Below, in pieces: positions 1 to 64,000 of a stretch of 64,000 nt of DNA (the first letter of the stretch is position 1; each line of letters starts with the position of its first letter). The position numbers were made by a program, and so were the translations under genes. Where the stretch lies: the NCBI GenBank assembly GCA_963699545.1, contig CAVOUE010000003.1, forward strand, positions 256,001 to 320,000, read 5' to 3'. This DNA is from Nitrospirota bacterium (GTDB lineage Bacteria; Nitrospirota; Thermodesulfovibrionia; Thermodesulfovibrionales; UBA9159). The notes beneath the pieces were generated by a model, which was not told the origin of the DNA, did not search any database, and saw only the letters and a list, made by a program, of their open reading frames with translations.

Positions 1-3000
1 CCGATGCAGAAACGGTTCGAGTCGGACCCTTTGTTCCAGGCAACCACGCTTCTTCTTCAGGAGCGTGTGCCAAGGGCCACGGGATTCTATTCGCAGACCG
101 CCGACCTCTCCGAATCACCTACGTCTTCCACCGGAGCGGAGACCTCCGTGCGCTCTTTCAGCAGCCCGGACACACCGTTTCCCCAGGTGCAGCTGTTGTC
201 GAACGGCAGGTACCACGTGATGATCACGAACGCCGGCGGCGGGTACAGCCGATGGAAGGACATCGCAATCACACGCTGGCGTGAAGACAGTACCCGCGAC
301 GACTGGGGCACGTTTTGTTATATCCGTGAGGTGGCGAGCGGGGAGTTCTGGTCAACAACATATCAGCCGGCGCTCAAACGCTCGAAGAATTATGAAGCGA
401 TTTTCTCGGAAGGACGCGCCGAGTTTCGTTGCAGGGACCACGACTTTGACACACACACCGAGATCGCCGTTTCTCCGGAGGATGATATTGAGCTGCGCAG
501 GATCACGATCACCAACCGCGGCCGGACACGCAGAGAGATCGACATCACAAGTTACGCGGAAGTCGTCCTTGCGCCACCTGATGCAGACACGCTGCATCCT
601 GCGTTCAGCAATCTTTTCGTTCAGACAGAGATCATCGATCACAAGCGGGCGATCCTCTGCACCCGTCGCCCCCGCTCCCTCGAGGAGCATGCGCCATGGA
701 TGTTTCATCTGATGGCTGTCCATGGGGTAGAAACCGACGAAGTGTCCTATGAGACCGACCGTATGCGGTTCATCGGTCGTGGAAACACGGTTACCAACCC
801 GCAGGCCCTGAGCGGGTCTGCTGCGCTCTCGGACAGTGAAAGCTCAGTGCTCGATCCGATCGTCGCGATACGGTATCGTATAATTCTTGACCCGGAAAGA
901 TCGGCAACAATAAATATTGTCACCGGCATCGGTGAAACCCGGGACATCTGTATGGGCCTCGTAGAGAAATACCAGGACCGGTATCTTGCAGATCGTGTCT
1001 TCGATCTCGCATGGACGCACAGCCAGGTGCTCCTGAGGCAGATCAACGCCACGGAAGCCGATGCGCAACTCTATGGGCGCCTTGCCGGCTCTGTGATCTA
1101 CGCCAATTCTTCGTTGCGCGCCGACCCGGGCGTCGTCATCACGAATCGCCGCGGGCAATCCGGTCTGTGGGGCTACTCCATATCCGGCGATCTCCCTATC
1201 GTGCTGTTGCAGATCGGAGATCCGGCAAACATCGACCTGGTGCGCCAGCTCGTACAAGCACACGCGTACTGGCGTCTCAAAGGACTGGCGGTGGACCTTG
1301 TGATCTGGAACGAAGATCATGCGGGTTACCGGCAGCTTCTGCAAGAGCAGATCATGGGACTCATCGCCGCAGGCGTCGAAGCGAACGTGACAGAACGACC
1401 GGGTGGCATCTTCGTAAGACCTGTGGACCAGATATCAGGCGAGGACCGCATCCTGCTCCAAACGGTCGCCCGTGCCGTCATCACCGACAGCCTCGGCCCG
1501 ATCGAGGACCAGATCAGCCGCCGCAGTAGCGTGCCACTCATAGTACCGCGCCTTGCGCCGGCCCGGAGCCTTCGCGCCGAATCCTCGACTGCCGTGGCAA
1601 TTACTCGCAGCGATCTGCTGTTTTTTAACGGACTCGGAGGATTCACCCCCGACGGCCGCGAGTATATCATTACGACCCTGCACGGACAGGTGACTCCGGC
1701 GCCATGGGTGAATGTGATTGCCAACCCTCACTTCGGGACAGTCATTTCGGAAAGCGGCGGTTCTTACACCTGGAGCGAGAATGCCCACGAGTTCCGCCTC
1801 ACTCCCTGGTACAACGACCCGGTGAGCGATTCCGGCGGAGAGGCTTTTTACCTCCGCGATGAAGAGAGCGGCCTTTTCTGGTCCCCTTCGCCGTTGCCTG
1901 TTCGGGGGGCAAGGCATTACGTCAGTCGCCACGGATTCGGTTACAGTGTTTTTGAACACACGGAAGACGGCATCAGCTCAGAGATGTGGGTTTACGTAGC
2001 AACGGATGCATCGGTCAAGTTGACGGTGTTAAAGGTGAGAAACGAATCGGACCGGTCTCGCCGGCTCTCAGCCACCGGATACGTGGAGTGGGTGCTGGGA
2101 GATCTTCGCCAAAAAACAGCAATGCATGTGAGCACCGAAATAGACCCAAAAACCGGCGCGCTCTTCGGGCGGAACCCATACAACACGGAGTTCGCCGACC
2201 GGACCGCGTTCTTCGACGTGGATGAGGCGACGCGGAACGTAAGCGGCGACCGTACTGAGTTCGTTGGCCGTAACGGCACGCTTCGGACGCCCGGACGCGA
2301 TGACACGCGCCCGGCTTTCAGGCAGGGTAGGAGCCAGCCCTGGACCCCTGCGGCGCTATCCAGGTCCCCTTCGAACTTGCAGAGGGACAAGAGCGTGAGA
2401 TTATCTTCAGGCTTGGCGTAGGACGCGACCCATATGATGCCGGCCAGCTGGTGCGGCGCTTCCGGGGATCTGCCGCCGCGCGCGACGCGCTCGAAAAGGT
2501 CTGGCAGTACTGGAACCACACCCTCGGTGCAGTGCAGGTGGAAACACCGGACCAGTCCGTCAATGTGCTGGCCAACGGCTGGCTTTTGTACCAAACTCTG
2601 GCATGTCGTCTTTGGGCACGGTCCGGATACTACCAGCCCGGGGGCGCCTTCGGCTTCCGCGACCAGTTGCAGGACGTGATGGCGCTTATCCACTGTGAGC
2701 CCCGGCTTATGCGCGAGCACCTCCTCCTTTGCGCGGCCCATCAGTTCAGGGAGGGAGATGTCCAGCATTGGTGGCATCCCCCCTCTGGCCGGGGCGTGCG
2801 CACACACTGTTCGGACGACTTTCTCTGGTTGCCCCTGGCTGCGTGCCGCTACGTTCTGATGACCGGAGACACGGGGGTGTTGGATGAAACTGTCCGCTTC
2901 ATCGAGGGCCGCCCGGTAAACAAAGACGAGGACTCGTATTACGATCTTCCCCAGGCGTCCGAAGAAACGGCGAGTTTGTACGATCACTGTGTGCGGGCCA

Positions 3001-4061
3001 TTCTAAGGGGCCTCAGCCGGGGCGAACACGGTTTGCCGCTCATCGGCTCGGGTGATTGGAACGACGGAATGAACATGGTGGGCGAATACGGCAAGGGTGA
3101 AAGCGTTTGGCTGGGATTCTTCCTCTATAAAGTGCTCGTGGAGTTCTGTGAGATTGCGCGTCTGCGCGGTGATCTGTCCTTCGTCGAACGCTGTCGGGAG
3201 GAAGCTGCTCAACTGCGCAGAAATATCGAGGAGAATGGCTGGGATGGCGAGTGGTATCTGCGTGCTTACTTTGACGACGGTTCACCATTGGGTTCGGCGG
3301 GTAATCCCGAATGCCGGATTGATTCGATTGCGCAAAGCTGGTCTGTCCTCTCGGGAGCCGGAGATGCCGATCGCTCAGCCATGGCAATGGAAGCGATGGA
3401 TAAGCTTCTCGTTCGACGGGACCATGGCCTGATCCAGCTCCTAGACCCGCCATTCGACAAATCGGATATGAACCCCGGCTATATAAAGGGATACGTACCG
3501 GGGGTAAGGGAGAATGGAGGGCAATACAGTCATGCGGCAATCTGGGCGGCGATGGCCTTCGCTTCGTTGGGCGACAGCAGTCGCGCGTGGGAACTGCTGG
3601 CAATGATCAACCCGGTAAACCATGCGGGATCTCCGGAGAAGATCGCAATCTACAAAGTAGAACCGTATGTTGTCGCGGCCGACGTATATGCGCTCTCTCC
3701 GCACATTGGCCGCGGTGGATGGACATGGTACACGGGATCGGCCGGCTGGATGTACAGGCTTATCCTTGAATCACTCCTTGGGTTGAGGTGTGAAACAAAC
3801 ACGCTGCGCTTCGAGCCGTGTCTCCCCGGGGATTGGAAGGCGTTCAAGGTGCATTACCGGTACAGGGAAACAGTCTACCACATCACCGTGCTCCAACCGA
3901 GCGACGCCAGTGTGGCGAGTGTGATTGTCGATGGCGTTGAACAACCCGACGCGGTAATCCCCCTTGTTGACGACCATCGGGAACATTCAGTTGAGGTGAG
4001 AATTGCAGTGGCGCACCTTAGCCCCCGAAGAGCCAGCGCTTCAGATTCCAGAAATGGATGA
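1..4061 (+). CDS. Cyclic beta-1,2-glucan synthase/phosphorylase (NdvB/ChvB-like), C-terminal GH94 region; begins upstream of the window; two apparent +1 indels (~2290, ~2334)
   Basis: ORFs 4..2421 and 2451..4061 carry two GH94 beta-sandwich repeats (LLSNGRY...[19 protein letters not shown]) and the catalytic domain ([37 protein letters not shown]). The linker reads [22 protein letters not shown] after removing two bases. Confidence 0.88.
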
Positions 4062-4608
4062 TCTTTTGTGTAAAGGCGACCTGGTCAACCGTGGTTGCCA
4101 GATCCTTTAGCTCCATTCGCGTCTTTTCTATCTCTCTGTCCTGGGCCTGTTCAAGTCCGCCGTCAGCAATGAAATGGCGAATCTTTTCAAGTTCTCCCGG
4201 ATCGAGCCAGACACCGTGTTTCCCGCATTCGTCGATGATCACCCCTGAGATCTTTCCGAAATTCTTGCGGTTCATCATCTTGCCGCACCGGACACAGGGG
4301 ATGTACTCCACGGGGTCCTTTGCAGGGGCTTTAAGATACTCGCCGTTCACCTCTTCTTTCCTGTATACATCATATTCGCTCGTGACGACTTTGAACTCAC
4401 CTCTGTCAAGCCACATGCCGCTGCATGACGGGCAGAGGTCATACTCTTCTTTCGCGGCCATGTGGACTTCAAGGGGCGTTCTGCACCGCGGACACACCGG
4501 GGGGAGCTGCTCACATTTATCACGGAGATGTCCGCCGCAGAGGGGACAGGTGGCGTAGTTCACATTGATATCCCTGCCGCAGTAGTCGCATTTCTTTGTT
4601 CCGCTCAT
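4018..4608 (-). CDS. Zinc-ribbon protein (TFIIB-like zinc-finger repeats)
   Basis: Multiple CxxC pairs and two CxxCxGxWLDxGE-type motifs ([25 protein letters not shown]). Confidence 0.75.
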
Positions 4609-4643
4609 GTTCTTATCCTATGGATGTATCGCCCCGTTGTCAA
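4609..4643 (-). promoter_or_regulatory. Sigma70 promoter, apparently leaderless
   Basis: TTGACA (4643-4638), 17 nt, TAGGAT (4620-4615), 6 nt, ATG 4608; no Shine-Dalgarno. Confidence 0.65.
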
Positions 4644-4746
4644 GGAATCAACGAAGGATCTCACTATACGCTATGTCGTGCGTTACCATTCCTGTTTGCC
4701 GGGATGCAGCATATCCGCTCCGCCCCGGGCGGGTGTGGCACTCCAG

Positions 4747-5810
4747 CTAAAGTGCGGAGGGTGAACCTGCGACCGACTGTTTTATCACAGATACCATCGT
4801 CCCCGTCTCTCCCCTCTTCCACAATACAAGAATGTGCGCCCTGAGCTCCGCTGCCCTCCTGTAGCCGATCCTCCTGGCGTCCTCCAGCAACGACCAGTCT
4901 CTGCTGTCCGAAAAATTCTGAAATGCGTTCATCATCTCGGGGAGATTTCTCTTCTGATCCCGTCCAGGAACGCCATATGGAAATGAAGGAGAGCGGTCTT
5001 CCTCCCTTTGATGATATGCTGAAGAGGTCCCTTTTCCGAGGTATCCGCCAGGAGGTCCTTCACTCCCCTTACATAGAATTCGGCGGCCCTGTCCGTATTT
5101 CCACTAAGGATCTCAAGCCACTCATCGGCATGCTCATCTTCGAATGCCTCACCCGTTTCGTGCAGAACGAAAAGCTCTGACACCTCTGAAGAAAGGGCTT
5201 CAATCTTGTGAATAAGTTCCTCCGGAGATTCCTTGCCTTCTATCCCGAAAGCAGAGAAGGCCTCTTTCAGCAGACCCCCGAATCTCCTGCCTTGCAATTC
5301 CTGGAACTTGTCCCAGAGCAAAGCCTTCAGCGCCTCGAGCCTCATGAATACGCACCTGCCCTGGACCATAGCCGCAGATGTGGTGAGGTCCCTGCAGAGT
5401 TCCTTCCCCGAGTAATGGACGAGGTAATCATAGTACTCCCTTTTCCTCTCAAGGGTCGCAAGGTAAAAGGTCGGTTTGTTGAACCTTCCGTAGCCCCCTC
5501 CGTAGACAAAACCCTCCCGATTAAGGAGCGTGTTCAGTCCGTCGACGTCAAAGGGATCATAGAGAGCACCCTCTATCTGGAGGGGCCGGAATTCTTCATG
5601 CTCAAGGCTTTTCCATAGCGCTTCTGTAGCGGCGATCCATTCCGACGTCCCTTCCCTGGGTGTTTGGTCCCACGGCATGAGGTTGTGTTCGTTTTTGTAT
5701 AGTTCTCTCAATCTCATGAGCAGACCGCAGAGGGAATAATATCCCCAAAACCTGGCGTCGGAGATGGTGCAGTTCAATTTCACCTGCTCTTTGAGATTCT
5801 CTATGTCCAT
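4747..5810 (-). CDS. Conserved hypothetical protein (Sfum_1244-like), one frameshift near 4943
   Basis: N-terminal motif NCxISDARFWGxYSLCGLLMRLRELY; ORF 4932..5810 continues in ORF 4747..4935 if one base is restored. Confidence 0.6.
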
Positions 5811-5905
5811 AAAGATATCTTAGGATAAACAGCCCGAAAATGAAAAGACGCGGTCGTCCCTCCGCTCTTGCATATTACCGGGGTAAATATTAGAATCATA
5901 CGACT

Positions 5906-7189
5906 ATGAAGATACTGAAGACATCCGGGGAGGTACGGGCATTCCTCCTGCTGCTCAGGAAAAGGGCGTCCGGGGGCACAGGCAGGGTGGAAGTGACCGT
6001 AAGAAAGATCCTGGACGATGTCAGAAAGAACGGCGATGAAGCGGTCATCAGATACACACGGAAATTCGATTCCCTGAAGACGGCGAACCTTCGGGTACGG
6101 CCGGCAGAGATCGCACGCCATGCCAATAAAGCAGACAGGAAGATCGTCAAATGCCTCGAGGTATCTGCAAACAGGATCCGCTCCTTCCATGAGATGCAGA
6201 AGGAAGAGTCCTGGTCTTTCTCTGAGGGTGATGCGATCTTGGGCCAGATAGTGCGGCCTCTGGAGCGGGTCGGTGTTTATGTCCCGGGCGGAAAGGCGTC
6301 ATATCCGTCCACCGTGCTGATGAATGTTATCCCTGCCCAGGTGGCGGAAGTGGATGAGATCGCCCTCTGTGTGCCCACGCCGGGAAATGAGGTCAACCCC
6401 TATGTCATGGCAGCCATAGAGATGCTGGGGGTAAGGGAGGTCTACAGGACAGGGGGCGCCCAGGCCGTCGGAGCCATGGCGTATGGAACGAAGACGATAA
6501 AGCGGGTCGATAAGATCGTCGGCCCCGGTAACATCTACGTTGCCATTGCCAAGAAGCTTGTATTCGGGGAAGTGGACATCGACATGATCGCAGGGCCAAG
6601 CGAAGTACTCATCATTGCCGATAAAACAGGCGAGCCTGAGTTCATCGCGGCAGACCTCTTGAGTCAGGCAGAGCATGATGAACTGGCCTCCTCTGTCCTT
6701 GTCACTGATTCCGCCGGACTGGCGAAAAGGGTACAGGAAGAGCTGAATCTTCAGGTCTCGAAGTTGCCTCGCATCGCCATTGCAAAGAAATCCATCAGTG
6801 CCTACGGGGCCATACTCCTCACAGAGAACATGAAGGAGGCGGTGAGGCTTGCCAACGCAATCGCCCCGGAACACCTTGAGGTGATGACCTCAAACCCCTT
6901 TGAGCTCCTTCCTCTGATCCGGAACGCCGGTGCGATCTTCCTCGGGCCCTGGACCCCCGAACCCCTGGGGGATTACGCTGCCGGACCGAACCACACGCTG
7001 CCTACGGGGGGAACCGCGCGGTTCTTCTCTCCCCTGGGCGTATACGATTTCATGAAGCGTTCCAGTCTTCTCAGCTTCTCAAGAGACGGCTTCAGGAAGC
7101 TGGCGGCGACGGTGATCGCATTATCGGAGATCGAGGGACTGAATGCGCACGGAAATACCATACGGGTGAGATATGAAAAGAAAGATTGA
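5906..7189 (+). CDS. hisD: Histidinol dehydrogenase
   Basis: VGVYVPGGKASYPS, KIVGPGNIYV, DMIAGPSE, APEHLE, GDYAAGPNHTLPT motifs. Confidence 0.97.
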   Translation: MKILKTSGEVRAFLLLLRKRASGGTGRVEVTVRKILDDVRKNGDEAVIRYTRKFDSLKTANLRVRPAEIARHANKADRKIVKCLEVSANRIRSFHEMQKEESWSFSEGDAILGQIVRPLERVGVYVPGGKASYPSTVLMNVIPAQVAEVDEIALCVPTPGNEVNPYVMAAIEMLGVREVYRTGGAQAVGAMAYGTKTIKRVDKIVGPGNIYVAIAKKLVFGEVDIDMIAGPSEVLIIADKTGEPEFIAADLLSQAEHDELASSVLVTDSAGLAKRVQEELNLQVSKLPRIAIAKKSISAYGAILLTENMKEAVRLANAIAPEHLEVMTSNPFELLPLIRNAGAIFLGPWTPEPLGDYAAGPNHTLPTGGTARFFSPLGVYDFMKRSSLLSFSRDGFRKLAATVIALSEIEGLNAHGNTIRVRYEKKD

Positions 7190-8231
7190 TATAAGAACGC
7201 TGGTAAGACCGAACATCCGCACCCTCCGGGCCTATATCGCAAAGGAGATACCGTGCAGGATCAAGCTGGATGCCAATGAAAGCCCCTTTCCCATGAGCAC
7301 TGGGGACCGCCGAAGGCTCGCGGGGATCTTAGGCACGGTAAAGGCCAATCGTTATCCGGACCCCGAAGCAAAGGAGCTCAGGAAATGGGCGGCCGGAAGA
7401 TTCGGCGTCAAACCCCAAAATGTCCTTCAAGGCAACGGTTCCGATGAGCTCATCTATTACCTCATCACAACCTTTGGCGGACCGGTGCTCTATCCGGTCC
7501 CCACATTCTCGATGTACGGGATCATCTGCCAGGCCCTGGGAGAAAAAGGTACCCCTGTCCTCCTGAACAGGGGGTTCGATCTTGATCTCGAAAAAATGAT
7601 GAGGGTCGTCAAGGAAGAAAGACCGAAGCTCATCTTTCTGAGCTCTCCCAACAATCCAACCGGGAACTGTTTTTCGGCGGAGAAGATCCTGAAGCTCATC
7701 GAAGCATCAAAGGGCATCGTGGTGGTTGACGAGGCGTACCAGCCCTTCGCAAGCAAAAAAGGTTTTCTGCCCCTGCTGAAGGATTACCGGAACCTCGTGA
7801 TCATGCGGACGCTGAGCAAGGTGGGCCTGGCAGCCCTCCGCCTCGGTTTCCTCGTAGCAGACGCTGAAATTATCGGCGAAGTGAACAAGGTGAGACTCCC
7901 CTTCAACGTTAATTCCCTTTCACAGGAGCTGGCAGTGGCTGCCTTGAAGGATGCAAGGGGATTAGATGCAGCCATAAAGACCATCGTTTCAGAAAGGGAA
8001 AGGCTCCTGACGGAGATGGAACGGATAGAGGGTGTTGCTCCCTATCCCTCCGAGGCAAATTTCATACTCTTCAGGGTGAAGGACCCTGACCGTCTGTATC
8101 GCGGGCTCCTGAAAAAAGGGATACTCGTGAGGAATATGAATGACGGGATCAGGGGTTGCCTCAGGGTAACGGTGGGGACGCCGGAAGAGAATACCGCCTT
8201 TTTGAAGGTCCTGAGACAGGCGGTAAAGTAA
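7173..8231 (+). CDS. hisC: Histidinol-phosphate aminotransferase
   Basis: KLDANESP, NRYPD, GNGSDELI, SPNNPTG, DEAY, RTLSK; overlaps hisD end. Confidence 0.95.
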   Translation: MKRKIDIRTLVRPNIRTLRAYIAKEIPCRIKLDANESPFPMSTGDRRRLAGILGTVKANRYPDPEAKELRKWAAGRFGVKPQNVLQGNGSDELIYYLITTFGGPVLYPVPTFSMYGIICQALGEKGTPVLLNRGFDLDLEKMMRVVKEERPKLIFLSSPNNPTGNCFSAEKILKLIEASKGIVVVDEAYQPFASKKGFLPLLKDYRNLVIMRTLSKVGLAALRLGFLVADAEIIGEVNKVRLPFNVNSLSQELAVAALKDARGLDAAIKTIVSERERLLTEMERIEGVAPYPSEANFILFRVKDPDRLYRGLLKKGILVRNMNDGIRGCLRVTVGTPEENTAFLKVLRQAVK

Positions 8232-8307
8232 GGATATCCGCCTTTTCGCCTGGTCGGACACAATTATGCGCGTGGCCGTATAAGGAGAGGGCAACTCCGA
8301 ACGTCGA

Positions 8308-8365
8308 GAAAAGCGGGACGTGTTTCAGGCTTCCGTTCTTCCGCACTGAAAGTCGTCGGCTTTTC
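8308..8365. terminator. Long imperfect hairpin between convergent hisC and the small ORF
   Basis: GAAAAGC..GACG..TTTCAG pairs with CTGAAA..CGTC..GCTTTTC. Confidence 0.5.
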
Positions 8366-8366
8366 G

Positions 8367-8438
8367 TTATTTCTTTGTCTTTTTTGCGGCGGTCTTCTTT
8401 GAACCGCAGGTCGAACCTTTACCGGCTTTGCATGCCAT
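8367..8438 (-). CDS. 23-aa basic Cys/Lys-rich peptide MACKAGKGSTCGSKKTAAKKTKK
   Basis: AAGGAGG Shine-Dalgarno shortly before ATG 8438, TAA at 8369-8367, dedicated consensus promoter; below the ORF-track size cutoff. Confidence 0.7.
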   Translation of the reverse strand: MACKAGKGSTCGSKKTAAKKTKK

Positions 8439-8484
8439 ACGCTGTCCCTCCTTTTTTTACGTTCTCATTCGATTTCTATCATTG

Positions 8485-8513
8485 AATATAGCATTTGAAT
8501 ACTTGACTGTCAA
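8485..8513 (-). promoter_or_regulatory. Sigma70 promoter for the small peptide gene
   Basis: TTGACA (8513-8508), 17 nt, TGcTATATT extended -10 (8490-8485); -35 lies inside palindrome TTGACTGTCAA (8503-8513). Confidence 0.7.
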
Positions 8514-8566
8514 ATGACTTTGCACCGGGCCGAAAGCCACGGGCAATGAGCGGCGAGCTTTGGCTA

Positions 8567-8965
8567 TTACCGGAATTCCGGAAGCAGGCTCACCAGTCTC
8601 CACTGTTTCTTGCCTCCTTCATCCACATAAGCCCATTTCTGGGTGTCCACGAGGGTCTTCAGCCGGTAAGCGGAAAAAGTATAGTAGTCGATTTCTACCT
8701 TCACTTCAGCTTCGCCCTTTTGTTCGTCGAACTTTAACCGTGCGAGGCGATAGTCCACAATTCTGACGTTCTTTGCCGCCCGCGCTCTGGCACTGAACTC
8801 CTCCACAAGGGCCTCGGTGGTGAAACTGCTGGCAAGGTCCATTTTGTTCTTGCGCACCAGCTCCCCGTATTGATCGACGCTCGCTTCAAGTTCCCCACGG
8901 ATATTCTTGACACAGGCGATGAGCGTCACACTGATGACAAGCGCCCATAAAAGAGATCTTCTCAT
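8567..8965 (-). CDS. Putative lipoprotein, unknown function
   Basis: Signal peptide with lipobox LIAC; GGAGG Shine-Dalgarno. Confidence 0.7.
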   Translation of the reverse strand: MRRSLLWALVISVTLIACVKNIRGELEASVDQYGELVRKNKMDLASSFTTEALVEEFSARARAAKNVRIVDYRLARLKFDEQKGEAEVKVEIDYYTFSAYRLKTLVDTQKWAYVDEGGKKQWRLVSLLPEFR

Positions 8966-9146
8966 GTCATCCTCCCTTTCCCTATTCTTCGTGTCCCGCT
9001 TCTGATGGACGATAACAGTTCTGGCGATAGCTTTATTACAGTTGATCGTAGTTACTTCGGGCCATAGCTACAGGAAAAACATGAGGCGCGAGGACCGCTC
9101 CTCATCCATAAGCCTTTTCCCTTTCGCACTACAGCACTGTTGTGCG

Positions 9147-9587
9147 CTACTCAACCACTACCTTGCCCGTCATGAAGGGGTGCATCTCGCAGGAATAGGA
9201 ATATGTCCCGGGTTTGGTGAACTGCCTTTTGAATTCTCCGCCCTGTTCCAGGGGGCCGGAAGCAAAGCTGCCATCGTCAGCCGTCACCGTATGGACAGAG
9301 GACTCATTGTTTCTCCACCTGACCTCAGTGCCGGCCTTGATCTTTATAACATCAGGGGAAAAGGCCATTTGGTCGAGCACGACCTTAACGAAAGCCGGGG
9401 CTGAAGCTTTTGTAGTTTCCTTCGGGACACAACACTTCTGCTGCTCGGTGCAATCAATAAACGCACCTTGCTCCGCAACCTGATTGGGCGCACAGACGCT
9501 CTTGCATTCTCCTCCGAGCTGGGTAGCACAGTCTTCGCTTGCAAACGCCAGTGCCGGGAATAGAACAAACATCAAAATCCATTTCAT
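9147..9587 (-). CDS. Secreted cupredoxin (amicyanin/plastocyanin-like) with N-terminal six-Cys module
   Basis: Signal peptide, VHTV His ligand and C-terminal CEMHPFM type-1 copper loop. Confidence 0.85.
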   Translation of the reverse strand: MKWILMFVLFPALAFASEDCATQLGGECKSVCAPNQVAEQGAFIDCTEQQKCCVPKETTKASAPAFVKVVLDQMAFSPDVIKIKAGTEVRWRNNESSVHTVTADDGSFASGPLEQGGEFKRQFTKPGTYSYSCEMHPFMTGKVVVE

Positions 9588-9854
9588 GACACTATTATAC
9601 CGCGATTTCATCATTTATGCATCCGCCTGTTAAAAGTGTGTGCTTGAGCTGATACCAGAGAGTCTTTCCGCCCCCTTCGCTCCCTGCCGTGACCCTTGCG
9701 TTTTTCCGCAAACTATCATATGCGAACGATGAGCTTTCTATCCCAGCTCCTCACGCCATACACTTTTCGCCTTACGGTCCTTTGGAAAAGCTGGTAAAAT
9801 GAAGAAGGAAAGCCGTAGCAAACTGAAGCGCATGACAGGAGGAGGTATGGAGAA

Positions 9855-11460
9855 ATGAAGAAAAAGATTCTATGGACGGGCGGCATACTTGTTGCCGTGC
9901 TCCTTGTCGTTTTCATCGGACTGAGCATCGCTGTAAAGAATTATCTCAAGAGCGATACGCTGAAGGCCCTGATCATTCCAAAGGTGGAGGAATTCACCGG
10001 AAGGAAGGCAGGCGTAGACCGGATAGACGTATCGCTCTTCAGGGGCATAGCGGTCAAGGGGATACGTCTCATGGAGCAGGACGGAAAGCAGGAATTTGTG
10101 AACGTAGGGGAGTTCGTCCTGGAATATCGCCTTTTCCCCCTTCTGAAAAAAAGGCTCGTGATAAAGAGGATCGACCTTGTCTCGCCCTCTGTCCGACTGG
10201 TAAGGGAAAAGAACGGCCGTTTTAATTTTGCCGACATCACGGAAAGGAGCAAGGAAGCACAGAAGCAGCCCACGCCCGGAGCTGCCGAAGAAAAAGGACT
10301 TCCTCTGTCTGTGGAGAACGGACAAAATATCGGTTCGGGATGCGAGGGTGACCTTCATCGATGCAGAGGGCGCCTTGCCTGCGATAACCTTCGTCTCCGA
10401 CATCGATCTGAGGCTGACTGCAGAGAGAGGTCTGGCCAGCCCCGAGGTATCGGGCAAAGTCGTGGTGAAAGAGCTGACGATGAAGAATGACGGCAGTGAG
10501 ATAAAAAGCACCGGGACCGTCACCATAAAAGAGAATGCAGTGGACTTCACCCTTACGGCCGCTATGGCGAAAGAGACAATAAGATTCTCCGGAGAAGTAA
10601 CGGATTACATGAAGAAGCCCGTTGTCCGCATGGATATTACCGCTGCCGAACTTGACCTGGAAAGACTTATTGCCATTTCGGAAGGGACGAAAAGAACAGC
10701 AAAGCCCCAGGCCGTGAAACGTGAGCCCCCTCCTCAGAAGGAGAAAGGGACGGGGAAAGAAGAAAAAACTGCCGGGCTGACCGCTTCGGGTGAAGCAAAG
10801 GTTGCTGCCGCGAAATACAAGGGATATGTCCTGAAGGATTTCGCAGCCCGCTACAGTTACTCGGACGGCAATGTCACCATAAGCCCAATAAGCACCGGTC
10901 TCTCAGGCGGCAAGGAGGCGGTGGTGCAGGGGACGGCAAAAGGGGAACTCAGGCTTTCCGTGGCCGGGGAGAGCGCTGCCGATTCGGTCAAGAAGACCCT
11001 CGCGGGAAAGCTCACCGCAGACTTGAACAAGTGCGAGATGATCGAGACAAAGATCAGCAGTGCCATTGCGCTCTTCACCGGAATAAAGGAGCTCGCAAGC
11101 CCGAAGTTCGACGCAGTACACTTTCTCCTTGCCATCGGTAACGAGAAGATAGCCCTGGACGGCACCATGACCTCAAGCCTGATAAATCTCAATCCTTCCG
11201 GGACAGTCTGGTTCGATAAGAAGATCGACGTCATCGCAGACCTCAAGGTTGCGCCAGGTCTCGGTGGCAGGATCGTTTCCGCCCAGTTCACACGTTACAT
11301 AAAGGACGAGAAAGGATGGACTGTCATTCCCCTCAGGATAACCGGAACGACGGACAAGCCCTCCGTCGGTCTTAACCAGGCAGCGGTGGGCAAGCAAATC
11401 GAAAAAGGGGTAACGAAGGAGATGGAAAAGCGGCTATTCAAAGGGATCTTTGGGAATTAA
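9855..11460 (+). CDS. AsmA-family protein, one frameshift near 10317
   Basis: N-terminal anchor, LFPLLKKRLVI..LVSPSVRLVREKNGRFNF, C-terminal IPLRITGTTDKPSV; ORFs 9855..10490 and 10228..11460 join. Confidence 0.8.
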
Positions 11461-11476
11461 TAACCCGTTAAAAACC

Positions 11477-11495
11477 GGGGACACATCCCATTTTA
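11477..11495. repeat. REP-like hairpin repeat, left end of RAYT element
   Basis: GGGGACACATCCCATTTTA, inverted relative to the copy at 12217-12244. Confidence 0.85.
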
Positions 11496-11508
11496 TTATG
11501 CTTATTTG

Positions 11509-12180
11509 TCATCGCTGTTTCTTTCTCGGCCGTCCAATAGGCAAGGCAGCAAGCCTTTTCCCGAGATTGCGCTCGATTTCCTTTACAAAGTTGTCTGTTC
11601 CTAACGGTCGGCCTGTTCTTGCGCTCTGCCGGATGTCTTTCATCTCCTCTACAGGAATGCTTGTTTTTATGAATTCAATATAATCGCTCCGTTGAATTTC
11701 AGGAAACAGCTCTTCTCCCAAGAGAGGATCCTGAACAAGGCCAAAATGTGCACGGGCGCTGGAATATGGATAATCCTCGGAGTTATCAACGACCGTTGCA
11801 CGGACTGGATTTTGTTCTATATAGCGGGCAACAGCCCAGAGATAAGCTTCCTGATCTACAACACATGAGTGATATCTGCTTTCCCAGAGCCGCCCCGTAC
11901 GCCGATACTTCCTGTTTATATGCTGGGCATAGCAGAGGGTTAACCCCTGCATCATTTTCTGAAGGGACACCTCCGAAGAGGGTTTTGCAAGGAGATGTAC
12001 ATGATTGGTCATGAGGCAATAGCAGATGATAGAAGTATCCCATTTTTCTGCATATCTCTTCACCAGGTAAAGGTACACAGCCCTGTCTTCCGAAGTAAAA
12101 AATACATCCCCTCGATTGTTGCCTCTCTGAACAATGTGATGTGGGAATCCCGCTGCAACAGCCCTCGCTATTCTCGGCAT
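11509..12180 (-). CDS. REP-associated tyrosine transposase (Y1_Tnp, RAYT)
   Basis: HHIVQRGNNR, YCLMTNHVHLL (HUH), GRLWESRYHS, RYIEQNPVRA (catalytic Tyr), YPYSSA, C-terminal GRPRKK. Confidence 0.92.
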   Translation of the reverse strand: MPRIARAVAAGFPHHIVQRGNNRGDVFFTSEDRAVYLYLVKRYAEKWDTSIICYCLMTNHVHLLAKPSSEVSLQKMMQGLTLCYAQHINRKYRRTGRLWESRYHSCVVDQEAYLWAVARYIEQNPVRATVVDNSEDYPYSSARAHFGLVQDPLLGEELFPEIQRSDYIEFIKTSIPVEEMKDIRQSARTGRPLGTDNFVKEIERNLGKRLAALPIGRPRKKQR

Positions 12181-12215
12181 ATGGAAAGTCTACATGAGAA
12201 AACTACCGGCGTCAA
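12181..12215 (-). promoter_or_regulatory. Apparently leaderless sigma70 promoter of RAYT
   Basis: TTGACG (12215-12210), 17 nt, TAGACT (12192-12187), 6 nt, ATG 12180. Confidence 0.6.
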
Positions 12216-12216
12216 G

Positions 12217-12244
12217 AAAAATGGGATGTGTCCCTATTTATTTC
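12217..12244. repeat. REP-like hairpin repeat, right end of RAYT element
   Basis: AAAAATGGGATGTGTCCCTATTTATTTC; near-identical to 57723-57750 and 24549-24576. Confidence 0.88.
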
Positions 12245-13745
12245 AATCCTCGCGAAAGGCCTCCTCGCGTTTCTTGTAAAGTGCAGGGATGCATGTGGCT
12301 ATGATCGCCAGCACGCCTATAGCAAGCAAGGTGGCACTGATCGGACGCCGCAAGAAGACCGTCGGGTCGCCGCGCGAGAGCAGCATTGCTCGCCGCAGAT
12401 ACTCCTCCATCAAAGGGCCAAGAATGAAGGCGAGCAGCATCGGGGCCGGCTCACAGTCAAGTTTAGTGAAGAGGTAGCCCAGAAACCCGAACAACGCCAT
12501 GAGATAGATATCGAACACGGTGTTTTTCAGGCTGAACACACCAATTCCACAAAACACCAGGATCGCCGGGAACAGGAAATGGTAAGGCACCGTGACAATA
12601 CGCACCCACATCCCGATCATTGGCAGGTTGAGGATGACCAGGAAAAGGTTGCCGATCCACATCGAAACGATGACCCCCCAGAACAGCGCCGGCTGCTCGG
12701 TTATCACCGAGGGCCCTGGCTGGATACCATGGATGATCATGGCGCCCACCATGAGCGCCATCACCGGATTTGAGGGGATACCAAGGGTCAGCATCGGGAT
12801 GAACGAGGTCTGGGCGCCGGCGTTATTGGCCGATTCAGGGGCTGCGACACCTTCGATCGCGCCCTTGCCGAATTCGGCCCTGTGCTTCGAGACTTTCTTG
12901 TCGATGGAGTAGGCCGCGAACGATCCCAGGATTGAGCCGCTGCCAGGCAATATACCGAGGGCCGAGCCTATGGCGGTCCCCCGCAGGATCGGTGCCACCA
13001 TGCGCTTCCAATCCTCCCTGGTCGGCATCAGGCTGGTGATCTTTGTTACCATAGCTGTGCGGTGTTCCTCCTGCTCCAGGTTGCGAATGATCTCGCCAAG
13101 GCCGAACATACCCATGGCTACCACCACAAATCCGATGCCGTCGGCCAGTTCGGGAATACCAAAGGCAAACCGCTGCGTGCCGGAATTAACGTCCGTGCCG
13201 ACCAGTCCCAGGAGCAGGCCGAGCACGACCATGCCGATGGCGTGCAACAACGACCCTTGGGCCAATACCACGGAAGCGAGCAGGCCAAGCACCATGAGAG
13301 AGAAATAATCGGCCGGGCCGAACTTGAGCGCGACTTCGGCAAGCGGGGGCGCGAACAGAGCGATAATGAGGGTGGCGACCGTGCCGGCAAAAAAGGAACC
13401 GATGGCGGACGCTGTGAGGGCCACGCCGGCACGCCCCTGTCGTGCCATCTGATAACCGTCCAGCGTGGTGACTACTGATGCAGCTTCACCCGGCACATTG
13501 ACCAGAATGGATGTAGTGGAACCGCCGTACTGGGAACCGTAGTAGATGCCCGCCAGCATGATCAGGGCGGAGACCGGTGGCAGGGTGAACGTGATGGGCA
13601 GGAGCATCGCAATAGTGGCCGTCGGTCCAAGCCCGGGCAATACCCCGATGAGGGTGCCGAGAAAAACACCCGCAAGGCAGTAAAACAAATTTGCCAGAGT
13701 GCACGACGTCGTCAGACCTAATCCGAGGTTGGCAATAAGTTCCAT
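12243..13745 (-). CDS. tctA: Tripartite tricarboxylate transporter, large permease
   Basis: GTLIGVLPGLG, YYGSQYGGS, GVAAPESANNA, LTLGIP; start moved to the Shine-Dalgarno-preceded ATG 13745. Confidence 0.95.
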   Translation of the reverse strand: MELIANLGLGLTTSCTLANLFYCLAGVFLGTLIGVLPGLGPTATIAMLLPITFTLPPVSALIMLAGIYYGSQYGGSTTSILVNVPGEAASVVTTLDGYQMARQGRAGVALTASAIGSFFAGTVATLIIALFAPPLAEVALKFGPADYFSLMVLGLLASVVLAQGSLLHAIGMVVLGLLLGLVGTDVNSGTQRFAFGIPELADGIGFVVVAMGMFGLGEIIRNLEQEEHRTAMVTKITSLMPTREDWKRMVAPILRGTAIGSALGILPGSGSILGSFAAYSIDKKVSKHRAEFGKGAIEGVAAPESANNAGAQTSFIPMLTLGIPSNPVMALMVGAMIIHGIQPGPSVITEQPALFWGVIVSMWIGNLFLVILNLPMIGMWVRIVTVPYHFLFPAILVFCGIGVFSLKNTVFDIYLMALFGFLGYLFTKLDCEPAPMLLAFILGPLMEEYLRRAMLLSRGDPTVFLRRPISATLLAIGVLAIIATCIPALYKKREEAFRED

Positions 13746-13771
13746 AGCGTCTCCTTCGATATTCTCAAGAG

Positions 13772-14233
13772 TTATCCGCCGAACCACGAACCCAGTATCG
13801 GAAGCGGTATTCCCAAACCCTTCAGGAATATCAAAATGCAAAACGCGGTGAGTCCTGCTGCCAGGGCCAGTGAATACCGCCAGCTGAACCGACCGCTGGC
13901 ATAGGCGCTGATGATCACCAACAGGGGCAGCGCGATGATCAGGCCGGCGCCCCGGACGGTGAGGCCGAATACGAGCGTCGCACCGATGACCATCAGGAGT
14001 CCCTTAAACGTGAAGCTGCCGAATGGACTGCCCGGCCTAATGAATGAGCGGACCAGGGAAATGATCCCGATTATTATCAGCAGGACACTAAGAATCGCAG
14101 GGAAATAAGCCGGGCCCATCTTGACGGCGGTGCCCATACCGTAGTCGCGGGCGATAATGAGAGCAGCCGTTCCGAAGGCAATATAGATGATGCCGGTCCA
14201 GAAATCTTTGACGTTGCGCATCAATGAGCTCAA
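13772..14233 (-). CDS. tctB: Tripartite tricarboxylate transporter, small permease
   Basis: Four TM segments, MGPAYFP motif, lies between tctC and tctA; probable TTG start after AGGAG. Confidence 0.9.
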   Translation of the reverse strand: MSSLMRNVKDFWTGIIYIAFGTAALIIARDYGMGTAVKMGPAYFPAILSVLLIIIGIISLVRSFIRPGSPFGSFTFKGLLMVIGATLVFGLTVRGAGLIIALPLLVIISAYASGRFSWRYSLALAAGLTAFCILIFLKGLGIPLPILGSWFGG

Positions 14234-14309
14234 GACTGTCTCCTTACGTAGAGGAGCGACGCCAGGCATCGTCCCGGTCTGAGTTTCGGCAGCTCAAGAA
14301 CAACCCTGG

Positions 14310-15284
14310 TCAGTCGGCGTAGACGCCGGCTTTTTTGATGATCGGCGCCCATTTGTCAATTTCGGCCTTGAGATGCGCACGCAATGCCTCGGGAGTAGCG
14401 TGATTCTTGGTTTCCGCCTTGGTGCCCAGTTCCGTAAAACGCTGGTTCAGCGTTGCATCCGCCAGCGCATCCTGCAGGGCTTTCACGAGCTTGTCAATTA
14501 CCGCTTTCGGCGTGCCCTTTGGCGCGTACAGACCTTGCCACACCGTTATCTCAAAGTTCGGCAATCCGGCTTCTTGCACTGTCGGCACATTCGACAGCGA
14601 AGGCACACGTGTCTTTGTCGTCACACCGTAGACCTTAATTTTGCCGGCTTTGATCTGGCTTATGGTGTTGGTGATCTGATCGCACATGAAGTCCACCTGG
14701 CCGCCGAGAAGGTCGTTCATGGCCGGGCCCGTGCCTTTATAGGGGATGGTGGTGAGGTCCGTCTGGATCGCGGACATGAAGAGCATGCCGCACAAGTGTG
14801 AGGCAGCGCCCAGTCCGGCGTTGGCTAAATTTATTTTCTCCCTGTTGGCTTTTACGTACGCTATCATTTCCTTCAGATCCTTGGGAGGAAAATCCTTTCT
14901 TGCGACCAGGGTCATCGGCACATCGCCGACCAGCCCGATGGGCTCGAAGTCACGGATCGTATCGTACGGCAGCTTGCGATAGAGGGACGGAGCGGTGGAA
15001 AAGCCGATATGGTGCAAAAAGATCGTATACCCGTCCGGCGGTGATTGAGCCACACGTGTGGACGCAATGGTGCCTCCTGCGCCGGCCACATTTTCCACAA
15101 TGATCTGAGTTTTGAGGGACGTGCCCATTGCCTGGGCAAGCAGGCGGGCTATGGTGTCTGTGGGGCCACCCGCAGAGAACGGCACGATCATCGTGATCAC
15201 TTTTGAAGGATACTGTTCCGCATGCGCCTGCGACACACCGAGAAACGCGAGACAAATGAGCATCAGCAGAACTCTGTTAATCAC
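14310..15284 (-). CDS. tctC: Tripartite tricarboxylate transporter substrate-binding protein (Bug/TctC)
   Basis: IVPFSAGGPTD, ENVAGAGG, PDGYT, IPYKGTGPAMNDLLGGQVD; GTG start after GGAGG. Confidence 0.93.
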   Translation of the reverse strand: MINRVLLMLICLAFLGVSQAHAEQYPSKVITMIVPFSAGGPTDTIARLLAQAMGTSLKTQIIVENVAGAGGTIASTRVAQSPPDGYTIFLHHIGFSTAPSLYRKLPYDTIRDFEPIGLVGDVPMTLVARKDFPPKDLKEMIAYVKANREKINLANAGLGAASHLCGMLFMSAIQTDLTTIPYKGTGPAMNDLLGGQVDFMCDQITNTISQIKAGKIKVYGVTTKTRVPSLSNVPTVQEAGLPNFEITVWQGLYAPKGTPKAVIDKLVKALQDALADATLNQRFTELGTKAETKNHATPEALRAHLKAEIDKWAPIIKKAGVYAD

Positions 15285-15394
15285 TACCCACCTCCGCAGT
15301 TGTTTGGTTACGCATATCTGTTTCTTGACAGGTGCTTGCTTCCCGTAAATATGAATATATGAAAATGACGCTTGTCTTGTCAATGTAATTGAGG

Positions 15395-15421
15395 AAAAAG
15401 TAGGGACCATGTCCCCTTTTT
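15395..15421. repeat. Degenerate REP-like hairpin upstream of tctC
   Basis: AAAAAGTAGGGAC-CAT-GTCCCCTTTTT shares TAGGGAC and TGTCCC with the RAYT repeats. Confidence 0.5.
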
Positions 15422-15480
15422 AAAGCGGGATTCACTAATTAGACCTTGCGAAATAGTCGATTGTGGCGGTAAGATAGAGC

Positions 15481-16011
15481 GTGAAATCTCTCGTTTCCCG
15501 AGGTGACATGAGGTATCTTCTGATCGCTCTTTCGTTTCTCTTCCTCACCGCTGAGGCTCCCTCACCATGGGGCATCGATGAACTGGTCGGGAAGAAAGCT
15601 CCTGATTTTACCCTGAAGAACTTGAACGACAAGCCGGTCTCTCTGTCTTCTCTTAAGGGAAACGCTGTGCTGATAAGCTTCTGGGCAACATGGTGCCCTC
15701 CCTGCCGGGATGAGATGCCCTCCCTCAACAGGCTTTATCGTGACAAACGGGACAAGGGCCTTGTCGTAGTGGCGATTTCAACGGACAGGGGGGTATCGCC
15801 GGTCAAGGATTTTTTAAGGAAGACCCCTGTGGACTTCCCTGTTCTTATGGATTCCGGCAACAGGGTCACAAGACAGTTCAAGGTGTTTTCCCTTCCCACT
15901 ACGTTTCTCCTGGACAGGAACGGAGCTATTGTTGAAAAGTATCTCGGCGAAGAGGAGTGGGATTCCGCAAAGATCCGGGATAAGATCGATGCGGTGTTAC
16001 GGATTCAATAA
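15481..16011 (+). CDS. TlpA/ResA-family thiol-disulfide oxidoreductase
   Basis: APDFTL, FWATWCPPC, LPTTFLLDRNG; start 15481 (GTG) or 15508. Confidence 0.9.
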   Translation: MKSLVSRGDMRYLLIALSFLFLTAEAPSPWGIDELVGKKAPDFTLKNLNDKPVSLSSLKGNAVLISFWATWCPPCRDEMPSLNRLYRDKRDKGLVVVAISTDRGVSPVKDFLRKTPVDFPVLMDSGNRVTRQFKVFSLPTTFLLDRNGAIVEKYLGEEEWDSAKIRDKIDAVLRIQ

Positions 16012-16086
16012 CTCTCCCCTTTTGTCTTGCATCCGGCTGATGTGCATTTACTGGGGATTCAGGATTGCGAAACGAGGATTTCGTTC

Positions 16087-17061
16087 TTAGTAGGGATTCC
16101 AGAGATGACAGGACACAAGCCTCCCGCTGAACCCATCCCCTGCCGGCACTTTCAATTCAGGCACAACTCTGTCACAGGGCTCAAATCTCTTCGGGCACCT
16201 CGGATGAAAGGGACATCCGTGAGGGATATCCACAGGGCTCGGCACATCCCCTTTCAGGATCGTCCGTTTCTGACCGTCCGGTCTTATCTTCGGCGCAGAT
16301 GAGAGCAGCACGACCGTGTAGGGGTGGAGGGGATGAGCAAAGAGGTCTTCCGCCTTCGCCTCTTCCACGATCTTTCCAAGGTACATCACCCCAACCTCGT
16401 CACTGAAATACCGCACCACCCGGAGGTCGTGGCTGATAAAGAGGAATGAGATATTCGATTCCTTTTTCAGGTCCTGGAGGATGTTCAGTACCTGGGCCTG
16501 AATTGATACGTCCAGTGCGGAGAGGGGTTCATCGGCTATGATGACCTCCGGGGATACCGCAAGTGCCCGCGCAATACATATCCTCTGTCTCTGACCCCCG
16601 CTGAATTCATGGGGGTAGCGGTCCAGCGCATCGGGCTGGAGCCCGACACTGTTGAGAAGGCTCACCACTTTTTCCTTAATCTCTCCTCTCGGAACAATCT
16701 TGTGGATTTTGAGAGGCTCGGAGAGGGCATCAGAGACAGTCATCCTGGGGTTCAGGGATGCAAAAGGGTCCTGAAAGATTATCTGCACCGATTTCCTGAA
16801 GGCCCGTAAGGATTCTCCCTCGAGTTCGGAGACCTTGCTTCCTTTAAACAGCACGTCTCCGCCAGTGGGTTTTATAAGCTTCAGGACCATCCGGGCCACG
16901 GTGGATTTTCCGCATCCGCTCTCCCCCACCAGGGAAAACACATTGCCCTGCTTTACCGAAAAAGTCACCCCGTCCACTGCCTTGAGAGACCCCCGCTTCA
17001 TGAACGCTCCGGCTTTCACCGGGAAATATTTCCTGAGTTCGACTACATCGATAATGTCCAC
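16087..17061 (-). CDS. Oligo/dipeptide ABC transporter ATPase (OppF/DppF-like)
   Basis: GESGCGKST, FQDPFASLNP, RYPHEFSGGQRQR, C-terminal GCPFHPRC. Confidence 0.93.
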   Translation of the reverse strand: MDIIDVVELRKYFPVKAGAFMKRGSLKAVDGVTFSVKQGNVFSLVGESGCGKSTVARMVLKLIKPTGGDVLFKGSKVSELEGESLRAFRKSVQIIFQDPFASLNPRMTVSDALSEPLKIHKIVPRGEIKEKVVSLLNSVGLQPDALDRYPHEFSGGQRQRICIARALAVSPEVIIADEPLSALDVSIQAQVLNILQDLKKESNISFLFISHDLRVVRYFSDEVGVMYLGKIVEEAKAEDLFAHPLHPYTVVLLSSAPKIRPDGQKRTILKGDVPSPVDIPHGCPFHPRCPKRFEPCDRVVPELKVPAGDGFSGRLVSCHLWNPY

Positions 17062-18017
17062 TGCATCTCCTCAGCCCTTATGCACCGCGCGAAGTGACCC
17101 CGGGCGATCTCTCTGAGGGCGGGCTCCTCTTTCCGGCAGTCGGGAATCATGTATCTGCACCGGTCCGAGAACTTGCAGCCTGGAGGAAGTTCTTCCGGTC
17201 TCGGAACGGAACCGGGAATCGGTTTGAGCGGGATCCCTTTTTGCTTCGGCAGGGACTCCAGAAGTCCTATGGTGTAGGGATGCTTCGGTGATTCAAGCAC
17301 CTGTGAGACCCGGGAGGTCTCCATGATCCTTCCCGCATACATGACTGCGGCTCTCTCCGCATTTTCAGCGATCACCCCGATGTCGTGTGTGATGAGCAGA
17401 ACCGCCATATTCCTTTCCTCTCTCAGGTTCCTCATGAGTTCAAGTATCTGCGCCTCTATGGTCACGTCAAGGGCCGTAGTTGGTTCATCCGCGATGAGAA
17501 GGGAGGGATTGCACGCGACCGCCATGGCGATCATGATCCGCTGCCTCATCCCCCCTGACATCTGATGAGGATACTCCTTCAGCCGTATCTCGGGAGAAGG
17601 GATACTCACCGCCTTCAAAAGCTCCACGACCTTTTCCGTCGCGCTTTTCCGTGAAAGTCCCATGTGCGTGGTGAGAACCTCTCCGATCTGATACCCTACG
17701 GTGAGCACGGGGTTAAGGGAGGTCATGGGCTCCTGGAAGATCATGGATATCTCCTTGCCCCGCAGCCTTCGCATGGATTCTTTATCTGTGGTGAGAAGAT
17801 CCCTGCCTTTGAAGCGAAGATCGCCTTCCGCAAAGGAATTCTCCGGCAGAAGCCCCATAATCGCAAGGGCGGTGAGACTCTTTCCGCAGCCGCTTTCGCC
17901 CACAAGACCGAAGACCTCCGCTTCATTGATCGAGAAGTTCAGTTTGTTGACGACGTTAACGGGGCCCGATGATGTGCTGAAGGAAATGCTGAGATCCCTT
18001 ACCTCAAGGAGGGACAC
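17043..18017 (-). CDS. Oligo/dipeptide ABC transporter ATPase (OppD/DppD-like)
   Basis: GESGCGKS, MIFQEPMTSLNP, YPHQMSGGMRQR, DEPTTALD; GTG start 18017. Confidence 0.93.
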   Translation of the reverse strand: MSLLEVRDLSISFSTSSGPVNVVNKLNFSINEAEVFGLVGESGCGKSLTALAIMGLLPENSFAEGDLRFKGRDLLTTDKESMRRLRGKEISMIFQEPMTSLNPVLTVGYQIGEVLTTHMGLSRKSATEKVVELLKAVSIPSPEIRLKEYPHQMSGGMRQRIMIAMAVACNPSLLIADEPTTALDVTIEAQILELMRNLREERNMAVLLITHDIGVIAENAERAAVMYAGRIMETSRVSQVLESPKHPYTIGLLESLPKQKGIPLKPIPGSVPRPEELPPGCKFSDRCRYMIPDCRKEEPALREIARGHFARCIRAEEMQWTLSM

Positions 18018-18021
18018 TCTC

Positions 18022-18729
18022 CTACTTGTCCTCTTTCCGCAGAAGCTTGAGATAGGTCTTTGCCTCTTCGAGTTTCGGGTTGTACCGCAATGCGCTCTCC
18101 CATTCCTCAAGGGCAAGCCCTACCATGCCTTTCATATAGTAGGTAAGACCGAGCTGCACCCATCCCTGGCCGTAATCGGGATTGATCTCCTTGGCCTTGA
18201 CAAAATAGATGACCGCATCCTCATAGTTCCCTTTGCTCCTGATGGCGATGCCCAGCTTCGTATAGAAATCTGCAGCCCTGGGATGGAGCTTGACCGCCTT
18301 CTGGTATTCCTCAATGGCATCATCCCACATGCCGAATTCAAGATAGATGTTGCCGATCTTGTAATGCTCGTTCGCCAGCTTCCTTGCAACAAAGGGGTCC
18401 AGGGATGTGGGAGTGGGATGGGCTATCTGCGCCGCCAGGGAAAATACCTCCTGGGCCTGCTTGAACTCGCCCATCTCATTGTAGGTGATGGCAAGGTTAA
18501 GGGACGCCTCGGTATACAGCGGGTTTAACTGAAGGGCGCGCTCGAAATACTCGGATGCCTCTTTGAACCTGCTGTTGAGGTGCGCGATGATGCCGAGTTT
18601 ATTGAGCACATCAGCGTAGTTCGGATTAAGCCTGATAACATCACGGAGAACAGCTTCTGCCTCGTTATACCTGCCCGCATCGAAGAGGTCGCTGCCCATC
18701 TGGTGGAGGTCATAGACGTCCTGGTTCAT
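18022..18729 (-). CDS. Tetratricopeptide repeat protein
   Basis: Repeated TPR units (NPNYADVLNKLG, NPLYTEASLNLA, NPDYGQGWVQLG). Confidence 0.88.
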   Translation of the reverse strand: MNQDVYDLHQMGSDLFDAGRYNEAEAVLRDVIRLNPNYADVLNKLGIIAHLNSRFKEASEYFERALQLNPLYTEASLNLAITYNEMGEFKQAQEVFSLAAQIAHPTPTSLDPFVARKLANEHYKIGNIYLEFGMWDDAIEEYQKAVKLHPRAADFYTKLGIAIRSKGNYEDAVIYFVKAKEINPDYGQGWVQLGLTYYMKGMVGLALEEWESALRYNPKLEEAKTYLKLLRKEDK

Positions 18730-18776
18730 ATCGTCAGAGTATAGGGGTTCGCCAATTCTTTGTCAAGGCAACGGAG

Positions 18777-19073
18777 CTAATTGATCGAGCGGATCCTTCC
18801 TGTTCTCCTGTCGAAGAGAATCTTGTCATACAGCCGTTCGCCCCTGTATATGTCTGCCTCGATAAACCGGTCCTTGTGACGCATATTCGCCACCCTTAAT
18901 CCTTTGCCCCTAAAGTATTTCTCGATGGCGACCTCAGCTTCTTTCGGGCCCATGTCCTGCGTGCATATGCCGTACGTGTTCCCCTTGGGATAATCGCCAT
19001 AGGGCATGACGCGTTCTTCCCCGTACCCGGCCACGGCCATCAGCAACACCATGAGCGGCAGCACATAACGCAT
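18777..19073 (-). CDS. Small exported protein (PepSY-like)
   Basis: Signal peptide; C-terminal ILFDRRTGRIRSI; GAGGAG before ATG 19073 (alternative start 19085). Confidence 0.65.
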   Translation of the reverse strand: MRYVLPLMVLLMAVAGYGEERVMPYGDYPKGNTYGICTQDMGPKEAEVAIEKYFRGKGLRVANMRHKDRFIEADIYRGERLYDKILFDRRTGRIRSIN

Positions 19074-19113
19074 TGTTCTCCTCATAGTATAACTACCATT
19101 TTAGAAGAAAACC

Positions 19114-19132
19114 GTGAAGGAAATGTGAAGGA
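19114..19132. promoter_or_regulatory. Tandem direct repeat, probable OmpR-family binding site
   Basis: GTGAAGGA at 19114-19121 and 19125-19132 (11-bp period), upstream of the exported-protein gene. Confidence 0.6.
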
Positions 19133-19417
19133 TCATATCTTCTCCACCCCTTTGATCCCGACAAGCTTATGCCTGGAGGACAGTCCCCGAATGATATGAA
19201 TGGCGCTCTTCTTCACTCCCAGCCTCTCGGAGAGAACCTCGATGAGCTGTTCATTGGCAGCGCCCTCCGCAGGGGGAGAGGTGAGATACACTCTGACGAT
19301 ATCGCCGTCAACACCCTCGATCCCTTTTCTCGAAGAACGGGGCTGGACCTTCACCTGTATGGAGATGCCGTCCTTTGTCCTCTTGAAAGGGATCCTCATG
19401 TTGAGCACGGTCTTCAT
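19133..19417 (-). CDS. DUF167/YggU-family protein
   Basis: VKVQPRSS, PPAEGAANEQLIE, GLSSRHK. Confidence 0.9.
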   Translation of the reverse strand: MKTVLNMRIPFKRTKDGISIQVKVQPRSSRKGIEGVDGDIVRVYLTSPPAEGAANEQLIEVLSERLGVKKSAIHIIRGLSSRHKLVGIKGVEKI

Positions 19418-19420
19418 CCG

Positions 19421-20797
19421 TCAGTCCTTGTCTTTGGCTGCAAACTGTCTTATCGGCAGCCATACCCTTATCGCGGTCCCTTCCGCCACTTTGCTCTTTA
19501 CCTCGATCCTCCCGCCCATTATATCGACAAGCTCCTTTACGAGCGCAAGGCCTATGCCCGCTCCTCTGTCCGCCGCGCCCCTGCCCCGGTAGAATCTCAT
19601 GAATATCTTAGACACCTCGTCTTCAGGGATACCCATTCCTGTGTCCTTCACATCGACAAAAAACTCCTTGCCCTCTCTGCCATAATCGATCCATACCCCA
19701 CCTTTGCCGGTATACTTAAGGGAGTTCGCGATGATATTCTTCAGTATCCTTTCCAGTTTATCCAGATCAGCCATGACTTCCATGTCGGCCCTCTCAGCCA
19801 CAGAGAACTGAAGTCCCTTCTCATTGAATATTGGCTCCATGGAGCTTGCCGTTCCCCTGAGAAACTCCTTCAGGTTGATCCGCCGGTACTCACCCGGGGA
19901 AAAGAAACTGGCCTCTGCCTTTGTCAGGTCTTCGATCCCTTCCACGAGGTGCGTCAGCTTTTCTATCTCGTTCCTGATATTTTCGAGCCCCTCTTCCTTA
20001 TTTTCGACAACTCCGTCGATCATCGCCTCTGCCTGGGCCTTCATCACCGCAAGGGGCGTCCTCAGTTCATGGGCGACATTGGAGGTAAGGCGTTTTCTGA
20101 GCAGTTCCTCCTTCTGGAGGGCCTCAGCCATATAGTTAAAACTCTCAGAGAGTCTCCCGATCTCATCCGTTGAAACCGATGCCACCCTGGTACTGAAATC
20201 ACCCCTGGCAACCCTTTCCGCTGCGATCTTCAGCCTCCTCACCGGCCGTGAAAGGGTGAGACTCAAAAAAATTGCCATGGCCACCGCGCTTATCCCCGCA
20301 ATAAAGAAAGACATGATCAGGAAGTTCCGTCCCTTTTCCTTAAAAATTGCGCCTTTTACCTTCAGGAGTCCCTCCGTCTTAAGCGATCTGACAAGGAGCG
20401 TCCCAAGCTCACTGCCCTCCGCATACAGAGGGTATCGCTCGTATTGCCCTTCTGCGGAATGGCTGTGGACAACGGATTCCATCCTGCGCTTCATCATGGC
20501 AGGGAGGGAGTGCATTACCGCGTGGGAGCTTGTTATCTCCCGGCCCTCTCTGTCCTCCACCCTGATATCGAACCCCAGCATCATGCCCCAGTGGACCGCC
20601 TCGGACAGCAGGCTCATATCCCATCTGCCGTCCTGATAACTGCCTTCCGTCGATGCAATGACCCAGTAGAGATGGTCTTCCCTGGTACCTCTTGTATATT
20701 CATCAAAATCGCTCATGATGAGCCGCTCAAAGATAAGGTTTGAGATCAGGGCGATACCGATCACGAGAACGAATGCGAAAAAGAGCTTAGTCCTCAT
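19421..20797 (-). CDS. Membrane sensor histidine kinase (HAMP, HisKA, HATPase)
   Basis: Two TMs, DEIGRLSESFN, VAHELRTPL, DTGMGI, GAGIGLA. Confidence 0.93.
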   Translation of the reverse strand: MRTKLFFAFVLVIGIALISNLIFERLIMSDFDEYTRGTREDHLYWVIASTEGSYQDGRWDMSLLSEAVHWGMMLGFDIRVEDREGREITSSHAVMHSLPAMMKRRMESVVHSHSAEGQYERYPLYAEGSELGTLLVRSLKTEGLLKVKGAIFKEKGRNFLIMSFFIAGISAVAMAIFLSLTLSRPVRRLKIAAERVARGDFSTRVASVSTDEIGRLSESFNYMAEALQKEELLRKRLTSNVAHELRTPLAVMKAQAEAMIDGVVENKEEGLENIRNEIEKLTHLVEGIEDLTKAEASFFSPGEYRRINLKEFLRGTASSMEPIFNEKGLQFSVAERADMEVMADLDKLERILKNIIANSLKYTGKGGVWIDYGREGKEFFVDVKDTGMGIPEDEVSKIFMRFYRGRGAADRGAGIGLALVKELVDIMGGRIEVKSKVAEGTAIRVWLPIRQFAAKDKD

Positions 20798-21492
20798 CGG
20801 AGATGCCGGTGAATTTGTAGCCCACGCCGTACACGGTCTTTATGAAGAGAGGGTTCCGCTGATCGTCCTCTATCTTCTGTCTCAGGTTCTTGATGTGGGC
20901 GTCGACGGTCCTGTCGTAGCCTTCGAAATCGTACCCCTGGACCATGTTGATAAGCTGGAGCCTGCTGAATACCCTTCCCGGCTTGTCAGCGAGGATCATC
21001 AGGATCCTGAACTCGGTGGGGGTGAGGACCGCAGGAGCGCCTTTCTTTGTCACTTCATGGTTTTCTGTGTCCATGGTGAGAAGGCCCTCATTGAAGCTCA
21101 CCACTCTCCGGATTCCTTTCTTTGTCCTCCTCAACTGCGCCTTCACCCTTGCCACAAGTTCCCTCGGGCTGAAAGGCTTGACCACATAGTCATCAGCCCC
21201 TAACCCGAGTCCCCGTATCCTGTCTTCCTCACCGCTCTTTGCGGTGAGCATGATGACAGGGGCGTCCGATGTCTCCCCTGATGGTGCTGCAGAGCTCTTC
21301 ACCCGAAATATCAGGGAGCATCAGGTCAAGGATGATCAGGTCAAAAGGCTCGTTGAGGTGCTTCATCGCCTCTTCCCCCGTGCCTGCAAGTTTTGTCACA
21401 AAGCCTTCCCTTCTCAGGTACAGCTCTACGATGTCGGAGATCTTCCTTTCGTCCTCAATGATTAATATCGTTCCTGACTTCCCAGTATCCAT
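20787..21492 (-). CDS. OmpR-family response regulator, frameshift near 21276
   Basis: ILIIEDE..LIILDLMLPD joins PVIMLTAK..GADDYVVKPFSP..RTVDAHIKNLRQKI..TVYGVGYK after removing one base from a G run. Confidence 0.9.
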
Positions 21493-22342
21493 AGTATTTC
21501 TCCCCAATGAAAAATGTAATGGCTGCGAGGATCACTCCCCCGATGACATCGACCACGTAATGGTATCTGCAGTATACCGTAGAAAAGATCAGCATCGCCA
21601 CAAGCGGAAGGGCCACAGAGAAGAATGTCCTGTGGAACCTGTATGCAAGACCCAAGACCACCAGCGCCACCCCGGTATGCCCGCTGGGAAAGGCGTCCCT
21701 CTTAATACCCTCGATCCTGTTCAGGAGCTCCTGAATCGGTCCTGCGAGGAACAGCCCCTGGAGGTCGGTCGACTGGAGATGGCTCATGGTATAGCGGGGA
21801 CCCAGGGCGGGGAAGAGCATATAACCGATATAGGACAGATAAAAACAGAGAAGGATCATGAAGACCGTCCGCTCGAATGCCTCATTCCTTTTCTGTACCT
21901 TCAATAGAACGCCAAGGGAGATGGGCAGGAAGTAATAGCTGGTATACGCGATCTGGAGCATATCGGTGGCCAGAGGGTTCTGGAAAGACTCAAGCATAAC
22001 GGTAGGATAGCCCCTGAAGATCAGGTAGTCAAGGCGGATCAGCACGGGATCGATATCCACCGGATTGATACCGTGGACCAGCCACTGGAGACTGTCAAAT
22101 ATTACAAGCACGCACACCACCGGGAAAACCACACTGCGGACCATATCCAGAACCCTGTTCCTTGCAGCTGTTTCATGGTGTCTGATAAGGAAAAGCTGCA
22201 CGAAGAACAGGATAGAATAGATGAGAATGAGGGCCTTCACGCGGGGGATCTTATCATGAAAGCCAAGGGACACCGTCGCAAGGAAGGAAAGGAAAATGAT
22301 GGTCAGGGATTCTGCCGGCCGCAATCTCAACAATATGCTCAT
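21455..22342 (-). CDS. PAP2-superfamily membrane protein (AUR1/IPC-synthase-like)
   Basis: FPALGPR, DAFPSGHT, RYHYVVDVIGG; multiple TMs. Confidence 0.85.
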   Translation of the reverse strand: MSILLRLRPAESLTIIFLSFLATVSLGFHDKIPRVKALILIYSILFFVQLFLIRHHETAARNRVLDMVRSVVFPVVCVLVIFDSLQWLVHGINPVDIDPVLIRLDYLIFRGYPTVMLESFQNPLATDMLQIAYTSYYFLPISLGVLLKVQKRNEAFERTVFMILLCFYLSYIGYMLFPALGPRYTMSHLQSTDLQGLFLAGPIQELLNRIEGIKRDAFPSGHTGVALVVLGLAYRFHRTFFSVALPLVAMLIFSTVYCRYHYVVDVIGGVILAAITFFIGEKYYGYWEVRNDINH

Positions 22343-22848
22343 CAGAGTTTTCCCAGCGCCCTTTGCATGGTCTTTTCTTTTTTTGACAACTGCCGGGCCC
22401 TGCCCCTTCCGGAGACGTCCATTGCCTCTTCATCCTCCTCTTCTGAAAGAAAGACCTCAGGACCCCGTTGCGCCCCCGCCCCTGCCGCTTCGAGGAAAGG
22501 GAGGAATCTTCCCGATCCTATGGGGACGGACCCTGTTGCCCATGCATGGCCGGCGATCTCCCTGTCGGAGCTCACCACGATCCATTCCCGCTTCTCTGAA
22601 GAAAGGATACGTTTTATCACCGCATCGGCCTTCTCTCCAAGCCCCGAATAGACGACCTTGACCCGGCCTCTGACCGAAGAATGTTCGGCGCCCCTTCCCC
22701 CCTTCCACCCGTCAAAGACCACCACGATCTCGTGGCCCTTCCGCTTCCTGTATTCGATCAGGAGCTCAATGAGCTTCTCCCTCTGCGCCTCGAGGTCTTT
22801 GTGACAGATGCCGATGAGGTTGTATCCGTCGATGATGAGGGAGGAAAT
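22342..22848 (-). CDS. NYN-domain (YacP/Rae1-like) putative RNase; probable ATT start
   Basis: In-frame extension of ORF 22342..22725 gives ISSLIIDGYNLI..VVFDG..ADAVI..VVSSDREI; AGGAG 6 nt before ATT 22848. Confidence 0.85.
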   Translation of the reverse strand: MSSLIIDGYNLIGICHKDLEAQREKLIELLIEYRKRKGHEIVVVFDGWKGGRGAEHSSVRGRVKVVYSGLGEKADAVIKRILSSEKREWIVVSSDREIAGHAWATGSVPIGSGRFLPFLEAAGAGAQRGPEVFLSEEEDEEAMDVSGRGRARQLSKKEKTMQRALGKL

Positions 22849-22859
22849 AGCGTTCTCCT

Positions 22860-23417
22860 CTACGTGAAGTCTTGTATGGTGAGGAGGGAATAGACGGGGC
22901 AGCCGAGCCGCTCGATATTCTGTCTGCCGTCGAATTCGCCCCTGTCCAGGAGGATGATCACCGCGATGATCTTCAGACCCGCCTTTCGCGCCGCTTCCAT
23001 CGCCTTTATGGTCGAGCCTCCCGTAGTGACCACATCGTCAATGATGATCACCTCATCACCGGGCTGCACGTTTCCCTCGATCTGGCTCATGGTGCCGTGG
23101 CCCTTCGGCTCTTTTCGGATCACCATGGCCTCGATAGGCTCGTTCCTGGTATGCGAGGTATACGCGGTTGCCGTGGCGATGGGGTCTGCTCCCATGGTGA
23201 GCCCGCCGATGGCTTTTGGTCTCAATCCCATTTCCCTGACCTTGTCAAAGACGAGGTTGCCGATGAGATACTGCCCGATGGGTGAATAGGTCGTCTTTTT
23301 CATGTTGAAATAAAAGGTGCTCAGGTTGCCGGACGAGAGCTTAAATGTGGGCGTATCGCTTCTCTGGAAAGAGTGCGCCTTTATGTAATCAATGAGCTGT
23401 TTTCTGTGATCCATCAT
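22860..23417 (-). CDS. pyrE: Orotate phosphoribosyltransferase
   Basis: FKLSSG, GGLTMGADPI, IRKEPKGHG, IIDDVVTTGGS. Confidence 0.93.
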   Translation of the reverse strand: MMDHRKQLIDYIKAHSFQRSDTPTFKLSSGNLSTFYFNMKKTTYSPIGQYLIGNLVFDKVREMGLRPKAIGGLTMGADPIATATAYTSHTRNEPIEAMVIRKEPKGHGTMSQIEGNVQPGDEVIIIDDVVTTGGSTIKAMEAARKAGLKIIAVIILLDRGEFDGRQNIERLGCPVYSLLTIQDFT

Positions 23418-23532
23418 CTCAACTATAGCAAAAAATCCCGGGGAATGGCAAAACGACACCGGATCGTGGCTCATTGTTTAAATGCGTGGCCGGATTGTAT
23501 AATTGAGTACATCTGTGCACCACGAGGCTTGC

Positions 23533-24201
23533 ATGAAACTCATACTTTTTGACATCGACGGGACATTGATGGATTCGGGAGGGGCGGGAACGAAGTCCAT
23601 GAACCTCGCCTTCGAGGAACTCTTCTCTGTCCGGGACGGGTTCAAAGGCATTAACATGGCGGGGAAGACCGACACCCAGATCATGAAAGAGGGCCTCAGA
23701 AAATACGGCTTGAATGGAGAGAACGGGAATGTCGGTCTCTTCTCTGACCGGTACATCAGCCACCTCAGGAGAGAGATCGAGACCCCGGGGAAACATCTGA
23801 AGCCCCGGATCAGGGAGTCCCTGGAGCTCCTGAGCAGCATGGACGATATCTTTCTCGGTCTCCTCACCGGAAACATAGAGGCGGGGGCACGGATAAAGCT
23901 CGGCGCATTCGGCCTCAACAGCTATTTCCCCTTTGGCGCGTTCGGCAATGACGATGAGGACAGGAACAAGCTCCTTCCTGTCGCTGCAGCGAGGTTCCGG
24001 GAGCTCCATAGGCAACATGTGGAATACAGGGACTGCATCGTTATCGGGGACACCCCAAGGGATGTGGAGTGCGCGAAGATCTATGGAGCATACGCCGTTG
24101 CTGTCGCCACGGGGCCCTACCGCTATGATTCCCTTGTCGCGTCGGGGGCGGACCTGGTGCTGAAGGATATGTCGGAGATGGACTGCTCCCTCATCCTCTA
24201 G
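23533..24201 (+). CDS. HAD-superfamily hydrolase
   Basis: LFDIDGTL, LLTGN, IGDTPRDV. Confidence 0.9.
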   Translation: MKLILFDIDGTLMDSGGAGTKSMNLAFEELFSVRDGFKGINMAGKTDTQIMKEGLRKYGLNGENGNVGLFSDRYISHLRREIETPGKHLKPRIRESLELLSSMDDIFLGLLTGNIEAGARIKLGAFGLNSYFPFGAFGNDDEDRNKLLPVAAARFRELHRQHVEYRDCIVIGDTPRDVECAKIYGAYAVAVATGPYRYDSLVASGADLVLKDMSEMDCSLIL

Positions 24202-24367
24202 CCTGATTATTCAGGAAGAGCAAGGTCATTGGAGTCTCACCCGTCCGAGTCATGATACGTACCCCTTCTCTGCTGTGCCGTCGTCCATACACCTAAAAGA
24301 CTCTGTCCCAATGATCGCTGTTGTCCGCTCTTGCGGACCGGCACACAACCCGACGTCTTGCCCTTTT

Positions 24368-24576
24368 GAATAAAATGGGGACACATCCCATTTTCCTTTA
24401 TCTCCTTCGCCGTATCTATCTTCAGCCACCTGGCCTCAGGGGGGTTCTATAGTCTTATTAAGGAATGTGCTTCAAAGTTAACTTCTTTTTTCGGCTTAAC
24501 CCAAAACAGGGCAAGCGCAAGCCTTCGCACCTCAGTTGTTTAACTCCTGAAAATGGGATGTGTCCCTATTTTATTC
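24368..24576. mobile_element. Non-autonomous REP-doublet (REPIN/MITE-like) element
   Basis: 28-bp terminal inverted repeats 24368-24395 and 24549-24576 (27/28 match) containing the RAYT-end motif; ~153-bp unique interior. Confidence 0.8.
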
Positions 24577-24625
24577 TATTGTCTTGCCGGGAGACGGACA
24601 CTTCCCCCACCCATAAGCAGGACAG

Positions 24626-25840
<1,215 letters not shown>

Positions 25841-25960
25841 CTAAAATAGTCCTGCTTTTTTTCTCAGCGAACACGGGGCTTCTCCCAAATCTCTTTTAAG
25901 GGGAATTTCGAAGGTGAGACGAAGTCCCTCCGCCTCAGGCGGATGCACGAAAGGAAACAA

Positions 25961-28220
<2,260 letters not shown>

Positions 28221-28233
28221 GGACTACAGAGCC

Positions 28234-29466
28234 ATGATCAAAAAGAACGGGAATCCACCAGCCACAACCGATATCCTGAACAAACTGACCATCGAAGACA
28301 TGGACATCAGGGGCAAGAGGGTGTTCATCCGTGTGGACTTCAACGTGCCCCTCGACGAGAACCTCAAGGTGACTGATGACCGCCGGATCCGTTCCGCTCT
28401 GCCGACGATCAACTACGCCATTGATGAAGGGGCGAAGGTGATCCTCGCCTCCCATCTCGGCAGGCCCAAGGGCAAGGTGAGCCCCAGGGCCAGCCTCGCC
28501 CCTGTCGCCAAGAGGCTCCAGCGGCTCCTGGACAAGGACGTGATCTTCGCCGATGACTGCGTCGGGCCGCAGGTCGAGAACTTCGTGTCAAAAATGAAGA
28601 GCGGCGATGTGCTCCTGCTCGAGAACCTGAGGTTCCACCAGGAAGAGGAAAAGAACGACGAAGAATTCTCAAAGGCCCTGGCAAGGCTCGCAGACGTATA
28701 CATAAATGATGCCTTTGGAGCGGCCCACCGGGCCCATGCGTCCATTGTGGGCATCACCAAATTTATCCCTGCTGCGGCGGGCTTCCTGCTGAAGCGGGAG
28801 ATAGAATACCTGAAGGGAGTGGTGCTGAACCCTGTGAGACCCTTTGTCGCGATCCTCGGCGGCGCAAAAGTCTCGGGGAAGATCGGGGTACTTGAACACT
28901 TCGTTGATAAGGTGGACAAGGTCATTGTGGGGGGCGGCATGGCGTTCACCTTCATAAAGGCCATGGGGTTTGAGATCGGCAATTCGCTCGTAGAGGCTGA
29001 TATGCTGGACTCTGCGAACGCCATCCGGGAAAAACTGATAAGGAATAATGTGAAGTTCTATCTGCCGGTGGATTGTGTCATTGCCCAGAGCATGGAGCCG
29101 GGGGTCGAAACGAAAATCGTCACCACCCAGGAGATACCAAGAGGGTGGCTTGCGCTGGACATCGGGCCTGCGTCGGTGCGGCTCTTTTCAGAGGCGATCC
29201 AGGACGCAAAGACCGTGATCTGGAACGGCCCCATGGGAGTGTTCGAGCTGGATGCGTTCTCGCGCGGGAGCTATGCCATCGCCCACTCTGTGGCGGATGC
29301 GTACGCCCTTACGATCGTGGGAGGCGGAGACACCGACCTTGCAGTGCACAAGGCCGGCGTCTCTGACTCGATATCCTTTATCTCCACGGGAGGCGGCGCA
29401 TCTCTTCAACTGCTGGAGGGAAAAGAGCTTCCCGGCATCTCAGCGCTGACAGACAGGAAAGAGTAA
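28234..29466 (+). CDS. pgk: Phosphoglycerate kinase
   Basis: RVDFNVP, SHLGRP, LLENLRF, WNGPMGVFE, ISTGGGASL. Confidence 0.98.
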   Translation: MIKKNGNPPATTDILNKLTIEDMDIRGKRVFIRVDFNVPLDENLKVTDDRRIRSALPTINYAIDEGAKVILASHLGRPKGKVSPRASLAPVAKRLQRLLDKDVIFADDCVGPQVENFVSKMKSGDVLLLENLRFHQEEEKNDEEFSKALARLADVYINDAFGAAHRAHASIVGITKFIPAAAGFLLKREIEYLKGVVLNPVRPFVAILGGAKVSGKIGVLEHFVDKVDKVIVGGGMAFTFIKAMGFEIGNSLVEADMLDSANAIREKLIRNNVKFYLPVDCVIAQSMEPGVETKIVTTQEIPRGWLALDIGPASVRLFSEAIQDAKTVIWNGPMGVFELDAFSRGSYAIAHSVADAYALTIVGGGDTDLAVHKAGVSDSISFISTGGGASLQLLEGKELPGISALTDRKE

Positions 29467-29471
29467 GCCTC

Positions 29472-29876
29472 CTACGCTGTCTGGAATTCCGGCTGATCGA
29501 CCTTGTGCGGGAATTTTATGTTCTCGTGTGAGAGGATCCCTCTTTTTATCTCCACCACAGAAGGGTTCTTGCTCTCGAACCGTTCTATGAGGAACCCGGC
29601 TGCCACCTCCGGCTTAATGATATCACCACAGGTGAAGATATCAACGGCAGCGTACCCGTGCTCCGGCCAGGTGTGTATGGACAGATGTGACTCTGCTATC
29701 ACTACCATGCCGCTGATACCAAAGGGATTAAATTCGTGGAAGGAGATATCTACGATTGTGGCCTTTGCTTCCTTGGCTGCTGAAACTAAAGCATCTCTGA
29801 CTTCTTCGAGACTCTTCAGGATTGTAGGGTTACAATCCCTCAATTCCACTAAAAGATGGGTGCCTAAAGCATACAA
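29472..29876 (-). CDS. speD: S-adenosylmethionine decarboxylase proenzyme
   Basis: GTHLLVEL, VVIAESHLSIHTWPE (pyruvoyl cleavage site), DIFTCG; probable TTG start. Confidence 0.93.
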   Translation of the reverse strand: MYALGTHLLVELRDCNPTILKSLEEVRDALVSAAKEAKATIVDISFHEFNPFGISGMVVIAESHLSIHTWPEHGYAAVDIFTCGDIIKPEVAAGFLIERFESKNPSVVEIKRGILSHENIKFPHKVDQPEFQTA

Positions 29877-30049
29877 TTCCCTACCCTCCTTCAATGAAAC
29901 CTTGGGAGCGAAACACTCCCCTTTCGGTGTAAGAATTTACAGCAAAAGGATAATGTTTGTCAAGAAAAATCTTTCCCCGCTCTCACGCGAGAGCTCTGAA
30001 CTTTCCGATGACGCCGTGCGAAAAAAATGTGACCGCGCATCGACTCATG

Positions 30050-30079
30050 TTGCTAAGGAAAAGAATACTTTGATATAAT
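30050..30079 (+). promoter_or_regulatory. Sigma70 promoter for the tRNA
   Basis: TTGCTA, 18 nt, TGaTATAAT; followed by hairpin 30081-30111. Confidence 0.6.
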
Positions 30080-30170
30080 GAAGGACCTTACGGCAATGCC
30101 GCAGGGTCCTTAACGCAAGGAATTGTTTTTATCACATTCGCTCCGCTCTACGTTTCAAGTCTACCTGATA

Positions 30171-30247
30171 GGCGGTGTAGCTCAGATGGTTAGAGCATGC
30201 GGCTCATATCCGCAGTGTCCGGGGTTCGATTCCCTGCACCGCCACCA
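30171..30247 (+). tRNA. tRNA-Met (CAT), probably elongator
   Basis: Cloverleaf GGCGGTG/CACCGCC, anticodon arm TGCGG-CTCATAT-CCGCA, GTTCGATTC T-loop, encoded CCA. Confidence 0.93.
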
Positions 30248-30522
30248 ATTTTCTTGTCACTTTCAGCCACAAAGCGGTTTCCCCCGGTGCGCGAATGATG
30301 CACGATTTCCGAATGAAAGACACATTCCTCAAAGTGCAGGCTGCACCTGCTAAGCCGCAGCAAAGAACACAAGCAGAAACCGTTTGACTATACGAACCTC
30401 AGAGATGGTTCGTGTCTTGTCTAAGCGATAGGGGTAAATCAATAAAGGCCGACAGGCAAGACCAGTTCGGACACACGAATATTTATGCTCCGTATTCGGC
30501 TCTATTTGTTTTAGAATGGAGC

Positions 30523-31356
30523 ATGATAGAAGTCACGGACGTGACAAAAGACTACGGTAAGATACGGGCGCTGAACGCCCTTTCTTTCAAGATCGACCGC
30601 GGAGAAGTCTTCGGCCTCCTTGGGCCGAACGGCGCAGGGAAGACGACCCTGATCAAGATACTCACGACGCTGAGCAGGCCCGATTCCGGCAAGGCTGTCA
30701 TTGACAGGTTCGACGTTATAGAGCGTCCCCTCGAAATTAAGAGACGTGTCGGGGTGGTGCCGCAGGAGAACAATCTTGACAGGGAGCTCACGGCGAGGGA
30801 AAACTTGCTCATCTACGGGATGCTCCACGGGGTAACCGAGAGAGATGTAAAGATCAGTGCTGCCCTTGAAACAGTCGGCCTTTCTGAAAGGAAAGACTCG
30901 GTCGTCTCCCATTTTTCCGGTGGCATGCAGAGAAGACTGCTCCTGGCAAGGGCCCTCCTCTCCGAACCGTCCGTGCTTTTTCTCGATGAACCTTCCACAG
31001 GTCTCGACCCTCAGATCAGGCATCAGCTGTGGGACATCATCAGGAAGACAAAAAAGGAAGGACGTACGGTCATCATAACCACACATTACATTGAAGAAGC
31101 GGAAGCGCTCTCCGACAGGGTCGGTATCCTTTCCAAAGGGAGGATGATCGCCCTTGATACCCCCCACAATCTGAAGGCATGTATCGGTGAGTATGTGGTT
31201 GAGTTTGTGGACGGGACCGGGAAGCTCATCCGGCATATCTGCAGAAACCGCGACGAGGCCGGTGAAATCGCAAGAGGGATTGAGACGGCCGTAACGATCC
31301 GGCGGTCAAACCTCGAAGACGTTTTCATCAAGCTTACCGGAGAGCGCATAGAATGA
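30523..31356 (+). CDS. ABC-2 exporter ATP-binding protein (NodI/DrrA-like)
   Basis: GPNGAGKTT, FSGGMQRR, LDEPSTGLDP, TTHYIEEAE. Confidence 0.92.
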   Translation: MIEVTDVTKDYGKIRALNALSFKIDRGEVFGLLGPNGAGKTTLIKILTTLSRPDSGKAVIDRFDVIERPLEIKRRVGVVPQENNLDRELTARENLLIYGMLHGVTERDVKISAALETVGLSERKDSVVSHFSGGMQRRLLLARALLSEPSVLFLDEPSTGLDPQIRHQLWDIIRKTKKEGRTVIITTHYIEEAEALSDRVGILSKGRMIALDTPHNLKACIGEYVVEFVDGTGKLIRHICRNRDEAGEIARGIETAVTIRRSNLEDVFIKLTGERIE

Positions 31357-32102
31357 AAAGCGCCCTTGAATGGTATCCGATCTTTTTACGGGAGATGCTG
31401 TTATACAAGAGACGGCTTTTGCGGCTGGGGTACCTCATCTCGACCATGTTTGTCCCGATCGTCTACCTCGTCGCCTTCGGGTTTGGCCTCGGCAAGAGCG
31501 TCCAGCTGCACGGGACGAGTTACCTCGATTTCCTCATCCCCGGTCTGGTTTCGATGAGCTCCATGCTCAATTCATACACGTGGGTGGCGAATTCCCTGAA
31601 CCTGGACAGGCTCTATTTCAAGACCTTTCAGGTCTTCATCCAGTCACCGATCAAACCTGCATCAATAATGGTCGGGGAAGTGCTCGCAAGTGTCGTCAAG
31701 GGTCTCCTCACGACCGTAGTAATCATTGTCACAGGCCTTCTCACATCCCGGGGCTTCTCGATTACTCCCCTTTTTATCCTCGCTCTGGTCCTGAACTGTT
31801 TCCTTTTTGCCAACATGGGGGTAATCACGGGAATGCTCTCCAAGTCCCACGAGGATATAGGCACCTATTCAAATTTCTTCATCCTGCCGATGGCCTTTTT
31901 CGGCGGAACCTTTTTCCCTCTGGATAAGGCGCCGCTGCTGCTGAAATCGATCATCTATCTCTTGCCTCTCACGCATACGAACGTCCTGATACGGAAGCCC
32001 GCGTTCGACGGGGAAGCCCTCATCTCCTTCCTCGTGCTCGTCGCCTACTCGGTTCTCTTTCTGATTTACGGCTCACGGATTATCAAGGAATACAGCGAAT
32101 AA
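31353..32102 (+). CDS. ABC-2 type permease
   Basis: YLDFLIPG, FFGGTFFP, LPLTH; overlaps the ATPase stop. Confidence 0.9.
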   Translation: MKSALEWYPIFLREMLLYKRRLLRLGYLISTMFVPIVYLVAFGFGLGKSVQLHGTSYLDFLIPGLVSMSSMLNSYTWVANSLNLDRLYFKTFQVFIQSPIKPASIMVGEVLASVVKGLLTTVVIIVTGLLTSRGFSITPLFILALVLNCFLFANMGVITGMLSKSHEDIGTYSNFFILPMAFFGGTFFPLDKAPLLLKSIIYLLPLTHTNVLIRKPAFDGEALISFLVLVAYSVLFLIYGSRIIKEYSE

Positions 32103-32186
32103 AGAAAGGCTGACCGCGCAAAGGACAACCGATGCCAAAAGAGAACTCTGTTTAACCCGTGTCATTGGTCAGGCGACGATTTCACC

Positions 32187-32350
32187 CTACGCGCCGTGTC
32201 TTCCAGTGTCATACAGAGCTTCAATGTCGAAGGCGGGCACCGTAACTGAGACGTAAATGAGCTTCTCCGGTCCTACATCTTCGATAGCGTACTCCACGTT
32301 TGAGGGAATATAGAGGAGATCACCTGCCTGTACGTCAGCTATTGATAGAG
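32187..32350 (-). pseudogene. C-terminal remnant of a cupin gene
   Basis: VQAGDLLYIPSNVEYAIEDVGPEKLIYVSV matches cupin motif 2; no credible N-terminal half or start. Confidence 0.45.
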
Positions 32351-32463
32351 CGAGAAAGGCACGCACGCCCCCAGGACATGATTCTTCTTTCCCGAAGCGA
32401 TCGAATGTGAGATAATATCCCTGAATAGTCTTCACGCTATCAACATAAAAAAGAGAGGTCACC

Positions 32464-33510
32464 ATGAGTAAAATCACATTTGAGAGCATTGAATCAGAGG
32501 TGAGATTCCATAACCCCCTCAGGGATTTTGCAGAAGACCTCCACAGGCTTGAAATCCGCAAAGACCCCCTTCTGGGCGATGTGAGCGTGTATAACCCCTA
32601 TCTCAAGGACAAGGCAAAGGCATTCTTCGGCGACTGTGACCCCGACCTGATAAGGCAGCTCGTTGAAGAGAGCGCAAAGACCTGTTTCTTGTGCGGAGAA
32701 AAGCTTGAAAAGGTCACCCCGCGCTTCACCTCGGATTTTCTCGCTGAAGGTCGACTGAGGGTCGGAGAGGCGGTGCTTTTCCCGAATCTTTTTTCGCTCG
32801 GTACGCATCACCCCGTCGTCTGTCTGTGCAAGGCCCATTTTCTCAGGCTCTCCGAGTTTGATCAGAATCTGATGGCGGACGGACTCACGGCGGCACAGAA
32901 GTTCCTGAAGATCGTCTATGAGAAAGACAGGTCCGCCGCCTATACCGCCGTAACAGCGAATTATCTCTTTCCGGCAGGCGCGAGCCTTGTTCACCCCCAC
33001 CTCCAGATGGTCATAACGCCCGTCCCCTATTCATATCATGCGAGACTCCTTGACGCCGGGGATGCCTATTACCGTGAAAACGGCTCGCCCTATTTCACCG
33101 ACCTTGTCCAAAAGGAGAGGGCCGGCTCGAGATATGTCGCCCGAAAAGGACGGTGGCACTGGCTTGCCCCCTTTTCTCCTATGGGCAATAATGAGTTCCT
33201 CGCGATCCACGAGACCGAGGCTGATTTCGGTGACCTTACATTGTCTGATCTGAAAGACCTGTCCTATGGCATATCAAGGGTGCTCGCCTTTTATGAGACC
33301 CTTGGCCACCTGAGTTTCAACTATGCGGTCTATTCTGTCAGGGGAGATCGCTCTTCGGGAGGCTTCCGCTGCCTTATCAAGATCATATGCAGACAGAACC
33401 TTTATCACAACTACCGGAATGACGACTATTTCCTGCAGAAACTTCTCCAGGCAGAACTTATTATAACGCCTCCTGAAGAGCTGGCCGGACTGCTGAAGGG
33501 ATACTTCTGA
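32464..33510 (+). CDS. Galactose-1-phosphate uridylyltransferase-like (GalT/HIT) protein
   Basis: EIRKDPLLG, CFLC, FPNLF, AGASLVHPHLQ. Confidence 0.8.
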   Translation: MSKITFESIESEVRFHNPLRDFAEDLHRLEIRKDPLLGDVSVYNPYLKDKAKAFFGDCDPDLIRQLVEESAKTCFLCGEKLEKVTPRFTSDFLAEGRLRVGEAVLFPNLFSLGTHHPVVCLCKAHFLRLSEFDQNLMADGLTAAQKFLKIVYEKDRSAAYTAVTANYLFPAGASLVHPHLQMVITPVPYSYHARLLDAGDAYYRENGSPYFTDLVQKERAGSRYVARKGRWHWLAPFSPMGNNEFLAIHETEADFGDLTLSDLKDLSYGISRVLAFYETLGHLSFNYAVYSVRGDRSSGGFRCLIKIICRQNLYHNYRNDDYFLQKLLQAELIITPPEELAGLLKGYF

Positions 33511-33521
33511 CAGGGACAGGC

Positions 33522-33553
33522 GGCAGTCCCCGGTACGATGTCCGGGAACTGCC
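33522..33553. terminator. Hairpin between convergent genes
   Basis: GGCAGTCCCCGG-N8-CCGGGAACTGCC. Confidence 0.5.
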
Positions 33554-33567
33554 CGGGGTGAAGGAAC

Positions 33568-33960
33568 TTATTTCTCTTCCTTTTTCTTCTCTTCTTTCTT
33601 CTTCTTGCCGGTGAGATAGGCCTCTGTAGGCCTCCATCCGAAAACAGCCGTCTTGCCAAATGCGTTCAGCGCCGCTCCGCCGGCTGCGGAAGCGATGGCC
33701 GCGAAGAACGCGAAAGGAAGGGCCACCACATAGGCGATGCCGATGAAGGGAGCAGCCGCTATCCTGCCCACTGTCTTCAATACATTCCGGGAGCCGGTCC
33801 TTCTCATGAACTCAATATCGTCTTTTCCCTCATTGATCACTGCCGCAAAGGGTCTGGGTTTCAGAACTTCGGCAAACAGAATGTACCCTGCAATGAACAT
33901 TACGGAGATGATGTACTCGACTCCTTTTATGTGCGTTATGTAATCATACAGTGTATACAT
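33568..33960 (-). CDS. Small membrane protein, HmcD-like N-terminus plus FGWRPxEA module
   Basis: MYTLYDYITHIKGVEY.. N-terminus; APFIGIAYVVALPF..FGWRPTEAYLTGKKK; GGAG Shine-Dalgarno. Confidence 0.7.
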   Translation of the reverse strand: MYTLYDYITHIKGVEYIISVMFIAGYILFAEVLKPRPFAAVINEGKDDIEFMRRTGSRNVLKTVGRIAAAPFIGIAYVVALPFAFFAAIASAAGGAALNAFGKTAVFGWRPTEAYLTGKKKKEEKKKEEK

Positions 33961-34009
33961 TTTCGCTCTCCTTTCTTTTGGTCATTTCTTTTGTAAATTC
34001 AACCCGCTT

Positions 34010-34273
34010 TTATGGGTTGTCATCCTTTCTCTTCCGCTCCTTCTTCTTTCCTGCCAAATGGGCCTCCAAAGGCCTCCATCCGAAAGAGACCAGATCGCCT
34101 GCCAGGCCGGCCATCCCTTCCAGAGCCTTCTTTCCTATCATTGCGACCACTGTTCCGATCGCTATGAACGGCAGCGCGATGACATACAGCAGTCCCGCAA
34201 AAGGTGCCACGACCAGGTTCCAGTACACGTTCTCGCTTACCTTATGTCTTGCCTCTGCTGTCATTTCCTTCAC
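34010..34273 (-). CDS. Small membrane protein paralogous to the C-terminus of 33568..33960
   Basis: APFAGLLYVIALPF..FGWRPLEAHLAGKKK. Confidence 0.7.
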   Translation of the reverse strand: MKEMTAEARHKVSENVYWNLVVAPFAGLLYVIALPFIAIGTVVAMIGKKALEGMAGLAGDLVSFGWRPLEAHLAGKKKERKRKDDNP

Positions 34274-34633
34274 CCCCTTTTCTCTTTTTCTGTCTTCCTG
34301 ATCCTATTTAATCACAAAGCAAGGGGGAATATAATTGGAAGAAGTTCCTATTTTCGTGGGAAACTTGTAGTACTTGGGATGGGGAAACACCGTAAGACGA
34401 ACTTTCAAGGCGCGAAGGCGCGGGTACGGTGCTGTGTGAACTTGACAAAGCGGAAGCAAAGGGTATGGTCCTCTTATATGTCCCCCTGGAGCGTCAGGCC
34501 CGCCGTCTGCGTTTTCTCGAATTCACGGCGGGCTGCGCCTTCATACCCCGGTTTCCCCTGCTCATAACGTCGTTTGGGTATCGCATACGTTTCAGTATGA
34601 ACTTTTTCGGGTTCCGGCACTTCACCTGCGATA

Positions 34634-35455
34634 TTACTTGAGCATCGGGATCTTTTCTGCCATACCTATCTTTCCATGCTCTATCCTTGTGTGGCACCAC
34701 AGGCAGTCTATCTGCTTCTGCGCCACATGCTTCTCATGCACGAATTTCACATCACTGTACACTTCCGCCCTTTCCACATGGCAGAAATAGCATTTGTCTT
34801 TGGGAGTAACGCCGTCACCTTTCGTCACTTCCGTGTGGCACTGAGCGCATGTGTAACCTGCCTTGAGGGCGTCGTCGTGAGAAAACGTTCTGCCCATAAC
34901 CATGATCGGCTGTTTTGGCGAAGAATGACACGAAGGACAACCCGAAAATGCCTGGGCATGAGAGGCCCCCTTGAAATGACAGAGGAAACAGACATTCATA
35001 GAGACCTTCACATGCGATCCTTGAACTATGTCCGAATGACAGCTTCTGCAGTGAAGTTTTATCCCCCGCTTCATGTCTGCAAAATGAGTCTTATGGTCAA
35101 AGGTTATGCCCCGTTTTGTAAAGGTGACTTTTGACTCCACAAGCCTTTTGTCATGACATCCGGACTGCAGGCAATTCTTGTCAGGGACATTGGTGAGAGG
35201 ACGAGGATTGTATGCTCCGGCCAGGAACATAAATTGCCCGACAAGCGCCCTGGTCGGTGAATAATCATGGCATTTCAGGCAAGGGACCTTGTTGTGAGTG
35301 GAGGTCTCCCATTGTTTATAGTACGGAGTGATGAAATGGCACACCTTACAATTCTTTGGAGAAGGGAAAACAACGGTCAAAGCATAAATATATATTCCTC
35401 CCATTATCACTGCAAAGACCAACGCAAGCAGAATGATTTTCTTACTCATGACCAC
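34634..35455 (-). CDS. Membrane-anchored nine-heme c-type cytochrome (NapC/NirT-like N-terminus)
   Basis: Eight CxxCH (CKVCH, CLKCH, CRSCH, CFLCH, CPSCH, CAQCH, CYFCH, CLWCH) plus CLQSGCH; N-terminal TM. Confidence 0.9.
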   Translation of the reverse strand: MVMSKKIILLALVFAVIMGGIYIYALTVVFPSPKNCKVCHFITPYYKQWETSTHNKVPCLKCHDYSPTRALVGQFMFLAGAYNPRPLTNVPDKNCLQSGCHDKRLVESKVTFTKRGITFDHKTHFADMKRGIKLHCRSCHSDIVQGSHVKVSMNVCFLCHFKGASHAQAFSGCPSCHSSPKQPIMVMGRTFSHDDALKAGYTCAQCHTEVTKGDGVTPKDKCYFCHVERAEVYSDVKFVHEKHVAQKQIDCLWCHTRIEHGKIGMAEKIPMLK

Positions 35456-35519
35456 CTCTTTCCGTAATACCCATGATTATCCTCCTGTTTTCAGATTTTC
35501 TTGTTCTCCGAGCGAAACT

Positions 35520-35863
35520 CTATTGAGTCCTGGTTGGTGGTGACGCGTCCTCGGAAGGCACCTCCTTCTTTGCTGCACGTGCGAGCGCCTCCAGCGCATA
35601 GCCGATCATGGTCCCGAAGATCGCACCGACAATGATGGTGACCGATCCCACACACGTGATGCCGACCACAATTCCAAAGGCCGTTACAATCCTCACCAGC
35701 GCCGTTGCCTGAAGAGGCCCTCCAAAGAGATGATTCAGGAGAACCAGCGTGCCATAACTGCCGAAGTAGAACCCCGGGATTATGCCGAATGCCAGAAACA
35801 CGATCCCCCAAGAACCGCCCCTACCTTTGTCCCCATTCTCAGCATCTCTGTTTTCGCTTTCAT
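35520..35863 (-). CDS. Small Gly-rich membrane protein, frameshift in G run ~35807
   Basis: AAGGAGG, ATG 35863 MKAKTEMLRMGTKVGAVLG(G) joins IVFLAFGIIPGFYFGSYG if one G is restored. Confidence 0.7.
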
Positions 35864-35897
35864 TGTATTGCCCTCCTTCAGGTTTCTCACCACGGTA

Positions 35898-36221
35898 TCA
35901 GTATTTGCTGTTCGCCCCTGCCTCCACGGCATGTCTGGCCTTCAAGGAACCGAACGTATATCCTGCAAGCCAGCCCGCCGATGCGGAGCCTGCGATGAAG
36001 ATAACAGCCGATACAAGGACTCCCACGAGCATTGACATGCCCACGAGCAGTCTCGGCATGAGCGCCGAGCTGACCGGATGACCGAACAGGCTGCCCGCCA
36101 TATTAAGGCCTATCACCCCACCGAGCAATGAGCCCGGCAGCAGACCCGCCACCGCAAAAAGGACCAGACCCGCGCCTACCCCTATGTAAGCCATCTTTTT
36201 TGCTGTCTCTCTTGTTTTCAT
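35898..36221 (-). CDS. Small Gly-rich membrane protein (paralog of 35520..35863)
   Basis: YIGVGAGLVLFAVAGLLPGSLLGG; AGGAGG Shine-Dalgarno. Confidence 0.75.
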   Translation of the reverse strand: MKTRETAKKMAYIGVGAGLVLFAVAGLLPGSLLGGVIGLNMAGSLFGHPVSSALMPRLLVGMSMLVGVLVSAVIFIAGSASAGWLAGYTFGSLKARHAVEAGANSKY

Positions 36222-36260
36222 CTTCCTATCCTCCTTTCTTTGTCTTCATGAATATGATTA

Positions 36261-36275
36261 ACAAGTTCCATGCCA
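36261..36275 (-). promoter_or_regulatory. Sigma54 (-24/-12) promoter
   Basis: TGGCAT-GGAAC-TTGT on the minus strand, 40 nt upstream of ATG 36221 (GT rather than GC at -12). Confidence 0.65.
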
Positions 36276-36448
36276 TTTGTAATGCCCCGGTTTTAAAAGA
36301 TACTCCTGCATGTTGTTCTTGCAGTACTGAGAAAACGTACCTCCTCTTTCTGCAATTGTGCAAAAAACAGGGCTTAGGAAAAGCAGCATGCTCCTTGGTA
36401 CATCTGCGGTGACGGTTCTTATCGGCAGGGAAGGGTGAGGGAGGATGC

Positions 36449-36841
36449 TCACTCGGGACGGTCAGGAATTGATCCCTTTTCTCCTTCCTCTCCGTCGCCC
36501 TCTTCGATGCTGAGATGGAATTTATGAAGGAAGCGATGGTAGAAGGGCGCAAAGAGGACCGCAACGAAGGTGAGAAAGGAGATGCCGCTGAACAGGGCAT
36601 ACAAGGCCGAAAAGATCTTGGCCTTGTTCGTTTCAAGGTGATCGACAGGCCCCATGCCGGTGAGGATCATGCACGCGTTCAGGAAAGCATCGATCCATGA
36701 AAGGTTCCCCCAGTAGTGGTACCCTGCTGTGCCGGCACCGACAGAAAAGGCCAAGATCAGCAGGGAGAAGCTGACATACCGCGCCTGACGCGCAATGAAT
36801 TCCCTGCGGCTGAGCAGCGGTTTCCCATGATGTTCGAACAT
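36449..36841 (-). CDS. Small 2-TM ion-channel-like membrane protein
   Basis: TM, WIDAFLNACMILTGMGP pore-like loop, TM. Confidence 0.7.
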   Translation of the reverse strand: MFEHHGKPLLSRREFIARQARYVSFSLLILAFSVGAGTAGYHYWGNLSWIDAFLNACMILTGMGPVDHLETNKAKIFSALYALFSGISFLTFVAVLFAPFYHRFLHKFHLSIEEGDGEEGEKGSIPDRPE

Positions 36842-36854
36842 GTCTTCCCTCCCT

Positions 36855-38219
36855 CTATTTCGGCAGGATGAAATAGAAATTATTCCCGTACTGGGTGGCT
36901 TCGTATCCCACAATGCCGCCGTGGATCTCCACCGCGTTCCTTATGAAAGCGAGCCCGTGTCCGGTGCCGGGTCTGTTCGCGACGTTGCTCCCCCGGTATT
37001 CGTCTTCAAATACCCGCTCCCGTTCCTCAGCGGGGATATGCTGCCCGGTGCTGAACACATTGTATTTGATCCCGTCCTGTCCGGGCCCGAAGCAATCCCT
37101 GATGACCTCACGGCCATAGGAGATATACTTCTTCCGCTCACCGGATTCCGTGACGACCTCCTGGGCATACTTCAGGGAGTTGGAAAAGAGATTGGCGTAC
37201 ACCTGGGCCATGAGGCCTACGTCCACAACGCTGATCACCTCTTCATCGGGTATTCCGCTCAAACGGTCATCCACTGCGATCCCCATGTCCCTGAACTGTC
37301 CGGAAAAGCGCTCCAGCTGCGGCTCCACCACATCTTTTTTCATATTGCACGGTTTCTTCCGAAGGGTGAGGCGTCCCTTGTCAAAATGGCTCCTGCGGAA
37401 GAGGGTCTCGAGGAAGAGACTCATGTTCTGGTAATGCTTTTCGATGTTCTCCATCTCTTCCAGGAGCCCCTGATTCACCTCGGTCAGTTCAGCCAGGATA
37501 TGCTCCAGCGAGAGGCCCTCCCCGGGTTCCCCGGCGGCGCACCTGGTCAGGAGCTTTTCCAATTCGCGGTTCTTGACGACCTTCTTCCTCAGATGTTTCA
37601 GGTAGAGCTTATACACCATGTTGGGAGCGATGATGTTGTGTTCGATGTCCGCCACAAGCGTCCTGATGAACCTCAGGTGCTCAATGTTCTTCTCAAAGAG
37701 AAAGCGGTTGTGGATATTGAATCCGATGCGGTTGGCGTACTTCTCAAAGAAGAGCTCGGTGTGGGGACTCTTGTCCCTCACCGGATAGACCTCCAGGAGT
37801 CCGAGGACATCATCCTGGGTCTTGAAGGGGAGCTGGTCGATGAGGAGTTTCTTTCCCCGGAGCGTGAGCACCAGGCTGTCATACCATGTGTAAAAGGGAT
37901 GTTCGGCGGGCCTCACGTCTTCGGGCGGGGAAGTGTGCAGCCCCTTTTCAGGGTCTTCCGTCTTTGCCACGAGGGAAAGGTCACCGTGTTTCGGGTCAAT
38001 GAGATAGAGCCGCGCCTCGAGGTTGAAGAATCCCTTTGGGATCGCGACGCACATCAGGTAAAAATCACCGGTGCTGTCGAATTCCTGGGCAAGGTCGAAA
38101 AAGGTCTTGAAGGCGTCATTCTCCGCCTGCGTGAAGTCATACCCGGTATAATCGGCCTTCTTGTTCTCGATCCGGTGCAGGATGTAGTCAAGTGTAGCCA
38201 TTTCTTCCTTAGCGCTCAA
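36855..38219 (-). CDS. Cytoplasmic sensor histidine kinase, atypical H-box
   Basis: ADIEHNIIAP, QVYANLFSNSLKY, GTGHGLAF, HGG; no TM; start 38219 (TTG) or 38201. Confidence 0.8.
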   Translation of the reverse strand: MSAKEEMATLDYILHRIENKKADYTGYDFTQAENDAFKTFFDLAQEFDSTGDFYLMCVAIPKGFFNLEARLYLIDPKHGDLSLVAKTEDPEKGLHTSPPEDVRPAEHPFYTWYDSLVLTLRGKKLLIDQLPFKTQDDVLGLLEVYPVRDKSPHTELFFEKYANRIGFNIHNRFLFEKNIEHLRFIRTLVADIEHNIIAPNMVYKLYLKHLRKKVVKNRELEKLLTRCAAGEPGEGLSLEHILAELTEVNQGLLEEMENIEKHYQNMSLFLETLFRRSHFDKGRLTLRKKPCNMKKDVVEPQLERFSGQFRDMGIAVDDRLSGIPDEEVISVVDVGLMAQVYANLFSNSLKYAQEVVTESGERKKYISYGREVIRDCFGPGQDGIKYNVFSTGQHIPAEERERVFEDEYRGSNVANRPGTGHGLAFIRNAVEIHGGIVGYEATQYGNNFYFILPK

Positions 38220-38306
38220 CCGATATGAAAGGATTGGAAACTCCTTTCATTATACCAGAACTCCTTCAGAGGGAAAGGGATGAACCGCACCGTCTCTACG
38301 GACGGT

Positions 38307-39152
38307 TCACAGGAGCCTGTTCAATGTCCGGATTAATGCCTCGGCCACCCGCGCCATGAACTCAGGGGACAGGCTCTCCGACATGTCATGGGGAGTATGA
38401 TAGTTGGGGTTACGGAACATGGCGGTATCGGTTATCATGACCGCGGGATACCCCGCATCCCAGAACGGGGCGTGGTCGCTGGACCTCGTTTCGGGAAGCA
38501 GAAACCCCCTCAGGGGAAACGTGTAGGTCACCACGTTGAGCCCGGTCGCCAGGCTTGCGGCTTCTTCCGTGAACGCCGCCATTATGCCTTCCGCCTTCCT
38601 GTTGCCCACCACCCCTATAAAATCTCCCACCCTCGGAGCTTTCACAAAGGGCGGCAACACCTGGCTTTCCGGCTTATTGCTGACGTATCCCACAGACTCC
38701 AGGATAAACACCGCCCCATACCGATGCCCCAGGCTCTTCATTTTCTTTACAAAATGCCTTGACCCGATGAGGAATGAAAAGGTGCCAACCTGGGGCTCTT
38801 CCAGGGTAAAGGCAACATGTTTCAGTCCTTCCCGCGGACCGAGAACCCTTGCGGCCTCGAGCATGACCGCGACTCCCGATGCATTGTCATCGGCCCCGGG
38901 ACTCTCCGTGACGGCATCATAATGGGCGCCGACTAGTATCCACTCACTGCGGTCTTGTACTCCCGAGGGTGTTGCCACGATATTCCAGTGGAGCCTTCCG
39001 TCGAGCCGGAATTCATCCCTCTCAACGGTAAAGCCGTATGAGGCAAACTCCTTTTCGATGTATTCCGCCCTTTTTACGAGTTCGTCGTATTGATTATGGC
39101 CGTCCCGCAGGCCCTCAATTTTCCTCACTGTATCAAGTATCCTGTCTTTCAT
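38307..39152 (-). CDS. Peptidase M28 family
   Basis: VGAHYD, PGADDNASG, EEP, SDHAPFW, YHTPHD. Confidence 0.92.
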   Translation of the reverse strand: MKDRILDTVRKIEGLRDGHNQYDELVKRAEYIEKEFASYGFTVERDEFRLDGRLHWNIVATPSGVQDRSEWILVGAHYDAVTESPGADDNASGVAVMLEAARVLGPREGLKHVAFTLEEPQVGTFSFLIGSRHFVKKMKSLGHRYGAVFILESVGYVSNKPESQVLPPFVKAPRVGDFIGVVGNRKAEGIMAAFTEEAASLATGLNVVTYTFPLRGFLLPETRSSDHAPFWDAGYPAVMITDTAMFRNPNYHTPHDMSESLSPEFMARVAEALIRTLNRLL

Positions 39153-39184
39153 GGTTTATCTTACCAAAAATGGTAAACTGACAA

Positions 39185-40120
39185 ATGCCTGACCTCCTCC
39201 TTTCCTTTGGCTGCATCATACTTGCGGGCGTCGGGGTAAGACGGCTGTCCCTGGGCCTGGACGCCGGTACCCTGCGACAGGCGATCAATGCTTCTGTGTT
39301 CAACATCTTCCTCCCGGCCTTATGCATCAAGATCGTCTATAACGCTGCTCTTGACAGCGAGACCCTCCTTGTCCCTGCCACCGCATGGATCACGACCATT
39401 TCAGGCCTGTTGATCTCCGTTGCTGTCTATAGCCTGACTCAGAGGATGCTCCGCATCACGCCGGCGGAGAAGGGAGTGCTGGTCCTTGCCGCGGCCTTCG
39501 GCAATGTGATGTACCTCGGACTGCCGGTCCTCACGGGATTGTACGGATATGAGGCGGCAAAATACGCGCTCTTTTACGACCTTCTCGCCACAACCCCGCT
39601 GGTCTGGCTTGCAGGAGCTTCCCTGGCATCAAGGTACGGGGAGGGAAAGGAATTCCGGATAGGGGAATCGCTGAAGACCCTGGCATCGTTGCCGCCGGTG
39701 TGGGGCATCGTTGGAGGGATGCTCCTGAAGTTCGCCCATGTTCCGCTCCCTGCCTTTGTCCTGAAGGCCCTCGGAATGTTCGGCGACCTTGTGGTGCCTC
39801 TCATGATCTTCACCATCGGACTTGCCCTGACCCTCCCCGGGGTAAAGCATGCCTATGCGATCGTCCCTGCGGTGCTCATCAAGCTCCTTGTTGTCCCTCT
39901 CATCTCCGGCGCCACAGCGTTCCTCCTCGGCATAAAAGGCACGGCCCTCGCCTCGTGCCTTATCGAAGGGGCCATGCCCGCCATGGTGCTCACACTCGTC
40001 ATGGCGTCACGCTTCAAACTCGATGAATCCCTGGCGGCCTTCGTCATCGTGGTAACCACGGTCATATCTTTTGTCACCTTGCCCCTCACCATTCATCTGG
40101 CGGGTTTACTCATCCGTTGA
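39185..40120 (+). CDS. AEC-family transporter
   Basis: FGNVMYLGLP, PPVWG, AMPA; about 10 TMs. Confidence 0.88.
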   Translation: MPDLLLSFGCIILAGVGVRRLSLGLDAGTLRQAINASVFNIFLPALCIKIVYNAALDSETLLVPATAWITTISGLLISVAVYSLTQRMLRITPAEKGVLVLAAAFGNVMYLGLPVLTGLYGYEAAKYALFYDLLATTPLVWLAGASLASRYGEGKEFRIGESLKTLASLPPVWGIVGGMLLKFAHVPLPAFVLKALGMFGDLVVPLMIFTIGLALTLPGVKHAYAIVPAVLIKLLVVPLISGATAFLLGIKGTALASCLIEGAMPAMVLTLVMASRFKLDESLAAFVIVVTTVISFVTLPLTIHLAGLLIR

Positions 40121-40563
40121 TCCCAGGACCCCTCCGCCCGGACAATGAGCCATTTCGTGCGTTCTTTGTCAAGGGTGAATCTCAGGGGGAAGGGCGTCTT
40201 GATATCCCCAATGATGTATCCTGTCTCATTCCCGGAGGTTGCGACAACACGTACATCCAGTTCAGCCACGGCCGTATTGTCCGAGACCCGGATCTTCAGG
40301 TCCCCGTATTCAACGCCTATGTCCGAAAGCTGCTGGAACTCCCGCTTCAGTGTTTCCTTAAGAGAAAGGTATGTCATGCCGTGATCATCCCGGTAGTTGA
40401 ATGACACCTTTGCCATGACCCCGTCGAGGTCTCCGGATTCCACGGCCGCCGCTCCCTCTTTGAAAAGCTTCCTGATCCTGCTTTCATCGGAAGGCCAGAG
40501 CAGATAGGCGGCGATGATCATGACCAGGAGTGAAAACAGCGAGATTATCCTTTTTTTATTCAT
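40093..40563 (-). CDS. Membrane-anchored NTF2/SnoaL-like hypothetical protein
   Basis: N-terminal TM, AVESGDLDGVM..YRDDHG..WLIVRAE pattern. Confidence 0.65.
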   Translation of the reverse strand: MNKKRIISLFSLLVMIIAAYLLWPSDESRIRKLFKEGAAAVESGDLDGVMAKVSFNYRDDHGMTYLSLKETLKREFQQLSDIGVEYGDLKIRVSDNTAVAELDVRVVATSGNETGYIIGDIKTPFPLRFTLDKERTKWLIVRAEGSWDQRMSKPAR

Positions 40564-40684
40564 GCCACGCACCTCAAGACCAATCTTATCACAGAAGCGG
40601 TCACCGGAGAAGTGCGAAAGGGAAGCCCTCAGTGTGCACGTTGCGGGAAAGGGGTGCTTGCGGTACAATAACTCTGGGAATGCC

Positions 40685-41473
40685 ATGTACCTTTCTGTTT
40701 TTCAGAGGATCAGGGAGAGACTTCTCGCGAGGGTATCGGAGACGCGCTCCGGACCGATGACGCGGAAGGCGCTGGGTATCGGCGCAGGAGGGGACAGGAC
40801 CTTCCCCGTTGACAGAATGGCGGAAGACCTCATCATCTCCGAGCTTGAGTCCTCCGGTCTTCCTTTGTCCATCATTTCCGAGGAGTACGGCCGGAAGGAA
40901 ATAAACGGGGGGGGCCGCACCGTTCTGATCGATCCGATCGATGGAAGCAAGAACGCGGTCTCGGGTATCCCGTTCTATTGCACTTCCATCGCTGTCGCCG
41001 AGGGAGATACCATCGGCAGCATCGCGGTTGCCTATGTGGTGAACCTCATCAACGGCGATGAATTCCGGGCGGAAAAGGGAAAAGGTGCTTTCCTGAACAA
41101 TGAAAGGATCGCTCCGCAGAAGGAAGATGAGTTCTTTCTCGTCGCGTACGAGGCCCAGACGCCCGGCAAGGACATCCAGCGCATCCTCCCTCTCCTTGCG
41201 CTTTCACACAAGACACGGTGTCTCGGCGCAACAGCCCTTGACCTCGCATATCTGGCCTGCGGCGCTGTCAGCGTATTCGTAAGCCCTTCCCCTTCCCGGA
41301 GCTTCGATTTCGGCGCAGGATGGCTCCTTGCACAAGAGGCAGGGGCGGTATGCACCGATATGGACGGCAGAGCTCTTAATGCCGTTGAGCTGGGCCTTAA
41401 GAAAAGCGCGCCTCTCCTTGCGGCCGCGAACCGGTCGCTCCATGACAGGGCGCTGCAGGTCCTGAACGGATGA
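40685..41473 (+). CDS. Inositol monophosphatase / class IV fructose-1,6-bisphosphatase family
   Basis: GAGGDRTFPVD, ISEE, IDPIDGS, RSFDFGAG. Confidence 0.85.
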   Translation: MYLSVFQRIRERLLARVSETRSGPMTRKALGIGAGGDRTFPVDRMAEDLIISELESSGLPLSIISEEYGRKEINGGGRTVLIDPIDGSKNAVSGIPFYCTSIAVAEGDTIGSIAVAYVVNLINGDEFRAEKGKGAFLNNERIAPQKEDEFFLVAYEAQTPGKDIQRILPLLALSHKTRCLGATALDLAYLACGAVSVFVSPSPSRSFDFGAGWLLAQEAGAVCTDMDGRALNAVELGLKKSAPLLAAANRSLHDRALQVLNG

Positions 41474-42381
41474 TCAGAGATCCCGGATCGCAGAGGGGTA
41501 ATCCTGTCTCGCGCCCGGGGGTGAGAATTTTCCCCTGGACCTTTGTCCTCTTGTTCGCTCTTTCGAATCCGGATGCGTTCGCCGCAGAGCTCATCCAGAA
41601 GACCGTCGAGTACAGGATGGTCCTGGGTGACTACGGGGTGCTCATATCAGGCAAACTGGGCATGGACTGGTCGCTCATCGCAAAGGAAAATGGATTTGGT
41701 CCGGATGCCCCCCTGCCGGCGGGGCATGTGCTGAAAGTGAAATTCACGAGGATCGTCCCTGAAGAAATGGACAATGGCATCATCATCAATATTCCGGACC
41801 GGACGCTCTATCGCTTTGAGGGGGGACGCCTCAAGGATTACTACTTCATCGCAGCCGGAAAACCGACATGGCAGACTCCGTTGGGCGACTTTGTCATTAA
41901 AGCCAAGGCAAAAGACCCCACATGGTATGTCCCCTCTTCGATCCAGAAGGAGATGGAGGAGGGAGGCAAGGACGTCCTTGTGGAAGTGCCGCCCGGAGCG
42001 GAAAACCCCCTTGGGAAATACTGGCTCCAGCTCTCGATAAAGGGAGTCGGCCTCCACGGTACCAATGCGCCCCAGAGCATCTATAAGTTCAGGAGTCACG
42101 GCTGCATGCGGCTCATGCCTGAAGTTGCGGAACTCCTCTTCAGGGAGGTGCCTGTGGGCACGCCGGGCAGGATCATTTACAGGCCGGTGAAGGTGGTAAA
42201 GACACAGGGCGGAAAAGTGTACCTTGAGGTTTATAAGGATTTCTATAGAATGGGTATTAAGTACCCTGAAGAGGTAAAACGGCTGCTCAGGGATATAAAT
42301 GCGCTCAGTGACGTGGACTGGAAGAGGGTGGAGGAGGGGATCAAGGCGAGGGACGGTATCGTAAGGGATGTCACGAAATAG
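41470..42381 (+). CDS. L,D-transpeptidase (YkuD) with LysM-like N-terminus
   Basis: IIINIPDRTLY, DPTWYVP, NPLG, LHGTN..SHGCMRL. Confidence 0.9.
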   Translation: MIRDPGSQRGNPVSRPGVRIFPWTFVLLFALSNPDAFAAELIQKTVEYRMVLGDYGVLISGKLGMDWSLIAKENGFGPDAPLPAGHVLKVKFTRIVPEEMDNGIIINIPDRTLYRFEGGRLKDYYFIAAGKPTWQTPLGDFVIKAKAKDPTWYVPSSIQKEMEEGGKDVLVEVPPGAENPLGKYWLQLSIKGVGLHGTNAPQSIYKFRSHGCMRLMPEVAELLFREVPVGTPGRIIYRPVKVVKTQGGKVYLEVYKDFYRMGIKYPEEVKRLLRDINALSDVDWKRVEEGIKARDGIVRDVTK

Positions 42382-43101
42382 AAAGAGAAACGGAGCGGAA
42401 GGCATGGGGCGCGGGGCGAAGGCGTCAGCCGCGCAGATCGTACCCCTCTGGGGACCCGGAATAAAGTATGTCCTCCTGGACATGGACGGGACCCTGCTGG
42501 ACAAGTATTTTGACGACTACTTCTGGGAACACCTCGTCCCGAGACCTACGCGGAAAAGCACGGCATCACCTTTGGAAGGGCAAAGGAAGAACTGATGAAG
42601 AAATACAAACACCATGAGGGGACCCTGAACTGGACAGACATCGATTTCTGGTCCCGGGAACTGGACCTGGATATCCCTGCCCTGAAAGAGCAGATCCGCC
42701 ACCTCATCGAGGTCCACCCCCATGTGGAGGACTTCCTCAGGCTCCTGAAGAGACACAAAAAAAAGGTCTTCATCGTGACCAATGCCCATATCAAGGTCCT
42801 GGACCTGAAGATGAAGAAAACGAACATCGGGAGGTACTTCGATACCTGCATCACCTCCTTCGAGATGGGGTATCCAAAGGAGGACCTCCGGTTCTGGCAG
42901 AAGGCCCAGGAGCGACTGGGGTTCCGGAAGGAAGAAACGCTCTTCATCGATGACACGGAAGAGATACTGAAGACGGCTCATCGTTTCGGAATACGATACG
43001 TCGTCTTCAAGGCGAGGGCCACCTCAAAGAAAACGCCGAAACCGTCAAAGGATTTCCTTACCATAACCGATTTTAACGAGCTCTGCGATGAAGGCATCTG
43101 A
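42368..43101 (+). CDS. HAD hydrolase (YrfG GMP/IMP nucleotidase-like), frameshift ~42540
   Basis: LLDMDGTLLDKYFDDYFW joins GTLNW..VTNAH..KEDLRFW..FIDD. Confidence 0.85.
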
Positions 43102-44707
43102 ACTCATCACGCGGTGCCTCGAAGGAGAGGGGGTCCGGTATCTCTTCGGCCTCCCCGGGGAAGAGAATATCGACCTTCTCGAGGCGGTCACCTCATCGAA
43201 GATACGCTTCGTCCTCACCCGTGATGAACGGGGCGCATCCTTCATGGCCAACGTATGGGGAAGGCTTTCGGGAAACCCGGGGATATGCATTTCCACCCTT
43301 GGCCCCGGCGCCACGAACCTCACCACCGGGGTCGCTGACGCGTATCTCGATTTCGCGCCGATGGTGGCTGTCACCGCGCAGAAGGCCACAAAAGACCTCC
43401 ATAAAGAATCCCATCAGTACGTAAATACGGTATCCATGTTCAGGCCCATAACGAAGTGGAATACGAGGATTGAAGTGCCTGACAGGATCCCTGAGATCAT
43501 CCGCAAGGCTTTCAAGATCTCCTCCATGGAAAAGCCCGGACCTGTGCATATCGAAATACCGGAAAATATCGCTTCCCTCACGATCGATGAGGACCCCATG
43601 GGACCGTCGCAGACGGTTTATCCGGCGCCATCCGCCCAGGCGATATCCGGGGCAGTACAGGCCATCAGGAACGCGCGGCAGCCCCTCATCCTTGCAGGGA
43701 ACGGGGTCATACGGGGAAACGCCACGGAACAACTCTACCATTTCGCGAACAAGCTCAGGATCCCCGTGACCACAACGTTCATGGGCATGGGCGCTATACC
43801 GGCTGACGATGAGTTGTTCGTCTCGACCACGGGATTACAGTCCAGGGATTACATATCCTGCGGGTTTGACAGGGCTGACCTTATAATCACCGTGGGGTAC
43901 GACCCGGTGGAATTCAATCCGGAATACTGGGACGGCAAAAAGGAGATCATTCATATCAACTTCACCGCGGCAGACGTGGACAAGAACTACAGGGCGCTGG
44001 AGGTTACAGGGAATATCAGAGACAGCCTTTCGATCCTCACTCAATCCCTTTCCGGTGAAAAAGACCCCTCCTACTTCATAAAACTGAAGGGATACGCCGA
44101 GCATATTATCGAATGTCCGCAGAAGGGGTTTCCCCTAAAGCCCCTGAGGATCATAAAAGAGCTGAGGAACGCCCTCGGCAGGGAAGACATCCTTATCAGC
44201 GACGTGGGAGCGCACAAGATATGGATCGCACGGTTCTATCCTGCGTACAGCGAGAACACGGTCATCATCTCCAACGGCCTCGCATCCATGGGCTTCGCTG
44301 TTCCCGCGGCAATATCCGCAAAGCTGCTGTTCCCGGAGAAAAAGGTGGTTGCCGCAGCGGGTGACGGCGGGTTTCTCATGTCCGTGGCAGAGATAGAGAC
44401 CGCGGTGAGACTGGGGACAGCCTTTGTCTGCATTATCTTCAACGACGGCGGTCTCGGGCTGATCGAATGGAAGGAGCGGCTGAGATACAAGAAGGACTTC
44501 TTTGTGAAATTCAACAATCCTGATTTTGTAAAGCTTGCGGAATCCTTCGGGGCAAAGGGATACCGGGTCTCCTCAGAGGATGAACTGGCGCCCATTTTGA
44601 AGGACGCCCTCATCCAGAACGTCCCTGCCATCATCGACTGTCCTGTTGACTACTCCGAAAATGTCCGCCTTTCTGAGAGGCTGGGCAGGCTGATCTGCCC
44701 CACATGA
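43088..44707 (+). CDS. Acetolactate synthase large subunit-like TPP enzyme
   Basis: FGLPGEEN, TLGPGATN, DVGAHKIW, GDGGFLM..FNDGG. Confidence 0.92.
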   Translation: MKASELITRCLEGEGVRYLFGLPGEENIDLLEAVTSSKIRFVLTRDERGASFMANVWGRLSGNPGICISTLGPGATNLTTGVADAYLDFAPMVAVTAQKATKDLHKESHQYVNTVSMFRPITKWNTRIEVPDRIPEIIRKAFKISSMEKPGPVHIEIPENIASLTIDEDPMGPSQTVYPAPSAQAISGAVQAIRNARQPLILAGNGVIRGNATEQLYHFANKLRIPVTTTFMGMGAIPADDELFVSTTGLQSRDYISCGFDRADLIITVGYDPVEFNPEYWDGKKEIIHINFTAADVDKNYRALEVTGNIRDSLSILTQSLSGEKDPSYFIKLKGYAEHIIECPQKGFPLKPLRIIKELRNALGREDILISDVGAHKIWIARFYPAYSENTVIISNGLASMGFAVPAAISAKLLFPEKKVVAAAGDGGFLMSVAEIETAVRLGTAFVCIIFNDGGLGLIEWKERLRYKKDFFVKFNNPDFVKLAESFGAKGYRVSSEDELAPILKDALIQNVPAIIDCPVDYSENVRLSERLGRLICPT

Positions 44708-44794
44708 CGTGAGACAGTTGAAGACGACATGATCTCATAGAAGGAAGGGGAGGCGTCCCCGGTTATTCGCTGGTTTCTTTATCTTCTCAGGTAT

Positions 44795-45145
44795 CTATCG
44801 CTTGTTATATTTCGTAGCGTTGCCCTTAGAGAGCTCGACAGGATACTTCTTTTCGTTCAGCTTCATCTTTTCCTCCACCGCCTTTTCGATATCGACACCA
44901 AGCTTCTCAGCAAGACGGACAAGATAGATAAAGACGTCTGCGATCTCTTCCCGCACAAGCGCCATCTCCTTCTCGTCCCTGACTATCTCCTTCGACTGCT
45001 CCTCGGTGAGCCACTGGAAGATCTCGAGGAGTTCCGCCGCCTCGGCAGCTAACCCCATCGAAAGGTTCTTTGGACTGTGGAACTGGTCCCAGTTCCGGAC
45101 CTCTGCGAATTGTGCGAGACGTTTGCGGATTTCAGAAAGGTTCAT
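44795..45145 (-). CDS. MazG-like nucleotide pyrophosphohydrolase (dCTPase type)
   Basis: RNWDQFHSPKNL, EAAELLEIFQW, EEIADV, NEKKYP. Confidence 0.92.
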   Translation of the reverse strand: MNLSEIRKRLAQFAEVRNWDQFHSPKNLSMGLAAEAAELLEIFQWLTEEQSKEIVRDEKEMALVREEIADVFIYLVRLAEKLGVDIEKAVEEKMKLNEKKYPVELSKGNATKYNKR

Positions 45146-45208
45146 AACAATCCTTCAAGGTGTAAAGATTTTGGTATTATGCCAGTCAATTTCCCGGCAG
45201 TAAATAGA

Positions 45209-46056
45209 TTACTCTATGTTCCGGTGGCAGCCGATGCAGACCGAGGGAAGGCGAAGTCTGCCGGCGGCATCAGCTCCCTTCGCTGCTGCTTCACGCTGAA
45301 TGACCCCTTCTTGGTGAGGGTTGTGACAGGTGGAACACGTGATGCGGCCCCTCGGCACGAGGGGGAAGATCACGGTGAGCCTTTCTTCGCTTTCCCGCAT
45401 GTTCCGCAGAGTCTCCGGGGAAGGTTTCACAAGAAAGTGTTTGCTGAAAAAGTTGCCCGGCAGCGCCATGGGAGGGTGGCAGCGCCAGCAGAGGAACCCT
45501 ACGTCCGCCCTGAATCTCACATCATCTGTCTTGTCCACGGCCGGATCAGGTTCTTTTGAATGACACAGGAGGCATACCGGTTTGCCGTTCACCTCTCTGA
45601 TCTTGCCGTCGCCAGTGAGCATAATATGGGGATCAATATCGGAATATGCTTCCCGATAATGACAGCTGAAACAAATGGTCCTCCGGTCTCCGTACGGTCC
45701 GCCTCTGAGGAGTTTCGGAGTTCCTTCCCCCCGGGTCCGCCGTGTATCTCATGACAGGTCAGGCACCTGACCTCGCCCTTGAAGAGCGGAAAAGAGGAGG
45801 TGGACCGGTCGGCGGGAGTAAAATCGACGGGGTGATGGGTTTCCCTGTTGTCATGACAGGTCAAACAGAGAGATGAAGGGTCCGTCCCCGGTTTAAACGA
45901 TGCGGAACCGGGTTGCGGCTTTTCCGTCGCATGACATTGCACGCAGGCGGTGTGGGGGTTCTTGTAGGGAGCCTGTTCCGGCCCTATCAACGTTTGCAGA
46001 CTGCAAGATGCGAGCATGGCTGCCGACAAAACTGCGTATCTGAGGACATGGTGCAT
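45209..46056 (-). CDS. Eight-heme c-type cytochrome lipoprotein, frameshift ~45725
   Basis: Lipobox LASC; CVQCH, CLTCH, CLTCH, CFSCH (in the junction frame), CLLCH, CWRCH, CSTCH, CIGCH. Confidence 0.85.
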
Positions 46057-46120
46057 TCTGTTAAGAGTATAGCAGAATCCCTAAATGAAGGCCATCTTTG
46101 GGAGGGGTTGTTCATTAAAG

Positions 46121-46158
46121 AGGAAGGGCGCGGGGACCGAGATCCCCGTGCCTTTCCT
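46121..46158 (-). terminator. Hairpin downstream of ferredoxin
   Basis: AGGAAGGGCGCGGGGA-N6-TCCCCGTGCCTTTCCT. Confidence 0.6.
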
Positions 46159-46175
46159 GTACTGCTCGTGCACCC

Positions 46176-46358
46176 TTACTCGAACTTTATCGCTTCCGTG
46201 GGACAGGTGTCTGCGGCAGCCTGACAATCGCATGAGTCGCACTTGTCGGGCGCAATGACCCATGCCTTTTCATCCCTGAGCTCGAAGACCTCTGGACACA
46301 TCTCGGAACATGAGCCGCAACCGATACATAAGTCCATGTCAACAACCGGAACAGCCAT
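46176..46358 (-). CDS. Single-cluster ferredoxin
   Basis: CIGCGSCSEMCP...CP; AGGAGG Shine-Dalgarno. Confidence 0.93.
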   Translation of the reverse strand: MAVPVVDMDLCIGCGSCSEMCPEVFELRDEKAWVIAPDKCDSCDCQAAADTCPTEAIKFE

Positions 46359-46379
46359 TGTACTCCTCCTTTGGATATT

Positions 46380-46694
46380 TTATTCTACGGGTGTTACCAC
46401 CGCCATTACCACCAGTTTGTCGCCCTTGTCCGCCATAAACCCGTGAGGCACCATGGGCTCGCAGAGGATGCAGGTCTTTTCGTCGGCCTCTACCCGTTCG
46501 TCCCCTATTATAAATGTCCCCTTGCCCTGAACGCAATACATAAGAAGACGCAGGGGCGCCTTATGCGGGTCCAGTTTCTGGCCCTCGTTCAGACACATGA
46601 GGGCGATCCTCATCTCGGGCTTGTCGGAGAGCATATCCCGGGATATCCTGTCAGGGTAAAACTTGATAGCCTTCTTCAGATCAATGACGTCCAT
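46380..46694 (-). CDS. Cupin-domain protein
   Basis: PHKAP..GKGTF..PMVPHG. Confidence 0.8.
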   Translation of the reverse strand: MDVIDLKKAIKFYPDRISRDMLSDKPEMRIALMCLNEGQKLDPHKAPLRLLMYCVQGKGTFIIGDERVEADEKTCILCEPMVPHGFMADKGDKLVVMAVVTPVE

Positions 46695-46780
46695 GACTCC
46701 TCCTTCAGTTCACCTGTTTCTTTCAGCATATGACATGATCCCGGTCCGTGCAATGATACACATCATACCTGAGGATACCC

Positions 46781-48031
46781 CTACTTCCTCTTTGTTCCCA
46801 GCGGCAGGACCCTGGACAGGATATCATCCACCGTCACCACCCCCAGCAGGACACCGTCGCTGTCCACCACGGGCAGGGCGACAAGGCTGTATTTGGTAGT
46901 GATCTTCGCTACCACTTTTTCATCCTCTTCCGGCGTGACCGTCTTGATCTTGGTCTCCATGATTTCTGAAAGATTCGTATCCGGGTCGGCCAGAAGCAGC
47001 TCCCTGAGGGACACAACTCCCACCAGCCGTTCTGCTTCGTCAACCAGATAGATATAGTAGACCGTATCTATCTCCCGGGCGTCCTGCCTGAATTTCTCTA
47101 TCGCATTCTTCACCGTCATCCCCAGGGGATAGGCAATGAAAACATTGGTCATGAGGCCGCCCGCTGTATCCTCCTCGTGTCCGAGGAGCTCCTGGATATC
47201 CTCCGCCTCCTCTTTTTCGATATGTTCCAGGATCTCCTTTGCCCTCTCTGCCGGCAGGTCCCCCAGGACGTCGGCAGCCTCGTCAGGAGGCATCATCTCG
47301 ATAATATCGGATGCCTTCTCCGTATCCATCCCCCGTATCAGCTCCACCTGGGTCTCCGTGCTCAGTTCCGAGAGGGTATCGGCCGCCACGTCCACATCCA
47401 GGTTCTTCAGAAATGCGGCCCCCTCATCGTGTGAGACCTGGCTGATGATATCCGCAATGTCGGCCGGGTGAAGCTCCGAGAGCATCTGCCTCGGGACCGT
47501 AAGGGAGATGGCGGTGAGTTTCGGCTGCAGGGGCTGAATGTAGTTCCAGCTTATGAGATTGAAGGGGAGGGTCGTCTTGAAGACCTTCAGAAAATCCTCA
47601 CCCTTCCGCTCCACACCGAGCCTCCTCAGTATGCCGCGCACGCCCACGTCCACCGCGATGAGCACCGCCTCAGAGGCGTACCCCTCAAGCTTGATATCGT
47701 TCACCCTCACCACCTTCACCCCGTTCACATCCACGATCTGCTTGTCCAGGACATCTCTCACCGCAAGCAGGTCATCGGAGGTCATATCATAGGGAACAAG
47801 GTCCGAGGAGTAGATCTTCGCCGCGACGATCCTTTTGTTGAACATATTGAGCTCGGCCCAGGGGACACGGAACAGATTCCCCTTCTTTTCGATAATGAGG
47901 GCATCTACCCGGGGAAGGGGTTCCGCCTTCACCACGACCATGTCTTTGAGCCGTCCCAGTTCCTCGCCTTTGGGATCGAGGATGGACTCCCTGAGGATCT
48001 CACTCAGAAATAATTCACCGAACAGCGGCAT
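46781..48031 (-). CDS. MgtE intracellular-domain protein (PRC-like, MgtE_N, CBS pair), no TM domain
   Basis: LDKQIVDVNG, LHPADIADI, TAGGLM, LPVVD..GVVTVDD then stop. Confidence 0.88.
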   Translation of the reverse strand: MPLFGELFLSEILRESILDPKGEELGRLKDMVVVKAEPLPRVDALIIEKKGNLFRVPWAELNMFNKRIVAAKIYSSDLVPYDMTSDDLLAVRDVLDKQIVDVNGVKVVRVNDIKLEGYASEAVLIAVDVGVRGILRRLGVERKGEDFLKVFKTTLPFNLISWNYIQPLQPKLTAISLTVPRQMLSELHPADIADIISQVSHDEGAAFLKNLDVDVAADTLSELSTETQVELIRGMDTEKASDIIEMMPPDEAADVLGDLPAERAKEILEHIEKEEAEDIQELLGHEEDTAGGLMTNVFIAYPLGMTVKNAIEKFRQDAREIDTVYYIYLVDEAERLVGVVSLRELLLADPDTNLSEIMETKIKTVTPEEDEKVVAKITTKYSLVALPVVDSDGVLLGVVTVDDILSRVLPLGTKRK

Positions 48032-48866
48032 TCACGTCCCCCCGGATCATTCCACTTGCCCCGGCCCTCCTGAGAAGCTCTTCGACCGCCGCCATGCCCT
48101 CGGTCCCCAGGTCAAGGGAGTAGTCATTCACATAGAGGCCTATATGCTGCTCGATCACCGCATCCTCCAACTCCCGGGCATGGGCCTTGATGTACTCCTT
48201 TGTCCTCTCTCTGTGGGCAAGGGCATATTCGACACTTTTCCTGATCAGCATATCGATGGTTTGGATCACCCCGCTGCCGAGACCCTTCCTTGCGATGATA
48301 CATCCCAGCGGCAGGGGAAGTCCTGTGTCTCCCTCCCACCATCTCCCCAGGTCCAAGACCTCAAAAAGCCCGTAAGCGGGATAGGTGAACCGCGACTCAT
48401 GGATGATCAGCCCTGCATCAACGACGCCACTCTTCACCGCGCCCATGATCCTGTCAAAGGGCATCACCACCACATCCGTGCCCAGCGCAGGATCATAAAG
48501 CCGCAACAGCAGGTATGCTGTGGTAAGCCGTCCCGGTATGGCGATCTTCTTCCCCCTGAGGTCTTTCATTGAGGTTTCTCTCTTCGCAACCACAAGGGGA
48601 CCACACCCCCTGCCCAGGGCGCTCCCCGAACGAAGCAGCTGGTAGCTCTCCCTCAGGAACGCGAATGCGTGGAAAGAGACCTTTGTGATATCCAGCTCCG
48701 CATTCAATGCCTTCTGGTTCAGGGTCTCCACGTCCAGGAGCATCTCCCTGAACCCCAGTCCCGCGGTGTCGATCCGGCCGTGCACAAGGGCATAAAAGAT
48801 GAAGGTATCGTTGGGGCACGGGGAATAGCCAAGGGAGAGAGTCCCGGCCATTGCCTGAAACGTCAT
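48015..48866 (-). CDS. mqnD: 1,4-dihydroxy-6-naphthoate synthase
   Basis: GYSPCPNDTFIF, DVETLN, GCGPL, IIHESRFTY, HIGLYVN. Confidence 0.95.
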   Translation of the reverse strand: MTFQAMAGTLSLGYSPCPNDTFIFYALVHGRIDTAGLGFREMLLDVETLNQKALNAELDITKVSFHAFAFLRESYQLLRSGSALGRGCGPLVVAKRETSMKDLRGKKIAIPGRLTTAYLLLRLYDPALGTDVVVMPFDRIMGAVKSGVVDAGLIIHESRFTYPAYGLFEVLDLGRWWEGDTGLPLPLGCIIARKGLGSGVIQTIDMLIRKSVEYALAHRERTKEYIKAHARELEDAVIEQHIGLYVNDYSLDLGTEGMAAVEELLRRAGASGMIRGDVNAAVR

Positions 48867-48961
48867 GGATCCTCCTGTAGAATCTGGGATTCCCGGCAGC
48901 AGACTGTTTTATAGTATACCGCAAAAATTTCCAAAAGGGATAATCATAGTATAATAGGAAT

Positions 48962-49945
48962 ATGACGCTGAGGATGGCACGAAAAGACCCCTCCCTGCCG
49001 TCATCCGGCGGAGAACCGGAGACAAGCGGGAAGATCGCCCAGATCATCCGGTTGTCGTCCCAGTTTCTCCAGGGGAAGGATGAAGCGCTGAAGCTCTCCC
49101 TGCTCACTTTCTTCTCCAGGGGACATCTTCTCATAGAGGATTACCCGGGCCTGGGGAAAACGACCCTCGCCATCGCTATCGCAAAGGTCCTGGGGCTCAG
49201 TTTCGGGAGGATCCAGTGCACGAGCGATCTGTTGCCCACCGATATCACCGGTCTTTCTATTTACAACAAAAATACCGGGGAATTTGAATTCCACCCCGGA
49301 CCCATATTCAACAATATCGTTCTGGTGGATGAGATCAACAGAGCGACACCCAAGACCCAGAGTGCCCTGTTGGAGGCGATGGGGGAAAAGCAGACCACCA
49401 TGGAAGGGAAGACGTACAAACTTCCGAACCCCTTTTTCGTGATCGCCACCCAGAACCCCGTGGAGCAATTCGGGACCTTCCCTCTGCCGGAATCCCAGAT
49501 GGACAGGTTCATGATGAAGATCGGCATCGGGTACCCCACGCGGGGGGCGGAAAGGGAGATCATCCGGGTGGGAAGCAGACGGGAGGAGCTCTATGCCATT
49601 GAGCCCATGATGAACAGGGAAGAGGTCCTCACGATCCAGGAAGATATCAGGGAGAGAGTGTTCGTCTCTGAAAAGATCCTCGAATATATTCTCGACATCG
49701 TGGAGGCAACAAGGAGCAACAAATATATCCTTGCCGGGATCTCTACCCGGGGGGTCCTGACGATAACCAATGTGGCAAAGACAAACGCGTATTTCAACGG
49801 ACGCAATTTCGTGATCCCTGAGGACATCAGGGAAGTCACCCGTCATACCATCCCCCACAGGGTTATCTTCCGGGAAGAGTTCGAAAGCCTCGACAAATGG
49901 GGAATCATACAGGCGATCCTCGATCAGATACCGGTCCCGGCGTAA
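48962..49945 (+). CDS. MoxR-family AAA+ ATPase
   Basis: PGLGKTT, RIQCTSDLLPTD, DEINRATPKTQSALLEAM, ATQNP. Confidence 0.95.
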   Translation: MTLRMARKDPSLPSSGGEPETSGKIAQIIRLSSQFLQGKDEALKLSLLTFFSRGHLLIEDYPGLGKTTLAIAIAKVLGLSFGRIQCTSDLLPTDITGLSIYNKNTGEFEFHPGPIFNNIVLVDEINRATPKTQSALLEAMGEKQTTMEGKTYKLPNPFFVIATQNPVEQFGTFPLPESQMDRFMMKIGIGYPTRGAEREIIRVGSRREELYAIEPMMNREEVLTIQEDIRERVFVSEKILEYILDIVEATRSNKYILAGISTRGVLTITNVAKTNAYFNGRNFVIPEDIREVTRHTIPHRVIFREEFESLDKWGIIQAILDQIPVPA

Positions 49946-50838
49946 TAAGGATCACGAAGGCCGGCTGGTTCTATATCCTCCTGACCATCTTCCTTGGTGT
50001 GTCCGGGATAAATACCGGGAACAATCTCATCTACCTCATCGTCGCCGCCTTTCTCAGCTTCATGGCCGTATCAGGGATCTTCGGAAAAAGAAATCTCTCG
50101 AAGATCGATGTGCGGATCGAACTCCCCGAAGAGATCTATGCGGACACCAGCGCCCCGGTCAGAGTGATTATCAGGAACAACAGGAGGTTCCTCCCCGTGT
50201 TCCTGATGCGGGTGCATGTTGCAGGCAGCGACATACTGTTCCCTTTTGTGGAAGTGAGGACCGAGGTGGCCAGGTATCTCTCCCTTCCCTTCCGTGAGAG
50301 GGGACGTTCAGAGATCAGGAACATGTATGTGTCGTCGGTGTTTCCCTTTAATTTCTTCATCCGCTACCGGACGATGCCGGGAGTCTTTGAGGCCATTGTC
50401 TTCCCACGGGCAAAGAAGTGCGATCTCCCGGGGTCTTTCGAAAAAGAGAGGACATGCAGGGGGGAGCAGGCCTCTGATAAGACAGGATACGAGGCGGACA
50501 TCATCTCCCTCAGGGATTACATAGAGGGCGACCCCCTCAAATATATCCACTGGAAAGCGACGGCAAAGACAGGGCGGCTCAAGACCAAGGAGCTCTCCTC
50601 CGTCTCTCATCAGCCCGTTGTCATCGATTTCGATGCGCTTCCCCTGAAGGATCTGGAAGAGAAGATCTCCTGCGCCACCTATGTTCTTCTGAAACTGCTC
50701 AAACGGAACGTCCCCGTCGGACTTAAGATCGGCGGAACACTTTACAAACCCTTGTCCGGGGCTCACAGAGAAAGGACAAAGGCCTTGAAGTTCGCTCTGC
50801 TCACAAAGCTTGCCCTCTATCCGAAAGGGGTAGTTTGA
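49897..50838 (+). CDS. DUF58-family protein (start uncertain, possibly 49945)
   Basis: NTGNNLIYL, LRDYIEGD..IHWKATAK. Confidence 0.88.
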   Translation: MGNHTGDPRSDTGPGVIRITKAGWFYILLTIFLGVSGINTGNNLIYLIVAAFLSFMAVSGIFGKRNLSKIDVRIELPEEIYADTSAPVRVIIRNNRRFLPVFLMRVHVAGSDILFPFVEVRTEVARYLSLPFRERGRSEIRNMYVSSVFPFNFFIRYRTMPGVFEAIVFPRAKKCDLPGSFEKERTCRGEQASDKTGYEADIISLRDYIEGDPLKYIHWKATAKTGRLKTKELSSVSHQPVVIDFDALPLKDLEEKISCATYVLLKLLKRNVPVGLKIGGTLYKPLSGAHRERTKALKFALLTKLALYPKGVV

Positions 50839-52775
50839 TGATGACTCCCCGGCTTGTGAGGATCGAGGATGCCGTAAAAGTGCTCACCTTTGCTATAAGT
50901 ATGCTCGGCTTTCTGTCGGTGGTCCGGAATGTGGAGCTGTCGTATTCGTTGGCCTTCGCTTCCCTTTTTTTTCTCTCGGTCTCTTTCGAGTACCGCCGGA
51001 CGTTCCCTCTTCACGGCTGGCTTCTTGCCTGCATGGCGATAGGGGTGATACTGCTCACCATCCTGCGGATGAATACCGATGAGTTCATCTCTCTGGTGGT
51101 GGGGGCCCTTCTCATACTCCTTGCCATAAAGCTCCTGGGAGCCAAGCGGTTCAGGGATTACATGCAAATCTATCTCATCGCCCTGTTCCTCCTCATCGGC
51201 TCGGCATTGCTCTCGGTGGACATTGAATTCCTGCTCTACTTCGTCTGCATGATCTTCCTGGTCACCGTGACCGTTGTGCTCCTGACCTATTTTTCCCAGG
51301 ACAATACCCTGGCGCTGCCGGCATCCGCCGTCGCACGGATCGCATCAAAGGCTTCCCTGATATCCCTGATCGCTATCCCGGTGACGGTAGTGATGTTCGT
51401 CATTCTTCCCCGTACCAGTTATCCCATATTCCAATTCCTGAACAAGGGGGCACATGCGAGCACCGGGTTCACCGATCATGTCCGCCTCGGGAACGTTTCC
51501 GACATCCAGGAAGACACCACGGTGATCCTGCGGGCGCACATGGAAAAGGTGCAGGAGGATCTGTTGTACTGGAGAGGGATCGTCCTCGATTATTTCGACG
51601 GCGCTTCCTGGACGAGCCTCCAGAGCGAAGGGCCGGACAACAGCAGGTCATTGAGGACGGCCGGAAGGCAGGTCAAACAGACCATTTACCTTGAACCCTA
51701 TGGAAACAGGTATCTCTTTGCCCTGGATAAGCCCGTCTCTCTTTCCCTGAGACAGGCGAAAAAGACCTCTGCATTGACCTATGCCCTTTCAGAGAACATC
51801 TTCAGAAGGATACGATATGAATCGGCCTCCGCGCTTTCCGATCTTCTCCCTGAGCAGACGATCGACAGAAGCGCCTATTTGCAGATGCCGGGACGGGGTC
51901 TCACACAGACAAGGGATCTGGTGAAAACCCTGTCCTTCGGCAGGACCGGGGAAGAGACCGCTCAGGCCATCCTGCGTTTTTTGCGGGACGGCGAGTACCG
52001 GTATTCCCTTACGAGCCTGCCCCTTTCCGACAATCCCCTTGAGGACTTTCTCTTCCGTCATAAATACGGGAACTGCGAATATTTCGCGTCCGCAATGGCG
52101 GTCATGTTGAGGATCGCAGGGATCCCCTCAAGGGTTGTGGGAGGGTATAAGGGGGGGTACTATAATGATGCCGGGGAATATTACCTGGTACCGCAGAAGA
52201 ATGCCCATGTCTGGGTTGAAGCGTATATGGAGAACAGGGGGTGGCTGCGTATGGACCCTACGCCCGCCGGGATCGAACATTTCGTCTCCGGCTCTTCAAG
52301 GGACCTTTTCTTCAGAGTGAAGCTCCTCATGGATTCAATGAATTATTACTGGAACGCCCTGGTCATTAACTACGACTTCTCGAAGCAGGTATCCCTGTTC
52401 CACACGATCCGCTCGGGGATAAGAAACCCCCGGCTTCATCTCTCTCTGAAAAGCGGGGCGGTTGTCCGGTATTCCGCTGCCCTGACGTGCCTTGTCCTGG
52501 TCATCCTGGCGATCCGCCGCCTGGCTCTCCGCAGAAAAGTTCCGCATGAAAGGATACTGAAGGATTTTCTGAAAAGAATGGGAAGATACGGCTACAGAAG
52601 AAACCGCTCGGAAGGGCTGGAGGAGTTTGTTGCGCGCATTCAGGATGAGAGGATGAGGGAAAAGGCTTTCCGCTTTGTGCGGGCGTTTGAGGGGTATTAC
52701 TACAGGGATAAGAGGCTCCTAAAAGAAGATATGCGGGAATTAAGACTTCTCCTGGATATGGACAAGAGGCAGTGA
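50835..52775 (+). CDS. Transglutaminase TgpA-family membrane protein (DUF3488)
   Basis: Multi-TM N-terminus, YWRG, GNCEYFASAM, HVWVE, DPTP. Confidence 0.92.
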   Translation: MMMTPRLVRIEDAVKVLTFAISMLGFLSVVRNVELSYSLAFASLFFLSVSFEYRRTFPLHGWLLACMAIGVILLTILRMNTDEFISLVVGALLILLAIKLLGAKRFRDYMQIYLIALFLLIGSALLSVDIEFLLYFVCMIFLVTVTVVLLTYFSQDNTLALPASAVARIASKASLISLIAIPVTVVMFVILPRTSYPIFQFLNKGAHASTGFTDHVRLGNVSDIQEDTTVILRAHMEKVQEDLLYWRGIVLDYFDGASWTSLQSEGPDNSRSLRTAGRQVKQTIYLEPYGNRYLFALDKPVSLSLRQAKKTSALTYALSENIFRRIRYESASALSDLLPEQTIDRSAYLQMPGRGLTQTRDLVKTLSFGRTGEETAQAILRFLRDGEYRYSLTSLPLSDNPLEDFLFRHKYGNCEYFASAMAVMLRIAGIPSRVVGGYKGGYYNDAGEYYLVPQKNAHVWVEAYMENRGWLRMDPTPAGIEHFVSGSSRDLFFRVKLLMDSMNYYWNALVINYDFSKQVSLFHTIRSGIRNPRLHLSLKSGAVVRYSAALTCLVLVILAIRRLALRRKVPHERILKDFLKRMGRYGYRRNRSEGLEEFVARIQDERMREKAFRFVRAFEGYYYRDKRLLKEDMRELRLLLDMDKRQ

Positions 52776-52802
52776 TCGCAGATCACTGTTTATCCATGCG
52801 CG

Positions 52803-53321
52803 CTACTGTTCAATTATCCCCTCGAGCGTCTCTGCCCATACGACGTATCCCCTGCCGCTGAGGTGCACTCCGTCCGACAGGAGATAGTCGGTGACGGGAG
52901 CTCCCTTTTCATCGATGAATTCGCGGTAGAGGTCAATATAGCCCGCGCCTTTCTCTTCAGCCATCCGTGCCAGCGAACGGTTCACCTCCAGGATAGAGGA
53001 ATCCTCAACCCATGGCAGCAAGGTGGGCAGGAGACTATGGATAAAGATCCCGGACTGCGGGTATGATGCAGAGAGTTCTTCCAGGATCTTCCGGCAGGAA
53101 TCCAGGAAGCCGAGATCTTCCATGGCAACGTTGTTGATGCCTGTCATGATGAACACGAGGTCGGGTGAAGGATATCGTCTGATAATCCCTCCGAGTCTCG
53201 AAAGCAGCCCCTCCACCGTCTCCCCTGCCCTTCCGAGGTTGGCAATATCATATCCCGGGAATCTCGCGCTCCAGTCAAAGAATTCTATCAGGGAATCACC
53301 GATGAAAAGGATGGTTTTCAT
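52803..53321 (-). CDS. SGNH/GDSL lipase-esterase
   Basis: FIGDSL, GRAGET, GINN, DGVHL. Confidence 0.9.
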   Translation of the reverse strand: MKTILFIGDSLIEFFDWSARFPGYDIANLGRAGETVEGLLSRLGGIIRRYPSPDLVFIMTGINNVAMEDLGFLDSCRKILEELSASYPQSGIFIHSLLPTLLPWVEDSSILEVNRSLARMAEEKGAGYIDLYREFIDEKGAPVTDYLLSDGVHLSGRGYVVWAETLEGIIEQ

Positions 53322-53341
53322 GGGTACATCTTCGCCTTGAC

Positions 53342-53522
53342 AACAAGGAGCACTGGTTTGAGCGGCATGGAGATTTGCCGGTAACAGTTCTTGGTGAAAT
53401 GCAGCGGCCACAGCCTTGAGTGTTTGAACCCGCCTGAGGCGGGTGAGTTTTCAAGGTTGTAGCGGAATAAACTTAGAACTGTCGGAAAATATCTTCGGGA
53501 GCGAAAGATAGTACTCCTTGTT
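53342..53522. repeat. 181-bp long imperfect palindrome (MITE-like or structured RNA)
   Basis: Nested stems AACAAGGAGCACT/AGTACTCCTTGTT, ACAGTTCT/AGAACTGT, ACAGCCTTGA/TCAAGGTTGT, apical ACCCGCCT-G-AGGCGGGT. Confidence 0.7.
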
Positions 53523-53529
53523 CTATAGG

Positions 53530-54246
53530 TCAAAGGTTCTTCAATACCTCCAGCAGTGCCCTCTGGCAGTTATCCACAGCCAGCCTGATATCCCATTTGG
53601 CTCTATCCCGGACCCCGACGATATTGCTTATCCCGCGTATCTCGATCAGCGGTGCTTTATAGAGAGCGCAGATATGGGCTGCGGCAGCGCCTTCCATGTT
53701 CTCACAGATTGCCCCGCCTCTCTTCTCCAATTCCCGTGCCCTCTTTCTTGTGCCCGTGCATGTAGACACGGTAACGAATCTGCCTGACCTTATTTGCGCG
53801 CGGGGCAAAGGGCAGGGGGCAAGGATGTCCAGGGTCTTTCTGATCAATCTCTTCTCAAAATCAAATTCGTTGTAATACTTTTTGGAGCCTCTTCGCGCCA
53901 GAGGGATACCGATAAATTCGGCACCGTGGAAGCCGTCTTTGGTGATAACCCCTTCATCGCCGTATACCTCTTTTTCCGCAACAGCGATATCGCCGACCTC
54001 GAGTCCTGAGGACGGATAAGCGCCGCCTGCGCCGAACAGAATGACGACCGCAGGGGAGAACTTCTCGATAAGGATGGTTGTTGCGTGGGCTGCATTGGTC
54101 TTACCCATACCGGAGACCATGTAGACCACGTCTTTGTCGTGTATCCGGCCTCCATAGAGAGGCTTCCCGGCCACAACAGACTTCTTCTTCAATTGTCTGA
54201 TGAGCAGCTTCCCTTCTTCAGGGACAGATGACATGAGTGCGATCAT
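53530..54246 (-). CDS. mqnB: Futalosine hydrolase
   Basis: SGMGKTNAAH, GAGGAY, YGDEG, TVSTCTGT, ENMEGAA, RGISNIVG; mqnD nearby. Confidence 0.88.
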   Translation of the reverse strand: MIALMSSVPEEGKLLIRQLKKKSVVAGKPLYGGRIHDKDVVYMVSGMGKTNAAHATTILIEKFSPAVVILFGAGGAYPSSGLEVGDIAVAEKEVYGDEGVITKDGFHGAEFIGIPLARRGSKKYYNEFDFEKRLIRKTLDILAPCPLPRAQIRSGRFVTVSTCTGTRKRARELEKRGGAICENMEGAAAAHICALYKAPLIEIRGISNIVGVRDRAKWDIRLAVDNCQRALLEVLKNL

Positions 54247-54302
54247 ATTCGGAAAATGTGATGCGTTATGGGTAACAAGTTTATCCAACCACGAAGGATT
54301 AA

Positions 54303-54451
54303 CATGGGATGGGCAGGCAAAGAATTTTTGTACGACACCTTATAAAGAAGACCTCCGAGGAGATTTGGCGATGCCCGTTATATGAGATAGAATAGCATTC
54401 GTCATCTCAATATCTGTCGATTACAAAAATTCTGCGGGTGTCCATCCCATG
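54303..54451. repeat. 149-bp element with 30-bp imperfect terminal inverted repeats
   Basis: CATGGGATGGGCAGGCAAAGAATTTTTGTA (54303-54332) vs reverse complement of 54422-54451: 25/30 match. Confidence 0.7.
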
Positions 54452-54483
54452 CCTTAGCAAAAGCGTGTTGTCTCAATCTTATT

Positions 54484-55740
54484 CTATTCTCTCAGCTGTC
54501 CGCTTCCCAGGACGATGAACTTAGTGCAGGTGAGCTCTTCCAGTCCCATGGGACCGCGAGCATGTATCTTGTCTGTAGATATGCCGATCTCAGCTCCAAG
54601 ACCGAACTGATACCCGTCATTGAGCCTGGTGGAGGCATTCACGAACACTGCCGAGGAATCCACCTCCCGCAGAAACCTCATGGCCCTGTCGTAGTTCATG
54701 GTGATGATGGAATCGGAATGGGCAGAGCCATAGTTGGCGATGTGCTCCATAGCCTCTTCCATATCCTTCACTACCTTTACGTTCAGGATCAGGTCCAGGT
54801 ATTCCCTAAAGTAATCCTCTTCTTTCACCCCGGCGACGGCGGGATAGATGGAGCGGGTCTTCGGGCACCCCCGCAGCGATACCCCCGCCTCTTCAAACCG
54901 CTTCAGCATAGCCGGCAGAAAACCCTCTGCGATAGCTCCGTCAACGAGCATCGTCTCCATGGCATTGCATGTCCCCGGCCTCTGGACCTTTGCATTAAAA
55001 CAGATATCTTCCGCCATGAGCAGATCGGCATCCCTGTCCACAAAGACATGACAGACCCCCTTATAGTGCTTCAGCACCGGAATGCGGGAATTCTCCGTCA
55101 CCGCCCTGATAAGGCCTTCCCCTCCCCTGGGTATGATGAGATCGATGATGCCCTCGAGCTTCAGCATCTCCATGATCGCTTCCCTGTCCGGGATATCGAT
55201 AAAGGTTATGGCGCCTTCATGGATCCCTTCTGCCTTTGCCACGTCCCGCAGGGTCCTCGCGATGGCCTTATTGGAGTGGATCGCCTCTGAGCCCCCCCGC
55301 AGCATGACCGCGTTGCCGGCCTTAAGGCAGAGGCTGGTGGCATCTGCGGTGACGTTGGGCCGCGATTCATAGATGATCCCTATCAGTCCTATGGGAACAC
55401 GCATCTTCCCGACGGTCATGCCGTTGGGTCTTTTCCACATCCTGATCACCTCTCCCACAGGGTCAGGGAGCTGGGAGACCTCCACGAGTCCCTGGGCCAT
55501 CTCACCGATCCTCTTTTCGTTCAGCGTAAGCCTGTCGATCAGCGCTTTTGAGAGCCCTTTTTCTTCTGCGAACTTTATATCCTTTCTGTTCTCGGAGACA
55601 AGCTCATTCTTCCTTTTTCTCAACGCCTCCGCCATCTTCACCAGGACAAGGTTCTTTTGCGCAGATGAAGCCTTCCCCAGGGACCTCGCCCCGGCCTTTG
55701 CTTCCAGCGCCAGATCGATGATGTATTTCTTCATATCCAT
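54484..55740 (-). CDS. proA: Gamma-glutamyl phosphate reductase
   Basis: IIYESRPNVT, IPRGGEGLI, CNAMETML, NASTR, GAEIGIST..HARGPMGL. Confidence 0.97.
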   Translation of the reverse strand: MDMKKYIIDLALEAKAGARSLGKASSAQKNLVLVKMAEALRKRKNELVSENRKDIKFAEEKGLSKALIDRLTLNEKRIGEMAQGLVEVSQLPDPVGEVIRMWKRPNGMTVGKMRVPIGLIGIIYESRPNVTADATSLCLKAGNAVMLRGGSEAIHSNKAIARTLRDVAKAEGIHEGAITFIDIPDREAIMEMLKLEGIIDLIIPRGGEGLIRAVTENSRIPVLKHYKGVCHVFVDRDADLLMAEDICFNAKVQRPGTCNAMETMLVDGAIAEGFLPAMLKRFEEAGVSLRGCPKTRSIYPAVAGVKEEDYFREYLDLILNVKVVKDMEEAMEHIANYGSAHSDSIITMNYDRAMRFLREVDSSAVFVNASTRLNDGYQFGLGAEIGISTDKIHARGPMGLEELTCTKFIVLGSGQLRE

Positions 55741-55877
55741 TGATGCCTCGATGCCTCCCTCGGTGAATGCCGATAAAATTACAATAACGGAACACCATGA
55801 AATAATCAATATCTCCTTGCGTACGCCTTGCCTGACCCTTCCTTGACCTTACCCTCACTCTCGTCTTACAATGTCGT

Positions 55878-57583
55878 ATGCCACAGATCAGGGTCCTTCC
55901 TGTAGAACTCAGAAACAAAATAGCCGCCGGTGAGGTAATAGAGAGGCCTGCCTCAGTGGTGAAGGAACTCATCGAGAATTCCATTGACGCGGAGAGCACC
56001 GAAATACGGATAGAGATCCTGAGGGGAGGCAAAGGCCTCATAAAAGTGGTTGACAACGGTATAGGAATGGACGGGGAGGATGCCCTTTTGTGTCTCCAGC
56101 GTCATGCCACAAGCAAACTCAGGAACGAAAAGATCTTTTCCATATCACCACCCTGGGCTTCAGGGGCGAGGCACTGCCTTCTATTGCCTCAGTTTCCAGG
56201 ATGAAGCTTGTGACGGGGCTGAGAGATGCTCCTTCGGGCGTATCCATTGACATACACGGCGGGGAGATCGGGAGGACAAGGGACTTCCCCTCTATCGGTA
56301 CCGCCATAGAGATACGGGACATCTTTTTCAATACACCCGCCAGGAAGAAGTTCCTCAAGGCCGACAGCACTGAACTTTTCCACATTATCGACGCGGTCAC
56401 CAGGGAAGCCCTCTCCCACTGGGATATCGGTTTCCGTCTCTTCACCGACGAGAAGGAGACCATGAACCTGCCCCGGGCATCAGGCCCGAGGGAGAGGGTG
56501 CTCCAGATCTATGGGCTGGAGTTCATCGAGGGACTGCTGGAGGTGGTTGCAGAAGGGCACGGTCTTGGGATGAGCGCACTTATCACCAAAGGAGATCATT
56601 TCAGGAACAACAAGGCCCATCAGTTCATCTTCGTCAACAGGCGCCCGGTGAAGGACCAGACCGTTTCCCACGCAGTGTATGACGCATACAAAGGGATACT
56701 CCCCCATGACCAGCACCCGGTGTTCTTCCTTTTTCTTGAGATAGACCCGGAGAGGGTCGATTTCAATGTTCATCCCACAAAGCGTGAGGTGAGGTTCGAG
56801 AACAAACAGGGGATCCACGATTTTGTGAGAGCATATCTGCGGGATGCGATAAAGAAAGAACGGTCCCGTTACGCTGCGCCGTTTGCAGAAACGTCGGGAT
56901 GGGCGGTATCGGAAATGTCCGTATCATTTGACGCACGTGAAGAACGCGTTTCCCTTCCCTCAGGACACGGAGCGGACCCCCTTTCCGTCAAGGGCGTTCC
57001 AGAAACGATGGAGTTTCCCTCTCAGCCGTCCCTCCCCTTCCTCTATCTTGGCGATACCTTCATCGCCATGGCGGGCAGGGGCGGACTGACCCTCATAGAC
57101 CATCACGCAGCCCACGAAAGAATTCTCTATGAAAGCTTTCTGAAGGGGATAAACCTTGATTCCCATGCTCTGCTTTTCCCGAAGCAGCTGAAGTTGTCGC
57201 CCAGGGAATATTCGGTGATACTCGAGGAGAAGACCTTGCTGTCCGAAATGGGAATGGAGATCGATGATTTCGGCCATAATACTCTCATCGTCCGAAGCCT
57301 TCCCTATGCCTTAAAGGAAGCAGATATAAGGGGCATACTCTCTGACGTTGCCGCGGCGCTTCTTGAGGGAACACGGCCATTTCAATCGATAAAAGAGGCC
57401 CTCGCCGCCCGGATCGCGTGTCACAGCTCGGTGCGCGGGAAAGAGATCCTCCACCGGGAAGAGTTTGAGAGACTCCTTCAACGTCTCGATGCTGCCGAGA
57501 ATCCTGACCAGTGCCCCCACGGACGGCCCACAAGGATATTCCTTTCCCTTGATGACATGAAAAAGTTGTTCAAGAGGAAGTAA
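55878..57583 (+). CDS. mutL: DNA mismatch repair protein MutL, frameshift ~56130
   Basis: [26 protein letters not shown], then [37 protein letters not shown] in the next frame. Confidence 0.95.
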
Positions 57584-57596
57584 CAATGCTCGTATT

Positions 57597-57746
57597 TAAA
57601 TAGGGACACATCCCATTTTATTAGCGCAGGAATCTTCTATTGTAGCCTTTTGGTGGTCAAAGAACAGCGAGTGCTGTTGCGCTGGGCTTCATTTACCACA
57701 GGCTTCTGAGAGGCAGTGATTTAAAAATGGGATGTGTCCCTATCTA
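57597..57746. mobile_element. Non-autonomous REP-doublet (REPIN/MITE-like) element
   Basis: 23-bp terminal inverted repeats 57597-57619 and 57724-57746 (22/23 match) matching the RAYT-end motif; ~104-bp unique interior. Confidence 0.82.
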
Positions 57747-57801
57747 TTTCTGAAGGGAAGGCAACTGGAATGTGACGGGAAGGAATATGATAGGATAAGA
57801 A

Positions 57802-58731
57802 ATGTCTTCACCAAATAAGGTCATCATCATCCTCGGTCCTACGGGCGTCGGCAAGACAGGGGCGTCCATCCTCCTGGCAAAGGCGATGGATACGGAAATC
57901 ATCAGCGCCGATTCCATGCAGGTCTACCGGCATATGGACATCGGAACTGCAAAGCCGTCGCAGGAAGAAATGTCCGGCGTGACGCACCATATGATCGATA
58001 TCGTAGCGCCTTCCGAAACTTTCAGCGCCGGGGAATATATCGATCACCTCATCCCCTTGATTGAAGGTCTCCATAAGCAGGGGAAGATCCCCGTTATCGT
58101 GGGCGGAACAGGCCTTTACATCAAGGCGATGACGCGGGGGCTCTTCTCCGGTCCTTCCGCTGACTGGGTCCTGCGGGAAGAACTTCTCTCCGCGGAAGAA
58201 AGAGACAGGGGCTGTCTGTACCGCTCCCTTCAGGATCTGGACGCCGATGCGGCGGCAAAGGTGATGCCTGCGGACACGAGGAGGATCGTCAGGGCGCTGG
58301 AGGTCTGCCTCAAGGCAGAGACCGGGATCACCGAACTGCAGAAGAATCGTACCAGACCTCTGCCCTACACCTTCATCCTTATCGGCCTCACGAGGCAGAG
58401 AAAGGAATTGTATGCACTCATTGAAAAAAGGGTTGACGCAATGCTCGCAAAAGGCCTTGTGGACGAGGTCCGACAGCTCCTCCGTATGAATCCGGGGAAA
58501 ACTGCCATGCAAGCCATCGGATACAAAGAGATCGCGCTTTTTTTCAGAGGTGAGACCTCCCTTGATGACGCGGTAAAGACCATCAAGAAACGGTCACGGA
58601 ATTATGCAAAGCGTCAGTTCACCTGGTTCAGGCAGGAAAAAGGCACACAGTGGCTGGACATAACAGGCCTCTTTTCCCACCGAGATATTTACAAAGCTAT
58701 TGAAATATTTCTCGAAAATCGTTTAACGTAA
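57802..58731 (+). CDS. miaA: tRNA dimethylallyltransferase
   Basis: [39 protein letters not shown]. Confidence 0.97.
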
Positions 58732-58793
58732 GAAGAAAAAAAGGGACTCCGGCAGTGGGAGTGTATAAGGGGGGGACCGGTAAGGAGGGTGCG

Positions 58794-59015
58794 ATGTCCA
58801 ATAACCTGCAAGACAATTTCCTGAATCAACTCAGGAAAGACAAGACTCCCGTGGTGGTGTATCTGGCCAATGGGGTGAGGCTGAAAGGGATGATCAAGGG
58901 GTTTGACAGCTTTGTGATCATCCTGAAAGAGTCTACACAGCAGCTCATATACAAACATGCGGTCTCGACCATCGTCCCTGAAAAGGAAGTTGACCTGCGG
59001 TTTGAAGAATCATAG
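58794..59015 (+). CDS. hfq: RNA chaperone Hfq
   Basis: [32 protein letters not shown]; follows miaA. Confidence 0.97.
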
Positions 59016-59401
59016 AAACCCGGTTCCGACAGTGGACGTCATCATAGAGTGCGAAGGCGGGATCGTTATGATAAAGAGGAAAAATCCTCCCGTGGGTTGG
59101 GCTCTTCCCGGCGGGTTTGTGGACTACGAAGAAGACCTTGAGTCTGCCGCTGTCAGGGAGGCGAGGGAAGAGACCGGCCTGGAGGTGGAACTCGTCAGGC
59201 AGTTCCACACCTATTCTGCTCCTGAAAGAGACCCGCGGCAGCATACCATCACCACCGTATATATCGCACGGGCATCGGGAAAGCCCCTTGGGGGCGATGA
59301 CGCTGCAGAGGCACGGCTGTTCTGCGATGACCGTTCTCCCGGAACCCATCGTCTTTGACCATAAACAAATATTGGATGATTATTTCATGAGGAGGTATTA
59401 G
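59002..59401 (+). CDS. Nudix hydrolase, frameshift near 59330
   Basis: [33 protein letters not shown]-terminus LPEPIVFDH in the adjacent frame; TTG start. Confidence 0.88.
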
Positions 59402-60052
59402 ATGCTCAAAGCAATGCGCAAGCACGCAAAATTTTTCTACGTCCTTTTCTTCATTGTCATCCTTTCCTTCATCTTCTGGGGTGTCGGAACTGTAGACAAG
59501 TCCACCGCCGTGCCCATTGCGGAGGTGGGGAAGGAAAAGATAACCCTCGAAGAATACTGGGCTTCTTATGACAGGGCGAGGGAATTCTACCGGAATATCT
59601 CAAAAGGCGCTTTCACTGAGGAGATGGAAAAACAGCTGAACCTCAAGAAGAGGGTGTTGGATTCTCTGATCGATGAAATGGTCCTTCTGGCTGAGGCGAA
59701 AAAAACAGGGATCCGGGTGAGCGATGAGGAACTGGAGGAAGCGATCCTCAATGACCCCGCATTCACCCGCGACGGCAAATTCAACAAGGACATATACCTC
59801 AGAACCCTGCAGCTCAACAGGATGACGCCCGAATATTTTGAGTCCATGAAACGGAAAGAGCTGACCCTCTCCAAAATGCACCGCCTCATCGGAGAGTCCA
59901 TTGACCTGACCGATGAGGGCATGAAAGATCCTGCCCAGGCCAATGCCCGGCAGGCCGTACTTTCCCGGATGAGGGAACAGGCCGTCAAGTCCTACCTGGA
60001 AGGGCTCAAGAAACAGATGAAGATAAAGGTCAACCAGCAGCTTATCGGTTGA
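59402..60052 (+). CDS. SurA/PpiD N-terminal-domain chaperone
   Basis: MLKAMRK..FIFWGVG, VLDSLID, PAFTRDGKFN. Confidence 0.85.
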   Translation: MLKAMRKHAKFFYVLFFIVILSFIFWGVGTVDKSTAVPIAEVGKEKITLEEYWASYDRAREFYRNISKGAFTEEMEKQLNLKKRVLDSLIDEMVLLAEAKKTGIRVSDEELEEAILNDPAFTRDGKFNKDIYLRTLQLNRMTPEYFESMKRKELTLSKMHRLIGESIDLTDEGMKDPAQANARQAVLSRMREQAVKSYLEGLKKQMKIKVNQQLIG

Positions 60053-60054
60053 CG

Positions 60055-61446
60055 TTACCTTAGTGCTGCTCTGACGGCTTTCACCGCTGCTTCCACTTCG
60101 CCGGCGGAGATGGTCCGTGGATCAAGGATGAGAGAATCGCCTCTGATCCGGGCGACGATGGAAGGATCGCCGTTTCTGAGCCTTTCCTCCAGTTCGTTCA
60201 CCGTGATCTTCCCCGGTCTTATCGAAACGGTAAAAGTGGGGAAGTCAACCTCCGGGAGAGAACCTCCTCCTGCCTGTGAGGAGTCTTTGACGATCTCTAT
60301 TGCTCCGTCCTTCAGGTCTCTCTTGAGAAGGCCCGCCATCTTCTTTGCCCTTGCCCTGATCTTCTCCGGACCTTCCAGGAGCATCTTCAAGGTAGGTATA
60401 TTCTCCTTCGCACCTTCCTCATCCGCATACTCAAGAAGGGTCGCCTCCAGTGCTGCCAGGGTGAGCTTGTCTATGCGCACCGCCCTGGTGAGGGGGTGCT
60501 TCTGTATCTTTTCGATACATTCTTTCCTCCCCAGGATCACCCCCGCCTGGGGTCCGCCAAGGAGTTTGTCCCCGCTGAAGGTCACAAGGTCGACGCCGCT
60601 CTTCACTATTTCACGCACGGAAGGCTCTGTATGGATCCTGTACTCCTTGAGGTCGACAAGACAGCCGCTTCCCAGATCATACATCACCGGGATGTTACAG
60701 CCGTGCCCGAAGGCCACAAGCTTTTCGATGGGGACATCCTCTGTGAATCCGCTCATACGGTAATTGGACTGATGGACCTTGAGAAGAAGGGCGGTGCGCT
60801 CATTCAGGGCATTCTCATAATCGTGGAGATGGGTCTTGTTGGTCGTCCCCACTTCCTTCAGCACCGCGCCGCTCAGGGCCATCACATCCGGGACCCTGAA
60901 AGAACCGCCGATCTCCACCAGCTCTCCCCGGGAAACAATGACCTCTCTTTCTTTTGCCAGGGCGCTCAAACAGAGGAAGACCGCTGCTGCATTATTGTTC
61001 ACGGCAAAGCCGTCCTCTGCGCCGGTAATCTCCCTCAGGAGCTTCTTGAGATGGGTGTACCGCTTCCCCCGTTTCCCCGCTCCGAGGTCGTACTCGAGAT
61101 TCGAATACCGGGTGGCGACCCTTGTCACATTCTCCATCACCCTCGGTGAAAGGATGGAACGGCCGAGGTTCGTATGGATGACGATTCCCGTTGCATTGAT
61201 GACCGGTCTAAGACTGAGGGAGGACAATGTCTCGACCCGCACGTTGATGTCAGGGACCATGCTTTCAACCGAAACATCCGCGGTCGTCCCTTCCAGGATC
61301 TCCTTTCTCCTGAAGTCTATGCCCTCTCTGATGGCGGCAAGGACATATCTCCTTGGATGCGTCCTCAGCCACCCGATCCCAGCCCCGCTCTTGAGGACTT
61401 CGTCCACTGAGGGAAGGCTCGACAATAAGTGCTGTTTTCTTTCCAT
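60055..61446 (-). CDS. selA: L-seryl-tRNA(Sec) selenium transferase
   Basis: VINATGIVIHTNLGR, SRGELVEIGGSFR, EVGTTNKT, FSGDKLLGGPQAG. Confidence 0.97.
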   Translation of the reverse strand: MERKQHLLSSLPSVDEVLKSGAGIGWLRTHPRRYVLAAIREGIDFRRKEILEGTTADVSVESMVPDINVRVETLSSLSLRPVINATGIVIHTNLGRSILSPRVMENVTRVATRYSNLEYDLGAGKRGKRYTHLKKLLREITGAEDGFAVNNNAAAVFLCLSALAKEREVIVSRGELVEIGGSFRVPDVMALSGAVLKEVGTTNKTHLHDYENALNERTALLLKVHQSNYRMSGFTEDVPIEKLVAFGHGCNIPVMYDLGSGCLVDLKEYRIHTEPSVREIVKSGVDLVTFSGDKLLGGPQAGVILGRKECIEKIQKHPLTRAVRIDKLTLAALEATLLEYADEEGAKENIPTLKMLLEGPEKIRARAKKMAGLLKRDLKDGAIEIVKDSSQAGGGSLPEVDFPTFTVSIRPGKITVNELEERLRNGDPSIVARIRGDSLILDPRTISAGEVEAAVKAVRAALR

Positions 61447-61465
61447 AGGCCGGAGAGCGCTCTCC

Positions 61466-61951
61466 TTACTCTTGTCCTTCGTCGATGACATACGTTACCG
61501 TCACCTTCAGGTCCTTGCGAAGGGAATGGTAGACCGAGCAATATTTGTCCTGGGAAAGGGAGATGGCCCTATCCATTTTCCTGGGCGTGATATGTTTCCC
61601 GGCAATGTGGATCACCATCTCTATGGCCTTATAGTATTGGGGAGGCGTGGGGTTCCTCTCCCCGGAGATATCGATCCTGCATTTCGAAATCACCGCCTTC
61701 ATCTTCTGAAGAAAAGAGACAACGTCGATCGCGAGACAGCCGGCGACGCTCATCAGCAGACTTTCCGTGGGGATGCATCCCCACTGGGCCTGCGCATCAA
61801 AGTCGATTTCGTATCCCCGCTGCGTCCTGCCGAGGAATATCAGGTCTTTGTCCCAGGTCAGCGTGCCCTTGTTCACTGGCATGATCTTCCCCTTGTATCC
61901 CTCCAGGGATTGTTCCAATGACTCAGCGTCTCTGTCTTCAGTAATACTCAC
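61466..61951 (-). CDS. OsmC/YhfA-family protein
   Basis: PTESLLMSVAGC..KYCSVYHSL; GTG start after GGAGG. Confidence 0.88.
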   Translation of the reverse strand: MSITEDRDAESLEQSLEGYKGKIMPVNKGTLTWDKDLIFLGRTQRGYEIDFDAQAQWGCIPTESLLMSVAGCLAIDVVSFLQKMKAVISKCRIDISGERNPTPPQYYKAIEMVIHIAGKHITPRKMDRAISLSQDKYCSVYHSLRKDLKVTVTYVIDEGQE

Positions 61952-62133
61952 TGTTTCCTCCCGAAGATCACTGTCCGAAGAATGAGGACAAAACAAAGCA
62001 GCTTCCTCTCTATTCAAAATATGCTTATTATATAGCATAACGGCAAAAGACTGTAAAGACTGCATTCTTTCCCTCTTGCCGCCCCACTTGCCGCATCTCT
62101 TGATAAACAGTGCCCTTTTGCATAGAATAACCC

Positions 62134-64000
62134 ATGCGCTACGTGATCCTCGGCACAGCAGGCCATATCGACCACGGCAAAAGTTCCCTTGTGAAGGCCC
62201 TCACCGGCATCGATCCCGACCGCCTGAAGGAAGAAAAGGAGCGGGGGATCACCATCGACCTCGGATTTGCCGATCTCACCTACCCCGACGGTCTCACCGT
62301 GGGGATCGTGGACGTCCCCGGGCACGAGCGCCTCGTCCGGAACATGCTTGCCGGGGCAGGGGGTATTGACCTGGTGCTCCTTGTCATTGCCGCAGACGAG
62401 GGCATCATGCCCCAGAGCCGTGAACATCTCGCCATCTGCAATCTGCTCAAGATCAAATCAGGCCTCATCGCCGTCACCAAGGCGGACCTTGTTGAAAAAG
62501 ACTGGCTGCACCTTGTGATGGACGAGGTGCGCGGCTTCGTGAAAGGAACGTTCCTCGAGGGCGCAGAGATCACTCCCGTCTCTTCCAAGACCGGAGAGAA
62601 TCTGGATCTCTTGAAAGAAAAGATACGGGAGGTTGCACTCAGGGTCGAGCCGAAACCGGAGAAGGAGATCTTCAGGCTTCCCATAGACAGGGTATTCACC
62701 CTGAAGGGCTTCGGCACCGTGGTGACCGGCACCGTAGTCTCAGGAACGCTTTCGCTGGACGAGACGGCAGAGGTACAGCCTTCCGGCATCAGCGCCAAGG
62801 TGAGAGGGCTCCACAGCCACGGCAAGGCGATCCGGACCGCCCGTGCAGGACAGCGGGTGGCGATCAACCTCCAGGGGGTGAACAAGGAGGACCTGCGGCG
62901 CGGCGATGTGGCAGTGACCCCGAAGAATATTCAACCATCCCGCATCATTGATGCACGCATAGACCTTCTCGCTGAAGTATCGCCGCTCAAGACCAAGAGC
63001 CTTGTACATTTCCATATCGCCACGTCAGAAACCATCGCCAGGGTCATACTCTACAACAGGGATGAACTGAACGCGGGGGAATCCTGTTACTGTCAATTGC
63101 GCCTGGACGAACCGGTGGTGGCCCTTTCCGGGAGACCGCTTCATCGTGAGGAGATTTTCTCCTGTTCTGACCATCGGCGGCGGAACAGTTCTCGATCCCT
63201 CGCCTGACAGAAGAAGGCGCAAGGATTCCACAGCAGACCTTGATATCCTTGAAACTGGCTCCCTCCCTGAAAAAATAGCGGCGAAGGTGAAGAAGGCAGG
63301 GTTGAAGGGAATGAACGTATCCTCCATCACCGGATGGATAAAGGCGGAAATTCCGGCCATCGAGCAATCCCTCGGCCGGTTGAAGTCCCAGGGCCTCCTC
63401 ATACAGCTGGGCGACACCCTTTTCCAGCAGGACATTTATAGCGGGTTTTCCAGGAGCATCGCGGAAGCGCTCGACGGCTTCCACAAAAAAAATCCCCTAA
63501 GCCCCGGCATGCCCAAAGAAGAGCTTCGGGCCCAGATGAGGATGCGTCAGGATATCTGGGGAAATTGGCTCAGTTCGCTGGACAGCGTGGTAGTGGACAA
63601 GGAAGTGGTAAGGCTCAGGAGCTTCATGACTGCCTCGTCCGGGTCTTCTCCCTCCGCTTCAAAGATCCGCGAAACCCTTGAAAGAGCGAAATTTCAGCCT
63701 CCCGCAAAGGAAGAGCTTGCTGAAAGCCTCGCTCTTCCCCCAAAGACGGTAACGGATATGCTCAAGCTCATGGGCAAGGAAGGTACGCTCGTGAGGATCA
63801 ATGATTCCATGTATATTACTGCAGCTGCATATAAGGAGCTCATCTCTTTGCTCAGGGCCTTCTTTGGGAAGAAGCCGGAGATGACCGTGGCGGAATTCAG
63901 GGACATCCTCGGAACGACCAGGAAGTACGCCCTGCCCTTTCTGGAATATCTGGATTCCAACAACATAACGCTCAGGGTGGGTGATGTCAGGAAATTCCTC
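62134..64000 (+). CDS. selB: Selenocysteine-specific elongation factor, frameshift ~63131, runs off the window end
   Basis: [26 protein letters not shown]; after removing one [37 protein letters not shown]. Confidence 0.95.

Follow-up and report, generated by a model that had tools for sequence, protein, structure and literature searches.

A probable TIRtron-type transposase element and its dispersed end repeats in a Nitrospirota genome

Does a Y1 transposase gene framed by inverted repeats, with two further pairs of the same repeat nearby, represent an undescribed mobile system or a known one? We address this question in a window of 64,000 nt from a Nitrospirota bacterium (GCA_963699545.1, contig CAVOUE010000003.1, positions 256,001-320,000 of the forward strand; genome 3.04 Mb). 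A first-pass annotation had described an HUH/Y1 gene between inverted hairpin repeats at 11477-12244 and the same inward pairs at 24368-24576 and 57597-57746, and had proposed an undescribed RAYT/REP family, possibly of cassette-capturing or cassette-shuffling type. Exact repeat cores stand, facing inward, at all three places (Table 1). On present evidence, the element is known in kind and its repeat family is unusually rich; it is not an undescribed cassette system.

Table 1. Positions of the element, its satellites and associated repeats (window coordinates unless a contig of the source genome, G000, is given).
Feature	Position	Strand	Basis or remark
Terminal inverted repeat downstream of the transposase gene	11468..11494	+	core GGGACACATCCC 11478-11489
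HUH/Y1 tyrosine transposase, TIRYT type, 223 aa	11509..12180	-	motifs, Pfam, predicted structure
Sigma-70-type promoter TTGACG-17-TAGACT	12187..12215	-	6 nt upstream of start codon
Terminal inverted repeat upstream of the transposase gene	12218..12244	-	core 12223-12234
Core of ~195-bp repeat family Y, interrupted by D2	24260..24365	+	78% over 108 nt to G000:C3:242347-242240
Satellite D2, inward repeat pair round a 165-nt interior	24368..24576	.	27/28 nt complementary repeats; cores 24378-24389/24555-24566
Inverted copy of the family Y left end, adjoining the D2 right repeat	24576..24608	-	88% over 33 nt
Satellite D3, 150-bp MITE-like deletion derivative of the element	57597..57746	+	between mutL-like and miaA-like genes (names from translations); cores 57603-57614/57729-57740
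Decayed remnant of the element's 5' end within D3	57615..57718	+	nhmmer and protein profile
Family Y copies	G000:C3:242151-242420, C3:388362-388555, C12:120887-121077, window 24260-24608, L014		
Family A copies (73 bp)	G000:C5:352284, C5:354781, C5:233333, C5:308242, C3:796797, C4:87610, C12:93034, C3:646587		8 copies
fdhD hotspot	G000:C4:86350-91250 (L092:850-5750)		

The element and its end repeat

The HUH/Y1 gene is present as annotated. Its product matches Pfam Y1_Tnp (PF01797, E 3e-18) and carries the motifs NHVH, W-E (LWES), YIEQNP and SS (YPYSS), followed by C-terminal helices and a conserved GRP tail. H60, H62 and Y120 are invariant across 29 aligned sequences. A single-sequence search of the PDB with the protein gave no match; a profile search gave matches, the best being E. 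coli TnpA-REP (4ER8, E 1e-6). The predicted model (pLDDT 90) places three C-terminal helices at residues 161-206, with no separate structural match listed for them, and Pfam finds no HTH domain in the 223 residues. The gene is single-copy in the genome.

A promoter-like sequence is likewise present, located just inside the upstream repeat (12215-12187). The promoter scan by itself is at chance level (1 found against 1.3 expected), but 19 of 21 elements (20 two-ended relatives and the window element) share the arrangement TTGAC-17/18-TAnnnT-5/7-start. Judged by this geometry, the transposase transcript is probably leaderless. The downstream repeat starts right behind the stop codon of an AsmA-like gene at 11460, and the outer edge of the upstream repeat adjoins the tctA stop codon. 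The AsmA/DUF748-like gene (9855-11460) is itself divided between two overlapping frames, 9855-10490 and 10228-11460, which may reflect a frameshift. An Rfam scan of the window returned one tRNA and nothing else.

The element ends form a perfect 17-bp inverted repeat, one on each side of the gene, and the outer AT-rich part of the downstream repeat is degenerate. Exact copies of GGGACACATCCC number 6 in the window and 32 in the genome (0.43 expected), the most among the 390 genomes searched, this genome being also less fragmented than most. With up to two mismatches allowed, the window count rises to 19, whereas shuffled sequences average 8.2 and never exceed 17. We accepted 38 copies genome-wide, namely the 32 exact ones and 6 of 15 one-mismatch matches chosen by flank context, the 9 others being left out. 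The profile of these 38 copies extends from about -10 to +18 of the core start, giving an end of ~28 bp with an invariant 12-bp core and AT-rich flanks. The DNA on either side of the copies is a little richer in AT than the genome (0.485 and 0.491 versus 0.521). The longer motif of the first-pass annotation fits four of the six window copies; the copy at 11478 lacks its AAAT part.

The described hairpins are present but weak, with only a 4-bp invariant stem (-3 to -6.4 kcal/mol). When a longer stem was examined for compensatory changes, 2 of 18 tested pairs reached p < 0.01, in differing registers and without consistent covariation. A hairpin this weak and without consistent covariation suggests that the end is recognized by sequence more than by shape. 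All eight positions of the consensus GGGGWSAS fit in 14 of the 32 exact copies, and the remaining copies deviate at the first base; window positions 11477-11484 are a full match. GT[AG]G occurs at the hairpin foot in 2 of the 32.

Gene and repeat belong to one dispersed family, as had been proposed. Of 21 near-full-length Nitrospirota-type relatives, hand-picked from 68 related loci, 20 possess both ends. Within the class, 228 of 390 genomes contain the core, and a search for the gene was positive in 79 of 381 (E <= 1e-60); among the genomes with a close homologue, 51 of 52 contain the core (E <= 2e-84, a cross-count by hand with the cut-off set afterwards).

Class, distribution and residence in the lineage

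From these sequence features, we consider it probable (about 0.8) that the element is a TIRtron/TIRYT with a dispersed family of end repeats and not a RAYT of the GTAG-REP type. The claim of an undescribed system gives way here, the TIRtron passages of Di Nocera 2013 (PMC3733652) having already named Y1 genes framed by terminal inverted repeats, often GGGGWSAS, as TIRtrons or TIRYT. According to the same passages, GGGGWSAS occurs in some but not all published terminal repeats, and TIRtron repeats are also dispersed as singles, dimers and groups. The present element shares the Y1 gene between inverted repeats at fixed distance, the GGGGWSAS-type core, and a moderate family of singles, dimers and groups. 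It differs in that its repeat and its Nitrospirota host group are absent from those passages, which likewise make no mention of the recurrent left-end stump and the lone-end polarity of this family.

A second classification points the same way. Subclass 2.1, as characterized in the relevant parts of Quentin 2018 (PMC6006769), combines NHVH, W[EQ], YIELNP, SS and a C-terminal extension with the lack of REPs, has an HTH in 20/20 TIRYTs, ranks second in size among the Y1 groups (14.9% of strains), and probably equals the TIRYT/TIRtrons of Di Nocera. The present protein resembles this subclass, which corresponds to RAYT Group 1, in NHVH, W[EQ], Y-x-E-x-NP and SS, in length (223 aa versus a median of 238), and in its C-terminal extension, lack of GTAG REPs and low copy number. 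It departs from the subclass as there described in having YIEQNP in place of YIELNP and no Pfam HTH match.

The source genome contains a second TIRYT-type gene of 282 aa with an HTH tail (Pfam) at G000:C6:294031-294879 (L101), bounded by its own GGGGTCAG-type inverted ends. A separate left-end remnant at C2:31850-31976 consists of a variant core, a promoter and ~23 codons.

The fold, the catalytic HUH/Y core and the occurrence of a short repeat as singles and dimers are shared with E. coli TnpA-REP (4ER8). Unlike classic REP/RAYT systems (groups 2 and 3), however, the repeat lacks the GT[AG]G foot, its stem has only 4 bp, and exactly two repeats frame the gene; the NCBIfam model for classic RAYTs, NF047646 (REP_Tyr_transpos), scores 73.6 bits against a cut-off of 80. 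The IS200/IS605 profile NF033573 also scores below its threshold (24.9 versus 55 bits), and that family is set apart by YxxxQ instead of YxxxNP, a short TnpA instead of 223 aa, and non-inverted subterminal hairpins instead of inverted ends. For prochlorosin clusters, Laurenceau et al. (bioRxiv 10.1101/2020.03.09.984088) propose that an enzyme of subclass 2.1, together with fragments of it, diversifies neighboring accessory genes, a point the authors leave open; the cargo there differs from that found here. Our literature search, which covered mainly the main text of openly available papers, returned no biochemical study of a TIRYT/TIRtron and no cassette or defence system of this type.

The flanks of 19 elements are mutually unrelated, with the exception of one pair. 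Relatives about 90% alike, by contrast with this turnover between species, have the element at the same asmA-tctA site: a contig of run X1 covers window 11125-12244, and two ~90%-alike contigs cross the element's other end by ~28-30 letters, below the 31-letter threshold. Together, unrelated flanks between species and a common site in close relatives indicate an element that is mobile between lineages and stable here.

Such stability could also mean domestication. The gene would then be immobile in this lineage, and the host would keep the repeats, REP-like, as RNA hairpins (terminators) or protein-binding sites. A single-copy gene at one locus in ~90% relatives fits a settled rather than a jumping element, and the cores of D3 are perfect although its interior is only 65% identical to the element. 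In addition, dimers directly follow stop codons, and at one orthologous site they stand in place of a terminator-like hairpin, so some may serve as terminators. The broader distribution argues the other way: the spread over 79 of 381 genomes is patchy, the transposase query finds no match in either genus relative, several genomes have 2-4 transposase matches, and the flanks change between species. Group 1 is moreover described, in the part of Bertels 2017 (PMC5581495) that treats it, as the most IS-like of the true RAYTs. We regard domestication as rather unlikely, though better placed than the alternatives below.

In the suggested comparison of empty and filled sites, none of the three window sites yields a clean pair or a definable target duplication, since the genus relatives have intergenic DNA that cannot be aligned with that of the window. 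The mutL-miaA gap measures 5 nt in G002 and holds unrelated DNA in G001 and G004, and the asmA-tctA neighborhood was not recovered in the five relatives tried. By eye, the mutL-like/miaA-like gap at L069 (G001:C41) contains an unrelated inverted-repeat element of ~200 bp where the source genome has D3.

Lone ends and their neighbors

In a genome-wide catalogue of pairing, 30 of the 38 accepted copies are not in inward pairs. Among pairs of neighboring copies within 5 kb (n=17), 9 are tandem, 4 outward and 4 inward, and predicted ORFs occupy 11 of the 13 non-inward intervals. Many lone ends adjoin genes of toxin-antitoxin or nuclease type (VapBC, MazEF, HigB, BrnT, ParE, HicB, AbiTii, HNH, NERD, DUF4928, T5orf172).

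This predominance of unpaired ends, and the ORFs between them, would be expected if the Y1 protein cut a single end together with DNA on its inner side and rejoined it elsewhere, so that lone ends move or delete accessory genes. One-ended transposition by IS91/ISCR and ISEcp1 is a functional parallel. Several features of the flanks agree with such mobilization. Inner flanks are common to 28 of 703 copy pairs and outer flanks to 4 of 703, although decay of two-ended elements would likewise leave common inner flanks. At C4:90867 and L221, the genes next to the outer edges are truncated. Tandem duplication of the outer segment, reaching as far as the core, affects 3 of 38 copies of this genome and 11 of 76 copies of relatives, compared with 0/38 for the inner side and 16/3800 for shuffles. 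A 1273-bp unit of two genes, one of them NTP_transf_8, is 97.7% identical between G000:C4:88810 and C5:353578 and begins 8-9 nt outside the core. Its far end, however, is the 73-bp repeat of family A, and it lies in a hotspot of fdhD 3'-end duplications, which means that another system may have moved it.

In the fdhD hotspot, the fdhD 3' end and a short linker are repeated ~5 times. Each repeat precedes a different small module (VapBC, an NTP_transf_8 pair, a Gp49-like pair, a BrnT pair), and the junctions begin with a common ACCTGA motif; by its layout, the hotspot looks like a separate site-specific integration array. Five of the eight family A copies lie directly behind the TIR core, and one is ~3 kb from a split tyrosine-recombinase gene (C5:305144-305652). 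Family A is possibly a recombination site.

Comparison with other genomes weighs against one-ended mobilization. The duplicated unit, the one passenger followed, has 29 homologous loci in other genomes, and at none of them does the repeat lie within 200 bp of the matched part, some of these loci being partial or near contig ends; cargo without a recombination site at its homologous loci is also unlike integron-like cassettes. The passenger locus L133 contains the end motif of another TIRYT family. Of 21 repeat loci, 7 have toxin-antitoxin genes within 1.5 kb, compared with 3 of 20 intergenic sites chosen at random (Fisher p 0.28, not significant), a test of little power at these sample sizes; without inward pairs the count is 7/17 (p 0.14, loci grouped and scored by hand). 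On these two results, the capture or shuffling of cassettes suggested by the first-pass annotation is not borne out. We therefore hold one-ended mobilization to be unlikely.

In five of 31 junctions, those with at least 90% identity and a clear break, the break falls at -10 to -14; a sixth junction of at least 90% identity is out of register and was left out. These break positions also led us to abandon an earlier proposal in which the AT-rich outer segment was target DNA selected by pairing. Also rejected was the 21-kb inward pair C3:774795/796000 as a composite element: in 5 relatives its contents form a patchwork, and in none of them are the outer flanks joined. A further long pair spans 17 kb (C3:646561/663783).

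In its most far-reaching form, the one-ended reading has the lone 28-bp end cut 10-14 nt outside the core. The end would take with it a variable length of inner DNA, from promoter stumps and other repeats to entire toxin-antitoxin or nuclease genes, and would frequently insert at the foot of an end already present. With dozens of such ends, a genome would possess a distributed, integrase-free means of building and shuffling accessory-gene arrays. We consider this version more doubtful still.

Satellites, dimers and a proposed mechanism

D3 consists of the left repeat, a decayed promoter region, ~21 decayed codons and the right repeat. Its interior (57615-57728) is collinear with the element's own left end, with 64 of 99 nt identical (65%), and scores above all 300 shuffles. 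An nhmmer profile built from the interiors of 20 relatives aligns model positions 41-98 with positions 44-101 of the D3 interior (E 0.001 among 38 inner flanks, E 0.38 genome-wide), and a protein profile matches at residues 3-22 (E 0.012 among 18 frames). A far less decayed 127-bp unit of D3 type is found in two other genomes (L062 and L068), compared with 126 bp between the D3 cores. The L068 genome has a second copy, L067, which is cut by the contig end and has the same interior with another upstream flank; L033 is another internal deletion. By collinearity and profile matches, these data show D3 to be a MITE-like deletion derivative, a decayed left end.

Under the definition of bacterial MITEs in Di Nocera 2013 (PMC3733652, relevant passage), D3 is comparable as a 150-bp non-coding unit that has terminal inverted repeats, descends from an autonomous element and is of a type present at several loci. 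It is unlike them in that the presumed mobilizer is an HUH enzyme. Inspection of its flanks by eye, where no empty site could be aligned, showed no target-site duplication. Left-end fragments often stop near codon 19-23 (L062, L065, L067, L068, L009, G000:C2 and window 57615-57718). This may mark a preferred internal break in a sample biased by a search pattern at residues 11-18.

D2 sits between convergent HAD-like and tgt-like genes (names from translations). Its interior (24390-24554) has no homologue in its own genome, the first 91 loci or the element ends. The third short inward dimer of the genome, at G000:C3:495470, has an interior unlike the element and everything else searched. Against 389 class genomes, with at most 2 candidates scored per genome, both interiors gave chance matches of 38 nt or less. 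All 4 relatives with a match at the D2 site are without the repeat there, and none aligns closely enough for a junction to be defined. In run X1, a joint that skips the D2 interior was not counted, its shorter side measuring just 21 letters.

D2 lies within a rearranged copy of family Y, of which other copies occur at C3:388362, C12:120887 and L014. Family Y is MITE-like, ~195 bp long, with imperfect terminal inverted repeats, and its ends resemble the TIR core.

Dimer interiors vary in other genomes as well. They range from 14 to 206 nt in 80 of at least 121 metagenome loci, some spacers having shrunk to 14-31 nt. One orthologous site has no dimer in L221 and dimers with different short spacers in L183 and L205; two 77-bp dimers in L006 have a common interior. 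On the metagenome contig L178, two 85-86-bp dimers and a lone end lie between segments of 0.8-1.3 kb; two of these segments nearly match one another in inverted orientation (87%). REP dimer spacers may vary in sequence and size, as noted in the corresponding passage of Di Nocera 2013 (PMC3733652), so variable interiors are no new trait.

The claim that the satellite interiors resemble neither the transposase nor each other survives for D2 but not for D3. The first-pass annotation had named decayed RAYT interiors, and repeats fixed across relatives, as outcomes that count against its model. Both outcomes are seen in part: one of the two window interiors, that of D3, is such decayed sequence, and the element's site is the same in ~90% relatives. 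Conserved paired ends with exchangeable interiors thus appear very improbable as a cassette system: the interiors of the three short inward pairs are mutually unrelated, two of them matching nothing in their own genome or the 389 others, but the third is decayed transposase, none of the three pairs contains an ORF, spacer variation is already known for REP dimers, and related dimers either keep their interior (L006, L067/L068) or shrink. What hints of cassettes there are concern unpaired ends elsewhere in the genome, not the interiors of the two satellites.

For the preferred TIRtron/TIRYT reading, we propose the following course. The transposase would be transcribed from the promoter just inside one end, and autoregulation could act through the end beside the -35 box. 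The protein most likely recognizes the ~28-bp end by sequence and would nick single-stranded DNA through its tyrosine at a predicted position ~10-14 nt outside the core, the zone suggested by the junctions. The cut DNA would be joined to new DNA, with the two ends able to act separately. Binding and cutting of this kind are modeled on the chemistry of TnpA-REP as given in part of Corneloup 2021 (PMC8266576).

Over long times, these reactions would spread whole elements, deleted stumps (D3), dimers with drifting spacers (D2, G000:C3:495470) and lone ends. The lone ends would survive chiefly in variable regions, since these tolerate deletions and insertions. The GRP tail, which we take to resemble an AT-hook, may be suited to the AT-rich flanks.

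The element is ordinary for its class, and its value is that of a test case. With an end that is defined, a cut zone that is predicted and a mini-element that occurs naturally, this genome makes the use of inverted ends by a single-strand HUH enzyme directly testable. If lone ends do move neighboring genes, they would represent a new route of accessory-gene turnover.
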